This document shows positions 1 through 64,000 of a stretch of 64,000 nucleotides of DNA, one piece after another. The notes beneath the pieces are model-generated. The model searched no databases. It had not been told where the DNA came from and was given only the letters and a program-made list of their open reading frames with translations. The position numbers were made by a program, and so were the translations under genes. This DNA is from Histomonas meleagridis 2922-C6/04-290x (taxonomy: Eukaryota; Protista; Parabasalia): positions 947,437 through 1,011,436 of the forward strand of contig JAANOX010000205.1 of the NCBI GenBank assembly GCA_020184695.1, given 5' to 3'. Every line of letters begins with the position of its first letter. Position 1 is the first letter of the stretch.

Positions 1-899
1 AATTCTATTGCTGCTTCATATGCATCTTCAAATGTTGAATGATTTTGTTCACATAAATGAATAATTTCTTCATTTCCACCTGCAACTGCATATTTACCTG
101 TGTTTTCCACATTTGCACCATTCATAAGTAAATATTTAAAACATTTAACTGATCCAAAAAATGCTGCATAATCAATTAATGAAACATTTTCTTTATTAAT
201 AAATGAACACCTTTCATAAAGTGATGGTTCAATCGTTTGATTAAAATCAAAATAACCTTTCGATGTTAATTCATGAAGTTTTTCAACATAATCATTTCGA
301 ATTATTTTTGCAGTTTCATTCGGATTATGTCCTTCTTTAATTAATTGTTTATGAAGTTCAAAATTATTTTTTGATAGCTCTTCATAGCTTTCATAGTGAT
401 ATTTGTACGAGTTATAAAGATTTTGCAATATATTTATTGGTTCGTTTGAAAAATGATGTGCGAAATAAAAATTGTTTTTGTTCTTAACTGAACTTGTTGA
501 AACTAAATTCGTTTCAATCATTTTTTCAAGAATGAAATATGATTCTTGAGTGTTAATTTCAAGGAGAAAATCTTTGAATGCATTAATTAATTCATAATTG
601 TTTTCATAGAATTCTTTTTCTTTGATTTCAATTTGTTTCATAAAATTAATATATAAGCCAAAATCTTTCATTTCTGAAAGAATTGATGAATATATTATTC
701 TGCTGATAATAAATTTTGAATAAGGTGCTATATCATCACTATTTAACAGAATTATAGAAGCATTAATAGATTCAATAATGTTATTTTCACTCAAATCAAA
801 AATAATTTCTTCAAGAGATATTAAATCTTGCATAGGCTTAGTAGAAGAGTAATGATTTACTGGGTCAATATTTGATTTTTTGATCGAATTGCTTTCCAT
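1..899 (-). CDS. DUF3447-type/ankyrin-associated protein, 3'-partial (runs off the window edge)
   Basis: Not in the ORF track because no stop lies in the window. Manual translation from ATG at 899 is open to base 1 (MESNSIKKSN...FDFNQTIEPSLYERCSFINKENVSLIDYAAFFGSVKCFKYLLMNGA...YAVAGGNEEIIHLCEQ), the core typical of the trichomonad DUF3447-ankyrin family. Confidence 0.85.
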   Translation of the reverse strand, partial: MESNSIKKSNIDPVNHYSSTKPMQDLISLEEIIFDLSENNIIESINASIILLNSDDIAPYSKFIISRIIYSSILSEMKDFGLYINFMKQIEIKEKEFYENNYELINAFKDFLLEINTQESYFILEKMIETNLVSTSSVKNKNNFYFAHHFSNEPINILQNLYNSYKYHYESYEELSKNNFELHKQLIKEGHNPNETAKIIRNDYVEKLHELTSKGYFDFNQTIEPSLYERCSFINKENVSLIDYAAFFGSVKCFKYLLMNGANVENTGKYAVAGGNEEIIHLCEQNHSTFEDAYEAAIE

Positions 900-1071
900 T
901 TTATTGAAATTTTTCTTGATTCAAGCACTTTTGTTTATGCTGTGAATGGTCAAAATAATCGTCATTATCAGTATCACTTTTTGAATACAATTCTATTAAA
1001 ATCGATCAAAAACGTTTTTGTAAAAAATGCCATTAATTGCCATGAGAAAATAACAGATTTTATTAACAAAA

Positions 1072-2163
1072 TTAATAATACCAGCTTTTGATACTGGAAG
1101 GAATTGTATCTGTATAAGATTCACATTCCATTAATAAGTTTTCTTTAGATATTCTCTGTGAATAAATTCTATTTGAGATCGTTGGATCCGCATTTATAAT
1201 TGTATTATCTCTATTTGATTCAGCATATCTCTGTATTACATCAAGTACACGATCAACACCAGTTTCATTAAAGAATTTTGCCTGAAATTTCTTGCTCACT
1301 TTTGGTGGCTTAATCACAGGAACTGTCACCTCAGGCACTGTTACTAGTGGATCTTCAGAAGGTCTTCCAAATTGTATTTCACATTTTGTAGTTCCACCGA
1401 ATCTTGTTCCTTGTAAGGCATTTTTAGCACTTTCTGCTTGAACACTGGTTTCCATCGTAACGTTCGCCCAGTCGGGGTGGTCCGGAATGAATTTGACACT
1501 GAGAACGTTACCATACGGTTTGAAATGTTGGAAAAGTGTCTCTTCTTTGACGATTTCAGGATCTATATTTTGTACAATTAATGTGGTGTTAGAAGCATCA
1601 ATTTTATTCGGTTCCATATGAACTCTGTTGCCTGTTGCTTCACTAACTTTTATCCCTCGACCAAATTCTGTCGAACCATTTAAAAGACGAATGGCATCGT
1701 CGACTTCTTTTTGTGTGTTGAATTTCACAAAACCATAACCTTTGGAAATTCCATCTGTTCCTTTGATAAGTCTTGCTGAGATAACACTATGAAAATAACG
1801 TCGGAAAAATTCTAAAAGCCTACTCTCATTGACGGAAATGGGTAAGTTACCAACATAAACAGAATATCCAGTTGCTTGTCTAATTGTATTGACATCTGAA
1901 GATCCTTTTGTGCTACTCCAATTGAGTTTGAATTGTGCGTTTGGCATGTTTGGAATTGGTGCTCCCTGTAATAAACGAAGAACTGTAGCAGCATCTGAAA
2001 TATTATTAAATTGAATAAATCCATATCCATCTAGGGTTCCTGTTTCTTTATTTCTTGAAAACCAACATGCTAGAGGAGCAATTCCTGTTTGTTGTCTGAC
2101 TATATTCATTAATTGTTCTTCACTTTCCCATATCTCTGTAGTTCCAACCCAAAGTTGTGCCAT
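1072..2163 (-). CDS. Three-RRM RNA-binding protein, Nam8/TRNAU1AP/RBP45-47-like
   Basis: RRM1 QLWVG...GYGFIQF...FKLNWS, RRM2 YSVYVGNL...SKGYGFVKF, and a degenerate RRM3. The ORF-track start at 2181 is TTG; the first ATG is at 2163, with a TCATTT Inr about 20 nt upstream. Confidence 0.85.
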   Translation of the reverse strand: MAQLWVGTTEIWESEEQLMNIVRQQTGIAPLACWFSRNKETGTLDGYGFIQFNNISDAATVLRLLQGAPIPNMPNAQFKLNWSSTKGSSDVNTIRQATGYSVYVGNLPISVNESRLLEFFRRYFHSVISARLIKGTDGISKGYGFVKFNTQKEVDDAIRLLNGSTEFGRGIKVSEATGNRVHMEPNKIDASNTTLIVQNIDPEIVKEETLFQHFKPYGNVLSVKFIPDHPDWANVTMETSVQAESAKNALQGTRFGGTTKCEIQFGRPSEDPLVTVPEVTVPVIKPPKVSKKFQAKFFNETGVDRVLDVIQRYAESNRDNTIINADPTISNRIYSQRISKENLLMECESYTDTIPSSIKSWYY

Positions 2164-2222
2164 TAAATTAGGGTGCTCCAAATGATCGGTGTTTTTTGTT
2201 AACGTTTTTTTATCACTGTTGG
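2164..2222. promoter_or_regulatory. Compact bidirectional promoter with an Inr-like element on each strand
   Basis: 59 nt between divergent ATGs (2163 minus, 2223 plus). TCATTT lies on the minus strand and TCACT on the plus strand, both matching the trichomonad Inr. Confidence 0.6.
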
Positions 2223-5156
2223 ATGACTTTTGGAGTTAAAGCATTAAATTCACCAGAAATATATTCAGATGTAGTATTAGTATCATCATTTGGTTTTAAT
2301 GGGGATATGGTAATTTTTGCAAAGGGTTCAAAATTACTTTTTACAAAATATGATAATTGTAGATTTCAAACTTTGTTTGAATATTATATTTTTGGTGAAA
2401 TATCGCATGTAATTCCAATAAAGCATCCAAAAGATTCTCAAACAAATATATTAATTATATTGGCAGATCTTCAATATGCAACACTTCGAAATACATCAAA
2501 TCATATTGAAACAGTTCAACACGGAAACTTAGCTTCACCTACTGGTAGCATAACAGACCCGCCTTTTAAGATAGCATATAACAATTATTTCTTAATGGCT
2601 GAATTCAATAACCAAGTAATCCAATTTTTTGAGGTTACTCAAACATCAGAAATATCGCCAACATATAGTTGTTTTATTCCTTGTAAAGAAATTATTCAAT
2701 TTGATTTTATTGATAGTTCACCTTCATGTCCACGTATTTCAATTTTAACTCGTGAGTTCCAAAACACAACAAAACTTAGCATTTATGAACTGAACATATC
2801 CAAAAAAGTCTTTCCAAGTAAACCATTATGTTCAAGTACATTACCATTTGATGCATATAAACTTCAAGTCATTGGTGCTGATCAATTAATTATATTTACA
2901 ACATCAGCGATTTATCGTGTGTCTTTATTTAAAGACACAACATTAATTCAAGAAACTTCAACTATATTTTCATCACATCCAATCAGTGTGATGACACAAA
3001 TTTCACAACATCAATGGATTGCGACAGATACTGGAGGTAATTTATTAATAATTAATTGTAATATTTCAGGACCAATTACATTATCAAGAATTGGATCTGT
3101 TAATTCAGCTATTAAAATAATTCCTTTAAATTCTCCAATTGTTTTTATTGCATCAAAATTTGGCAAAAATTTCTTTGTAAACCTTTCAAATTTGGGTATA
3201 ATTGAAAGCACGCAAAACTCAAGTAAAGTTAACAAAATATATCGTGTTAATGAAGATGAATTAATTGGAATTACTGAAAATTCTGCACATACAATAAGAG
3301 AAGCATTAAAACTAAAATTGGTTGCATCGACAAAAATACCATTATTAGAAAATGCATATTTTTATGATGAATATATACTGATTGCACATGGAGAACAAAT
3401 CTCATTAATTCAATATACAGGAAATGGATTTATTGAAATTAGTAATGAATTCTTTATAATTAATGAGCCAACAATATGTTTTGGAATGCCACAACCTTCT
3501 TTGTATATACAAGTTACACATTCATCTGTCAATAATTCTAATGAACAAATGCTTCAATTCGAAAATATTACAAGTGCTTCAATCTCTGATGAAATTATTG
3601 GAATTATTTCATCAACACCAAATTATTGCAAAGTTGTTATTCTTAATTTAAACTTAGAAATAGTTTGTGAAGTAGATCTTGATTCATTTGCCGAAGCAAT
3701 TGCTGTAAGTGATCAATATTTCGCTATTACTTCATGGGCAAATGATTCGATATGCATTTACTCGATTGAAACCGGCAAAATATATAGAAAAATTGAATCG
3801 AAAATAGCGGTTTCATTGATGTTTACAGACGACGGTTTGATAGCCCTTGAGTCAAGAGATCGGTGTTGTGTTTTCTCATTAACAAATGAATCATTAGATA
3901 AAACATTTTATTGTGAAGGGTTACACAATTCCATAATTAAGATCTCTAATACAGAATTTATATTAACAGGTGATAAACCAGTTTTATTACAAAACATGAA
4001 AATTAAAGGAATTGAATTTAATGGAATTACAAATGGATCGTATATTGACCACAAATTTTTATTAGTTTTTAATGATATATTGTATCTCTGTGAAGAGAAT
4101 GGATTTTCGATATCAATAATCGAAAGTAAAATCAACACTAACATTAAATGTTTAACTCAAATCCCCGAAACAAATGATTTTCTAATTGTTACACAAAATG
4201 GATCTGATACATTTATATCATATGTTGAACATCCATTATCCAATCAAAAGCAAATTGGGAAATTATCGGATGTGAATCATATTGTTAATATTCTCTCAAT
4301 GAAATGTGGGACATTAACAATTGTAATTATAATGTTTCATAAGCAAGTATTAATATATGAATTATGTGAACAAATATTACATTTCCATAACAATTTAACA
4401 TTAGAGAAAGAACCATTTCATATTTGTACATTCCAAAATTATATATTAATCGGATTTATTGATGAAATTCGACTTTATGAACTTGAAATCATTTCATTAT
4501 CTAACATCGAATTAAAAGAAATATCAAAAATTTATACACAAGGATCAACTTCAAGTATCACTGTTAATGATACATTAATAATTGTTGGCGATGAATTACA
4601 ATCGATAGTTATTTATCGATATAATAAAAATAAACAAAAACTTTATGAAATCGCACGTAATAACAATGATTATGGAATTGTCGCGTGTAAAATATTCGGA
4701 AATAATATATTCGCTGTCGATTACATTGGTAATGTTTATCAAATGCAAATCGGACAATCGAAAAATTTGGAAAGTGTCGACATTAATGTGTCAGCAACTT
4801 ATAACTTCGGATGTCCAATTAATGAAATCTCGAATTTCGCGAATGGAATTGTATTGGTAACAAATGATTGCAAATACTTCCAAATAGTAAACATCAAAAA
4901 ACAAAATAAAAACTTCGACGTGCTTTACGATGAAATTAATAAAAGAATTGAAACTTTGGGATCATTTAACTCTATAGACTATAGAGCTACAAAAGTGAAT
5001 AAGTTTTATACCAACGCAAAGACAATGATAAACTTGGACCTGCTCAAGTTCTTCATGGAATTAACTGACGAAAATAAGTTAAAAATTTGCGGCGCTGTAA
5101 ACATTTCAATTCAGAATGCAAACACACTAATTCAAAATGTGTTAAATATTAAATAA
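2223..5156 (+). CDS. DDB1-like beta-propeller protein (DDB1/CPSF160/SF3B3 family, CPSF-A C-terminal region)
   Basis: About 977-aa ORF. C-terminal IIVGDELQSIVIYRY...LYEIARN and IETLGSF..IDYR...MINLDLLKFFMEL match DDB1-type motifs. The ORF-track start is TTG; the first ATG is at 2223. Confidence 0.7.
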   Translation: MTFGVKALNSPEIYSDVVLVSSFGFNGDMVIFAKGSKLLFTKYDNCRFQTLFEYYIFGEISHVIPIKHPKDSQTNILIILADLQYATLRNTSNHIETVQHGNLASPTGSITDPPFKIAYNNYFLMAEFNNQVIQFFEVTQTSEISPTYSCFIPCKEIIQFDFIDSSPSCPRISILTREFQNTTKLSIYELNISKKVFPSKPLCSSTLPFDAYKLQVIGADQLIIFTTSAIYRVSLFKDTTLIQETSTIFSSHPISVMTQISQHQWIATDTGGNLLIINCNISGPITLSRIGSVNSAIKIIPLNSPIVFIASKFGKNFFVNLSNLGIIESTQNSSKVNKIYRVNEDELIGITENSAHTIREALKLKLVASTKIPLLENAYFYDEYILIAHGEQISLIQYTGNGFIEISNEFFIINEPTICFGMPQPSLYIQVTHSSVNNSNEQMLQFENITSASISDEIIGIISSTPNYCKVVILNLNLEIVCEVDLDSFAEAIAVSDQYFAITSWANDSICIYSIETGKIYRKIESKIAVSLMFTDDGLIALESRDRCCVFSLTNESLDKTFYCEGLHNSIIKISNTEFILTGDKPVLLQNMKIKGIEFNGITNGSYIDHKFLLVFNDILYLCEENGFSISIIESKINTNIKCLTQIPETNDFLIVTQNGSDTFISYVEHPLSNQKQIGKLSDVNHIVNILSMKCGTLTIVIIMFHKQVLIYELCEQILHFHNNLTLEKEPFHICTFQNYILIGFIDEIRLYELEIISLSNIELKEISKIYTQGSTSSITVNDTLIIVGDELQSIVIYRYNKNKQKLYEIARNNNDYGIVACKIFGNNIFAVDYIGNVYQMQIGQSKNLESVDINVSATYNFGCPINEISNFANGIVLVTNDCKYFQIVNIKKQNKNFDVLYDEINKRIETLGSFNSIDYRATKVNKFYTNAKTMINLDLLKFFMELTDENKLKICGAVNISIQNANTLIQNVLNIK

Positions 5157-5261
5157 ACTGTTTATATGTTAATGTGTTTCACTTCTGAATAGCTTACACA
5201 AATCATTATCACCGGTAATAGTGATGATTTCCATTTTTATTCGATAATGATGGTTAGAAAA

Positions 5262-7386
5262 ATGGAAATATGAAATCCAGAAAAATTTATTTAATATGAG
5301 AAATGTTTAGCATTAAAACAACATTGCATGTAGGGATGCGATAGTTGTTATTGGTTTATTCATCGTTTGCATCACAAATGAAAGACTTTAATATGTATTT
5401 AATGTTTTTGAAAAGTTTAGAAGGAAAATATAAAAATAAAACAAATATCATTCAAGTTTTTGTGAGATTTCTTTTGTTTTTAGAATCACAAGAATCAAGT
5501 TATCTATTAGAAAAGATGTTTGAAGAAGATTTGATTGACATTAACATATTAATAAAAAAGAAAAATTTATATTTTATCCATTACAATGAAAGTAAACGAG
5601 ATCAAGTTAGAAATTTATGGAAAAAATTGAATATAAATATTTTTATCTCTACCAAAAGAATTTAAAAACAATTCAAAAAATAATAAGAAAAAAATGTAAT
5701 GGAAATTATGAAGAGCTATCAAAAAATGATTGGAAACTTCGCAAACAATTAGTTAAAGAAGGAGTTAATCCGAATGAAATTGCGAAAATAATTCGAAAAG
5801 ATGAAATCGAAAAACTTCAAGAAATATCATCACGATATGATTTTGATTTTAATCAAACGATTGAACCATCACTTTATGAAAGATGTTCATTTATTAATAA
5901 AGATAATGTTTCATTAATGATTATGCAGCATTTTTTGGATCAGTTAAATGTTTTAAATATTTACTTATGAATGGTGCAAATGTGGAAAACACAGGTAAAT
6001 ATGCAGTTGCAGGTGGAAATGAAGAAATTATTCATTTATGTGAACAAAATCATTCAACATTTGAAGGTGCATATGAAGCAGCAATTGAATTTCATAGAAA
6101 TGATATCTTTAAATATATTTATGAAAATAAATTAGAAGAAATTGATCAAGAATTCAGATATTCTAAAGGCTCTTATTCATCTAAATGTTGTAAAGTAAAA
6201 AAATCATATGTATTAGGAGTTAAATGTATTTTAAGTAGTTCTTATAATCTTTTTTCTTATTTATTAAAAATAAATAAATTGAAGATATCAGATTTTATTC
6301 ACGTGTTATCTATAACAGGTAATTTATTTCTCCTACAAAATGCTGATAAAAACTATAGAATACCAAAAAATTTTTGTATTTTGTGCATAATGTCTGGAAA
6401 TGTTGAGCTTGTTAAATATGTTCTTAAAAGTTTCGATTTAGATATCAATGATAAAGATATATATATTCTATTTTTCTTTTGTTTTTATCAATAATTTAAA
6501 GTTATTTAATAACATTTGATTTTTATTTAAATCGTTTAATACAGCTCTTATTTGTGCATCTAAGTTTGTTTTAATTATTTCATATTTCGTATTAATATTT
6601 GGAAATTATTTAAATTATTTCACTCGGCACTTATGAAAGCTACTAAAAATAATGATGTAAAAATAGCTAAATTACTTCTTAAAGAAAAATGGATTGATAT
6701 AAATGGTAAAGACTTTTATCTGTTTTATTTTGGATTTATTTCAATAATTTAATAATTTAAAATAATTTCTAAATTTCGTTTTAAATATTTCTTACAGTGC
6801 TTATGATGGCGTCCATAAAAAATCAAACAAATTTGATGAAATTATTTTCAAAACATGAAAGAATTGAAATTAATGCTAAAGATGATTTTTATTTGTTTTA
6901 TTTATAATTTATTTTGATAATTTATAACTTCAAAATAACATTTGAAAATTATTCAATTTATTTAAAACTGCGCTAATGTTTGCAGCAAATGGCCAAGTAG
7001 AAGCAGTCAAATTACTTCTTGAACAAGAAGGAATTGATGTTAATGCAAGAATATTTATTTATTTTGTTTATTATTTATATTTAATAATTTTTGTTTCAAA
7101 ATTATATTTGGAAATTATTAAGCTTATTTGAAACAGCACTTATGAAAGCATATAAAAATGGTTACACAGAAATCGTTAAATCGCTTCTTGAAAAAAAAAG
7201 TATTAAAATTAATACTAAAAACACTTTTTAAAATAATTTGATATTTATTTCAATAATTTTTTATAAAAAAATATTATTTGAAATTTATTAGAAGTGTTTG
7301 AAACAGCTCTTTCATATGCATTGAAAAAAGATCATAAAGAAATTGTTGAATTACTATCTAAAAAAAATAAATGTATAATACAATAA
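5262..7386 (+). pseudogene. Disrupted DUF3447 plus ankyrin-repeat gene whose ankyrin repeats are separated by intron-like spacers
   Basis: ORF fragments 5345-5665, 5617-5970 and 5967-6494 are frameshifted pieces of one gene, paralogous to 1-899 (1-nt deletion near 5918 in SLIDYAAFFGS). They are followed by five stop-free ankyrin segments ending KKNKCIIQ* at 7386. The 5' boundary is approximate. Confidence 0.75.
6459..7302 (+). repeat. Array of ~170-bp units (87-93-nt ankyrin-coding segment plus ~80-nt AT-rich spacer)
   Basis: Intervals between the KD/R/N codon and the T of TAL: 6459-6540 (82 nt), 6714-6793 (80), 6884-6966 (83), 7051-7132 (82), 7223-7302 (80), plus a partly deleted one ending at 6620. 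Confidence 0.85.
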
Positions 7387-8135
7387 AAATGTGTGGTATT
7401 GACATTTTCTTTTAGCTTTTGTATAACAGAGTGATCACAACATGCAATTACCCTGGATGATAACAAAAATTTTTGTTAAAAAATTTTTTAAGAAGTTCAT
7501 GTTATCATTCGATTGAATTAAATTTGATTAAATTCAAATTTTCTACACAACGATTGAAGTTTTCTGACGATTTTTTTGATCCTCGAATTTTCTTTGTATC
7601 ATCAAAGATAAACATGTGAGCATTTGGTCAGTCCTCTGGTGCCATAATTTTGATAAATTACATAATTGAACGAAATATAATTATAAGTAGTGATGACAAT
7701 ATTAAATTTTAGGATCGATATTTATCGAATTTCTAATTCATAACACGAGATTTTCGAGATTCTGTATTTTGCTCTAAAATTAAAAAATTTGTTATCGATA
7801 TTATACACATTAATCATACGATTGATAAGATGTAAATTTTTGATTATTATCTGATTAGAATGCGTGTGTAATTGAGGTTTAATAGTAAGTCAAGTATTGT
7901 TCGATGTTCTATTGCATTTTTCCTTATTGGAGAAATCATTTTTCGGACAAATCACCACAACGATAGAGATGAATACGAAACGATCGTTTCATCTGAAAAT
8001 TTGAGATAACTCAGAAATTTGTGTACTATAAAATCTTTTTCAACAAATCGAAGAAGAATTGTCTCAATTTTCTGTAGGATGATGTTGTAATTAAAAAGAA
8101 AAAAATTTCATGATTTGAAGGATTTAATGAGTAGC

Positions 8136-8762
8136 TTATTGTTGTCCTTCAAGCTTCTTTTGTTCGGCGATTTCCTCAGCTGTTGGAAGGCGTGGTTCCT
8201 TAGTTTCGACCTTCTTAAGCTCAGGCTTTCCTTCCTTGATAAGATCATAAACAGTACGGTTTTGACCATCTCTTGGGAGATCTTCTGGAAGTCTTTGAAC
8301 TCCTTCTTGTTCAGCAAGCTTCTTTTGTTCGGCGATTTCCTCAGCTGTTGGAAGACGGCTGCTTTCCTTTGTTTCGACCTTCTTGAGTTCCTTACCTTCC
8401 TTGATAAGATCGTGGACATTACGGTTTTGGCCATCTCTTGGGAGATCTTCTGGAAGTCTTTGAACTCCTTCTTGTTCAGCAAGCTTCTTTTGTTCGGCAA
8501 TCTCTTCAGCTGTTGGAAGACGGCTGCTTTCCTTTGTTTCGACTTTCTTGAGTTCCTTACCTTCCTTGATAAGATCGTGGACATTACGATTTTGAGCATC
8601 CTTTGGGAGATCTTCTGGAAGTCTTTGAACACCTTCTTGTTCAGCAAGTTTCTTTTGTTCGGCAATCTCTTCAGCTGTTGGAAGGGATGGTTCCTTTGTT
8701 TCGACCTTCTTGAGTTCGACACCCTTTTGGATAAGATCTAATGGGACTTTGTTCTCAGCCAT
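8136..8762 (-). CDS. Multi-repeat beta-thymosin/WH2-like actin-binding protein (4 units)
   Basis: Four copies of DLIxxGxELKKVETKE-x2-3-LPTAEEIAEQKK, matching the beta-thymosin LKKTET...LPSKETIEQEK pattern. ATG 8762 lies just downstream of a TCATTTCAC Inr; the ORF-track start at 8783 is upstream of that Inr. Confidence 0.75.
   Translation of the reverse strand: MAENKVPLDLIQKGVELKKVETKEPSLPTAEEIAEQKKLAEQEGVQRLPEDLPKDAQNRNVHDLIKEGKELKKVETKESSRLPTAEEIAEQKKLAEQEGVQRLPEDLPRDGQNRNVHDLIKEGKELKKVETKESSRLPTAEEIAEQKKLAEQEGVQRLPEDLPRDGQNRTVYDLIKEGKPELKKVETKEPRLPTAEEIAEQKKLEGQQ
8145..8720 (-). repeat. 165-bp (55-codon) coding tandem repeat, about 3.5-4 copies
   Basis: The anchor TGTTCGGC recurs at 8161, 8326, 8491 and 8656 (period 165). 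Confidence 0.95.
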
Positions 8763-9202
8763 ATTATTAAAGTGAAATGACATAACCGCGGCGTATTTAG
8801 AAACTTTTTGTCAAATAAAATTCTGATGATAAACTTCAAATATTGTCCCTTATTGTCCCAACCACTTCACCTCTGTTTTTTATATCTTATAATAAAGAAT
8901 TATATTTATTTTTCGATTTTACTTCGTTGTTTTTTGGTTCCGTAAGGAAAGAATGAGAAAGATATTCATAAATACTTCTTTGGGTTTTTTTCTCGTTCAA
9001 AAAAATGTTTTTTTTACATTTGAATGTATAAACCATTCATTGCATTCAAAAGTGATGTAAAGTTGCACTGTGATTCGTTGTTGAGGTTTATTGGCCGGCT
9101 ATTTAAGTACTCATTTTTGGTTACACCAAAGTAAAAAGTGTCTTTTTTTCCAAAATTCAATTTTTCCGGACTTGCAATTCAAAGGCTTCGTTCGGATAGG
9201 AA

Positions 9203-10540
9203 ATGGGTTTCCTTCTAAATACAACAATTTTATCATTATTTCAAAAGAATTCTTTTATAAAATCTCCGAATTTCGTTGTCACTGGATTAAATTGTAGAAA
9301 TTTTTTTCATATATCACACACCAAATTTTACATGTCTTTATCCCCTGCTTACTTCTCTAACAATATCGTAACAAAGCTTAGATTTGATAATTGCGTTTTT
9401 TCAAAGTTCTTAACTTCAGCAATTCATATCCAAAAACTCGATTTTCTTTACGATAAAGTTTTTGAAGTTTCTCAATTTAAACTTAAAAGTAACCCAACTT
9501 TAATTTATGATTGTGTATTCCAAAATTTTAAACTTAATAACAAAGATGGTGCTGCAATAAATTCTGATCAAGAACTTGATTTTTATAATATTCTTTTCAC
9601 AAAATGTGTTGCAAGAAACGGTGCAGCTCTTTACACTACCAATAGTTTAAAAGCAAATTACATTTCATTTACACATCTTTCTGCAGAGCAGGCTCCTTCA
9701 TTCTATTCTTACAAGCCGGATAGTGACCAAATTAATATATCAATCATAAACAGTGATTTTCAAGAATTAGAAGCCAAAAATGCAAATGGCATTTTTTATC
9801 ATTCAAGCTCTGGTGTCTTTTCTCTTAATGATTGTAACATTTCTAAGTGTAAATCGGCACAAGACAACGGCGGATTTTATGTAAGTTGCTCAAACTCGAC
9901 ATTTGCATATGATCGATTTTCTAATATCAAGTCACAAAACATAAATGGTTGTGGTTTTTTTGAATCATCCAAATCTGTTTCCTTATTTAATTGCATTTTT
10001 GCCAATGTTGATCAGAATGCAATTAATCCAAATTATGGTAATTCATTAACATTTTCTAAAATCAAAAACAGTGTTAAAATTGAACAAACCAATTTCATTA
10101 ACAATATTAAATCTCAAAATTTCGAAATAGTTTCCAACGAAACACCGAAAATTTATATTATAAATTGTTGTTTCAAGTGTAAAAAAGAAAATTCAATTAA
10201 ATTGAATGCATCAGAACTAATTGAAAGCCAAACAACGGTTGAAACGGAATGTCATCAACACAGCAACTTAAATGTTGGATATGGCGAAAAAAGAACTGCA
10301 ACATATAATCCAGTACCAGTTCCTGATGAAGCAAAAGAAACTTTAATTCTAGATCAAAATAAATTGGAAAAACTAGAATTCTTAAATCAGTCAATTCAAA
10401 TTCTGACATATGCAGTTGCAATGTTCGGAGTTTTGGCAACTGTTTTGTTTATATATTACATGTTTTACAGAAATTACTTGGGGAAAAGGATAAAACGTAG
10501 AACAGATGATGAACAAATACTTGAAAAATTAGATCAATGA
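9203..10540 (+). CDS. Type I membrane protein with a probable beta-helix (Pmp/pectin-lyase-like) ectodomain
   Basis: Hydrophobic N-terminus, GAAI/GAAL/GGF and FxxC repeats, C-terminal TM segment (ILTYAVAMFGVLATVLFIYYMFY) and a short basic/acidic tail. Confidence 0.65.
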   Translation: MGFLLNTTILSLFQKNSFIKSPNFVVTGLNCRNFFHISHTKFYMSLSPAYFSNNIVTKLRFDNCVFSKFLTSAIHIQKLDFLYDKVFEVSQFKLKSNPTLIYDCVFQNFKLNNKDGAAINSDQELDFYNILFTKCVARNGAALYTTNSLKANYISFTHLSAEQAPSFYSYKPDSDQINISIINSDFQELEAKNANGIFYHSSSGVFSLNDCNISKCKSAQDNGGFYVSCSNSTFAYDRFSNIKSQNINGCGFFESSKSVSLFNCIFANVDQNAINPNYGNSLTFSKIKNSVKIEQTNFINNIKSQNFEIVSNETPKIYIINCCFKCKKENSIKLNASELIESQTTVETECHQHSNLNVGYGEKRTATYNPVPVPDEAKETLILDQNKLEKLEFLNQSIQILTYAVAMFGVLATVLFIYYMFYRNYLGKRIKRRTDDEQILEKLDQ

Positions 10541-10823
10541 AAAAATTTTATTTTGTTCTTTCTTATAGATATATATAATAATAAAGCGTTACATGTTAGT
10601 ATTTTTTAAAATATTTTTAAAATTCAATTTGATTTTAATATGAGCATTTTAATTTAAATCTTTCTTGAAAAATATGAAGTAATGTGTTGATTTTGTTTTT
10701 CTTTTCTTGGTTGGTTAGGCTTAATGCATCGAAATTAGAAGAAATTTTGATTTGCTGATAAAAAAAAGATTTGAATGACATGTGAATTGAAAAATTTGAT
10801 TCCCAAATTTAAACGTATATTTT

Positions 10824-11228
10824 ATGCAACAAAATGATGTATCAAAACTGCCACCTGTTAGCAGATGGTCGCGGCCAGGGTTTGTTTCAAGGATAGTTGG
10901 AAATAGAAAACCAGAAACTTTTGTACCATCAGATTATCTTAAAAGTAATCACATTTCATTGAACGTTGGTAACGTAAGACTTCAATTTCAAAATGAAAAG
11001 TGGGTAAACTTGGATGATCCAAAGAAGGAAAATTATTCTGCAAAGCGAAAAGATATTAAAAAATTGGAAATGGAAAATACGCAACTCCAACTTCAATGCG
11101 AAATTCTTCTTCATATGTTAACAATTTCAGAGCTAAAGAAAGCAAAGCACCAAGGAAAGCTTGACCAGCTCAAAAAACAAATTTCAGAATCAATTGATCA
11201 ATATGAATCATCTCAAATTGATGAGTAA
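10824..11228 (+). CDS. Chibby-like coiled-coil protein
   Basis: LNVGNVRLQFQNEKW...KKLEMENTQLQLQCEILLHMLT resembles the Chibby signature (L.F.NG.W ... LEEENNLL.LK..ILLDML). Confidence 0.65.
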   Translation: MQQNDVSKLPPVSRWSRPGFVSRIVGNRKPETFVPSDYLKSNHISLNVGNVRLQFQNEKWVNLDDPKKENYSAKRKDIKKLEMENTQLQLQCEILLHMLTISELKKAKHQGKLDQLKKQISESIDQYESSQIDE

Positions 11229-11350
11229 CATTATACATGTTTATGACTTATTTCTATTTTAATAAAATATTTTTGTATGTTTTTTTTCCTTCTTGGAGTT
11301 CTGTGTAAGAATTATGTGATAATACTTTTTGACAAAGTCTGTTCGATTTA

Positions 11351-14164
11351 ATGGGAGATGAAATTGTAAACCAAATTTTAATCTCATATGAAAAGCTTAA
11401 AACTAATAACAACGAATTAGTTCAAGAGGCCACACATTCCTTATCATTGCTTTCCTCAAATGAACTTTATTTACCATCATTGTTTCAAATTTTAAAATTA
11501 GCAGAAGATCCATATCTAAAGAAACAAGCCTCAATTTCAATCAAAAAATTTGTTTTTCAACACAAGGAACATTTTTTAAATCGTCTTGATTTTTTTCATA
11601 GCTTGTTAGAAATATTCACATATGAAAAAAACGAAGTTGTTCAGTCACAAATAACCGGAGTAATTTTATTTTTACTTAATAATGAAACAACCCCTATTTT
11701 ATTTGCATTTGCTCAAAGTGCATTACAATCCAATTCATTTGAATTAGTTTCGATTTCACTTTCACTTTTTTCATCCATTCCAAATCTTTCTTTATTTACA
11801 GACTTTTATCCATTATTTTTTTCATTAATTACTATTGGTTTACAATTTCCTAATCCTCGAAATGCACTTCTTTTATCGTTTCATATTTGTTTAATTTTAC
11901 CACCAAAATTATATGAAGAAATATGGAACAAAACAATTGATTTTGTATGTAATCCTTCTATCGATAAAACGACATTACTTTTATTAATTAATGAATTAAA
12001 TGATTCTTTAGATAATATTTCATTTATTTTTGTTAATATTCCATTTGTTCTCCATAAATTTCTAGAAATGATTGGAAACAATGAAACAATTCCTGAAAAT
12101 CAACTTTTATATGCATCTTTTATTGATGAATTAATATACAAAAATAAAAATAATGAGTTCGATATAAATTTCATGAAAACAATTTATTTAAAATATTTAC
12201 AACTTAATGAGTTAATTGATCCAATGTCATTAGATTTATTTGATACAATTTGTTCTGTTTTTTCGAATAACGAATTGTTTTTAACATTTATTTTTTCTGA
12301 AATCGAAAATTTTTCAGCAAATGAAAAAACAAAAATTGCATTTTTTTTAACATTAAATCATTCATTTAAAAATGGTTTTAATTTTTATAAAAATCATTTA
12401 AATGAAATAGTAAACATTCTTTCGGGCGTAATATTTGATGTATCATTAAATATAAAAGAAGTTATATCAAAAACAATTATAGAATTTTCTAAAGTTTTTC
12501 CTAAAAAGAAAATTTTGATTCATTTAATTGATTGTTTACTAAACTTTTTAATGAATGAATATAATGAGAATTATTATGAGTGTTTGTCGATTTTGTTCCA
12601 ACAAATACAAAGCACTGATTATGAATTCTTTGATAAAGCATTTCAATTAATGTTTCCAATAGTTTCTTCATTTAATACTTCTTCAATTATTCTTCAACAT
12701 GTATTCCCTTGTTTTCTATCTTTAATTTCTTCTTCTAAAATAAAAATTCAACAAATTTTTAATCCAACAATTTCATTATTTATTCATATTTTAGAATCAA
12801 ATTCTTCCGAAATTTCTTTTATGAAAGAATTTGCAATTGATGGAATAAAATATTTAACTGATTGTGTTGAACAATTTATTCCTTTTGCTCCAAATTTCTT
12901 AGTATATTTAATAACATATATTAAAAGTGATGACGAAGATACACAGAAAGCTGCTTTGAACTGTTTGGGAAATATCATTCAAAAAATGCCACACATTTTA
13001 ACGGATTCCATTGAAAACATCATAACGGTTTTGGTTTCAATTAGTCAAGCCGCTAAACCCTTCTCAATTATGTGCGCCATTTTCAATGAGTTCCCACAAT
13101 TTAACGCACAAAACATTCAAATTTTGATTCAATATTTCAATAGCATTTCAAACACAGAAAATGAAGAAAATCAAATGGAAATTTGTAGAGCTTTATGTCT
13201 TCTTTTAAATGCACTTTATAAATGTAAATTATTTGATACCGAAATTCCATCAATTTCTTTGAACTGGAGTTATTCTCTGATTCAAAAATCAAATGATAGT
13301 TTTGTAATTGCAGAAGCTTTTTCTGTGATTCTTGAAATATTAATTGATTTTAATCCGGATAATAATATGGTGCTAAATATCGCACATTCTTTTTTCCAAA
13401 CAATATCTCTTGACAACGAATTCGATGAACAAATTTTGCCGGTTTTTGCGGTTTTAATGAAACATCTGATTGAAAAAGTCGGGAATATTGAATGCTTTAC
13501 ATCATTCATTCCGAAACTTTTTGAAATGTGTTCAATTAAAAGTTTTAGAGATTTTTCGCTCCAAATATTGGGCCAATTTTTAGAAAAACCTTCAGTTGGT
13601 GTTGACCAAGTCTTTGCATTAAAAGTTGTTGAAATTGCAATGATATCCATAAAAGAAGATGAATCATCAATTGGAGTATTTGTAATAAATCAATGCGCAA
13701 GTGGATGTAATGAACTAATTCCTCCACAGATATTACAATTTCTTCTTGATATAATCGAAAATGCGAATAATTTTGAAGATGAATTTATCGAAAACTGTGT
13801 TAATGCAATTGGAGCAATTTGTATGAATTCAAAAAATATAATAAATTTGGAATTAAAACATATAATTTCATTGTTAAAAGTAATGCCCGCTAAAGATAAA
13901 CCAGAAGAAAACAATGAAATGATGAAATTTTTCTTTTGGATTGGTGAAAAAATGAATTTTTCGCCAAGTTTAGAGTTTGCTTCTGTTTTAATTAGATTAC
14001 TCTCACAGCCAAAAGAAATGATTGGGGAAATAGGAAACATCGAGCAGCTAAAAAAATGTTTGATCGAAATGTTAAATAATATTCAAGATTCAAATGAATT
14101 TTGTATGAATATTTGTGATGGAAATGAGTTAAAACTCGAATTTTTGTATAAAAATATAAAGTAA
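11351..14164 (+). CDS. Importin-beta/karyopherin family HEAT-repeat protein
   Basis: 937-aa helical ORF with an IBN_N-like N-terminus (ELVQEATHSLSLL...YLKKQASISIKK) and HEAT-like repeats (TQKAALNCLGNII). Confidence 0.7.
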   Translation: MGDEIVNQILISYEKLKTNNNELVQEATHSLSLLSSNELYLPSLFQILKLAEDPYLKKQASISIKKFVFQHKEHFLNRLDFFHSLLEIFTYEKNEVVQSQITGVILFLLNNETTPILFAFAQSALQSNSFELVSISLSLFSSIPNLSLFTDFYPLFFSLITIGLQFPNPRNALLLSFHICLILPPKLYEEIWNKTIDFVCNPSIDKTTLLLLINELNDSLDNISFIFVNIPFVLHKFLEMIGNNETIPENQLLYASFIDELIYKNKNNEFDINFMKTIYLKYLQLNELIDPMSLDLFDTICSVFSNNELFLTFIFSEIENFSANEKTKIAFFLTLNHSFKNGFNFYKNHLNEIVNILSGVIFDVSLNIKEVISKTIIEFSKVFPKKKILIHLIDCLLNFLMNEYNENYYECLSILFQQIQSTDYEFFDKAFQLMFPIVSSFNTSSIILQHVFPCFLSLISSSKIKIQQIFNPTISLFIHILESNSSEISFMKEFAIDGIKYLTDCVEQFIPFAPNFLVYLITYIKSDDEDTQKAALNCLGNIIQKMPHILTDSIENIITVLVSISQAAKPFSIMCAIFNEFPQFNAQNIQILIQYFNSISNTENEENQMEICRALCLLLNALYKCKLFDTEIPSISLNWSYSLIQKSNDSFVIAEAFSVILEILIDFNPDNNMVLNIAHSFFQTISLDNEFDEQILPVFAVLMKHLIEKVGNIECFTSFIPKLFEMCSIKSFRDFSLQILGQFLEKPSVGVDQVFALKVVEIAMISIKEDESSIGVFVINQCASGCNELIPPQILQFLLDIIENANNFEDEFIENCVNAIGAICMNSKNIINLELKHIISLLKVMPAKDKPEENNEMMKFFFWIGEKMNFSPSLEFASVLIRLLSQPKEMIGEIGNIEQLKKCLIEMLNNIQDSNEFCMNICDGNELKLEFLYKNIK

Positions 14165-14334
14165 AATAAATTGTAATTTTAGTTTGATGTTGCTAAAAAA
14201 TGAAGTAGTTCAATCCAAAAATAAAATTAAATTATTGTATGAAAAACAAAATTTTATGTTCTTGAAAACCGTTTACTTTCAGTCAAATATTTCACATGCT
14301 CTGTCATTAATATCTGGCTGAACTTATCTAAAAC

Positions 14335-14949
14335 ATGTTTTTTCTTTTATTCAGACTTATATTATCTTATCCAAATTATAGAACAGCTTTTCACACAAAA
14401 ATGCCAGAAGGATTTGATTCTACTCAATATATAAGATCATTCCAACAGGAAATAGGGCTTGCCAAATATGAATGTTATGTAAAAAATGTTCATATTCAAC
14501 AAAATGGCACAAACCCCGAAGCTTACCTTAGAAAAAAGCTCATAGGGAACTGCTTTGAAAAGTCTCATACGAATTATTGGTATTTCAAATTTTGCCCATT
14601 TATGCATTTAACACAATTTCGATATGGAATTGATAATGTCACACGTATTGACAACTTTGTTCTTGGTAAATACTCTGATTCACCTATGGTACAAATAGAT
14701 CGTGGATTTTCTGAGAAGTGGAATGGTGGTGATATTTGTGTTGTAACTGGTAAACCAAGGACAGCTCAAGTTGATTATATTTGTGATTTATCAATTGATA
14801 TTGATGGAAGAGTAACATCAATAAGCGAACCATCTTTTTGTAATTACTTAGTTAAATTCCATACTCCTCATGTCTGTGGGTTTCCCAACATAACAAACGA
14901 AGAGTTAGCCACAATTGATTGTTTCAATGTTGATTATTTTCCAAAATAA
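14335..14949 (+). CDS. Secreted MRH/PRKCSH-domain protein (OS-9/glucosidase II beta-like)
   Basis: Signal peptide, then CFEK...YWYFKFCPF...FVLG...NGGDIC...RTAQVDYIC...ISEPSFCNY...TPHVC. Confidence 0.8.
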   Translation: MFFLLFRLILSYPNYRTAFHTKMPEGFDSTQYIRSFQQEIGLAKYECYVKNVHIQQNGTNPEAYLRKKLIGNCFEKSHTNYWYFKFCPFMHLTQFRYGIDNVTRIDNFVLGKYSDSPMVQIDRGFSEKWNGGDICVVTGKPRTAQVDYICDLSIDIDGRVTSISEPSFCNYLVKFHTPHVCGFPNITNEELATIDCFNVDYFPK

Positions 14950-15114
14950 ATTGATGTGAGAAAATAAACTTATACAAACTTAAATGTTCTTTATTAAATT
15001 TAATAAACTAAGAAGGTAAAATTTTTAAAAACTGGATTTTTTTTTTCATTCCTGTGCAAACACATTTAAACAGATCTTTATATAAAACATCTTTATATGA
15101 CCTTTTCAAATTAA

Positions 15115-18100
15115 TTATTCCATTAATTCAAGGTGTAATGTTTTAGTTTTTTCCCCTCTTTTGTGTATTAAAATAATTGCAATGATTGATGATATTAAAA
15201 TGATTCCACTTATCACTGATACAATAATAATAATGGTATAATCTTCTTTCGTTTCTTTAGAAAAGATACAAATATTTTCATAATTGTCGGGTTCAATAGA
15301 AAGGATATTGTTCCAGACTTGATCATGATTTGTATCATAATTAGAATAATTATCTCGATATGGTAAACATAATGTAACATCATAAACATTATGACCTTTC
15401 TTATTAACCTTATTTTTTTTTGTACTATCAAATATATTTGTACTAAAATTTGGTGGATTTTCTGGAAATGAACCAACAGACAAATTAATACATCCTTCAA
15501 AAATATTTGTATCATTTGTATCTACGGATTTTAAAGATGGAACATGAATAAATGATAATGAACTACAGCCTTTAAATATACAATCTCCACCAAATGTTCC
15601 TAACTTTGAAAAATTAACTATTTCAAGTGATGTACAACTTTCAAACGCATTTTCATAAACAATTTCCAATTTATCTGATTCAAGTTTCTGTATCGAAGAA
15701 CAATTTAAAAATGCATGTTTTTTTATATTCCAAACATTCCCGAGTAAAACATTTGTTAAGTTAAAACAATTTGCAAAACATCTTGAACCAATATATTCTC
15801 CTTTTGAAATATTAACAAACAAAAGATTAGAACAGTTTTCAAATGAAGATCTAGAAATTATTCTTTCGTTGCTTGATTTAATATCATTACTCATAATAGA
15901 AATATTTTTGAGCGAAATGCAATTACTGAATGAATAATTACCGACTGTTTTAATATTAGGAAGATTTATAGTTAAAAGACTCGAACAATCTCTCTATGAA
16001 GATTCACCAATTTCTCTTAATTTTGTTAAATTAATTTTTGTTAATGAAATACAATTATAAAATGCTTTGGCACAAATTTTAATTACATTTGGTATTTGAA
16101 TTTCTTTTAAGTTTATACAATTCTCAAATGATGATGAACTTATTTCAGTTATCGAAAATAAAGAAACATATTCAAGCTTTTCACAATTTTGAAATATACT
16201 ATCATTAATAATTGTTATATTATCAATTCTGATAATTTCATTACAATTACAAAAACATTTAATGCCAATAGTTTTAAATTCCTTGAAATTAATATCTCGA
16301 ATACTCGAATTCATAAAACATTCATTCCCAATAAATTTAATATTTGGAATTGTAATAGAATTTAAAGTTTGAAGATTTTTGAAACATTTGTCTCCAATTT
16401 TTGTTAAATTTCTTGCTTCAAATGTTTCAAGAATAGTATCAACAAAAACTTCATCTCCAATATTTTCTAAATTTGTTAAATTGATCGATTTTAATGTTGC
16501 ACAATTTTTAAATGCTGAACTTCCACATGTCTTCAAATTAGGAAAATTAAAATCTGAAAATGAACTACAATTATAAAACGAATAAGAACCTGCATGTTCT
16601 AAATTGTGTAAATGTAAAATGACATTTTTACATTCACAATTATAAAAACATCTATCACCAATTTCTTTTGCATTTAAATATAAATCCAAATTATTTTTTT
16701 CTAGCCAAAGGAATACTGCATTTTCAAAACAAGAACTACCAAAACAAGTGCAATTTGAAATGTTAATATTTTCGATAACTAGATTAGAAAATAAGAATGA
16801 AGAAGCATTTTTAAGACTTGGAAGATAGAACTCTGTAATAGTACGTTGACCTTGGAATGAAAAGCTGCTGCAATTTTTTAAATTTGGTGCTTCAAATACA
16901 TGGAGTGAATCGCATTCCCTAAGTATATAATTTCCTACACTTTCAAGTTTTGGAAATGAACAATTTGCAAGATAAATGCATTGAGAAAATGCATCATCAT
17001 CGATTCCTGTTACACTGGAAAGGTTTATAGAAAAGAAAGATAAACAGTTTGAAAAAGCTGATTTACCAACATAAGTAACACCCGAGCTTTCAATATTCCT
17101 TAAGCAATAGTAATATTTGAAGGCATACGATTCGATAGTTTTAAGTTTAGCAAAGTTCACATCAGATAAATTAATACATTCATAAAAACATTGTTTGGTA
17201 CAAACAGTGATATTTGGTAAATCAATATTTCTAATACGTTTGCACTTATAAAAACAACCTTCCCCAACAGAGTTTGTGTTTTGGCAACTAAAATTTTCTA
17301 GATTTGAACATAAGTAGAATGCATATTCTCCAATTTTTTTTGTTGCGTATTTGTTATTGTATAAATTTTTAAACTGTTGGCATGAACCAAATGTGAAATT
17401 TCCAATTTCTTCTAATGGACCTGATATTGTAATATTTTTTAAATTAACACATGAGTAAAAAACATAATTTCCAATAAAATTAACATTGGATGGTAATTCA
17501 GCCATGATGAGTGAAGAATATGAAAAAGCAAAATCCCTGATTTCCTTCAAATTGGTATTAAATAAACAAGAAGTTAAACCAGTACAATTGAAAAGTAAAC
17601 CTTCATCGACTACTTCAAGTGTATTAGGGAGTAATAAACTTTTTAACGAAATACATGAGTGAAATGTATATTTACCTATTTTTTCTATATTATTTTCAGA
17701 TATATAACCAATAGAACTCAGACTATAACAACAAAAAAATGTATAACATCCAATTGTTGTAAGTTTATTCGGAAATTCAATTTTTGTTAAAGAATAACAA
17801 TATTTAAATGCATTATCATCTATAGTTTCAATTTTACTAAGTGAAATTTCTGTTAAATAAGAACATTTGCAAAATGTCCCATTATTTATTGATGTAATTA
17901 TATAAGGAAGTGTAATATTTTTTAATGAAATACATGAAAGAAATGCAAATTCACCAATAAAACTTATCTTTGTACCAATTTCAATTGTTTTTAATCTAAT
18001 GCAATTTCTAAATGCATAACTTCCTATATTTTCAACGCTATCAGGAATTTTAAATGTTTCTTTATCCTTTCCTGGTGGATAGAAAATAATATCATTTATG

Positions 18101-19376
18101 GATTTATTATAAACAATTCCATCATTTTGATAATTTGAATGATACTTATTATTATTAGATATATAAATTGACTGAAGATTTAGACATAATTCAAATGTAT
18201 TCGCGGCGATCTGAACCTAATCAGGAATAGTAATGGATTTTATTGAAGAACATTTACAAAATGCATAATCGCCAATATGTGTAACAAGCTTTCCAATAAT
18301 AACATTTGTTAATTTTAAACATGATTCAAATGCATGAATACCAATTCTTTCTACATTTTCCCCGATAGTAACATTTTCTAAATTTAAGCATGATTCAAAT
18401 GCATATTGATTAATATATTTAACACTTTTTCCTATTATAACATGTGTTAAATTTAAACATGATTGAAACGCATAATTATCAATAGTTTCAACACTTTCAT
18501 TAATATTGATACTTTTTAAACTGAAGCAAGATTGAAATGCATTTTTGCCAATAGTTTCAACATGATTTCCTAATGTAACATTTTCCAATCTAGAACATGA
18601 ATGAAAAGCATTGCTTTTAATTGATGTTACTTTGTCTGGAATATTGATATTCTTCAATGAATTACATGACATAAATGCTTTTTCACCTATTTCTTCAACA
18701 TTATCTCCAATAGTAACTTCTTCTAATAGTAAACATGAATAAAATGCTTCATTTTCAATATATTTAACAGAATTACCAATTTTAACTGTTGTTAATTTAT
18801 TCCATTCAAAAAATGAACAATATGGAATAATTACAAAACTGTTTCATTAAATATTTCAAATGTAGGTTTGGAAAAATAAAAACAAATAATATCAAATAAA
18901 TTATTCAAATATTAATTTTTTGTGTGCAGTTGTTGTCTCCTAGAAAAGGATTTATTGATTTGCAAAATCAAGAAAGAAAAAGTAAGATCAACATAAATAA
19001 AAATATGTTATTAGAGGTAATTAAGGTAGCTTCATTAAAATAATACGGATAATGTTTATTGGGTGTATACTTTGAAATTTGGCACCAATTGTTGAATTTA
19101 TCAGATAGCATATTTATAAATTCATAAAAATGAAGCTTTTTATCACAAAAAAAATATGAAATTTAGCAGTGACGCAAATTCGTTATTATGATTATTGATG
19201 ATTTTAAATTTTTTTTTGAATGAATATATATCAAAGATTTCGAAGTTTATATTACCATCAAAATCGATTTCATTTGAAGCAGCACCAATAATAAGGAAAC
19301 AAATTTGAATAATTGCAATCATAACAGCTGTTGCAATAAATAACAAAAATTTTTTTAAGAATTTTTATTCAAACAT
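15115..19376 (-). pseudogene. Large BspA-like (LRR_5) surface protein gene with C-terminal TM, disrupted
   Basis: ORFs 15115-15894, 15994-17550 and 18217-18672 share one frame. Manual translation shows continuous LxxIxIPxxVxxIGxxAFxxC repeats from about 18830 to 15115, broken only by TAG at 18217-18219 and 15994-15996. The 5' ~550 nt carry extra stops and frameshifts. A TM segment lies near the C-terminus. Confidence 0.85.
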
Positions 19377-19513
19377 GAATTTTCAATTGTGAATTTCTGA
19401 CCACCAAGATGAAAATTCAAAGGTGGACCACCTTTTAATTTTAATTAATAAATTAAAAATAGAAATCTTGAATCATGGATAAATTTATTTCAGTTATTAT
19501 TTAATCATCAGAA

Positions 19514-19594
19514 GACGACTTGGCCGAGTGGTTAAGGCGAGGGATTGCTAATCCCTTGTGCTTGCACGCGTGGGTTCGAATCCCATGGTCGTCG
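19514..19594 (+). tRNA. tRNA-Ser(GCT): tRNA-Ser, anticodon GCT
   Basis: Acceptor GACGACT/GGTCGTC, D-loop TGGCCGAGTGGTTAAGG, anticodon arm AGGGA-TTGCTAA-TCCCT, long variable arm, T-loop GGTTCGAATCC, then an oligo-T Pol III terminator. Confidence 0.97.
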
Positions 19595-19959
19595 TTTTTT
19601 ATTAATTTTTTTAACTGCAACTATTTAAAGATAATACCCATAAATTACTGTAATTTCATGTATATAAATACTACAACTCAATCTTTTAAATTCAATATTA
19701 TCAATCAAAAAATTCATTCATGGGTGAAGAACAAGATCCAAGGACACGTTAAAATTTGCTATAAATTTTAAAATTTTTATCAATAATTATATTTACTAAA
19801 TCATAAAAGATAGATTCTTTTTATATAAATTTCATATTAAGTAAGATATTTTTATTTAAAATTCCTTCTTAGTTTGACCTCCATTTGAAAAAACGATATG
19901 CAAATATCCACTTTTTGTATGTTTGTATATCATATCGTTAATTTAGTGTTGGTACAAAA

Positions 19960-20532
19960 ATGGATGCGGAAAGGAAATTCAAAGTTGTATTCATTGGTTC
20001 AGGTCATGCAGGAAAGACTAGCATCATAGAGCGATTCGCAACGAATAAGTTTTCAGAAGATATTGGTCCAACCATTGGAACTGGATTTACAACAAAAGAT
20101 TTCGAAGTTCCAAATGGTAAAATCACACTCAACATTTGGGACACGGCTGGTCAAGAGTTATATAAGAGCTTAATTCCTAAGTATTCCCAGGGTGCCTCTG
20201 CGATCATTATTGTATTTGATAGTACAGATGTAGCTTCATTTGAATCAGCCAAACGATGGTACTCTAGTGAAAAAGACATGCATGAAGAGGATATAATTTG
20301 GTTTTTAGTTGCCAATAAAAAAGATTTACATCGACAACAGATTGACATTGGTCAAGCTAGTGAATTCGCAACTGGAAACAACATGAAGTTCATGCAGACA
20401 TCTGCAAAAACTGGAGAAAACATAGAACTTCTTTTTTGTTCTATTGCAACGGAATTAGCAAAATCACTTACCAATCAGATAAGCTATCAACCAAACGCAC
20501 CAGAGCCTCAAGAGAAAAAATCATGTTGCTGA
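19960..20532 (+). CDS. Rab-family small GTPase
   Basis: GSGHAGKT P-loop, WDTAGQE, NKKD, SAKTG, and a C-terminal CC prenylation motif. Confidence 0.95.
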   Translation: MDAERKFKVVFIGSGHAGKTSIIERFATNKFSEDIGPTIGTGFTTKDFEVPNGKITLNIWDTAGQELYKSLIPKYSQGASAIIIVFDSTDVASFESAKRWYSSEKDMHEEDIIWFLVANKKDLHRQQIDIGQASEFATGNNMKFMQTSAKTGENIELLFCSIATELAKSLTNQISYQPNAPEPQEKKSCC

Positions 20533-20953
20533 AGGCCTTTTTGGATAGTTACAGTGTTAATAAACTTTAATTAAGCAATTTTTTATTGAGTTTATTTGTT
20601 TTAAAAATATTTCATCACGAAAATTATTCCATTGTTATTCAGCTTTGGGAAGTAAGTAGAAATGATATGCACAGTTCTGGTTGACTAGCTACTTATAGGC
20701 ACATGATAAAGATCAAATGATTTGTTTTGGAATATTGGAAAATTATTTTGATCTACCTGTATGGATCATTAAATTGGGTTGGACAGCTGAATGAAAGCTT
20801 TTTCTCCAAAAGGTTTTGAATAAGACACATTAACAATTCGTAATGCAGGAAAAGAAAGGGAACCATTTATAAAACAGCTTTCTGTTATTTTGGAAAAGTA
20901 TTGCATTCAAGATGAAAGTGATTAAATTCCTAAATCCATTTCATAATTTATTT

Positions 20954-21225
20954 ATTTGCTTTTTATCATGATTACATTTGTCTCACGTTACATTAAATAA
21001 GAACTTAATCAGTAATCAAGTACGAATTTTATCAATTTCATTTTTATTCATTTGCTTTTTATCATATCTACATTTGTCTCACGTTACATTAAATAAGAAC
21101 TTAATCAGTAATCAAGTACGAATTTAATCAATTTCATTTTTATTCATTTGCTTTTTATCATATCTACATTTGTCTCACGTTACATTAAATAAGAACTTAA
21201 TCAGTAATCAAGTACGAATTTAATC
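20954..21225. repeat. Non-coding 96-bp tandem repeat, about 2.8 copies
   Basis: CATTTGTCTCACG recurs at 20975, 21071 and 21167. The copies are near-identical, with stops in all three minus-strand frames. Confidence 0.95.
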
Positions 21226-21249
21226 CATCATAAAAATTATTTATTTATT

Positions 21250-24200
21250 TCATGAGTCATTTTCGACCTTTTTCTTTGGCTTTTTCTTTGGTTTCTTTAC
21301 TTTCTTCACCAACTTCTTCTTTGGCTTTTTCTTTGGCGTTTCATTTTTCACTTTTTCATCCACATCTTCACTTGAAGACGAGGAAGAAATTGATGAATTT
21401 GTATCATCAGATTTATCTTTTCTGGATACAGAAGTTGAGTAATCCATTTCGGAGTTATCTTTAATCTGTTCTTCTTTTTGTTTTGTCCATTCTGATTGAG
21501 TTGAGTAATCCATTTCGGAGTTATCTTTGTTTTGTTCTCTTTTATTCTTTGTCCATTCCGATTGAGTTGAGTAATCCATTTCGGAATTATCTTTAAAGTT
21601 TTTACGTTTCTTATTTGTCCATTCTGATTGTGTTGAATAATCCATTTCGGAATCATTTTTATTTTGTTCTTTTTTATTCTTTGTCCATTCCGATTGTGTC
21701 GAATAATCCATTTCAGAGTTATCTTTAAAGTTTTTACGTTTCTTATTAGTCCATTCTGATTGGGTCGAATAATCCATTTCGGAATCTTTGATGTTTTTAC
21801 GTTTCTTATTCGTCCAATCAGAATGTGAAGAAGAATAATCCATTTCTTCATTCTCGAACAAGTTTTTGTTTTTATTTTTATTGTTTTTCTTCTTTTTATC
21901 ATTCCAATCAGAATGTGATGAAGAATAATCCATTTCAAGTTTTATTGATTGTTTTAATGTAGTTGGATTTCCATTATATTCAGATGACGCATCCATTTCT
22001 TCCTTCCGACAGAAGCATAAAACTAATGATAATACAATTATAAATGCAGTAATTCCAATGAAGATATAAAACCCTAAACTTGAAGTATATTTTGATTCAT
22101 GTTCAATTGATGTATAATTAATTGTTTCGCCAATAGAATTATGGACTGTAATTTCTGGTAATATCATTAAATCAGTTGATACTATTACATTAGTTGCATT
22201 TGTTACAATGATATTAAATATTTCCGGATTATTTACATTAAACCAACTTTTATCTATATGAACATTAACAGTTTCACTTGTCGTTGTTAATATTAATTGT
22301 GTATTCGTTGGACAATTTTCATTTGTTTCAACAGATAATAGAATGTTTTCGACATTTGTATTGATTTCAAATGTCGCTTCTTCATTTTTATTAATTAATG
22401 GAGTCATTATATTATTTGTAGATCTTAAACGTATTGAAGAATTCCCTAAAATTATTGTTTGAATTGTATTATCATTAATTGTTAATGAATTAGATATATT
22501 AATATATGTGAATGAATTTTCTGGTATTGATTTAATATCAGTATTTAATGTATCTAATAAAACAGGTAAATCATTTACATTATTTAATTCAGTGTTTGAA
22601 AGTTCAAATGATTTCGCTTTGAAATATTTTAAGTTACTTTGTGATTCAAGTTCAAAATTCATTTTACCATTTGTAAATGAATATGAAACTTGTGTTTCAT
22701 TATGATATATCATTGCAATATTACTATTTGCATCTAATTTAAAACGCGAGAATTCGGATAATATTGAATGTTGTGGGAATGAATATGTACCAGATGCGCA
22801 ATTTATTGTTAAATCATTACCTGTTCGAAAGTTTTCAGTCTCGAAATTTGTTGTTGATGAAATGTTAACAGTATCTGTTTTAGCAGAATATAATACACCA
22901 TAAACATTATCATTAATAGTTACCAAAGGTACAAATGAATTTGTTGATTCTAAAATAATCGAATTATTATCATGTTCAATTAATATATTAGAAATTGATT
23001 CGATTTCTTTAAATGTATTATCAAATGATATTAATGTATTATTTGTTTCGATTATAAATGTAATATTTGGATATTCATCAATATTCGCATCAGATGTAAA
23101 TTTAATTGTATTTGAATATGTTAAAAATGATAATTGATCAATAGAATTAGTATCAATTGTAACTTCATTTGCAATAATATTTTTGTTTGGTTTAAATGTG
23201 ATATCTAATTCTGAATCACTACAATTAACAACAACTATTGGTATATCTCGTGGAACACCAAAGAATCCACTAACTGATGCTATTGATTCCAAAACTACAT
23301 TAAATGTTCCATTAATATTTAAATTATCAAATTTTTCGGGTAATGTTAAACTTAATGTATATGTTGGACCACTTCGTAATAATGGATTAATGACATATGA
23401 TATCTGTGAACTTTGTGTACCCAAAATATTAATGTTCATATTGTTATGTACTGTCATTACTAAATTAACAGTATATGTTGGTGTATCTTCAGTACCAATT
23501 ATCATCTCATCGACTCGTGATAAATCTTCTTCTTCTAATATAATGTTAATTTTTGCATTGTTTTCAATGGTAATTTCAAAGATGTTTTCATCAATACTTA
23601 AAAATGTTATTGTCGATGCATGAAAATGAATTTCAGGAAACATCGACATCTTATGTAAATATAACGTGGATCCATCTTGAAGTATAAAGCCCTGGATATC
23701 TGTAGGATCAGAACTATTCAAATAAAAGTTACTTTTAATTTTTATAGAGCCGTCAATGTCATCGGCAATTGAATTAGAATCGCTTGTGAAGTTCAGAAGT
23801 TCAATTGTTTCATCTGATTTAACTTCAAGTGGTGTATTTGTAAGTGTAAGATGGTTAACTAGAAGTTTATCTAATGGTAAGTTATCACTATTATCATCTT
23901 TAATACGAAGTGATGTGATATCTTTAAATGAGATTTCAATAGGATATTCATTTGGGACATTTTGATCAAAATATACTTTGGTTGGTGTTTGAATTGAGGT
24001 TCCAAGTGATATAAAATTGATTTTCTTTGTTACTGGGAAACTGATTTGGTTGGAAGCAAACGTATATTTGTATTCAGATGAGCCATACGTATCAGGTAAA
24101 TAAATATTAACTATAGGCGCTGGATCTTCAGCAACAGTACGTGGGAATTGACGTGATTGTGTGTGATAATAATTGGAAGTTGAAACATTATATTCATTAC

Positions 24201-24684
24201 ATGCTTTAAGTGAAACATATACATCATAATAACTCCTAAGGCAAAGACAATAATTACTAACAGAAGGTCTTTCAGGAGTATATCTAATCGTGTTTGCTGT
24301 AATGCGGAAATAAGAAAGTTGATGAAGTGTAGTATCTTCGATAATAGATACCGAAATACCTTCAATAGAAACTTTTTGGGATTCAGCATATGGCATTAAT
24401 ACATTCATTTTAACATTTATATTAACTGGATTACTTGAAGTTAAAAGAATTGAAATATTGTTAAATAAACTTGCTGTATTAATATCTATTCCAACCTCTG
24501 TTGAACCTGTTTGGAGTTGAAATATTTTACTTGTACTAGATGTATCGAAATTATATGTGCAAGTTTGAGTTCCATTTGTTATTTCAAAGGTATTTGCTTG
24601 AAGATTAAGGGAATTGAAATTGATGCAATCGCATGTCTCGTCCGCAAAAATGTTCCTTGTAAGGAGAAAAAAGATTGCAATCAT
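21250..24684 (-). CDS. Large type I membrane protein with a repetitive cytoplasmic tail
   Basis: Signal peptide (MIAIFFLLTRNIFA), N/T/I-rich ectodomain, TM (LGFYIFIGITAFIIVLSLVLCFC), EMDYS repeats and a Lys-rich end. Confidence 0.85.
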   Translation of the reverse strand: MIAIFFLLTRNIFADETCDCINFNSLNLQANTFEITNGTQTCTYNFDTSSTSKIFQLQTGSTEVGIDINTASLFNNISILLTSSNPVNINVKMNVLMPYAESQKVSIEGISVSIIEDTTLHQLSYFRITANTIRYTPERPSVSNYCLCLRSYYDVYVSLKACNEYNVSTSNYYHTQSRQFPRTVAEDPAPIVNIYLPDTYGSSEYKYTFASNQISFPVTKKINFISLGTSIQTPTKVYFDQNVPNEYPIEISFKDITSLRIKDDNSDNLPLDKLLVNHLTLTNTPLEVKSDETIELLNFTSDSNSIADDIDGSIKIKSNFYLNSSDPTDIQGFILQDGSTLYLHKMSMFPEIHFHASTITFLSIDENIFEITIENNAKINIILEEEDLSRVDEMIIGTEDTPTYTVNLVMTVHNNMNINILGTQSSQISYVINPLLRSGPTYTLSLTLPEKFDNLNINGTFNVVLESIASVSGFFGVPRDIPIVVVNCSDSELDITFKPNKNIIANEVTIDTNSIDQLSFLTYSNTIKFTSDANIDEYPNITFIIETNNTLISFDNTFKEIESISNILIEHDNNSIILESTNSFVPLVTINDNVYGVLYSAKTDTVNISSTTNFETENFRTGNDLTINCASGTYSFPQHSILSEFSRFKLDANSNIAMIYHNETQVSYSFTNGKMNFELESQSNLKYFKAKSFELSNTELNNVNDLPVLLDTLNTDIKSIPENSFTYINISNSLTINDNTIQTIILGNSSIRLRSTNNIMTPLINKNEEATFEINTNVENILLSVETNENCPTNTQLILTTTSETVNVHIDKSWFNVNNPEIFNIIVTNATNVIVSTDLMILPEITVHNSIGETINYTSIEHESKYTSSLGFYIFIGITAFIIVLSLVLCFCRKEEMDASSEYNGNPTTLKQSIKLEMDYSSSHSDWNDKKKKNNKNKNKNLFENEEMDYSSSHSDWTNKKRKNIKDSEMDYSTQSEWTNKKRKNFKDNSEMDYSTQSEWTKNKKEQNKNDSEMDYSTQSEWTNKKRKNFKDNSEMDYSTQSEWTKNKREQNKDNSEMDYSTQSEWTKQKEEQIKDNSEMDYSTSVSRKDKSDDTNSSISSSSSSEDVDEKVKNETPKKKPKKKLVKKVKKPKKKPKKKVENDS
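21440..21936 (-). repeat. 66-bp (22-aa) coding repeat EMDYS(T/S)xSEW, 8 motif copies
   Basis: TAATCCATTTC at 21440, 21506, 21572, 21638, 21704, 21770, 21836 and 21926. Confidence 0.95.
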
Positions 24685-25059
24685 TGGTTTCTATTGCGGT
24701 TTTTCTTTTCAATTTTCGATCAAAGGAACTGAAAAGCTCCAACGCACTTTTGAAAAACACAATTCATTTGTAAACAACACATAAGAATTTTTTTTCCAAG
24801 CATATGATATAAAGAACATCATGCCTCAAGTAAAAACATTGATTCGATAGGTTCTTCAGAAAAATTAATTAAATTTTTAATTATTTAAATTATCTACTAA
24901 TGATTTGATCAGCAAAGTTCAAAACTCAGGACTCGATTTTGTGTTAATTAATTACGGAAATTAACTTTGAGATTTTTAATGATAATATAATTCCTTAAAA
25001 AAACTTTTTATGGAAGACACCAAAGAGATAATTTTGGTGAACTAAACAATCGTGTGAAA

Positions 25060-26061
25060 TTAGTCATAATATGGGAAAGGAATTGGAAGTTCTGTTGGGA
25101 TTTGGATACAAGATACGTTACAGAATTGATCAATTGAATACTTTCTTCTTATAAAGTTCGCCTCATCTTTTCCAACTTGAAGTAATAATGCATGCGCAAC
25201 TTTACAATAGTGACAAAGATCTTCAAATGAATATTGCGTGTAAGCAGCAAGAGGTTCAGTCCAAGGCTCGACTCCGGCAATAGTTCTTGTCATCATCAAT
25301 GCAGTTGCTGCAATTGCTGATGGTTTAACGCTCATAAATTCAGCAGATGTCATACAGATTTCTGTTATGTATCGGGCAAACAACATAATTTGCAATGTTT
25401 GACCATTAAGGCGCAAAAATATGCTTAAAAAGAAGAGAATAGTTGGGAACTCAGTGTCAAATCCAATTAAGTTAATTAGATTGACTTCCATACTTTTGAG
25501 ATCATTTTCAGTAAATGCATTTTCTGCAATTGTAAGAATATCTTCAATCTGAATTGGTTGGATATCTTCGATTTTTGATGCAATAAGCATTGCAGCACTA
25601 CCAATAAGAGGAAGCTTACATCTAGAAATGTTGGTTCTTGAAATCACTCTATCTAAAATTCCAATACTACGATGGAATGTTTCGGTTGTTAGTTGGCATT
25701 TGTAATGCATTCTACAAAGCCAAAGAACCATAGTACTTCTGTCATTTGGTGTCATTTCCGTTTGTTGGACTGTGAATTCAGGTAAGTTTGTTTCACGAAC
25801 TCTCATTGAACGATAAATAATATGTTCAAATTCAGTCACATCCTGAGGGTCACATGGGAGACCAATTGGCAATTCCACATGAACGAATGGTTTATATGGA
25901 AGTTGTCGGCATAAAATGGGCTTTTGATTATTTTGGTTATTAGGATTTGGAGGTGTTGATCCAGTGCCATTTGATAGTAATGACAAAGGAACTCTTTGTG
26001 GCTTTTGTACCTGGGGCACTTGTTGGTGTTGGAAGCTCTTCTGGTGATTACCAAAAATCAT
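25060..26061 (-). CDS. Mitotic (B-type) cyclin
   Basis: D-box-like RVPLSLLSN and cyclin box DRSTMVLWL...ETFHRSIGILDR...LIGSAAMLIASKIED. The likely start is ATG 26061, because the longer ORF-track version overlaps the neighbouring gene. Confidence 0.9.
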   Translation of the reverse strand: MIFGNHQKSFQHQQVPQVQKPQRVPLSLLSNGTGSTPPNPNNQNNQKPILCRQLPYKPFVHVELPIGLPCDPQDVTEFEHIIYRSMRVRETNLPEFTVQQTEMTPNDRSTMVLWLCRMHYKCQLTTETFHRSIGILDRVISRTNISRCKLPLIGSAAMLIASKIEDIQPIQIEDILTIAENAFTENDLKSMEVNLINLIGFDTEFPTILFFLSIFLRLNGQTLQIMLFARYITEICMTSAEFMSVKPSAIAATALMMTRTIAGVEPWTEPLAAYTQYSFEDLCHYCKVAHALLLQVGKDEANFIRRKYSIDQFCNVSCIQIPTELPIPFPYYD

Positions 26062-26207
26062 TTTAATGCTAAACGTATGAAAACGTATGTACAAACGTAC
26101 GCTTAAAAGAAAAAGTGCATATATTTGCCAACCGAATAAACTTCGAACGAATGACACTTTTTTGTATATCACAATTGTCAAAAATTTCACAATTGCTGAA
26201 TAAGCAG
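26062..26207. promoter_or_regulatory. Divergent promoter region with three AAACGTA repeats
   Basis: 146-nt spacer between the cyclin and synapsin ATGs. AAACGTA(T/C) occurs at 26071, 26081 and 26093. Confidence 0.5.
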
Positions 26208-27395
26208 ATGGAAAAAAAGATTCCAACAGTTCTTGTTGTTGCAAATCCTCATGAAAATTGGTATAAGCTTTGTCAAGACTATGCTGACGTTTTCAATGTT
26301 GAGCAAGCTTGTTGGGAAGATATTTCCCTCACTTCCTATCCAACAAAAGTAATGGTTAATCTTACTGCTTCCAAATATCCAATTCATGAAAGCCAAAAGA
26401 AACGCAGAACAATCAGTCCAGATTTAGTTGTTGTTCGTATGCTTTGTCGATACATCGGCCGACTTGGTACATCACCAGACTATCGTAATGTATTATATGG
26501 TTTCATGCATGCTAACATTCCAATGATTAATTCCTTTTCAGCTCTTTTATGCGAAATTGATCGACCATTAATGGTAGGGCGTCTTAAATTAATCCAAAAA
26601 CGTCTTGGAAAGGAGAACTTCCCTGTTATTCCACAACATTATTATTCCCAATCCCAAGAGATGATCATTACTCCTCAATCTCCATATGTTCTTAAAGTCT
26701 CATATCCGCATGCCGGCTATGGCAAAATGCGCATCAACAACAGTGACCAAATGGATGACATCAAAAGCGTCTTACACTTACACCATGATTACATATCAGC
26801 CGAACCGTTTATTAATTCCGAATATGAAGTTCGAATTGTATACATAGCTCCCGACTATTATAGAGCCCACAAGCGTAAGTCCTTTGAATGGAAAGTTAAT
26901 TATGGCGTTACAAATGAACGTGAAGATATCGAAATGACGCCTAAATACAAAATGTGGGTCGACGCGATCAAAAACACATTTCCCGACATGGACACGTTCT
27001 GCATTGATAGTATCATCGACAAGGAAGGGAAAGAATATATCCTCGAAGTTAATGGATCAGCACAAGGATTCGCACCGGAGCATAACGACGAAGAACTCGC
27101 GAAGATGAGGGAGCTCGTGATGCGAAAGCTGAAGTTAATCGAAGAAAATAACGAAAATGGCGAAAAGAAGCTAATGCTGGAAAGCGAAAAGGATCTCGAG
27201 ATATTGAACTTGAAGAACAAGAACACGTTTTTGGAAACTAAGATCGAGAATTTGGAAAGAAGAAATAAAATGATTCAATCGGATGGCCCAATACCAGAGG
27301 AAGAAGGCGATGGAAACGTTCTGGTGTACGGATTGATCGCTGTGCTGGCAGCTTTGGTATTGTTCCAGTTCTTCTTGATGTGGAAGCGACAATGA
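26208..27395 (+). CDS. Synapsin-like ATP-grasp protein with C-terminal coiled coil and TM anchor
   Basis: PDLVVVR, DYRNVLYGFMHANIPMINS, LGKENFPVI, PYVLKVSYPHAGYGKMR, AEPFI..EYEVRI, WKVN and YILEVNGS match the synapsin C-domain. The C-terminus is LVYGLIAVLAALVLFQFFLMWKRQ*. Confidence 0.85.
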   Translation: MEKKIPTVLVVANPHENWYKLCQDYADVFNVEQACWEDISLTSYPTKVMVNLTASKYPIHESQKKRRTISPDLVVVRMLCRYIGRLGTSPDYRNVLYGFMHANIPMINSFSALLCEIDRPLMVGRLKLIQKRLGKENFPVIPQHYYSQSQEMIITPQSPYVLKVSYPHAGYGKMRINNSDQMDDIKSVLHLHHDYISAEPFINSEYEVRIVYIAPDYYRAHKRKSFEWKVNYGVTNEREDIEMTPKYKMWVDAIKNTFPDMDTFCIDSIIDKEGKEYILEVNGSAQGFAPEHNDEELAKMRELVMRKLKLIEENNENGEKKLMLESEKDLEILNLKNKNTFLETKIENLERRNKMIQSDGPIPEEEGDGNVLVYGLIAVLAALVLFQFFLMWKRQ

Positions 27396-27533
27396 ATAAA
27401 AAGTTTATATAGTAATTGGAATTAGAGGAATTGAAAATATTTGTTTAGAAATCGCCAGAATTTCGTTTTGACTAATACCAAAAATATATTTCTAAACTCA
27501 AACAGCTAGGAAAAGCTTACCAAGATATTCTTC

Positions 27534-27609
27534 GATTACATGTTTAAGCTTCTCGTCGTTGGAGAATCAGGCGTAGTAAAACGTGCTTTTGCGTTTTGAA
27601 GATAATTTC
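27534..27609 (+). pseudogene. Remnant of a Rab1/Ypt1-type GTPase N-terminus
   Basis: GATTACATGTTTAAGCTTCTCGTCGTTGGAGAATCAGGCGTA encodes DYMFKLLVVGESGV. It continues with small deletions through GKTC..L.RFEDNF, and the rest of the gene is absent. Confidence 0.7.
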
Positions 27610-27941
27610 TTGTTGGAAAATGATTAAAAAGTTTAAAAGTGTAGATTTTGTGTTAGCGCAAATGAAATTTAAATGCTAATGCAAAGCGAATTTGTTTTTG
27701 ATAAATAATAAACAAGCGATATTTTGGATGTAGCAAAGCTTTCTGAAAATAATATTTGGTGATAGAGAATGGCTTATGTTTAGCTAAAGTGTCTCTAACA
27801 TGATGCTTACCTGTTACAGAAGAAATTCGACTCAAATAAAGCATTTTAAGCTTTCACGTGTCCAAAGGTTTAACACTGCAATTTACATTAATAATTTTGA
27901 AAATCGAAAATTAAATTCGTTTAGAAATAAAAACCATTTGA

Positions 27942-30900
27942 TCACAGCCATGGGTACCAACCACTATACATTGCGCACAAGTTTTCCTGACTAGTAGCGC
28001 TTTGTATAAGCTTATCCACATGTTTCTTTACGTCCATTTCCACTTCTCCCAAGTCATTACCGTTCAATTTATCCTTAATTCTTTTAACAATTCCATCATC
28101 TTTAATCAAAGGGTCTACATTAAACACCTTCAATATTCCAAGTATTTGTTGCTTATTATTTCTTAATAATTCCATAACATATTCACAACAACTCCTAAAC
28201 GTTCCCTCAACCTCCGATACCTCCATAGCGGTTATAAACGATCTCGTCAATCTAAACGGCACCTTTTCGGGGCACCTCTTTCTTTTCATTGAAATTTCGA
28301 AGCATTCTTTGTAGTCAATATTAATAATTTTGCCGGAGACCGTTTGCATCAAAATATTTTGAAAATGTCTGTTTCCAATACCAATTAAATAACCCAAAAT
28401 CGAAGAAGCCACTAAAGAAGTAGTATAATTAATTCTTCTTACTAACCAATGAGTAGAATTAGAAGCTTCTAATAATAAAATCGATTTAATTTCATCACCT
28501 TCAGTATCTTTAATACTTAAATTATATCTTTTTATCTTTTCATCCAAAGATAAATTGTCATAAGAAACGTTACAATTTTTTGATGCGATTTTATATTCAT
28601 AATTTTCGATGATGTTTGGCTTTTTACTTGAACGAATTCTTTTTATTATATGATTTAAAGTTTTACTACCAGAGAACCATGAAATTATACCGACTTCGTT
28701 TGAGAATGGTATGACTTTATTTATAGATATTGTTAACTTTTGTGAGAATGGAATTGATGAATGATTAATTATCGCGTTTATATAATTAAACAAGTTCATA
28801 ATTCGATGTTGGATACGTAAATCCTCATTATTAAGTATGATGAAAATATATTTTTTACCATTTGAACCGACAAATACAATTTTTAATTGTCGTTCTTTCG
28901 ATTTAATAATTTGTATTTCGTTTTGTACATTATCTATAGTTATTAACTTCTCATTATTATTATCATATGTACCGGGAATTATAATTTCAAGTTTACGTAA
29001 GTGTTTAATGTCAGTGATTGTATCGATTAATGATAATGTTTTAGGTGTTTTAATGATTTGATTAATGATATTTAATATTTTTGAATATATTTTTAATGAT
29101 TTATTTATATATTTCGAATTATTTGTTTCATTATATTTGTTTATATTCTTTTCAGCTTTTGTTAATACATTTTCAAATAATTTAATGAAACAAATTTCTT
29201 TAAATGTCTTTTGTTTAGTTTTAGTTTCATTATGTAAATCTAATAAATTATTAATAAATGTTTCGGGTTTATTGGAATGTAATAACTTCGTAATCAAAAT
29301 TTGCCATTTGTTCCATAAAGTTAATGAAATATTAATCATTTCATTTGAAAACAAATCATATTGTAAGAATAAGTTCAAATGTTTTGTTGTCGAATTAATA
29401 CGATTAATTAAATCAATTATTAATTCTTTTTGAGGTAAATTACTTTTAATTGGTACATATAAATATTGTAATATTAAATGTGGATGTTCATTTGATACAT
29501 TATATAAAATCTCTTCAATTAATTCCTTTAAGTTTTCGTTATTAATATTATTTAGTTTTGCTATTAAATATGGAATAGAATTTAACCAAAAAATCGATGG
29601 AATTTTATATAAGTTTTTCATTAAAAGTTTATAAATTTCTTCATTCCCATATTTAAATAACTTTGAAATGATTAAAAACAAAAATTTATCATTGTCATTA
29701 TCAATAGAAATAATTCCATTTAATAAAGCTTTAAATGAATTTATTAAATAATTTTCATTACTTTTATCTTCTTTAAATAATTCGAAGTTAATTTTTCCCC
29801 AAATTGTCCATAACTCAGATAAATTATCATTATTTTTATCATTAATAACATTCTCTAATATTGATTTTGCTTCTAATTTCTTATTCATTGATAATAACCA
29901 TTTAGTTAATATAATTCGTGAGTTAACATTAACTAAATTATTTGATATTAAATTAATTGCTTCATCTTTTTTATTTGATTTCCATAATATTTGTGACTTA
30001 TAAAGATTATAAATGTTATTCATTTCGATGTTATTTTTATTCTTTTTAATTAAATTACTTAATAATGATTGTGCAATTTGTATTTTGTTTTCTTCAATTA
30101 ATGAATTAAATAAACGATTCCAATATATATTTAATTGTGAATTATTTAATACAATCGAATGAATACAAATGTTTTCTAATAATATCGTCGAATCATTTGT
30201 TAATCGATCGAATCTTGATTTCCATTTATTTGTTATATTATTTAATTTTTCTTTGATTAAATTCGATTCGATTAAATCACTATTTACTAATTTTATTTGT
30301 AATTTCTTATATTCAATAACTTCTTCAATTTCATTTAAGTTACTTAAAACTGAAAAATTATAATATAAATTATCATAATTTTCAGAATCTAATGATAACA
30401 TTTGATAAGAATTTTCGAATTGTGTTAATAATAATTTTTCAGCTTCATCGAATTTATCATTAATTATATAATAATAAATTTTATATAAATTATCATCTTT
30501 TAATTTGGATGCAATTCGATTAAATTTACTCTTCTTAAATAAATACCAACATGAAGCTGTTTTATACAAAGGGAAATTATTAATATTTTTCTCTTTAATT
30601 AATTGATTATAATTATGTAATGAATAAAGACAATTAAATTTGCCTTTAAGTAATTCAATATCATTTGATGAATTCTTAAGTTTTTGTTCATATATTTTTA
30701 ATGCTTTATCCCATAAACCTAATTTTTCATATAATTCTAATTTCTTGTTTTTAATGTTTATGTTCATTTTCTTAGTTTTAGTTAATATACCTTTAGCTGC
30801 TAAATTTAATCCAAGTTTTTGATTTATATTTATTAAATCTTCAATCGAATCATTAAATAATTCTTCTGATTGTCGAAGTGATGGATATAAGAAATCATTT

Positions 30901-33900
30901 TCGATTTCCATTTTAATAATATTTTTAATATTAATATTTGGTAATTTAATTTTTAATGTTTCTAAAATTTCGAAAAAGTTTACGAATAAACGTAAAACAT
31001 TTTTTGGTACATCTTTAGAAGTAGTTATAACATTAATAGTTGTTAAAATTCGTTGATTTTGTTCTGGATTTACTACTAATAAAACCATTGCTATAGGTAC
31101 TAATGATTCTTTAATTAAATTATATCTTTCAGCTATTGTTATACATGAAGAAATTGCTTTAGATTTACAACATCGAATTAATTGTATAACAAAGTCTTCC
31201 ATCCATGCAAGCCATTGATTTTCATTAAATTTATTTGATGGTAAACTAAACTCAGTAACTTTATCATTAATAACTTGACATCTTGAAGCTTTTTTAGAAT
31301 GCGATATTGTACTTTGAATAATTTTTTTGTTTAATTTTTGATCTTTTTTATTATTATCCATTAAATCATACAAATTTGATAATTCATTAATTTCTTCTGT
31401 TGATAAAATATTTTTAAGTTTCGGTAAATATGATTTTATATTAACATTATTCTTTAATGAAATTACTTGTAATAATTCAAATGATTTTTCTTTTAATGAG
31501 AAATTAATTGTAATTATATTAATTATAAAACGAATAATTTGTGGTAATGATTTAGTTAAATCACTTTGATTAACAATTACTGTTAAACTTTGTAAACAAT
31601 CATTACAAATAGTTGTATTATTAATATTAATTAATAACCAACTAAATATTTTCGGATATATCATATGATCATAATATTTAATTGATTCACCAAATGATAT
31701 AAATGCTGATAATATTGCTAATACTTCTTTCGAATTATAATTATCGAATTGTGACGTGAATAAATAAGCAAATCTTGATAAATATGGTTGAATCGCTTTA
31801 GGTATAATTTTCATCATCCATTCGAAATCTAAACATAACGTAACTTTATCAAGTGAATTCCATTGTTCACAAATAAAATCAACAACATTTGGTACTAATG
31901 GATTAAAATATGATCCTAAAACAGTTAAAAATATTGTCATGTTATTTAATAATAATGTTTCAAATGCTTCTAAGTTTGTCTTTAATAAGTTTTGCAATAA
32001 TTTGACTAATTCTTTTTGATATACTTCGGATAATATTCTGTTATTTTTTAAGATTGATACTAATGCATCTATTGATATAGTTCTTAATGATGTTAATGAT
32101 TCATTTGATAATATTTCGAAAATAGATGAAAATGTAATTGATAATGAAGCGAAAATTAATTTCTTTTCGACTGATTTCGATTTACATTTATTATAAAATG
32201 AAAATAACCCTTTAACATTAAATGAATTAATGTTAATATTATTTTGATTTTTACTATATTGATATAAATCATAAGGTTTAATTGGACCAATTGTAGAAAT
32301 AGCTTTAGTTAATAAAACTAATGATATATCAGAGTTATTTAATTTGGTTAAATATAATAACTTTGATATTAAAAATGAATAATCAGTTAATATTAATGAT
32401 TGCATTTTTGTATTATTCATTATGTTAATGAATAATTTTAATGCTGAATTTAATTGTTTTGGTGTCGAATGAATTATTAACGAATTATTTAATATAGTAA
32501 CTATTTTGTTTAAGTCACATTTATTAGGTTCAATTAATATTAAATTCGATAATAATAATAATGAACTTGATGATAATTGTCCATTAAAGTTTTGGATTTG
32601 TTCATATAAAAATGATATAAATGGATAAAATAATATTCGTGCTTGATCAGAATCTAATGAATTTATCGTTTGATCACTTAATACTAAAAAATATTTTATT
32701 GCTTTTGAGTTCATTAATGAGTTTAAATTAATTTCCACAAATTTCTCATTTAAGAAATTCATTATATTTGTTTTAGCAGTTTGTTCTTTGATAAATAACA
32801 TTAAATATTTAAATGATTCAAGTGATATTTTCTCATTTGAATCATGTAATAAGATTCGAATATATGGAATAATTATCGGATCTTTAGGTTCTTTATATAA
32901 ATTACGAAATGTTTGTAAACGTAATTCTTCATTACTTTCAATAGAGATAACAGATAATATTTCAATCACAATGGATATCGATGGGTTTTTCTTTTGATAA
33001 TCTAAAATGAAATTAATAGCTGATTTACGTGTTGATAAATTCTTATTATACATTTGGATACAATATCTTAAAACTGTTGGTAATGATAATATTTCACTTG
33101 AGATGTTTAATTGGATTAATGATTGAAATCCATTACGTATTAATAATGGATTACTTGATGAGTTTAATAAAATTGGATTTAATGCTGATATTACAGGTTT
33201 ATGAATTCTTGCTGTTAAAGTTGGAATTATTTTTAATAATTGACATATTCCTGAAGTAATTAATGGTGTAATTTGTAATGAATTAAAAATTAAGATTATG
33301 TCATCATATAAAGTTTTGGTATTAACTGTTAATATCGATATAAATGAATAAATACTTTGTTCGGAATCCATTTGTTTAGCAATTAATTGTTTACATTTCA
33401 TAATAACATCAACTTCTTCACCAAAACATCGATTTTGTGCAAAGATAAACCTTCCCATTGATTCTAATGATTCATTTCGAAATTGTAATTTCTTATGTAA
33501 AATATTATATATTGATTTATAATATGTTAATATTTTTTCTTGTGTAAATAACTCGGGATTTGTTCGAAAGATTAATGGAAATAATAAAAATGCACCAATT
33601 TTGTTCTCATGTTCTCGTGATAAAAATTCCATAGGTAACTTAGTGAATTTAAACGCTGTTGTTAATTCAGGACGTTCATTTAAAATAATTTCACATGCTT
33701 TGACGGCACTTTCGTATAAAGATGTGAATTTCTCTGTGTTTGATAGGCCTGCAACAAGTTTAGAGACAAAAAGTCGTGGATTAAAGTTAATACTTTTATC
33801 TTGATCATTCTCCATAAGGTATTTTATAAGTGATAATGAAATAGTAGATACTTGTGTGGATGGTGAAAAAATTCCTAATGATAACATGTTCATCACAAAA

Positions 33901-34469
33901 TCTACTTGCGCTTGTAAACAACTGGGAAATCGGCGAAGAAGTAAATTGAGTAAACAGTATGATGTTATAACATGATCAGTGTCCATTTGACTCCATTTCT
34001 TCATATTTGATCGAAATGGTTGAAGAACCATTTGAAATGATGAATGAAGAGATTTGGATAAATATGTTAGGACTCTGTCTAATAAGTAATATGACTGAGG
34101 ATTTGGTCCAAGATCAACTGTTAATACATCTTTGGCAATTCTATTGGCTTTATATACTTTATCACCTACATCAACATCTATGAGTAAGGAAATTAAAATC
34201 AGATAGTCTTTATGATTTTTTTGCTTTAGAGTTTTATTTGAAATATCATTAAATAATTTATTAATATCGAATTTTTTCTGTCTAGATTGGGAAGAAATGA
34301 AATTCTTGAAGTTAGAAGCCAATGAGCTAAATTGATATTTGTCATTATTGTTACACATCAAAATTAAATTGTCTATGTAAGCTTCTTGAACATCATTAAT
34401 ATTAAGGCCCGCAGAATTTGTATCGATTGTGTTTAGGTTTATGCTCGCTGGTTTCTTCCTTAAACTCAT
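27942..34469 (-). CDS. TOR-like PIKK protein (HEAT-FAT-FRB-like-kinase-FATC) with degenerate catalytic motifs
   Basis: 2175 aa. IKSKERQLKIVFVGSNGKKY, EKVPFRLTR, GTFRSCCEYVMELLR and the FATC-like end LIQSATSQENLCAMYSGWYPWL. Confidence 0.9.
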   Translation of the reverse strand: MSLRKKPASINLNTIDTNSAGLNINDVQEAYIDNLILMCNNNDKYQFSSLASNFKNFISSQSRQKKFDINKLFNDISNKTLKQKNHKDYLILISLLIDVDVGDKVYKANRIAKDVLTVDLGPNPQSYYLLDRVLTYLSKSLHSSFQMVLQPFRSNMKKWSQMDTDHVITSYCLLNLLLRRFPSCLQAQVDFVMNMLSLGIFSPSTQVSTISLSLIKYLMENDQDKSINFNPRLFVSKLVAGLSNTEKFTSLYESAVKACEIILNERPELTTAFKFTKLPMEFLSREHENKIGAFLLFPLIFRTNPELFTQEKILTYYKSIYNILHKKLQFRNESLESMGRFIFAQNRCFGEEVDVIMKCKQLIAKQMDSEQSIYSFISILTVNTKTLYDDIILIFNSLQITPLITSGICQLLKIIPTLTARIHKPVISALNPILLNSSSNPLLIRNGFQSLIQLNISSEILSLPTVLRYCIQMYNKNLSTRKSAINFILDYQKKNPSISIVIEILSVISIESNEELRLQTFRNLYKEPKDPIIIPYIRILLHDSNEKISLESFKYLMLFIKEQTAKTNIMNFLNEKFVEINLNSLMNSKAIKYFLVLSDQTINSLDSDQARILFYPFISFLYEQIQNFNGQLSSSSLLLLSNLILIEPNKCDLNKIVTILNNSLIIHSTPKQLNSALKLFINIMNNTKMQSLILTDYSFLISKLLYLTKLNNSDISLVLLTKAISTIGPIKPYDLYQYSKNQNNININSFNVKGLFSFYNKCKSKSVEKKLIFASLSITFSSIFEILSNESLTSLRTISIDALVSILKNNRILSEVYQKELVKLLQNLLKTNLEAFETLLLNNMTIFLTVLGSYFNPLVPNVVDFICEQWNSLDKVTLCLDFEWMMKIIPKAIQPYLSRFAYLFTSQFDNYNSKEVLAILSAFISFGESIKYYDHMIYPKIFSWLLININNTTICNDCLQSLTVIVNQSDLTKSLPQIIRFIINIITINFSLKEKSFELLQVISLKNNVNIKSYLPKLKNILSTEEINELSNLYDLMDNNKKDQKLNKKIIQSTISHSKKASRCQVINDKVTEFSLPSNKFNENQWLAWMEDFVIQLIRCCKSKAISSCITIAERYNLIKESLVPIAMVLLVVNPEQNQRILTTINVITTSKDVPKNVLRLFVNFFEILETLKIKLPNINIKNIIKMEIENDFLYPSLRQSEELFNDSIEDLININQKLGLNLAAKGILTKTKKMNINIKNKKLELYEKLGLWDKALKIYEQKLKNSSNDIELLKGKFNCLYSLHNYNQLIKEKNINNFPLYKTASCWYLFKKSKFNRIASKLKDDNLYKIYYYIINDKFDEAEKLLLTQFENSYQMLSLDSENYDNLYYNFSVLSNLNEIEEVIEYKKLQIKLVNSDLIESNLIKEKLNNITNKWKSRFDRLTNDSTILLENICIHSIVLNNSQLNIYWNRLFNSLIEENKIQIAQSLLSNLIKKNKNNIEMNNIYNLYKSQILWKSNKKDEAINLISNNLVNVNSRIILTKWLLSMNKKLEAKSILENVINDKNNDNLSELWTIWGKINFELFKEDKSNENYLINSFKALLNGIISIDNDNDKFLFLIISKLFKYGNEEIYKLLMKNLYKIPSIFWLNSIPYLIAKLNNINNENLKELIEEILYNVSNEHPHLILQYLYVPIKSNLPQKELIIDLINRINSTTKHLNLFLQYDLFSNEMINISLTLWNKWQILITKLLHSNKPETFINNLLDLHNETKTKQKTFKEICFIKLFENVLTKAEKNINKYNETNNSKYINKSLKIYSKILNIINQIIKTPKTLSLIDTITDIKHLRKLEIIIPGTYDNNNEKLITIDNVQNEIQIIKSKERQLKIVFVGSNGKKYIFIILNNEDLRIQHRIMNLFNYINAIINHSSIPFSQKLTISINKVIPFSNEVGIISWFSGSKTLNHIIKRIRSSKKPNIIENYEYKIASKNCNVSYDNLSLDEKIKRYNLSIKDTEGDEIKSILLLEASNSTHWLVRRINYTTSLVASSILGYLIGIGNRHFQNILMQTVSGKIINIDYKECFEISMKRKRCPEKVPFRLTRSFITAMEVSEVEGTFRSCCEYVMELLRNNKQQILGILKVFNVDPLIKDDGIVKRIKDKLNGNDLGEVEMDVKKHVDKLIQSATSQENLCAMYSGWYPWL

Positions 34470-34783
34470 ATTTTGGTTGATATTTAGATAGGTATTTGAC
34501 AGTTGCCGTCACTTTTTTGTTTAAGCAATATTGGTAACGGTTTTTACTTTGAATTTCCCGTTTTTTGACATTTTGAGAAATTACGACCGTTACGCAAAAA
34601 AATTTCAAAAATTTTTCTTTGCTAAAAGCTTTTACATAAAAATAAGAAAAAAACAAAATTTTTAAGTTTTGTTTGCGGCGAGATAGTATCTGATGATGTA
34701 TAATTAAAGATATCATCATGTTGTGTTCCGGTGAATTTCAATCAAATTAATTAAAAATTTTAAAATTTTGATAGATATATTTA

Positions 34784-36316
34784 TTACAATTTGCATACAA
34801 CGACACCAGTGTTTCCCTGTGAAACAAAAGCCTTCAAACCTTTCATTCGACACAAATCTAATATGTATGGACGGAGAACAGGCATTCCCCCAGCAGAGTG
34901 AATTCCTTTTCCTGTGATAAAGTTAACTTGCGCAACGTTTCCGGAGATTATCGCATTTTCTATTGTCTGGTTAAATTTTTGATGAGCTTTCATGATCGTA
35001 TACCCATGAAGATCAATTGTGATAATTCTCTTCGGCCCGTGGGGCCTTCTTACAATTTTACTTCGGGGAGCTTCTGTAACGAGTTTACGAGCAATGTCAA
35101 CATTTCCATTTGCTCTTGAAATGGCTTCCTTAGCTTGTGTTATTGTTAAATCTGGTCGAATGGAGAAAATTTCATCTTCAAGTGGAGGCTGTTCAAATGA
35201 GTGTTGAAGAAGGATTTCAGCTGCAGTATCGAAATCATTTCCTTTAAGTGCATCACGAATGATGTTTGTTGGCATTGCCGGAAATATTTCTTGTAGTTGA
35301 GATACAATTGGATCTGTTGTTACGCTAAGTTTTGTTGGGTTTCTTTGAACAATGATATTGATTGCTTGTTCGACATCTCCTTTTGCCATGTCAAGTGATT
35401 CTTCTAAGACGTCATTGCTATAATTAGGGAAAATGTCTTTGAGTTGCTTGACATTACTTTCTCTAAGAAGAGTCGGATTCACTAACGGTTTCAGATCGTT
35501 CGGGATTTCTTTGACCTTTGAATTCCTCGGCGGTTGTGCGGCGGTTTTTGATGACTTTTGGGGCAATGGAAGCTGAGGGAACGAGTTCAATGTTTTCTGC
35601 TTCCTTCTTTTCCGGTTCTGGTTGCGATTCTGCTTAATGGTTGGATTCATTTCCGAAAGGATTTGAATTGCAACCTCAAGTGAATTTCCGGCTGCTTCAA
35701 GAGCATTTCGAAGAACATCTTCTTCAATTTTTGGAAATGCTTCTTTAAGAATTGCGACCGAATTTTTTGGTTGCGATTGGTTACTATCTGATTCTTGGCT
35801 TTGCGTTTCATAGAGATCCATTTCATCAAGAAATTTTATTGCTTCTTCAACTGAATTACCTGCTGCTTCAAGAGCATTATTGAGAACATCTTCGCTTAAG
35901 TTTGGAAAACTTTCTTTGAGAATTTCAATTTGTTTCTTTGTGGATGGTTCATTTTCTTGTTTTATTGTTTCAAGTTCTTCATAGTGGTTAAGCATTAACT
36001 TTGCTGCTTGTATTCCTTGTATAGTTTCCTTTACGTTGAATTTAAAGTCTTCCAAATAAATATAACACAATTCATCACTCATATCAGGAAATTGTTTTTG
36101 TATTTCCTTCACTTGGTTTTGAGCGTTGTCATTTTCATTGTTTATAATTATATCGGTATTGTTTTCTGGAGAATATATAATGTGTAAAGTTTCATTTGCT
36201 TCATCAAAGGGCATCCAGCTTAGTATATCACTGCATTCTTCGTATGTTGAAAAAGGATTTAATTTTAGTAGTTCTTCAACTCTTTGTGAGCTGTTTCGAT
36301 TGTTTTCTGCAAGCAT
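34784..36316 (-). CDS. Multi-CUE/UBA plus Smr-domain protein (Cue2/N4BP2-like)
   Basis: About six L/I.E.FP...L..AL...GN...AI..L repeats and a C-terminal Smr domain IDLHG...FITGKGIHS...LRP...GNTGVV. Confidence 0.85.
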   Translation of the reverse strand: MLAENNRNSSQRVEELLKLNPFSTYEECSDILSWMPFDEANETLHIIYSPENNTDIIINNENDNAQNQVKEIQKQFPDMSDELCYIYLEDFKFNVKETIQGIQAAKLMLNHYEELETIKQENEPSTKKQIEILKESFPNLSEDVLNNALEAAGNSVEEAIKFLDEMDLYETQSQESDSNQSQPKNSVAILKEAFPKIEEDVLRNALEAAGNSLEVAIQILSEMNPTIKQNRNQNRKRRKQKTLNSFPQLPLPQKSSKTAAQPPRNSKVKEIPNDLKPLVNPTLLRESNVKQLKDIFPNYSNDVLEESLDMAKGDVEQAINIIVQRNPTKLSVTTDPIVSQLQEIFPAMPTNIIRDALKGNDFDTAAEILLQHSFEQPPLEDEIFSIRPDLTITQAKEAISRANGNVDIARKLVTEAPRSKIVRRPHGPKRIITIDLHGYTIMKAHQKFNQTIENAIISGNVAQVNFITGKGIHSAGGMPVLRPYILDLCRMKGLKAFVSQGNTGVVVCKL

Positions 36317-37192
36317 TTGCCCACAGAACCCAAAAATTCAAATAATTGAGTTGTTTACATAGGTGTTTTCAAATGTCTAAGTAAAGTATTTAAAACAAGA
36401 AAGAATATTTTTCTATTGTTTTCGTGGATATCAAGATTACTATTGGATTATCCATCTTAAATTATGTGGCATGTATTGGTAATTTGTTTGAAAACATTCA
36501 GATATAAATTTCACTTAAAATTATTTGATCAAAAATTATCAATTGTAAAAAGTCATAATTACTGAAGAAAACCAGTCAAATAAAATATTGAACTATTATT
36601 AATATTGCAGATTAATTACGCAACATTTCAAAGGAAGTAAAATTATTTTTTACATTTAAAAAAAATTTCGAAAGTAATTGATTAAGTGTTTTAATGAAAA
36701 TAATGTTAAACTTGTAATGGATAAATAATCTGTTAGATTTTAATATGTTGTGAATGACAACGTTCATGATGATGCTTCTAATACATGTAAAAATGTAACT
36801 AATAAAGTGAATTAACAATGTGTGATTTTGAAAGCTTAAAAAATGATATTGGCAACATAGAAAACTCCATAAAAAAGAATCAATTTCTGCCAAAACTGTA
36901 GTTTTATATTGAACTCAAATATTATTTGCCTTACATTCCATATGACTAAGAAAAAAAGAATTATTCAATTTTCTCCACAGCAGAATCACATTTTCAATGA
37001 AATTAACCCAATTTTGAATGATTATAACTTGATTTTATTTTGTTTCCATTCTTCTTTAAGGATTTGAAATGGAACAATAAAAATTGTGAATATAAAATCG
37101 AAGAGTCAACGCTATGTATGAATTCAGTAAAAAAACATTCAAAAAATATTTCACTTTTCCAAAAACATTAAATTTGTGCATTTTTTATCTTG

Positions 37193-38035
37193 ATGAACCA
37201 GGATGAGAGTGATATTTTTTCTATGTATAGTAATTCTATTGAACAAGATGATGAATATGATCCTTTTGAAGAATCATTAATTCAACTAGATAAAATTTAT
37301 AATGGATATCATGATCAGTTTTTGTTTGATGATCCAAATTTTGTTGATGACATACCAATTTTTCATAAAAGAGCTGAAACCCTTCCTAAAAACACAATAT
37401 TTTCACCAACACACTTTAAATTTGACATTGAGCAAGTTCCTGTTGCTAATTCTGCATTTGTTTTGGATCATTGTAATAATAAATATAAAACTCATAAAGA
37501 ACACAAAGAAATCTCTCAAGCAATTTTTGATAATGCATGTAAAAATCCTTATTTAATAATAAATCCACAAAGAATTGGCTTGATACCTACAAATATTTGG
37601 ATAGATGAAAATATAACATTTGGTCAAATTGTTTCTGATTTTTTTCAACGGAAAAATAGTGCAACAAGTAGGTTCATTCATAAATTATATAATGCACTTA
37701 AGATTAGTGATATTGGTCCAAATTTTGCTGAATATGTTGGTGTCCAATGGTTAGGAACTTATTTGATTAAAGTGAACAAAAATAATTTCGGAAGATTATT
37801 AGGAATCAAATCAATTGATGGTTCATTATTTCATCATCAAGGAAACTTTTATTCACATGGATTTATAGAATTATGTGTTAGTGATATAAGAAAATATAAA
37901 CTTACGAAATTTGATTTATATGGAGTAGATTTTTTAAATGTTCGTTTGTTTGTTCATTCGAATCGATTATTTATTAAAGATTGTACTGAATCTGACTTAA
38001 ACAAATGTAAATGGATTAACCATAAACAGCAATAA
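37193..38035 (+). CDS. Parabasalid-type protein resembling initiator-binding (IBD, winged-helix) family members
   Basis: RKNSATSRFIHKLYNALKI...YVGVQW..LIKVNK..FGRLLGIKSIDGSLFHHQGNFYSHGF. The family assignment is from memory of trichomonad paralogs. Confidence 0.55.
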   Translation: MNQDESDIFSMYSNSIEQDDEYDPFEESLIQLDKIYNGYHDQFLFDDPNFVDDIPIFHKRAETLPKNTIFSPTHFKFDIEQVPVANSAFVLDHCNNKYKTHKEHKEISQAIFDNACKNPYLIINPQRIGLIPTNIWIDENITFGQIVSDFFQRKNSATSRFIHKLYNALKISDIGPNFAEYVGVQWLGTYLIKVNKNNFGRLLGIKSIDGSLFHHQGNFYSHGFIELCVSDIRKYKLTKFDLYGVDFLNVRLFVHSNRLFIKDCTESDLNKCKWINHKQQ

Positions 38036-38289
38036 CAATTTTTGATATATTTAAATCCATTCTCAAATTAACTTGAGATTTTCCATTTCAAATGCACGTT
38101 AATATATTTATTCTTATATTAACATTAAATGTTCATAAATATTATACATACAATTTTTAAATAAAGAAATAAATATTTTTGCATATTAAATTTTTTAAAT
38201 TGTTCTTTCTTAAAAAAATAATTATTTTCGGTAAAAATGAAAAATAGTTTTAAAAAAGTGTTTATTCAGTATTTTGTGTATTTAATTTT

Positions 38290-39123
38290 TTATTCGTCAA
38301 CTATTTCAACTTTTGGTTTCTTTTCCTTTTCTTCTTCTTCTTCGTTTTTATCTTCTTCTACGTGTTGAGTTGGATGCGTTTGTTGTGTTACTGGCGTTCT
38401 AAGATTAAAAGCAGCAGTAGCATTAGAAGTTCCAGTTATAAATGCAAGTATTAATGCTGGAATATAATGTCTGTGATAACCAATGTACTTTGTAAATGGT
38501 GTCTTATGTGTCGACGCATAATATACACTTGAGAAAATCAAATTACGAATGACAGTTGTGATATTAGACATCCGTGTTTCTTGACCACCAAGAAGCGGGC
38601 GAGTTATGATTTCTAATACTTGATCCATAGTAGCAAATGTAAGAGCAATTACAAGTGATCGATTTCCAAGTATTTGTGTAGTGCGAAGAATGAGAGTATA
38701 AAGACGAGTTTGGTTGATGCCTTGTAAAATTCCAAGGAAATAATATAAAAGCCTTGTAAGTTTGTAGAAAATATCAAATGGTGAAAGTGTCATTGCCACA
38801 AAAACGCCACCGAAAATTGCAAGGATAAGAGGATTTGAGGTTGTTGGTGATTTTTTATGGGAAATATATGCAAATATTTCTCTAGGCAAAAATGTCATCA
38901 AAGCTGCAATAAGTAATTGCTTGATCCAAAGGAGAATTGATCTCTTTTTATTATTTGTAGATGAACGAACTACATAACATGAATATAATGACTGAATTGT
39001 AAACCAAAATGGAAATTGTGGAGTTCCAAAAATTAACTGATAAATTTGACGGTAACCACCATTTACAAATTGATTTACGGAATTGTTAATTTCCGCATTA
39101 AGACGATTGAACATTTCTTTCAT
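38290..39123 (-). CDS. Multi-pass membrane protein, possibly TRIC/TMEM38-like
   Basis: Several hydrophobic helices, a P...N..IL...........SPFDIFYKL pattern, and an acidic/basic tail. The ORF is clear; the family call is tentative. Confidence 0.55.
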   Translation of the reverse strand: MKEMFNRLNAEINNSVNQFVNGGYRQIYQLIFGTPQFPFWFTIQSLYSCYVVRSSTNNKKRSILLWIKQLLIAALMTFLPREIFAYISHKKSPTTSNPLILAIFGGVFVAMTLSPFDIFYKLTRLLYYFLGILQGINQTRLYTLILRTTQILGNRSLVIALTFATMDQVLEIITRPLLGGQETRMSNITTVIRNLIFSSVYYASTHKTPFTKYIGYHRHYIPALILAFITGTSNATAAFNLRTPVTQQTHPTQHVEEDKNEEEEEKEKKPKVEIVDE

Positions 39124-40224
39124 CCCCTAAATGTGAAATGATTTAAAAATTCAATTGACCGTTTTGGCATTTTGGCCGAACAAATAGCAAAAACATCAAC
39201 TACGATCGAAACATAATTCTTCACCCGAAATGATATTAGAAGAAGAAGAATCTGATACATGACGCTTCCTTTTCCAACATGAGAAGAATACGAATGATCA
39301 GAATTTCTTTGTCTTTTCTTGTTATGTCTTGGGACTAAAACTACGATAGAAAAATTTGAGAAAAAATAATGTCTCGCACATTGAAAGTCCAAATATTTTC
39401 GCTCAATTTCCTCTATCGTACTATTAACGGTCAAAATATTCTGCTTTTTATTCAAACTAGATCTAATAAATAACTAAATGTTTGATTATCCATTGGATTT
39501 TTTTATTAGGTTTTTAATCACATAATTAAATATCGTCAGATTCAATCAAGAAAATAATAGATTGAATTTTAAAGAAACAATGTCTTAAATTTTAGTCGGT
39601 TTTTTAATTGATAAATTTTTTTGAAATTAGTGTTCATTTGATTATATTCAGATCAAGAAGAAATCTCAGGAGCTAATCGCAAAATAATGATTTTTATCTT
39701 AGCAATGTAAAGTATTCAAACGAGTAACTTTTACACTTGCTTTTGATCGTGAATTTCACTTTTTGTATGATTTTCACTTTTTAAATCAGTTTTTATCGTT
39801 GCTTGTTGAACTTTTATTCAGCCACACATTGACAATTTTTGGATACCCATTGTAAAATTCAATTTTATTTGAAAAATATGAATAGTTTATTTTGCAGGTA
39901 CCTGTTCAATTATTGCGTGGAAATTGAGGTTTTTGTGTGGAAAATATTCGGTGTTTGCTCCAATTCAATTTTTTCCTTTACTTTTTGAGTTATATTTGAC
40001 ATTTTATCGTGTATAAATGAATAAATTTTGATCGTCTGACGTTAATGCCACCCTAAACGCCCATTTTATATCCGTAAAACCAAAAAAAACAGCTATTCAA
40101 AATAACTCTTCACAAATGGTGCTGTTTTGAATCAAAAATAATCGTATTTAGACAAAAGTTCCGGAAGCCCAATTGTAAACGGTTAATTGGTAAATTGCAG
40201 CCTATTTGCGGTTAGCAGAAACAA

Positions 40225-41757
40225 ATGAGTGAAGAAGCAGGACCTCTTGCAGCATTGCTTGCTCAGCACCCACAGCAACAAGAAACAGTTCTTGATGTTC
40301 ACTTCAAAAACTCAATTGCCCCCAAAATTGAGATGCAATCTCATGAAAAAACAAGAAGCATTCCATCAAACCCTCCAACACAGAAAAAAAAAGACGAATC
40401 TAATTCTGAAAGCGATGAAGACAAGCCTATTGGCCTAACTTATCGCCAACTCTCATTTACTTCTATTGATGGAAACTTAGTTTCTAAAGGCGGTGAACCA
40501 TTAGGCATTTCGATCCCTTCAAAAGTAGTCCCGACCAAAGAGGAAGAGATTGATAATGAAATAGATGAAGAAGATAAAAATGATCCTCCACAAGTTCAAA
40601 TTGTAAAGGAGTTAAGAACAAAGAATCTCAAGCGATGGAAGGAAATGGGTTATGAGCCACCGGCTGATCTTATCAAGCTTACACGTGCACATACCCAAGA
40701 TTCAATTAACGAAGAATCGTTTAAGCCTTTTGATCAGGAAATACCTCATCCCAACTCATCACGCGAAGCTTCTGCTGATCACAAAAATCGTCATTCAATA
40801 TCTCATAAAAGATGTGGAAGTGATGGTATGAAACTTGGCGAAGCTTCTTCTAGCTTATCACGTATGTCAGAAGCTCTTATGCTCCCACCAAGTCGGAAAC
40901 AAGTCAACAAAGTTGAAAATGAAATAAATTCCGAAGAAGATACTGGCGAATTATTTGGAAACCTCGGTAAGATTGTTCGCCATTCAGATAAAGTTGTTTA
41001 CGAAGCTATTCGCACTGGAGATCTTTCAAATGTAAAAGATGCGAAACGATTGTATAAAGCATTCAAAAAGTTGCAAGACAAATGCATATCAGAACTTTGG
41101 GCTGATGAAGCTTCCTATCTTGCTGAACTAATGGAAGGTCTTAACATAGACCATAGCGACAAGTTGCGGCCAAGTAATGATGAGATCAAGCAACTTCAAA
41201 GGAAATCTCAAGAATCGTCTGCAAAATACGATCAACTTATTACAAAGGAACTTGACAAAGAAAAACTAACCATTGAACTCCTCAAGAAACAGTATGAGTT
41301 TGATATGCTTGAGCTAGAATCTATGGAACGTGCTTCAAAACATATTAACAAAATTTCACAACAAAACATTCTTTCATTAGAAGAGGAGGCTAAAAACCTT
41401 ATGCGCCGTAACCAAATGGATAGCGCCCGTAAGGTTATTGATCAAATCGACAAATTAAAGAATCTTGATTACAAATCAGAAAAGATTGCCAACAAAAAGA
41501 GAGCACTCCACTATGAGTTACAACTAAAGATTGACAACGCGCATGCCAAATGCGAGATAAATGTTGCCGATCTCAAAAATCGTCAAAGTAATTCACAGAA
41601 AAAGTACAGCAGCCAAATCAATCGAATCAAGAAATACAAAGTCGAGATAAGGCCAGAAATTCGGTACACTGCGACAAAGAAGGATTTGTTGAAGATAAGT
41701 GCTCCAAAAATGATCGACAGAAAAAATGAGAAAATCACTGATTTTAATTCCTCTTGA
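40225..41757 (+). CDS. Hypothetical protein with low-complexity N-half and coiled-coil C-half
   Basis: 510-aa ATG-initiated ORF with E/K/Q heptads in the C-terminal half. Confidence 0.75.
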   Translation: MSEEAGPLAALLAQHPQQQETVLDVHFKNSIAPKIEMQSHEKTRSIPSNPPTQKKKDESNSESDEDKPIGLTYRQLSFTSIDGNLVSKGGEPLGISIPSKVVPTKEEEIDNEIDEEDKNDPPQVQIVKELRTKNLKRWKEMGYEPPADLIKLTRAHTQDSINEESFKPFDQEIPHPNSSREASADHKNRHSISHKRCGSDGMKLGEASSSLSRMSEALMLPPSRKQVNKVENEINSEEDTGELFGNLGKIVRHSDKVVYEAIRTGDLSNVKDAKRLYKAFKKLQDKCISELWADEASYLAELMEGLNIDHSDKLRPSNDEIKQLQRKSQESSAKYDQLITKELDKEKLTIELLKKQYEFDMLELESMERASKHINKISQQNILSLEEEAKNLMRRNQMDSARKVIDQIDKLKNLDYKSEKIANKKRALHYELQLKIDNAHAKCEINVADLKNRQSNSQKKYSSQINRIKKYKVEIRPEIRYTATKKDLLKISAPKMIDRKNEKITDFNSS

Positions 41758-41865
41758 AATGTTATAATGGAAATGAATCAATAAAATTATTATTGTATAA
41801 AATATTTTTTGGAAATTTCCAAATGTTATGAAGTAATATGTCAAATTTCGAAATTAATTTGGCCT

Positions 41866-41980
41866 GAACAAGAAGGAATTGATGTTAATGATAAAGATAT
41901 TTTTTTGTTCTATTTTGGATTTATAATAATAACTTGAAATTAATGCAATGTTTCAAGGAACTGTTTTGAGTGAACAGCTC
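41866..41980 (+). pseudogene. Orphan ankyrin remnant carrying the same spacer element as 6459-7302
   Basis: EQEGIDVNDKD (41866-41898), a 75-nt AT-rich spacer beginning ATTTTTTTGTTCTATTTTGGATTT, then ACAGCT (TA). Confidence 0.7.
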
Positions 41981-42440
41981 CCTCGGTTCAACATGCCTTT
42001 TCGGTTGAAACTCTTAGGTTCTGAACCAAAAGGTATTCGTCTAATACTATTTGAGAGCAGATTAAACTTTGAATATTTCCTTTAAAATATTCTTTTCATT
42101 TTGGTAAAATTTTCGACTACCAAAACATCTACATGATTGTAAGCATACAAAAAATCAAATAAAATACAAAATAGCTGAAGATGAAACATTCATTATTTCT
42201 TAATACATAAATTTTTTAACTATACAAAAACTTCTCTTTCAATAAAAAGGAACTGAATGGGATGATAATATCCTTATAAGGTTTTAGTTCCTTTCGGTGA
42301 TCACCAAAAACAACCTTAAAAAATTCTGGTGCACCATAAAAATTCTTTCAAAAATTCCTTATTTAGAATTAATAACCGAAATTTCAGGTAAAGAATAACG
42401 AATATTATTAAGTCAATTTTAATCGTTTCTGATTTCAAAC

Positions 42441-43490
42441 ATGGACAAGCTAAAAAACGGAACGCGTTTCCTTTCATACCGTCTCGAAAGATGTATAGGT
42501 AAAGGAGCTTTCGGATGTGTATGGTCAGCTCAACAAGAAGGCAGCGGTCAATATGTTGCAATCAAGTTTGAACTCCCTAATCTCGCAAAATCCTTACTTA
42601 CTGAAGAAGCAGAAATTACTAAAGCTGTCTCTTCATGTGACTCGTTTCCAGCTTACTATGGAAACGGTATTGAACAAGGATTAAATTATTTGGTTATCGA
42701 AATGCTTGGAATGAGTTTAAGAGCTTTCCAAGAGAACCACACGGGAGGGATATTATCGCTTAACGAAGTTGGGCCACTTGCAGTTTCTATGGTCAAAGCA
42801 ATTCAAAATTTCCATAATATGGGATTTGTTCATCGTGACATCAAACCATCAAACTTTGTTTTTCGTGGAAGACCTGATCAAAACCGGCTTTGTTTGATTG
42901 ACTTTGGTCTTGCAAAGCGTTGGAGATCTCCAGATGGCGAGGTTTTCAAGCCTCGCGAAAACGTAGGATTTCGTGGTACATCACGATATGCCTCTATTAA
43001 TTCACACGATGGGTATGATTTAGGCCGACGTGATGATTTATGGTCTTTCTTTTATGTATTGATAGAATTATGTGCTCCACCACTTCCATGGAAATCACAA
43101 AACGACAAAGATGCCGTAGCCCAGATCAAAAAGCGCGGGGTCGCACGTCTTTGTACTGGTCTTCCATCACAATTTGAGGAAATTGCAAATCACATCTCAA
43201 GTTTAGGATTTGCCGACGATCCCGACTACGACCTTATTATACAGAAGCTCGAGGAGGTGATCGAAGGTGCCGAGGCCGGCTCCGACTGCGGCGTTTGCCT
43301 CAGCGAAGAGTACGGATCGATGGCGCTTATCGTTGCGCCAAATTGTGGGAGTGTGTTCGGAAGCTCAAGCGCAGTGGAAGGCAGCTGGGATAACGCAGAG
43401 CCAGTGCAAGCGCCTGACGTGTATGAAGGAGATAATGAGAACGATGCATCTGGCGGACATGGGAAAGGCGGATGCTGCAATCTTTTATAA
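42441..43490 (+). CDS. Casein kinase 1/TTBK-family Ser/Thr kinase
   Basis: IGKGAFG, VAIK, HRDIKPSN, IDFG, GFRGTSRYAS, DDLWS; C-terminus GGCCNLL*. Confidence 0.95.
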   Translation: MDKLKNGTRFLSYRLERCIGKGAFGCVWSAQQEGSGQYVAIKFELPNLAKSLLTEEAEITKAVSSCDSFPAYYGNGIEQGLNYLVIEMLGMSLRAFQENHTGGILSLNEVGPLAVSMVKAIQNFHNMGFVHRDIKPSNFVFRGRPDQNRLCLIDFGLAKRWRSPDGEVFKPRENVGFRGTSRYASINSHDGYDLGRRDDLWSFFYVLIELCAPPLPWKSQNDKDAVAQIKKRGVARLCTGLPSQFEEIANHISSLGFADDPDYDLIIQKLEEVIEGAEAGSDCGVCLSEEYGSMALIVAPNCGSVFGSSSAVEGSWDNAEPVQAPDVYEGDNENDASGGHGKGGCCNLL

Positions 43491-43620
43491 GTTCAGATGA
43501 ATAAATAATGATATAAATTAGGAAATAATAACAAAAAATTTTATTAATTTAAATTATGTTATGTATAGAGGAGAATTAAATTATGTGTTAGAGAAGATGA
43601 TGAATGATTTAAAAATAAAA

Positions 43621-46053
43621 TTATTTATTCGAGAAAATCTCTTTTAAGTTTTCATTTGCTTTATTGTAATTGTTCCTCCGAAATAAAGGTTCTACGTCTT
43701 GATATAGTAATTTTTCTTTATTTTGTTCAATCGAAGAAATCAATTCCATTGGTGATAAATACATATTAGATGCAATAAAAGATGCGGTAAAATAGAGGTT
43801 GTCGTCATTTTGATTTTCAGTGAAAATATTTTTATATTTTTGTAAATTTTTTAATAAAACCAATGAACCAATTTGATTAATGTCTTTAACCATTGGAAGA
43901 TATTTGATGAATAAAGTATATATAAGATTCTGAATACCTAGCGTTACAAACTCTTGAGATATTGGGGACAAACATGTTGTCACTGATTCGTATAATTTTT
44001 TGAAATTCTTAATTAAATTAGCGGATTTAATTTCTTTCATTTTACCTTTTGGTAATTTAAAAGAGACATTGAGTAATGACATAGAAATATGATAATAGCA
44101 ATTACACCTTAATTCTTTTCTTATAAAACATAAAAAATATATGGCATCTTTTCCATAAGATATTAATTCGTTTTCAATCTTTTTATATATATCTTCACTA
44201 AAAATATTTTTTCTTTGTTGTACAAGAGTAACAATTTGTTTTTGAATGTAAAGTAATGTTTCGCTTATTGTCGCCATTAATACAAGAGAATAAGAATCAT
44301 TCATGATTTCGTTTGTTTTCAAAATCTTTTGTCCCGTTAATAATTCTTTTTCATTTTCATAATCAATTTGGTTGAAGTTAGATATTGCTTCAGAAGTAAT
44401 TTCTGTATTTTTATCTAGAAGAGGTCTAAACAAAAGTTGATATTTTTCATATTCTTGAAGCAATTTTGGTGTAATTAAAGTTTCTGCATAATATGAAATA
44501 TTTTCATTATGTATATATGAATATAAATTAGAAGTGCATTTTGTTCTAAAAGAATATATAAGACTAACTACATTTTCGAATAAATTTTTTCTTAAAACAT
44601 AGAATTGAGAAGCCGCATTTATAAAGTGACCAATTGTTTTTAGAATAATTATTGAATCTGAAAGAACTGAAATTTCTCTTCTTGGAGGTTTAACAACGTT
44701 GAAACTTAATGGAGTTTTCAATATTTTTTTTGTATGATGATTCAGAAATTCTTTTATAGGTTGCAAATTTTCTTGAATTTGTTGATCATTGTAAGCAAAA
44801 GAAATGTTAAATGACTGAGAACATGTATTTTCAAATTTCTTAAGTATTGGAATCATATATAGATAATTAAATTTATTAGGCTTTATTCCAAGTTGTTTTA
44901 TACATGTTTCATGAGTTTTATTATATGTATTACTGTTAGTGATTAATTTATAACTAAGTTTCTGTGTTTCATGATGTGAATCACCTGATCGATGAGTCAT
45001 TGCAAATATAAGTTGATTGATTTCCTTGCTAATGATATCCCATGTAAAATCTAACATAAGATTTTTTGGATTATGAAAGAATTGATCAATTCTATCACAA
45101 TAAAAAAGCAAAACAAATACTCTCGAAAGAAAGTTATTTAGAAATATCACTATTGGATTTAAATCATTAAAATTTTGATATATATTAACGAATTGCCTAA
45201 ATTTATCCATATATTCACAATTTTTATTCACTTTTTTGATGTTTTTGATTGAATCTATTTGCATTTGAGATATTCTTTCATGGAGTTCATCATGAAAAAT
45301 ATTTATAAATTTTGTGTGAGAATCAAGATATAGAAGTGATTGAGTATATATTTTTATACTGTTAGCTTCTGTTATTAAAACTTTTAAACTAATTTCTGAA
45401 TTATAAAAAGATATCTTTGAAAGTGCATCTGAAAGAAATAATTTTTCAAAGATACACTTAAAAATAGTTTCGCATATAATATTCCTTGAAGTAATTAAAT
45501 GTGTTTTAACGTTAGATAAGATCTCAATTTCGTTTATATGTTCATCATTTGATAATATTTCAAATGCCTTTTTTATAATATTAACAGCCTCACTAACATT
45601 ACCACTTTCTATTAATTGAAGTGACTTTTTAGAACATTTTGTAAGTTCTTCTATTTTATCTAAAATTTCTATTTTTTTCTGATATATAAGATTCTTCTTC
45701 CATAATTGAAGAATTGATTTTGGATTTATTGAAAACTTTTCTTGTGATTCTTCAATCAGTGTTAGTGTTTTATTAATGTTCTTTTTTATTCCTTTATTAA
45801 ACTTTGATTTTATTAAAAAACGATCTGAAATTTCTTTAAATTGGTCTTCATAATTTGATACTAATGCATCAGTAATTTTTCGTATTTCTTCTATTACTGA
45901 TTTTTGTTTTTCTTTTTCTTCTTGGGATTTCCAACATAAAATTGCAGTATCATGGAAATTATATGTATCAAGTAATACATTTTGATTTCTTTGATTAAAC
46001 AAAATAATATTTGTCCAAAGTTCAGATATATCTTTTAATTCATCTGTTTCCAT
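43621..46053 (-). CDS. SEC8: Exocyst subunit Sec8/EXOC4-like
   Basis: N-terminal coiled coil. C-terminal FIRKELRCNCYYHI...FVTLGIQNLI..LFI...INQIG..VLLKNL resembles the Sec8 C-terminal region. Confidence 0.6.
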   Translation of the reverse strand: METDELKDISELWTNIILFNQRNQNVLLDTYNFHDTAILCWKSQEEKEKQKSVIEEIRKITDALVSNYEDQFKEISDRFLIKSKFNKGIKKNINKTLTLIEESQEKFSINPKSILQLWKKNLIYQKKIEILDKIEELTKCSKKSLQLIESGNVSEAVNIIKKAFEILSNDEHINEIEILSNVKTHLITSRNIICETIFKCIFEKLFLSDALSKISFYNSEISLKVLITEANSIKIYTQSLLYLDSHTKFINIFHDELHERISQMQIDSIKNIKKVNKNCEYMDKFRQFVNIYQNFNDLNPIVIFLNNFLSRVFVLLFYCDRIDQFFHNPKNLMLDFTWDIISKEINQLIFAMTHRSGDSHHETQKLSYKLITNSNTYNKTHETCIKQLGIKPNKFNYLYMIPILKKFENTCSQSFNISFAYNDQQIQENLQPIKEFLNHHTKKILKTPLSFNVVKPPRREISVLSDSIIILKTIGHFINAASQFYVLRKNLFENVVSLIYSFRTKCTSNLYSYIHNENISYYAETLITPKLLQEYEKYQLLFRPLLDKNTEITSEAISNFNQIDYENEKELLTGQKILKTNEIMNDSYSLVLMATISETLLYIQKQIVTLVQQRKNIFSEDIYKKIENELISYGKDAIYFLCFIRKELRCNCYYHISMSLLNVSFKLPKGKMKEIKSANLIKNFKKLYESVTTCLSPISQEFVTLGIQNLIYTLFIKYLPMVKDINQIGSLVLLKNLQKYKNIFTENQNDDNLYFTASFIASNMYLSPMELISSIEQNKEKLLYQDVEPLFRRNNYNKANENLKEIFSNK

Positions 46054-46655
46054 GTTTTTAATTTTATCATAAAAAAATTTCCAAAACCATTAAATTACAT
46101 AATTTTTGATAAATTAAAAGTTAATCACTGGTTTCTTTTTAATTAGGGAAAAATTCATATAAGTCATTCGTGTACTCATTTTGTGCTTTTAAAATAATTT
46201 TTTGATTCTGTTTTTTCGTGTTAGTTTTTCTTATTGAACAATTTGTATCGGACTAATTCGAAAATCGACAATAAATTCAAATGATTTTTACTCCATGCTA
46301 TATCATTTTTAGGAAACTGTATAACTCCTTGAGGATTTTCACTTCTTGTTCTATAATTATTTATAAAGCATTTACATGAGTTGGCAATAACAAAGTATAT
46401 TTTTTTTTTATTCGACTTCCAAAATATCATAACTAATCAACCATGTAATCTGAATCCATTGGGGGAAAAAACTAAAAATTTTTATCTTTGACCTATAGAC
46501 CAGGATTATTTTTTACTAGAAGTGTTAATAATTGAATTAAAACAGTATAAGTTAACAATAACAAGTTTTTTTCTTAAATGAAATGTTATGTGAAATCAAT
46601 TGGCAAAATATGCACATAACTTTGAGAGCACTCACAATATTTTGAGCGTCATCAA

Positions 46656-47882
46656 ATGCGACACAATTCCTCACGAGGCATTGAATCTGATCCTCGTCAA
46701 AAGGAAGTAGTGAAAGCAGTCATTGAAAACGATGTTGGCCGTCTTAATGCAATTCTTCAAGGCATGAAACCACATGAATATACCCAATCCAATTATTCTT
46801 TTCCACGTGAACTTTTTGAAGATAATCCAACTAGTTCCAGTTCCAGTTTCTACTATATGCCCCTTCCAATCAGTAATGTTACGCTTCTACATATTGCAGC
46901 ATATTGTGATTCTCTTGATGTCTTTATCTATTTATGTAGCATTTCACCCAATTTTAACACTCGCACAACGACAGCCAATTCATATCATCCACTTCATTAC
47001 GCATGTAGTTCAGCAGCGTATGAAGTTGCATTTTACATATTATCAATTGATCCAACAGAAGCCACCCAAACTCCATCAGTTGAATATCATTTTATATACC
47101 TAGCATCTGATTCAGGTGATCCTGACATTCTAAATCTTTTATTTTCCAATGGTGCAGATATTAATTCTCCTGCCAACAAGCGAAATGGCAGTGTCAGTCA
47201 AGCAGTTCGTCGTCAGAACATTGAGTGCCTTCGTATCCTTATCAAAAAGGGCTCCAAAGAAACCCGCGATCAACGCGATTACACACCATTAATGCTTGCG
47301 ATCACCAATTACCAATTTGAAGCTGTTCCTATTCTACTTGATTCAGGTGAAGATCCTGAATACTTTGCTCCAGATGGGAAAAGCGCATTATTTCTTTCTT
47401 GCTTCACAGATAATGTTGATGTTGTTCGGCTTTTATGTGAGAAAATGCGCGTTGTCGACATCGATCCTCAGAAAAATGCGAAAGGTTTAATCCATTACGC
47501 ATGCATGTCATATGACCCGGAGATAGTTAAAATTGTTTTGACGAAAAACATCGAAATTAATCGAATGGATGAAGAAGGTCGACTTGGTCCGTGGTACTTA
47601 GCAGACATGGCCAAAGAAGAAGACATCATACAGATACTCGAAATGCTCGTGGATAAAGGGCTGAATCTGAACCTGGTGAAAAACTTGGGCCACGAAAAGA
47701 ACTCGGACCCATTACTCGGATCTTTTGTTATTGCGATAAAGAAAATGATGAATGTGATGGAATGGATGTTGGTGCATGGAGCGGACCCAAATATGAAAAT
47801 GCAATCAGGGAAAACAATTATGGAAATAGCAGAGAAGTCACCTAATAGATATATAAGACAACTTTTTATGAAATATAAATAA
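46656..47882 (+). CDS. Ankyrin-repeat protein (uninterrupted)
   Basis: TLLHIAA, HPLHYAC, TPLMLAI, SALFLSC and GLIHYAC repeats in one continuous 408-aa ORF. Confidence 0.9.
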   Translation: MRHNSSRGIESDPRQKEVVKAVIENDVGRLNAILQGMKPHEYTQSNYSFPRELFEDNPTSSSSSFYYMPLPISNVTLLHIAAYCDSLDVFIYLCSISPNFNTRTTTANSYHPLHYACSSAAYEVAFYILSIDPTEATQTPSVEYHFIYLASDSGDPDILNLLFSNGADINSPANKRNGSVSQAVRRQNIECLRILIKKGSKETRDQRDYTPLMLAITNYQFEAVPILLDSGEDPEYFAPDGKSALFLSCFTDNVDVVRLLCEKMRVVDIDPQKNAKGLIHYACMSYDPEIVKIVLTKNIEINRMDEEGRLGPWYLADMAKEEDIIQILEMLVDKGLNLNLVKNLGHEKNSDPLLGSFVIAIKKMMNVMEWMLVHGADPNMKMQSGKTIMEIAEKSPNRYIRQLFMKYK

Positions 47883-48124
47883 ATGAAATGTGAAGTATAC
47901 AGATATATTAAATTTGGGTAATTAGAAGGAAATAATTTGGCGTTCTAAATATTTCCCCTTAATTTTCCTTCGTGTGTAAAGTTTATAGTTTAAAATAGCT
48001 AACAAAGGAAAAATGATACAAAAAAATAAGTTAAATATATAATGGCAGTGAAAAACTGTCGACCTTGATAAGAATGTCATTAAATGAAGTTTTTTTCAGA
48101 GATATGCATACCAAGTTTAATGAA

Positions 48125-48483
48125 CAAAATTAAATAACGAATGGACATTATGTTATGTATTAGCAATGGAAGAAAATGGCTACAGAATATGTGACGCCGA
48201 ATCGGATTCAACTTCTTCCATCACAGTTGACAGAAACAATGTTATTCCTCTCCCAACTTCTTTGCCTGATCGCAATATCAAAGCAGTAGAGTTTCCACCC
48301 AAAACGCGCGTACTTTCGCTGTTTCCAGAGAGCAATGGCTCGTGGACATCTGTTTTCTATGAAGCAGACGTGCTAAAGCCACCGTCAGAAACTGGGAATT
48401 GTTATAAATTAAAATTTCTCGATGACTCTGGAAAGTCGAGAAATATCCCGCCAAAGTACATTGTGAAATGTCCGCTGAGGTAA
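48125..48483 (+). pseudogene. 5'-truncated duplicate of the SGF29-like gene
   Basis: Encodes the same C-terminal residues as 62869-63684 but starts mid-Tudor domain (KLNNEW). Confidence 0.85.
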
Positions 48484-48949
48484 ATACGGTTCAGATTCTG
48501 TTTTGTTCATAAAATGTGTTTTTGTAATTTTGTTTTGTTTGTAAATTATTAAGCAACAACAGGTGCCGATGGTTCACTTGATCTTTATTTTATCGAAATT
48601 TGCAATCACAAATATTGGAGGATCGAAGATCTATATCGTAAACAAAAGGACTTAGGTTTAACACCTGAACAAACCAAAAAATACACATTGTAAAATATAG
48701 ATTCCAAAAAATAGTGTTTTCATCTTGTTTACTTTTTAGTCAATTGACTACATTATCTTAATCTTCTTTATTATTAAATGTCATAAAACATCAATCTCAA
48801 AAAATTTAATATTAAATAAATTGCTATTATTTGTTACTTTAACAGATTCATCAACATTAATATTTCGTTCAATTTTTTTGTAGCGGTTTTTGGGTGCAGC
48901 CCAACCGTTAGCATTGAATTCCTAATTGGCATATTTTGCACAAATTATT

Positions 48950-50257
48950 ATGGAATCGAAATCAAACGATGGTATCAAACCATATGAAGAAAATGTCTAT
49001 TGTAAATGTTTGTTGAATTTTTCACTTTCAGTTGAAGGTTTAAAAAGAATTAATTTTAAAAATTATGAAAATAATTTCGAGTTTCGATTTCAAAATGATA
49101 AATTATTAAAAGTACCTGATTTCCTTGCAGAATTTATTTCACCTGTTGTTTCAAATATGAAAGCTAAAAACCCAAAAAAATGAATTTTTTAAAAGTTGAC
49201 GAAGTTGTAACAGATGAAATAATTCATAAATTCGAGGAATTATTACATGGACAAAGTGTTAATATTATTAATTTGGAAGAGCCACCTATCAACAATTTTA
49301 ACAAACTTAAAAAAATCCAGAACTTATAGAAAAATTGCCTCTTGAAATCAATAATGACAATTTAATAAATATTCTTAATCTTAAAACTAAAGTAGGAATT
49401 AATATTGACAAAGAAATTGAATATGGAGCAAAACATTTTGAAGAAATTAAAGAACAAAATTTTTCGTTGTCACAATTAGAATTACTTTTGAAATGTGATA
49501 AACTCAAACTTGAAAATGAAAAATCGTTACTTGATTTTGTTATTGAAAAATATCAACAAAATCCAGAATTTTATGTCTTATTTAAATATATTCACTGTGA
49601 ATTTTTAGAAGAAGAAGATTCTGACAGATTAACATCCATTGTCAATTTACTTCCTCATCAGAAAATCGGTGAGTTGTGGCCTTCACTTAGTAAAATTCGA
49701 GGCAAACGATCTGACGAAGAATTTCGAAAGAGATTTTTTTACCTTTTCTATTTAAATATGATGGAACTAATAAATTTAATGGAATTCTCGATCATCTCAC
49801 AAAGGAAAGTAATGGAAATATTATAACAAACGGAACAATTAAAGTGACAGCATCTTCAGTTTTAGATGATAAAAAATATCCATTAAGTAGTATTGTACAA
49901 GATGAAGGAGAATTTTTTACAAAAAACATTGTAAATCAATTTATTTTTATTTGATTTCAAATATAGAAAAGTTTCTCTCACTTCATATTCATTAAAATCT
50001 GTTTCAAGTAAATGGCCACATCATTTTAAAAGTTGGAAGTTGGAGGGTTCTAATGACGTAATTAATTGGACAATTCTTGATGAAAGATCCAATGATAGTT
50101 CACTAAATGGAGACCTTCAAGAATCATTCTTTGAGATTCAAGTAAAGCAAGGACCGTTCCGTTATTTGAAGCTAACACAAAACTGATTATAATCAGTACG
50201 GCTCCCCTCTTACTTACACTGAGAAGAATCGAATTCTTTGGAAGACTTATGAATTAA
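48950..50257 (+). pseudogene. Frameshifted duplicate of the BTB/BACK-like plus F5/8C-like gene
   Basis: Same coding sequence as 61108-62408, with homopolymer expansions near 49175, 49310, 49735, 49945, 50180 and 50205. Confidence 0.8.
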
Positions 50258-50679
50258 ACAATATTTCATTTCATTTTCATAAACACTAAAGAAAAAGTCG
50301 AATGCGCGTATTTTAAACTTAAGAAATGTCCATTCAATCCATGTGCTATTCCTTAATGAAAATATTTTTTATACGCTATCAGAATGTTTTATTATTTTAT
50401 CATTTATATTTATTAAATATTTTCATTTTTTATTTATTAATATTTTTCTTTTCTATTTTTTCCAAATATTCCGAAATTTCATCTGTTCCATGTTTTTTGC
50501 AGTATTCTAAATAATCAAAATTGTTTTCATCACCTTCATCATCTCGAAATTCTGCAATTGAATGAATATAATTAATTGATATTAAAATTTTAAATTAATT
50601 TATCTTAAAGAAAAAATGGTGTAATGGACAATGAATAATATAAAAATTATAAGAATAAAATTTAATATTAAGAAGGAAA

Positions 50680-51042
50680 TTAATTTCCTTTTTTACGCGT
50701 TTGCTTTTTTGGTGATTCAAAAAGAGTTGAGCGATATTCGATTAAGTGCTCTCTAAGCGATGTTTTCCTGCAATATAAATACATATCTTCATCTTGAATA
50801 TTCTTTCTACCTGCATGTTTAGAAAATGCAATCAGTTCTCTAGGAAGGTGTGCATCTAGCAGCGTATAAACAAGCGCTGTCAAAGCTGAAACAAATTCAT
50901 GTGAAGGGACTTTAGGGTTTATTTGCTGTTCACAAATTTTTCCTACGAAAAAACGAAGTGCATCAAGAAGATTTCGCTTAGCTTCATCTATTTCCATTGT
51001 GTCTTGGTCCATTCCATTTAGGAAAGCTTGGAAAGACAGCAT
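50680..51042 (-). CDS. CENPS: CENP-S/MHF1 histone-fold protein
   Basis: ALRFFVGKICE...FVSALTALVY...ELIAFSKHAGRKNIQDEDMYLYCRK matches the CENP-S histone fold. Confidence 0.8.
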   Translation of the reverse strand: MLSFQAFLNGMDQDTMEIDEAKRNLLDALRFFVGKICEQQINPKVPSHEFVSALTALVYTLLDAHLPRELIAFSKHAGRKNIQDEDMYLYCRKTSLREHLIEYRSTLFESPKKQTRKKGN

Positions 51043-51311
51043 TTGGTAAAATGAACTTCATTTTCTTGTATTCAATTTTTTCAAATAAAATAAAATGTCA
51101 TTTTTTTCCACAAAAAATATTTCTGTCAAAACATCAGTTCCTTAAAAGTTAACATTTAGTTCTCTGACTCAAAATAAAAAAACAGATTCCTAATACAAAT
51201 CATTGTTTATAGATATAGTTTGGTAATAAATGGCTTTGGTTAAATCATGCTGCTGAAAAACATAAATGTAACGCAGTATTTTGAAAATGCTTATTGTGAG
51301 CTTATAATGAC

Positions 51312-51854
51312 TTATTTGGTTTGAAAGTGATTTTTGATAAATTCGTTGATCTTTGGGTTTACAAATAAAGGTGTTATAAATAACACAGAATCAATCAAAA
51401 TCCAAAATAAAAATACTGTACCAATCGTTTCTGCTGTAATAAAGGAAAGAGCTGAAAACCCAAAGAAGATGAAATTTTTCTTTAGTGTTGGATGTCTCAC
51501 ATATTCTTCAAACCACTTCTTAATCTTTTTTACTCCCCTGTTAAATCGTTGGAACTTTGGATTCAATTCTTTGAGGGATCTTATTCTATTTGGACTTTTG
51601 GCGTTATCATTGATTTGCTTTCTAAACATAAAGTTGAATGCATTTGAACAGAACAAACGAAGCACACATCCGATTAATCCCAAAAATCCAACTGTAGCCA
51701 AAAAACTTAGGTCTAAGTAATAGATTAAAAAAATAATTAGATTAATAACAATACTAAAAAATAATGAAATTAGTGGTCTCCTCCAAAAGATAACCTCTTG
51801 TACTCTTGATGTGAATTCTTCTGTTATGTTTGGAATTAGTTGTTCTTTACTCAT
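51312..51854 (-). CDS. Reticulon-like ER membrane protein
   Basis: EVIFWRRP start of a reticulon-like domain, with two long hydrophobic hairpins separated by a basic loop. Confidence 0.7.
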   Translation of the reverse strand: MSKEQLIPNITEEFTSRVQEVIFWRRPLISLFFSIVINLIIFLIYYLDLSFLATVGFLGLIGCVLRLFCSNAFNFMFRKQINDNAKSPNRIRSLKELNPKFQRFNRGVKKIKKWFEEYVRHPTLKKNFIFFGFSALSFITAETIGTVFLFWILIDSVLFITPLFVNPKINEFIKNHFQTK

Positions 51855-52045
51855 TTTCTTCGTCTCTTCACTTTTAATTTTATTCTATCGTTTTTTAACG
51901 GCATCTGTTTTTTATCCTTTCAAAAAACATTTCATGTTTGGTTGTAATACTTTTAGAGATGGTTCACATTGAGTTAAACAAAACGTATCCAAACTCCAAA
52001 GAAAAATAAAACTTTTACTCAAACAAAATATAAAATTTATAAATT

Positions 52046-52999
52046 CTATTGTGATAATATGTTTTCGATTCTTTTAAAATTCTTTTCATCTAAAGCAGCA
52101 ATTTCCTTTGTCAGTTCAATTGCAATTTCTAATTCTTCGCTTTCAAATTGCATTTCTAAAAAGGAAACCATTTCTTCAGTATCGATGTCCAAAAGAGTTT
52201 TCCAAACCTTTTTCGGTAATTGGCTTACAAACTTTCCATTTTTTCTAGCAGATTTAAGTGCATAGTATATTGAAAGACGAATTTCTTTTAATAAATCATG
52301 AAAGAACAAGACAACAGGTGATTTTTCATTGTTATTTGCTATTGCTGATGCATAGCGTGGAAGAACAGAATTCCATAATTCCCAAAATACTTCTTCATGA
52401 TTTTCAGGCGGATTTTGATATATGTTTTTATATACCCATATGTAGCTTCTTGTAAAAATTGGAATTAATCCGCTTGATTCAAGTGAGTTATAATCAATCA
52501 TTTTTTCGATTTCTTCGGAATATTGTGCAAGGAATTTACAAATAAACCTCCATAGTGGTGGCTTTGGTGGAGAAAAGTTTGCTAAATTTAATATTGTTGC
52601 CATGATAATATCTGAAAAGATGGCTTTAACATCTTCACGTGAAAAAAATCTGTCTAAAAACAAAACAGCATCATCAAATGTATCGTCATTTTGTAAAAAT
52701 AAAACCAAAACAGATTCTAATAGCCCTGGCGACATTAAATGATTCATTGATGAAATTGGTGCTAAATCTACTAAAAGGGACATGACTAACTGATTTATTT
52801 TCCCAAAATCAATATCCACAATAGCCATTTCTATTCGCCTAAAAATAATTGATATTATTCTATCTTTCTCTGGTATTTCTTCATTTGGATGATTTTTTAG
52901 GATTTCATGAAATAACTTTAAGTCTTTGATTGGTTCTGTTGGCTTTAATGATTCTTCTAAAACTTTTTGCCAAAATTCGCTGATTTGTTTACTTTCCAT
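52046..52999 (-). CDS. Helical-repeat hypothetical protein (weakly exportin-like)
   Basis: ATG at 52999 (the ORF-track start is TTG). All-alpha composition; the family is not confidently recognised. Confidence 0.65.
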   Translation of the reverse strand: MESKQISEFWQKVLEESLKPTEPIKDLKLFHEILKNHPNEEIPEKDRIISIIFRRIEMAIVDIDFGKINQLVMSLLVDLAPISSMNHLMSPGLLESVLVLFLQNDDTFDDAVLFLDRFFSREDVKAIFSDIIMATILNLANFSPPKPPLWRFICKFLAQYSEEIEKMIDYNSLESSGLIPIFTRSYIWVYKNIYQNPPENHEEVFWELWNSVLPRYASAIANNNEKSPVVLFFHDLLKEIRLSIYYALKSARKNGKFVSQLPKKVWKTLLDIDTEEMVSFLEMQFESEELEIAIELTKEIAALDEKNFKRIENILSQ

Positions 53000-53564
53000 C
53001 CGAAGATTTTTGAACGTTAATTTATCACGATGAAAAAAATAAAACAAAAAGAATTTACCTAAAGTAAGTAATGACCTTATTTACCGATGCTTGAATTTTA
53101 TACCTATTACTTTAACTTTTTTGTTTAAAGAGATCAAATTTTATTATATCAAATCAAAAATAATCAATAGAATTTTTTAATTAGAAACTATATTTATCCT
53201 GATGTTCTTCCATTAGGGTGATAATTCGTAAGAATGCAAGCTTATAGAAAATAAAATGGTAAATCAAAATCAACCCCCAAAAAAATGGGGAAGAATTTTA
53301 TAAAGGCTTTACATTTGGTTTATGCATATATTCTCTTTTATTCATTAGAAACTCTCTTGAAATATTCCCAAAATTTTTTCGTTTAACACCTGTGTTAAAT
53401 CCATCGTTTTGGTAACCGTTTTGTTTTGCAGTTCAAAAAGTTTTACAAAAGTTCCAAGCACGAACAAATAACCATTGAAACAACAACAACAACTCCACAA
53501 CCGACAGTTTGAAAATTTGAATATGCCGGTTGGAAATTGAATGGATGGGGGTTTCATCAAAAAA

Positions 53565-54512
53565 ATGTTTGCATTCCTCCTTTCTGCAGCTGCATGCGTT
53601 CAAATCCTTCAGCATGAAGAGAAGAGCTTCCTCTCCTTCATGAGAGAAACCAACCAATACTACACAGGTAACGAATATCAAGTCCGTCTTGGTATCTATC
53701 TCTCAAACGTCCGTCTTGTTCAAGATTTCAACAAGGCTAACACATTCAAGGTTGGTATCAACAAATTCGCTACATACACACCAGCAGAATATAAGGCATT
53801 ACTCGGTGCTCTCCCAGAACAAATCGAATCCCGCCCATCCCTTCAAAAGAAGTTTGCTGCTCCAGATAACTTCGACTGGCGTGACAAGGGTGCTGTTTGC
53901 CCAATCAAGGATCAAGCACAATGTGGTTCATGCTGGGCATTCTCAGCTGCCTCTGCTGCAGAATCAGCCTGGTTCATTGCTAACAACGAACTTATCTCCC
54001 TCTCTGAACAAAACTTAGTTGATTGCGTTACATCATGCTATGGATGCAATGGTGGCTGGCCATACAAGACATACGACTATGTTATCAAGAAGCAAGGTGG
54101 TCAATTCATGAGAGAAGATGACTATCCATACACAGGCACTGACGGATCTTGCCAATGGGATTCATCAAAGGGTGTCATCAAGATCAAGAGCTATGTTAAG
54201 ATCTCCAGCGGTGATGAAGATGACCAAAAGGAAAAGATCTACCAATACGGTGTTGCTTCAATTTGCATTGATGCTTCACAATGGTCCTTCCAAATGTACC
54301 AATCTGGTATCTATGATGAAGAAAGCTGCTCATCATACCGCCTTAACCACGCTGTTAACGCTGTTGGTTATGGTGTTCAAGACGGCACACCATACTGGAT
54401 CGTTCGTAACTCATGGGGCACATCATGGGGTGACAAAGGTTACATCTTAATGATCCGTAACAAGAACAACCAATGCGGTGTTGCATCATCCTCAGTCATT
54501 CCAACTTGCTAA
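53565..54512 (+). CDS. Cathepsin L-like papain-family (C1A) cysteine protease
   Basis: Signal peptide MFAFLLSAAAC, prodomain, QAQCGSCWAF, LNHAV, YWIVRNSWG. Strong codon bias suggests high expression. Confidence 0.97.
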   Translation: MFAFLLSAAACVQILQHEEKSFLSFMRETNQYYTGNEYQVRLGIYLSNVRLVQDFNKANTFKVGINKFATYTPAEYKALLGALPEQIESRPSLQKKFAAPDNFDWRDKGAVCPIKDQAQCGSCWAFSAASAAESAWFIANNELISLSEQNLVDCVTSCYGCNGGWPYKTYDYVIKKQGGQFMREDDYPYTGTDGSCQWDSSKGVIKIKSYVKISSGDEDDQKEKIYQYGVASICIDASQWSFQMYQSGIYDEESCSSYRLNHAVNAVGYGVQDGTPYWIVRNSWGTSWGDKGYILMIRNKNNQCGVASSSVIPTC

Positions 54513-54927
54513 ACGATGAATCTTCAACTATATTTTAATTTTTAGTGATAACTTGTTTTTTTAAAGTAATCAAATTGATGTATTTAAAAATCTGTTATTT
54601 GCTTTACATCATAGCAAATGAGGAGATGTTTAATGCAAATTTTTTAGAAAAATATTAATAAAAATTGTTTTACAGCTTTAGTATACTTGTAGAAAGTATA
54701 AATTTCTTGAACGTTGTATTGCATGCATAAAACAGTGTGCGCAATAATATAAAAATCATATTAAGGTGCTTAAAAATATTTTTAAGCAATTGCTTTTTTC
54801 ATTTTAATAATAAGATTCAGCAAAATAAATTTCCATTCTTTTCGTGTGTTGCTCATTTCGAAGTCGGGAAAATATCCAAAAAGTGACTAAATCAGTAACG
54901 TTAGAAGAAAAAGCAGAAGAGTTTCAA

Positions 54928-55860
54928 ATGAACGAGGCAGAATCACAATGCCTCCGTATTGCAGAAAGAATTATTGGGTGCTTGAATGGGGGAGAAGTGC
55001 TAAGAAAATACCTAGGAATAAAAAAACGAATTTTTCAAAATGAAGACAAATCACCACAAATTTCAAAGCATTTGAAAACAATTGCAATGGAAAATAGAAG
55101 TTTGATGCAAAATCTTGAGAAAATTAAAAACGAAAGCTCTAATCAAATAACTTTAAATGATTGGATAATTGATCAAATTCAATCATTTCAAAAAAAATTA
55201 TTACCTGAATCAGAAACACTCGACAACATTACTTTTGAAACTGCTTGTTCATCTTTAAATCAAGTTGTTGATGCCAAAATTGCCTCAAATTCAATCATTC
55301 GTCAAAAACTCACTGATGACAATTCTCAGATTCGCAATAAAATTTCTTCTCTTATTGCAGCTTCTAAGTCAGATCTTAAAATGTATTCACTTAAAAGGAA
55401 CGAATCCATTAATTTATTTCATCAATATCAAGAACAGCTCCAAACTCAAATACAAAAATGCAACAAAAAAGTAGAGAAATATAATCAACAAATTAAAGTC
55501 CTGAAGAAAGATAATGAAAATATTAACAAATTTATTAATGAAAAACATCAAATTGCGCAAAGCATCACACAAAAAAAACAAAAATATGAAAGAAAAAAAA
55601 GTATTTCCCAAGAGAGAATATCAATGCTTCGTTCGAATGCGAATTCTCTCAGTAATCAACTCCATTCTAAAACCCATGAAATTGAAATACGAAAGACATC
55701 TCAACGATTTGGCATCGAAAATATCACAGACGAAGAAATAGCCGAACTTAACAGACTTGAAGAAGAACTCACATTATTGGAAGATAGAAATAATTTCCTC
55801 TCAGTGGAACTCAAAATGAAGAAACTCATTCAGAACAACACAATTGAGGACTCTGTTTGA
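54928..55860 (+). CDS. Coiled-coil hypothetical protein
   Basis: The first ATG is at 54928 (the ORF-track start is GTG). Heptad-rich. Confidence 0.7.
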   Translation: MNEAESQCLRIAERIIGCLNGGEVLRKYLGIKKRIFQNEDKSPQISKHLKTIAMENRSLMQNLEKIKNESSNQITLNDWIIDQIQSFQKKLLPESETLDNITFETACSSLNQVVDAKIASNSIIRQKLTDDNSQIRNKISSLIAASKSDLKMYSLKRNESINLFHQYQEQLQTQIQKCNKKVEKYNQQIKVLKKDNENINKFINEKHQIAQSITQKKQKYERKKSISQERISMLRSNANSLSNQLHSKTHEIEIRKTSQRFGIENITDEEIAELNRLEEELTLLEDRNNFLSVELKMKKLIQNNTIEDSV

Positions 55861-55889
55861 ATAAGTAAACGTATTCTGTATTCTATCGT

Positions 55890-57035
55890 TTAACATTTGA
55901 GCATCAAAAGCATATCTTCGCGATGATTGAGGCCGCTAATTGCCTTTTCCATGGAGAAAACCCATGTCTCATTATCAGGATTTTCAGCTCCCATGGTAAT
56001 TATAAGCTCTCTAGTTTGCTTACAGTATTCCATACTGAATGAATGCTTTCTTGGAAGCATAAAGAGACCGTTATCGGTCACTTTTCCCCTTTCAAAAGAA
56101 ACCGTTTCGCCATCAGGGAGAACGTTAAGGATAAACCACCAACTTCGTTCAATGTCAAGTGCGTAAATAAAGGTTTCTTGGTGTTTGCTTTTCCCGCCGA
56201 AGTACAGGACATACTTCCCAACAACTGCCATCGAGGAACCAACCTTTTTAGGTGGTGGCGCAACACCAGTCGTTTGAACATAATTAACAGTTTCTTTATC
56301 CATATCAATTTCAAGATATGCTTCAAAACTTGAATTTCCATAAGCAATAATTTTGTTGTTGTATTTAACATGTGGAATTCCTGTACGGCCTTGGATATTT
56401 GTTGGAACATTCCTCCATGTAAGAGTATTAATATCTAAAATATTAAGTTCTGTTGGAAATGTGCCATCAAATCCTCCCCATATGAAAATTTTCCCATTAT
56501 ATGAATCAATCAATGGAGATGATCGAGGTGATGGAGTCAATCCATTTGTCTTAATTGAAGATACTTCTGATGTTTTAAGGTTGACGTAATGAAGATCACC
56601 ATAGTATGTACCACTGTAATATCCTCCAAAGATAACAATGTAATTACCAAGAATTATAGCGCGAGATCCATTTCTTGGAGATCTTAATTCTCCATGTAAA
56701 GGAAGTTTTTCCCATTTACGACTTGCAAGATTAAGTTTCCATATGTCTGTGTTTGGGACTTTATCTTTTGTTTGTCCATAACCAATATATAGATATTTTC
56801 CGTCAGAAGCAGTAAAATGTCCACTGAGGCTATCAGGGTGCTCTTGGGCGTTCTGGTTTTCGACATGCCAGTATGCGTAAAATCCAGAAGTTCTAATATA
56901 ATTTGATAAAAATGAAGATGCTGTTTTGATATATGATTGTATAATTTTATCATTAGAAATATTACAGTACTGTGTAAGGTTTGCTTGAGAAATTAGCTCC
57001 TGTGAGTGGTAAGGGTGACTTTCGTCTTGTCCCAT
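55890..57035 (-). CDS. Kelch-repeat protein with a possible N-myristoylation start (MGQDES)
   Basis: Kelch motifs IVIFGG, PSPRSS, IFIWGG, VLYFGG. The first ATG is at 57035. Confidence 0.85.
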   Translation of the reverse strand: MGQDESHPYHSQELISQANLTQYCNISNDKIIQSYIKTASSFLSNYIRTSGFYAYWHVENQNAQEHPDSLSGHFTASDGKYLYIGYGQTKDKVPNTDIWKLNLASRKWEKLPLHGELRSPRNGSRAIILGNYIVIFGGYYSGTYYGDLHYVNLKTSEVSSIKTNGLTPSPRSSPLIDSYNGKIFIWGGFDGTFPTELNILDINTLTWRNVPTNIQGRTGIPHVKYNNKIIAYGNSSFEAYLEIDMDKETVNYVQTTGVAPPPKKVGSSMAVVGKYVLYFGGKSKHQETFIYALDIERSWWFILNVLPDGETVSFERGKVTDNGLFMLPRKHSFSMEYCKQTRELIITMGAENPDNETWVFSMEKAISGLNHREDMLLMLKC

Positions 57036-57358
57036 TTGTGATGTAATGAGCTGATAGATGTAAGGAAGTAAAGTATACAAAATTCAACATTAGAAGGTTT
57101 GGCCCGATAGAAAAAATGAGGGCTGCTTGGCCAAATCCCCATTGAAAACAAAGCTTTGAATGCCTTCGGTTAACCCAAATGTTCGTGCCAGTCACAATGT
57201 GTTGGATCGCTTATCTAGAAAAGCAATAACTACAGATTTGGTTATTTCACACTTAGGACATTCAAAAATAATTACACATTTGTATTATACCAATATGTAA
57301 TCACGATTTAAATTGAAAACTCAAAGATAATGAACAATGAAATAGTTTTTTCTTTCAT

Positions 57359-58159
57359 TTATTGAGTGTTTTCTTCTGGCTTTTTTTCTTCAGGCTTGAC
57401 ATCATCACTTTTGATTTCTTCTTTTGCTTCTTCTGGCTTTGTTTCAACATTTTCCTCTTCTTTTTTAGCTTCTTCTTGAGGCTTTTCTTCATGTTCAATT
57501 ATTTCAACTTTTTGTGGTGGTTCTTTGGTTTCTTCCTCTTCTTCCTCTTCTAACAATGCTTCTTCTCTTTGCGCTTTTATTGTAATCTCCTTTAATTTCA
57601 TTAAAATTTCTTTTTGTGATGAGATGAAATCTTGGTAACGTGCTTCTTTTTCTTCTTTGGTCTCTTGTATAATACCTGCATCTGATATTGAATCATAAAG
57701 CTTGTTAAGTGATTCGGTAACTTTAAATAACATGAGGATTGGTACTGAAATTGATTTTTGTGCGACGGCTGCTTCTGTTAAATCATTAATGAACTTTTGA
57801 ACACGATTCATTACGATAGGAATTGCTTGGAGAGATTCTTGCGGGGTCTTTTGTTCTTCATCTTGTTGTTGAGCTTTCAAGGTTGATATAATTGCCTCTT
57901 GAATTTCAATTAATTGTAACTTCTTTTGCTCAAGAAGAGATTCCTTTTCAGCAAGTTCTTTTTGAAGTTGTTTTGCACGTGGTGCAGCAATTTCAAAATC
58001 TTGAATTAGTTCAAGATTTTTTTGCATTTGTTCCCTAAGCTTCTCGTTTTCTGCTTCAACAGCCATTGCGTTTGTAGTAGTTTGGAGAGCAAGTTGTATA
58101 GCTTTTGCAAATAAATCGTTGGATGACATTTGTTCTAAAATAAACGGTTCTCTTTCCAT
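57359..58159 (-). CDS. Coiled-coil protein with acidic C-terminal tail
   Basis: 266-aa ATG ORF, E/K/Q-rich. Confidence 0.8.
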   Translation of the reverse strand: MEREPFILEQMSSNDLFAKAIQLALQTTTNAMAVEAENEKLREQMQKNLELIQDFEIAAPRAKQLQKELAEKESLLEQKKLQLIEIQEAIISTLKAQQQDEEQKTPQESLQAIPIVMNRVQKFINDLTEAAVAQKSISVPILMLFKVTESLNKLYDSISDAGIIQETKEEKEARYQDFISSQKEILMKLKEITIKAQREEALLEEEEEEETKEPPQKVEIIEHEEKPQEEAKKEEENVETKPEEAKEEIKSDDVKPEEKKPEENTQ

Positions 58160-58224
58160 GAACGTTTAAAATGAATTGAAAATAACGGTCTCAACATGGT
58201 TGACCAATTCAAAACCGTTATCCA
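58160..58224. promoter_or_regulatory. 65-nt bidirectional promoter with inverted Myb/M3-like elements
   Basis: ATAACGGT (58182-58189) and ACCGTTAT (58214-58221) form an inverted pair around TCAAC-ATG-GTTGA. Confidence 0.65.
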
Positions 58225-60354
58225 ATGCCACCTAAGCAAAGAAAAGGAAACAAGACAAATAACGAAGCTGATCAATACCAAGAAAAACAAAAGAATGTTA
58301 CTGTAGGAATTGTTTTATGTCATCCTATGGAATGTTCTTTATCACCAATTACAAATGAATTACCACCATGTCTTTTCCCTATTTGTAATTCACCAGTTCT
58401 TCTTTACACACTTAATTGGCTTAATGTTAATGGTATAGAAAAAATATATATATTATGTGATTCGCGTCATGTTTCTAGTATTAATTCTGTTGTAGATCAA
58501 TGTAGGAAACGTCTTCTTATGGATTCCATTGATATACTTGATACCACTGATAAAATATACACTATTGGTGATGCTATGCGCTGGATCGATTTCTGGAATC
58601 AAAATTCAAATGCCTTTAAAAACTGTGTTATTGTTCAAGGAAACCTTATTACTAATGTACCGTTAGCACCCATTATAGCAGAGCATAAGAAACGTGTTGA
58701 ATCAGCCACAGTCAAAGATTATGAACCAGTTCTTACTACAGTTTTTACTCAATCCTCCACTGATGGTTACACAGTTGTTGCCAATGACTCTAACATGATT
58801 TTGCATGTTCAGTCTCCACCAATTTTACCATTACCATTGTTATCACCTAATCTCAAAATTGATCCACATTTTTTCAAGTCATCACAAGCAGTCCGTGTTA
58901 AGACATGCCTTAACGACAGTAAAATTTACATATGTACCAGTCAATTACTAGCCAATTTCAAAGATTCGTTTGATTGGCACAATGTCCTAAATGATTGTAT
59001 TCCATCCATGATTCGTTCTCTTGACCTATTGAATCATGCGAGCTATGCATCTTTTGCACCCAATTGTTTTTCAGCATGTATCGATGATCTTCCATCATAC
59101 ATAAGTGCCACACTTGCGATTGTTCGTCGTTGGATATATCCTGTTACAGTTGAAATGAACTTCTTTAGTCCATATGAAGCGGTATCATTATGTTATGAAA
59201 CATTTGATGATGACGAAAGTCAAAATCAAACTTCAAAATCTAATGAAGTTACATCGTATCACTTGGGACGTGATCTTGTTTATCTTCATGACAATGTATT
59301 TCCATCATTAACATCCAAAATTGGACATTCAGTTGTCATAGGCAGTGAAACTCAATTATGTGATAATTGTGTTGTCCGTAATTCTACAATTGGTTGTGGA
59401 TGTTATATTGGCAAAGGTGTTGTCATAGAAAATAGTATCATATGGGATCATGTTCACATCGAAGATGGTGCACATATTACTAATTCATTAATTGCGAGTA
59501 AATGTAATATAGCGGCGAACGTTAACATATCATTCGGCTGTATCCTATCGTTCGAGTCTATCGTCGATGTTGATTTACCGCCATGTCGAAGATTAACTAT
59601 CTTATGTTCACAAGAAGAAGAAGATGGAGAAGGGTTTGGGTTTGTTGAACATGCGCCTAAATGGCTTAAAGATTATGTTAATGAGAAAGAACCTCTTGAT
59701 TTACCAGAAGAATCATATACATATGAATTTATACCTTATGCAGAACATGAATTACCATTATTACGTATGTGGCTCCAAATTGATCATGATACATTTCCAG
59801 TTGACGAGAGTGTAATTGCATATGATAATGACATGAAGCATAAAAACAATGACGACTTAATGGATGAAGAAGAAGTCATAGAAGAATCAGATGATGGCGA
59901 AATTGTTGCATTAAATAAGGACTTCCAAGAAGATGCGTCAAGTTTACTTAAGTCGATTCTTAACGCAGATTCTAACATAGACATTGATCAATTACGATCA
60001 GAGTTTGTTTCCTTAAAGAACTCGAAATATGCGGAACATATCGATTGCGCAGTTGCATTAATGCTTGCAATTGTTGAACATTGGGGAAAGGATTTAATAG
60101 AAGGAATTGATCTCCTCGGCAGCTTGTTGAAGTCATTTCTAAATGATATCGATGAGCAACAGGACTTCCTCTTCTGGTGGCAAAGCTATTGCGCTAAAAC
60201 AGCGCAAAAGGATTTGTTTATGATGGGATTGAAGCCTCTTGTGAATAAGGGAATCATCACTTATGACGCTTTGGATAAATGGGCCGATGAACAGGATGAC
60301 TGTAATGAGCAACAGAAAGAATTATATGATATATACACTGAAACTGAAATTTAA
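58225..60354 (+). CDS. EIF2B5: Translation initiation factor eIF2B epsilon subunit
   Basis: Nucleotidyltransferase-like N-domain (PPCLFPICNSPVLLYTLNWL), hexapeptide left-handed beta-helix (SVVIG...NSTIG...NSIIW) and an acidic W2-like C-domain. Confidence 0.85.
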   Translation: MPPKQRKGNKTNNEADQYQEKQKNVTVGIVLCHPMECSLSPITNELPPCLFPICNSPVLLYTLNWLNVNGIEKIYILCDSRHVSSINSVVDQCRKRLLMDSIDILDTTDKIYTIGDAMRWIDFWNQNSNAFKNCVIVQGNLITNVPLAPIIAEHKKRVESATVKDYEPVLTTVFTQSSTDGYTVVANDSNMILHVQSPPILPLPLLSPNLKIDPHFFKSSQAVRVKTCLNDSKIYICTSQLLANFKDSFDWHNVLNDCIPSMIRSLDLLNHASYASFAPNCFSACIDDLPSYISATLAIVRRWIYPVTVEMNFFSPYEAVSLCYETFDDDESQNQTSKSNEVTSYHLGRDLVYLHDNVFPSLTSKIGHSVVIGSETQLCDNCVVRNSTIGCGCYIGKGVVIENSIIWDHVHIEDGAHITNSLIASKCNIAANVNISFGCILSFESIVDVDLPPCRRLTILCSQEEEDGEGFGFVEHAPKWLKDYVNEKEPLDLPEESYTYEFIPYAEHELPLLRMWLQIDHDTFPVDESVIAYDNDMKHKNNDDLMDEEEVIEESDDGEIVALNKDFQEDASSLLKSILNADSNIDIDQLRSEFVSLKNSKYAEHIDCAVALMLAIVEHWGKDLIEGIDLLGSLLKSFLNDIDEQQDFLFWWQSYCAKTAQKDLFMMGLKPLVNKGIITYDALDKWADEQDDCNEQQKELYDIYTETEI

Positions 60355-60617
60355 ATTAGATTTTGATCATGAATAAAATGAAATCAATTGTAAGAAATGT
60401 GAAAATTCTTTATACGAATAAATTTATTCATAGAAAATTGTAAAAAATATGTGTTTATACTGTATAACATTTAGTTGTATTATTCAACTCTTGAAGCACA
60501 AAAGAGACAAATGCTTAAAAAAGTAAAACAAAACCCTTCTTTCTATTGTGAAAAGTAGAGATTTAAAATTGGGTAATAAAAATATATGTAATTATACGAA
60601 AATGTTCGTTTAAGGGC

Positions 60618-60935
60618 ATGAGCTATTCATATGAACAAAGTGGTACTGGTGATTTACATATTGTTTATTTGACTTGTTTGGCAATTGCAATCGAAAAAAA
60701 GAATTTAGAAATAGTAAAATTATTGATCGAAACGAAGAAATTTGATATTAAAAGAGTAACGTACAATGAATATGATATTGATGAATATGTTAATATTATT
60801 CATTCAATTGCAGAATTTCGAGATGATGAAGGTGATGAAAACTATTTTGATTATTTAGAATACTGCAAAAAACATGGAACAGATGAAATTTCGGAATATT
60901 TGGAAAAAATAGAAAAGAAAAATATTAATAAATAA
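60618..60935 (+). CDS. Small protein with degenerate ankyrin-like motif
   Basis: LAIAIEKKNLEIVKLLIE. Its 3' half is part of the inverted duplication. Confidence 0.5.
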   Translation: MSYSYEQSGTGDLHIVYLTCLAIAIEKKNLEIVKLLIETKKFDIKRVTYNEYDIDEYVNIIHSIAEFRDDEGDENYFDYLEYCKKHGTDEISEYLEKIEKKNINK

Positions 60936-63227
60936 AAAATGAAAATATTTAATAAATATAAATGATAAAATAATAAAACATTCTGATAGCGTATAAAAAA
61001 TATTTTCATTAAGGAATAGCACATGGATTGAATGGACATTTCTTAAGTTTAAAATACGCGCATTCGACTTTTTCTTTAGTGTTTATGAAAATGAAATGAA
61101 ATATTGTTTAATTCATAAGTCTTCCAAAGAATTCGATTCTTCTCAGTGTAAGTAAGAGGGAGCCGTACTGATTATAATCAGTTTGTGTTAGCTTCAAATA
61201 ACGGAACGGTCCTTGCTTTACTTGAATCTCAAAGAATGATTCTTGAAGGTCTCCATTTAGTGAACTATCATTGGATCTTTCATCAAGAATTGTCCAATTA
61301 ATTACGTCATTAGAACCCTCCAACTTCCAACTTTTAAAATGATGTGGCCATTTACTTGAAACAGATTTTAATGAATATGAAGTGAGAGAAACTTTTCTAT
61401 ATTTGAAATCAAATAAAATAAATTGATTTACAATGTTTTTTGTAAAAAATTCTCCTTCATCTTGTACAATACTACTTAATGGATATTTTTTATCATCTAA
61501 AACTGAAGATGCTGTCACTTTAATTGTTCCGTTTGTTATAATATTTCCATTACTTTCCTTTGTGAGATGATCGAGAATTCCATTAAATTTATTAGTTCCA
61601 TCATATTTAAATAGAAAAGGTAAAAATCTCTTTCGAAATTCTTCGTCAGATCGTTTGCCTCGAATTTTACTAAGTGAAGGCCACAACTCACCGATTTTCT
61701 GATGAGGAAGTAAATTGACAATGGATGTTAATCTGTCAGAATCTTCTTCTTCTAAAAATTCACAGTGAATATATTTAAATAAGACATAAAATTCTGGATT
61801 TTGTTGATATTTTTCAATAACAAAATCAAGTAACGATTTTTCATTTTCAAGTTTGAGTTTATCACATTTCAAAAGTAATTCTAATTGTGACAACGAAAAA
61901 TTTTGTTCTTTAATTTCTTCAAAAATGTTTTTGCTCCATATTCAATTTCTTTGTCAATATTAATTCCTACTTTAGTTTTAAGATTAAGAATATTTATTAA
62001 ATTGTCATTATTGATTTCAAGAGGCAATTTTTCTATAAGTTCTGGATTTTTAAGTTGGTTAAAAATGTTGATAAGTGGATCTTCCAAATCAATAATATTA
62101 ACACTTTGTCCATGTAATAATTCCTCGAATTTATGAATTATTTCATCTGTTACAACTTCGTCAACTTTTAAAAAATTCATTTTTGGGTTTTTAGCTTTCA
62201 TATTTGAAACAACAGGTGAAATAAATTCTGCAAGGAAATCAGGTACTTTTAATAATTTATCATTTTGAAATCGAAACTCGAAATTATTTTCATAATTTTT
62301 AAAATTAATTCTTTTTAAACCTTCAACTGAAAGTGAAAAATTCAACAAACATTTACAATAGACATTTTCTTCATATGGTTTGATACCATCGTTTGATTTC
62401 GATTCCATAATAATTTGTGCAAAATATGCCAATTAGGAATTCAATGCTAACGGTTGGGCTGCACCCAAAAACCGCTACATTGAACGAAATATTAATGTTG
62501 ATGAATCTGTTAAAGTAACAAATAATAGCAATTTATTTAATATTAAATTTTTTGAGATTGATGTTTTATGACATTTAATAATAAAGAAGATTAAGATAAT
62601 GTAGTCAATTGACTAAAAAGTAAACAAGATGAAAACACTATTTTTTGGAATCTATATTTTACAATGTGTATTTTTTGGTTTGTTCAGGTGTTAAACCTAA
62701 GTCCTTTTGTTTACGATATAGATCTTCGATCCTCCAATATTTGTGATTGCAAATTTCGATAAAATAAAGATCAAGTGAACCATCGGCACCTGTTGTTGCT
62801 TAATAATTTACAAACAAAACAAAATTACAAAAACACATTTTATGAACAAAACAGAATCTGAACCGTATTTACCTCAGCGGACATTTCACAATGTACTTTG
62901 GCGGGATATTTCTCGACTTTCCAGAGTCATCGAGAAATTTTAATTTATAACAATTCCCAGTTTCTGACGGTGGCTTTAGCACGTCTGCTTCATAGAAAAC
63001 AGATGTCCACGAGCCATTGCTCTCTGGAAACAGCGAAAGTACGCGCGTTTTGGGTGGAAACTCTACTGCTTTGATATTCCGATCAGGCAAAGAAGTTGGG
63101 AGAGGAATAACATTGTTTCTGTCAACTGTGATGGAAGAAGTTGAATCCGATTCGGCGTCACATATTCTGTAGCCATTTTCTTCCATTGCTAATACATAAC
63201 ATAATGTCCATTCGTTATTTAATTTTG
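60797..63227 (-). repeat. Right (donor) arm of the 2.4-kb inverted duplication
   Basis: Continuous with intact flanking gene sequence on both sides, unlike the 48125-50568 copy. Confidence 0.95.
61108..62408 (-). CDS. BTB/BACK-like plus F5/8 type C (discoidin-like) domain protein, one apparent frameshift
   Basis: ORFs 61881-62432 and 61108-61893 join if two extra homopolymer bases near 61920-61932 are removed (the left copy reads GAKHFEEIKEQ here). Motifs FLAEFISP, LKLENEKSLLDFV and SWKLEGSND..NWTILD...FRYLKLTQ. Confidence 0.7.
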
Positions 63228-63684
63228 ATGCAACAAATGAACCAACGGGTACTGGGGTATCATGAGGAAGTGGAACAGACCCACATAATGGTGGATAGGG
63301 CATACTAACTTGAGGAAGATCATTTGATAAAAATACATTAAACATTTTATCATGCGTGTTAGAGTTGAATTGCGGGGTTGAAGGAGAACGAGAGTGCGCA
63401 CTTGATGTAAAGCCAGAAGAATAAGCTGATATTATAGGAGAAACAGTTGTATCATCAATCTTGGAAAGTATCCTTTGGGATTGCATAATCGCACTATCTA
63501 TTCTTGCAATGACATTTGTGTATTTAAGATTGATTGAAGAATATTGTTTTGAACAATGGGGCGGGGGATACAATGCTTCAAAAGAAGTTTCAAGATCATT
63601 TACCAATGATTCTAATTCACAAGAATCTTTTGCAAGTGAATATAACATTTCCATGAAACCTGGATCTGCGATAGCCTCATCCAT
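62869..63684 (-). CDS. SGF29: SGF29-like tandem Tudor protein (SAGA-associated factor 29)
   Basis: PPLCGSVP...VGSFVASK..NEWTL...VIPLP...RVLSLFP...TSVFYEA...YKLKF.D. The first usable ATG is at 63684. Confidence 0.85.
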   Translation of the reverse strand: MDEAIADPGFMEMLYSLAKDSCELESLVNDLETSFEALYPPPHCSKQYSSINLKYTNVIARIDSAIMQSQRILSKIDDTTVSPIISAYSSGFTSSAHSRSPSTPQFNSNTHDKMFNVFLSNDLPQVSMPYPPLCGSVPLPHDTPVPVGSFVASKLNNEWTLCYVLAMEENGYRICDAESDSTSSITVDRNNVIPLPTSLPDRNIKAVEFPPKTRVLSLFPESNGSWTSVFYEADVLKPPSETGNCYKLKFLDDSGKSRNIPPKYIVKCPLR

Positions 63685-64000
63685 GGTTTTAGAGGTCACT
63701 TTTGTTTACATGATTCCTTCTTGTAACTCTTTCAGTATACAAATTTTGCTCTAAATACAAAATTTTAAGAAAAAAAGAAGGCATGTAGATTCTATTGCAA
63801 AGTGATTGATGAGTTATGGATAAAAATTATGATTATGTATTAAATATAAATTTCTTTTTCAACATTATAGTAAAAACTTCATTTTTAATGTGATGAGTGA
63901 AATTTTCATGTAAGAAACTTGTTTCATGTTAGTTAACATGAAAATATTTATATTTTTTAAATTTTAAAATATTATTAAATTTATAAATGAATTGATTTCA

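What the first reader, a model, noticed from the sequence alone, without database searches (positions are those of the whole stretch)
28308..28835. Full-length TOR-like protein has lost its catalytic residues (candidate pseudokinase)
Seen: the ATP-site motif reads YIFIILNNEDLR (Leu at 28833-28835), the catalytic loop reads GIGNRHFQN (Asn at 28371-28373), and the Mg-binding motif reads NIDYK (28308-28316). Established: mTOR has FVFLLKGHEDLR (K2187), GLGDRHPSN (D2338) and HIDFG (D2357), and loss of these inactivates PIKKs as in TRRAP/Tra1. The 6.5-kb frame is intact with HEAT, FAT and FATC regions. Inference: an independently evolved TOR-derived scaffold or decoy. The changes are substitutions, not homopolymer errors.
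Basis: partly seen in the sequence, partly recalled or inferred. Interest (0 to 1): 0.7.

Follow-up and report, generated by a model that had tools for sequence, protein, structure and literature searches.

The report
Catalytically dead TOR paralogue in Histomonas
The poultry parasite Histomonas meleagridis has a full-length, transcribed but unannotated copy of the growth-control kinase TOR that has lost two residues needed for catalysis while keeping its large scaffold, so it is probably a non-catalytic "pseudokinase", which the reviews I found report for only one other member (TRRAP) of this kinase family.

Summary
Window 27942-34469 (-) is an intact 2175-aa TOR (FRB, kinase and FATC domains; best solved match is mTOR). 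The ATP-site Lys (mTOR K2187) is Leu, and the catalytic Asp (D2338) is Asn.

The sequence is identical in two DNA samples and in contigs from a separate, probably RNA, study. GenBank's annotation calls no gene here.

Phylogeny places it in TOR, not TRRAP. It belongs to an old parabasalid TOR orthogroup whose Trichomonas vaginalis, Tritrichomonas foetus and T. musculus members keep all catalytic residues. It is not a recent copy of the two active Histomonas TORs (AU p = 2e-7), so the inactivation is specific to the Histomonas lineage.

The HEAT and FAT scaffold is as conserved as in active relatives. The FRB, kinase and FATC parts have diverged much more. Three other degenerate TOR-like proteins from metagenomes appear to have lost catalysis independently.

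Best reading: a TOR-derived pseudokinase acting as a scaffold or regulator. Its partners and biochemical inactivity are untested.

The parts
27942..34469 (-). Intact 2175-codon ORF (plus stop) encoding the TOR-like protein. No gene is called here in the GenBank annotation.
   Evidence: The chance of 2175 sense codons at this base composition is about 1e-94, and the other five frames hold 70-353 stops. The annotation of GCA_020184695.1 calls no gene over the identical ORF.
29370..34469 (-). HEAT-repeat and FAT alpha-solenoid scaffold (residues 1-1700).
   Evidence: Weak Pfam hits to mTOR_dom and HEAT_ATR. Identity to six active clade-A TORs is 26/27/30% for N-HEAT/M-HEAT/FAT, the same as for catalytically intact relatives.
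29061..29342 (-). FRB domain (residues 1710-1803), degenerate. It has a four-residue gap where TORs have the EEAS/DEAS motif that includes mTOR S2035, and W2101->Leu, Y2105->Ser, F2108->Leu.
   Evidence: Pfam FRB_dom E = 5e-10, 39.9 bits against a cut-off of 24.7. Alignments.
28104..28850 (-). PI3K/PI4K-type kinase domain (residues 1874-2122).
   Evidence: Pfam PF00454 E = 3e-44. The AlphaFold2 model of residues 1596-2175 has pLDDT 91 and matches mTOR at TM 0.93, rmsd 2.3-2.4 A.
28833..28835 (-). Leu1879 (CTT) in place of the ATP-site Lys (mTOR K2187).
28809..28811 (-). Gln1887 (CAA) in place of the conserved Asp of RQDER (mTOR D2195).
28371..28373 (-). Asn2033 (AAC) in place of the catalytic-loop Asp (mTOR D2338). 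His2035 and Asn2038 (H2340, N2343) are kept.
28308..28316 (-). Asp2052-Tyr-Lys in place of DFG. The metal-binding Asp (mTOR D2357) is kept, and the Gly is replaced by Lys.
27945..28037 (-). FATC domain (residues 2145-2175).
   Evidence: Pfam PF02260 E = 8e-14.
27904..27941 (-). Probable short 3' UTR. Contigs from two separate, probably RNA, runs end at 27910 and 27904, 32-38 nt past the stop codon.
   Evidence: records 18 and 25; sequence. The RNA status of these runs is the tool's guess.

Best explanation
This is the Histomonas meleagridis member of an old parabasalid TOR paralogue group. In the Histomonas lineage it has become a pseudokinase. Shown: it keeps the whole TOR architecture and a confidently predicted TOR kinase fold, and its reading frame has stayed intact. 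It is probably transcribed. It has lost the ATP-phosphate Lys and the catalytic-base Asp, along with several other ATP-site residues and the aromatic FRB pocket. Inferred: it no longer phosphorylates substrates and would not be expected to bind FKBP12-rapamycin. Selection now acts mainly on the HEAT/FAT solenoid, so it most likely works as a non-catalytic scaffold or regulator. It would assemble TOR-type complexes, either alone or paired with the two active Histomonas TORs, or it would hold TOR partners away from them. It keeps both metal ligands and the hinge Trp, so it may still bind nucleotide as a structural cofactor.
For: Identity as TOR: Pfam FRB, PI3_PI4_kinase and FATC hits; mTOR is the best PDB match by sequence (1e-91) and by fold (TM 0.93).

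Lost residues: K2187->L, D2195->Q, D2338->N and DFG->DYK. D2338A is a standard kinase-dead mTOR allele, and N2343 and D2357 are the metal ligands (bioRxiv 10.1101/2024.10.12.618044; PMC2173600; PMC8391992).

Catalytic motifs: among about 250 TORs examined, the four full-length degenerate proteins (this one, P0051, P0146, P0174) have lost the catalytic Asp; a few others show isolated changes (the fragment P0236; P0093 and P0118).

Real sequence: no differences in two DNA samples or in a contig from a separate study. In that run the contig depth is 38 inside the gene and 1.6 just outside it, and the contigs end 32-38 nt after the stop codon.

Maintained by selection: the chance of the ORF is about 1e-94 despite a terminal branch of 1.5-1.6 substitutions per site. 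The model has pLDDT 91.

Loss limited to the catalytic module: identity to six active TORs is 26/27/30% in N-HEAT/M-HEAT/FAT, against 20-24/28-32/28-33% for active relatives. It falls to 25% in FRB (relatives 29-46%), 40% in the kinase domain (53-60%) and 44% in FATC (49-62%).

Lineage-specific loss: the orthogroup with T. vaginalis P0302, T. foetus P0292 and T. musculus P0006, all catalytically intact, has support 95/92 and 98/98. Grouping it with the active Histomonas pair is rejected at p = 1.9e-7.
Against: No biochemistry was done. Some kinases lacking a canonical residue keep weak or atypical activity (from my own knowledge: WNK uses a relocated Lys; HER3 has Asn at the catalytic base). 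This protein keeps H2340, N2343, D2357, E2190, the hinge Trp and the PFRLTR activation-loop motif. It also has new lysines near the site (GKK before the strand, and Lys in DYK), whose roles are unknown. The RNA status of the runs is the tool's guess, and contigs cannot measure expression. No close orthologue exists (best identity 33-40%), so dN/dS could not be computed. The long branch and skewed amino-acid composition make its exact place within the orthogroup uncertain (90/65). The scaffold or decoy role and the partners are pure inference.
Confidence: 0.72

Rival explanations
1. It is still an active kinase with a non-canonical mechanism, for example another Lys replacing K2187 and Asn or His acting in place of the Asp base. 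In that case it would be a very divergent but catalytic TOR.
For: Both metal ligands (N2343, D2357), H2340, E2190, the hinge Trp and the PFRLTR activation-loop motif are retained. The fold is predicted with high confidence. New lysines lie close to the site in the sequence (GKK1873-1874, Lys2054).
Against: Two independent essential residues are lost together, and 14 of 60 near-invariant columns are changed, clustered at the ATP site. The kinase domain has lost 13-20 identity points compared with active relatives, while the scaffold has not. The FRB substrate and rapamycin pocket is also degraded. D2338 substitution alone inactivates mTOR.
Confidence: 0.1
2. It is a gene on its way out: a redundant TOR copy drifting towards a pseudogene with no remaining function.
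For: It has the fastest-evolving branch in its orthogroup (1.5-1.6 against 0.4-0.7). Catalytic residues are lost. Parabasalids carry many TOR paralogues, so redundancy is plausible.
Against: The 2175-codon frame is intact in 23% GC DNA, where a random frame hits a stop about every 10.5 codons (P about 1e-94), and this after roughly 1.5 substitutions per site. HEAT and FAT are conserved as in active paralogues. The fold is predicted confidently. Contigs from two probable RNA runs cover it. The sequence is identical in the two sequenced samples and assemblies.
Confidence: 0.08
3. The substitutions are sequencing or assembly artefacts, or the protein is really a TRRAP/Tra1 orthologue.
For: None found.
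Against: There are no differences in contigs of about 520-640x depth from two DNA samples, in contigs from a separate study, or in a second assembly. Lys to Leu (CTT) needs at least two base changes. An FRB domain is present, mTOR is the best sequence and fold match, no TRRAP/Tra1 chain is among the 60 PDB sequence matches listed or the top 50 structural matches, and the protein sits inside the TOR clade at 100/100.
Confidence: 0.02

Closest known systems
TOR/mTOR (FRAP) kinases, in particular the parabasalid paralogue group containing T. vaginalis P0302, T. foetus P0292 and T. musculus P0006
   Same: Same length class (about 2150-2230 aa). Same HEAT-FAT-FRB-kinase-FATC order. The predicted kinase fold superposes on mTOR at TM 0.93. 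It carries motifs typical of parabasalid TORs and sits in that orthogroup with support 95/92 to 98/98.
   Different: It lacks the ATP-site Lys and the catalytic Asp, plus D2195, the DFG Gly and other residues. The FRB aromatic pocket is degraded. The catalytic module evolves much faster than in its relatives. Identity to its nearest relatives is only 33-40%.
TRRAP/Tra1, described in reviews as the only PIKK pseudokinase (PMC7464330, PMC8926402, PMC8625110)
   Same: A giant PIKK that keeps the HEAT/FAT/kinase-like/FATC architecture, has lost catalytic residues, and works as a scaffold.
   Different: TRRAP is an ancient, separate PIKK branch found across eukaryotes, without an FRB domain. This protein is derived from TOR within parabasalids, keeps an FRB-like domain and two metal ligands, and is about 1500 residues shorter (TRRAP size from my own knowledge).
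Engineered kinase-dead mTOR alleles (D2338A, D2357E)
   Same: The same catalytic-loop Asp is replaced. Kinase-independent, scaffold-type functions of such mTOR alleles have been reported (PMC2173600).
   Different: Those are laboratory point mutants. This is a natural gene that has adapted over a long period, with many further changes around the site.
Degenerate TOR-like proteins from metagenomes: P0051, P0146 and P0174
   Same: Full-length, parabasalid-type TORs with Asn at the catalytic Asp and 15-29 changes at the 60 near-invariant columns. P0051 shows the same pattern of conserved scaffold and decayed catalytic module.
   Different: Each has lost a different set of the other residues. P0051 keeps the Lys but lost the DFG Asp. 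P0146 keeps the Lys and has HLNHQT. P0174 has Gly at the Lys. They are not sister to this protein (AU p = 0.011 for P0051; P0146 and P0174 lie in another clade) and share no gene neighbourhood with it.

Membership tests
TOR (FRAP) subfamily of PIKKs | HEAT-FAT-FRB-PI3K-like kinase-FATC architecture, with the FRB domain immediately before the kinase domain | tested here: met
   Pfam FRB_dom 39.9 bits (cut-off 24.7) at residues 1710-1803, PI3_PI4_kinase 152 bits at 1874-2122, FATC 51.6 bits at 2145-2175.
TOR (FRAP) subfamily of PIKKs | Groups with TORs rather than with other PIKKs | tested here: met
   PDB: mTOR/Tor2 1e-88 to 1e-92, against SMG1 1e-43, ATM 1e-40 and ATR 1e-37. Fold search: mTOR TM 0.93. 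Inside the parabasalid TOR clade at 100/100. The trees held TORs only, so the separation from other PIKKs rests on the PDB and Pfam scores.
TOR (FRAP) subfamily of PIKKs | Catalytic residues: ATP-site Lys (K2187), catalytic Asp (D2338), and metal ligands N2343 and D2357 | tested here: not met
   Lys->Leu and Asp->Asn. N2343 and D2357 are kept. It is therefore a TOR by descent but not a typical TOR kinase.
TOR (FRAP) subfamily of PIKKs | FKBP12-rapamycin pocket of FRB (S2035, W2101, Y2105, F2108) | tested here: not met
   Four-residue gap where TORs have EEAS/DEAS (includes S2035); W2101L, Y2105S, F2108L. Some active parabasalid paralogues also lack the Trp (for example T. musculus P0006).
TOR (FRAP) subfamily of PIKKs | Assembly with LST8 and Raptor or Rictor-type partners | not testable with these tools
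Pseudokinase (operational definition: kinase fold lacking at least one essential catalytic residue) | Kinase fold retained | tested here: met
   AlphaFold2 pLDDT 91 and pTM 0.87; rmsd 2.3-2.4 A to mTOR structures. This is a prediction, not an experimental structure.
Pseudokinase (operational definition: kinase fold lacking at least one essential catalytic residue) | One or more of Lys, catalytic Asp or DFG Asp missing | tested here: met
   Two of the three are missing.
Pseudokinase (operational definition: kinase fold lacking at least one essential catalytic residue) | No phosphotransfer activity | not testable with these tools
   This needs an in-vitro kinase assay.
TRRAP/Tra1 | Orthology to TRRAP/Tra1, with no FRB domain | tested here: not met
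   An FRB domain is present. No TRRAP/Tra1 chain is among the 60 PDB sequence matches listed or the top 50 structural matches.

The most novel reading that the evidence does not exclude
Parabasalids expanded TOR into a multigene family: at least 4 paralogues in T. vaginalis, at least 6 in T. foetus and at least 3 in Histomonas. They have repeatedly converted spare copies into TOR-derived pseudokinases. My data indicate at least three independent conversions: this gene, P0051, and the P0146/P0174 lineage. An unchecked note reports a fourth candidate in this same genome. These dead TORs would form a new class of PIKK pseudokinase that pairs with, or competes against, active TORs to tune growth signalling.
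Probability: 0.4. Interest if true: 0.72.

Novelty: new variant of a known kind. Interest (0 to 1): 0.58.

Why it matters
TOR is among the most conserved signalling kinases in eukaryotes, and reviews describe TRRAP as the only catalytically dead PIKK. A natural TOR-derived pseudokinase with active sister genes in the same cell would be a ready-made system for separating TOR's scaffold functions from its kinase functions. It would also show how large kinases are repurposed after duplication. In practical terms, the gene is missing from the public annotation of a poultry pathogen. The protein would not be expected to respond to rapamycin, and its ATP site is strongly altered, which matters for anyone considering TOR inhibitors against trichomonads.

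Tried and rejected
1. Exact look-up of the protein in the 15-billion-protein collection. It is absent, although two neighbouring genes are present. The cause is that the GenBank annotation calls no gene over the ORF.

2. Search for close orthologues. A word-based search of the kinase region and an exhaustive HMMER search of residues 976-2175 found nothing above 40% identity. dN/dS was therefore not attempted, because synonymous sites would be saturated.

3. 'All four degenerate TORs form one ancient dead clade.' The kinase-only tree put them together with support of only 11. With FAT plus kinase they separate, and query+P0051 as sisters is rejected (p = 0.011). I dropped this idea. I had read the shared motifs S[IL]KIYS, CFI and GKKY as synapomorphies of query and P0051; they are either orthogroup-level or convergent.

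4. 'Recent Histomonas-specific duplicate.' Not rejected on the kinase domain alone (p = 0.085), but rejected on 1289 columns (p = 1.9e-7).

5. Synteny between the window and the contigs carrying P0051 or P0146. None was found.

6. A search starting from P0146 for named relatives returned only distant TORs.

7. Literature searches for a TOR pseudokinase or for Trichomonas TOR found no description. That library lacks most subscription journals, so this is weak evidence of novelty.

8. The other degenerate TOR paralogue noted by the scan (DRH to ERN) could not be retrieved with the tools available.

Full report
**What is there**

Window 27942-34469 on the minus strand is one uninterrupted ORF of 2175 codons, in DNA of about 23% G+C. 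Pfam finds three domains above their curated cut-offs: a PI3K/PI4K-type kinase domain (residues 1874-2122, E = 3e-44), a FATC domain (2145-2175) and an FRB domain (1710-1803, 39.9 bits against a cut-off of 24.7). It also gives weak hits to mTOR-type HEAT regions. Against the PDB, the C-terminal 552 residues match mTOR and yeast Tor2 at 1e-88 to 1e-92. SMG1, ATM and ATR follow at 1e-43 or weaker, and no TRRAP/Tra1 chain is among the 60 matches listed.

**Organism**

The organism is Histomonas meleagridis (Parabasalia, Tritrichomonadida). The neighbouring genes are exact NCBI proteins. The same ORF, base for base, lies on GenBank contig JAANOX010000205.1 of assembly GCA_020184695.1. Earlier notes of this scan had already named the organism.

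**The observation**

- The ATP-site Lys (mTOR K2187) is Leu1879 (CTT, 28833-28835).
- The catalytic-loop Asp (D2338) is Asn2033 (AAC, 28371-28373).

The third claim is wrong in substance. In NIDYK, the Asp that corresponds to the metal ligand D2357 is still Asp (GAC, 28314-28316), and the second metal ligand N2343 and H2340 are also kept. What changed around it is H2355N, F2358Y, G2359K and D2360E.

Further ATP-site changes are D2195Q, Q2167E, P2169Q and R2170L.

On the roles of these residues: D2338 orients and activates the substrate hydroxyl, D2338A is a standard kinase-dead allele, and N2343 and D2357 bind the metals (bioRxiv 10.1101/2024.10.12.618044; PMC8391992; PMC2173600). The role of K2187 in contacting the ATP phosphates rests on my own knowledge of PI3K-like kinases.

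**Is it more than chance or error?**

I aligned about 250 TORs from two database searches. Sixty columns of the FRB-kinase-FATC region are at least 95% conserved in 211 catalytically intact TORs. Those TORs deviate at a median of 0 columns (90th percentile 2). This protein deviates at 14, clustered at the ATP site.

Contigs from two DNA samples (depth about 520-640) cover 27700-33600 without a single difference. So does a 3419-nt contig from a separate 2023 study.

That last run, and a 2013 run, are probably RNA:
- Contig depth is 38 inside the gene and 1.6 just outside it.
- Their contigs end at 27910 and 27904, which is 32-38 nt past the stop codon.

The RNA label is the tool's guess, and contigs cannot quantify expression.

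**Is the gene maintained?**

At this base composition a random frame meets a stop about every 10.5 codons. The chance of 2175 sense codons is about 1e-94, and the other five frames hold 70-353 stops. The terminal branch is about 1.5-1.6 substitutions per site. The frame has therefore been kept open through a long period of change.

An AlphaFold2 model of residues 1596-2175 has mean pLDDT 91 and pTM 0.87. It superposes on mTOR structures (6bcx, 4jsp) at TM 0.93 and rmsd 2.3-2.4 A.

**Where it comes from**

Parabasalids carry a TOR multigene family. Named proteins retrieved here include:
- at least four from T. vaginalis;
- six from T. foetus;
- two catalytically intact ones from Histomonas, P0007 and P0010, at other loci.

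On 1282-1289 columns (FAT plus kinase) under a site-heterogeneous model, the protein sits inside the parabasalid TOR clade at 100/100. Within that clade it falls in an orthogroup with T. vaginalis P0302, T. foetus P0292, T. musculus P0006 and several metagenome proteins. Support is 98/98 without P0302 and 95/92 with it. The branching order in that group follows the species relationships, with Trichomonas outside and Tritrichomonas and Histomonas inside. All named members keep Lys, DRH and DFG.

Holding the protein together with the active Histomonas pair costs 76.8 log-likelihood units (AU p = 1.9e-7). It is therefore not a recent decayed duplicate. It is the Histomonas representative of an old paralogue that lost catalysis in its own lineage.

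Its exact position within the group is less certain (90/65), because the branch is long and the amino-acid composition is skewed.

**Which parts decayed**

The table gives mean identity to six active TORs of the other main clade.

| Region | This protein | Catalytically intact members of its orthogroup |
|---|---|---|
| N-HEAT | 25.8% | 20-24% |
| M-HEAT | 27.2% | 28-32% |
| FAT | 29.5% | 28-33% |
| FRB | 25% | 29-46% |
| Kinase domain | 40% | 53-60% |
| FATC | 44% | 49-62% |

The scaffold is under ordinary constraint, and the catalytic module is not. Shared AT-driven composition may inflate the HEAT values against the Histomonas members of the reference set.

In the FRB, the segment around S2035 is deleted, and W2101, Y2105 and F2108 are Leu, Ser and Leu. 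FKBP12-rapamycin binding is therefore unlikely. S2035T alone gives rapamycin resistance in mTOR (PMC2173600).

The activation-loop motif PFRLTR and the C-terminal end of FATC remain.

**Other dead TORs**

Three full-length parabasalid-type TORs from metagenomes are also degenerate: P0051, P0146 and P0174. All three have Asn at the catalytic Asp. Each has lost a different further set of residues, with 15-29 of the 60 conserved columns changed.
- P0051 lies in the same orthogroup but nearer the active Tritrichomonas proteins. Forcing it to be sister to this protein is rejected (p = 0.011).
- P0146 and P0174 lie in a different clade.

On these trees, inactivation happened at least three times. 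P0051 shows the same pattern of conserved scaffold and decayed kinase.

An unchecked note of this scan reports a further Histomonas TOR paralogue with DRH changed to ERN. I could not retrieve it.

**Mechanism**

Shown:
- a TOR by descent and by predicted fold;
- two essential catalytic residues and the FRB pocket lost;
- the reading frame maintained;
- the scaffold conserved;
- probable transcription.

Inferred: no phosphotransfer, and a scaffold or regulator role. My preferred version is that it assembles TOR-type complexes without activity. It would do this either by pairing with the active TORs (TOR complexes are dimers built through the HEAT regions; this is my own knowledge) or by holding shared partners. 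Retained metal ligands and the hinge Trp leave room for nucleotide binding as a structural cofactor.

Rivals are residual atypical activity (about 0.1), a gene drifting to loss (about 0.08), and artefact or TRRAP orthology (about 0.02).

**Novelty**

Reviews state that TRRAP is the only PIKK pseudokinase (PMC7464330; abstracts of PMC8926402 and PMC8625110). My searches found no paper on a TOR-derived pseudokinase or on TOR paralogues of trichomonads. That library lacks most subscription journals, so this is weak evidence. The protein itself is in no public protein set that I could search, because the GenBank annotation skips the ORF.

I rate it a new variant of a known kind: pseudokinases, and PIKK pseudokinases in particular, are known. 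Interest is moderate to good. The sequence case is solid and the recurrent pattern is attractive, but the function is untested and the organism is hard to work with.

Noticed in passing
window 27942-34469; L005 11848-18375: The GenBank annotation of H. meleagridis assembly GCA_020184695.1 calls no gene across this 6.5-kb ORF. The protein is absent from the protein collections searched.
   Followed up: yes
proteins P0001, P0002, P0302, P0136 (T. vaginalis); P0126, P0041, P0292, P0296, P0128, P0133 (T. foetus): TOR is a multigene family in parabasalids, with at least 4 paralogues in T. vaginalis and 6 in T. foetus, falling into several well-supported orthogroups. I found no paper describing this.
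   Followed up: partly
L001 8505-15059 (P0051); L002/L003/L004 10001-16534 (P0146); P0174; P0236 (728-aa fragment): Other degenerate TOR-like genes sit on compact contigs with long uninterrupted called genes from gut or environmental metagenomes. All of the full-length ones have Asn at the catalytic Asp, and each has a different further set of losses. Their host organisms are unknown.
   Followed up: partly
protein P0119 (Tritrichomonas musculus, 2040 aa): A very divergent TOR-like protein without a recorded FRB Pfam hit groups on a long branch with P0117, a row of the outgroup set, rather than with the parabasalid TORs. This may be long-branch attraction or another odd PIKK.
   Followed up: no
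window 26115-27395 (+): A protein with Synapsin N-terminal and Synapsin ATP-binding (ATP-grasp) domains (E = 7e-41) lies directly downstream of the TOR-like gene. Its mechanical ORF overlaps that of the cyclin gene (25060-26244, -) by about 130 nt, probably because of over-extended non-ATG starts.
   Followed up: no
window 34784-36316 (-): The upstream neighbour encodes a protein with three CUE domains plus a C-terminal Smr domain, which suggests a ubiquitin-binding nuclease-type protein.
   Followed up: no
window 5345-7386 and 41866-41980: Earlier notes of the scan place interrupted ankyrin genes with 17-nt non-GT-AG inserts in this same window. I did not examine them.
   Followed up: no
window 19514-19594 (+): A single tRNA-Ser (GCT) gene is the only tRNA in the window.
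   Followed up: no
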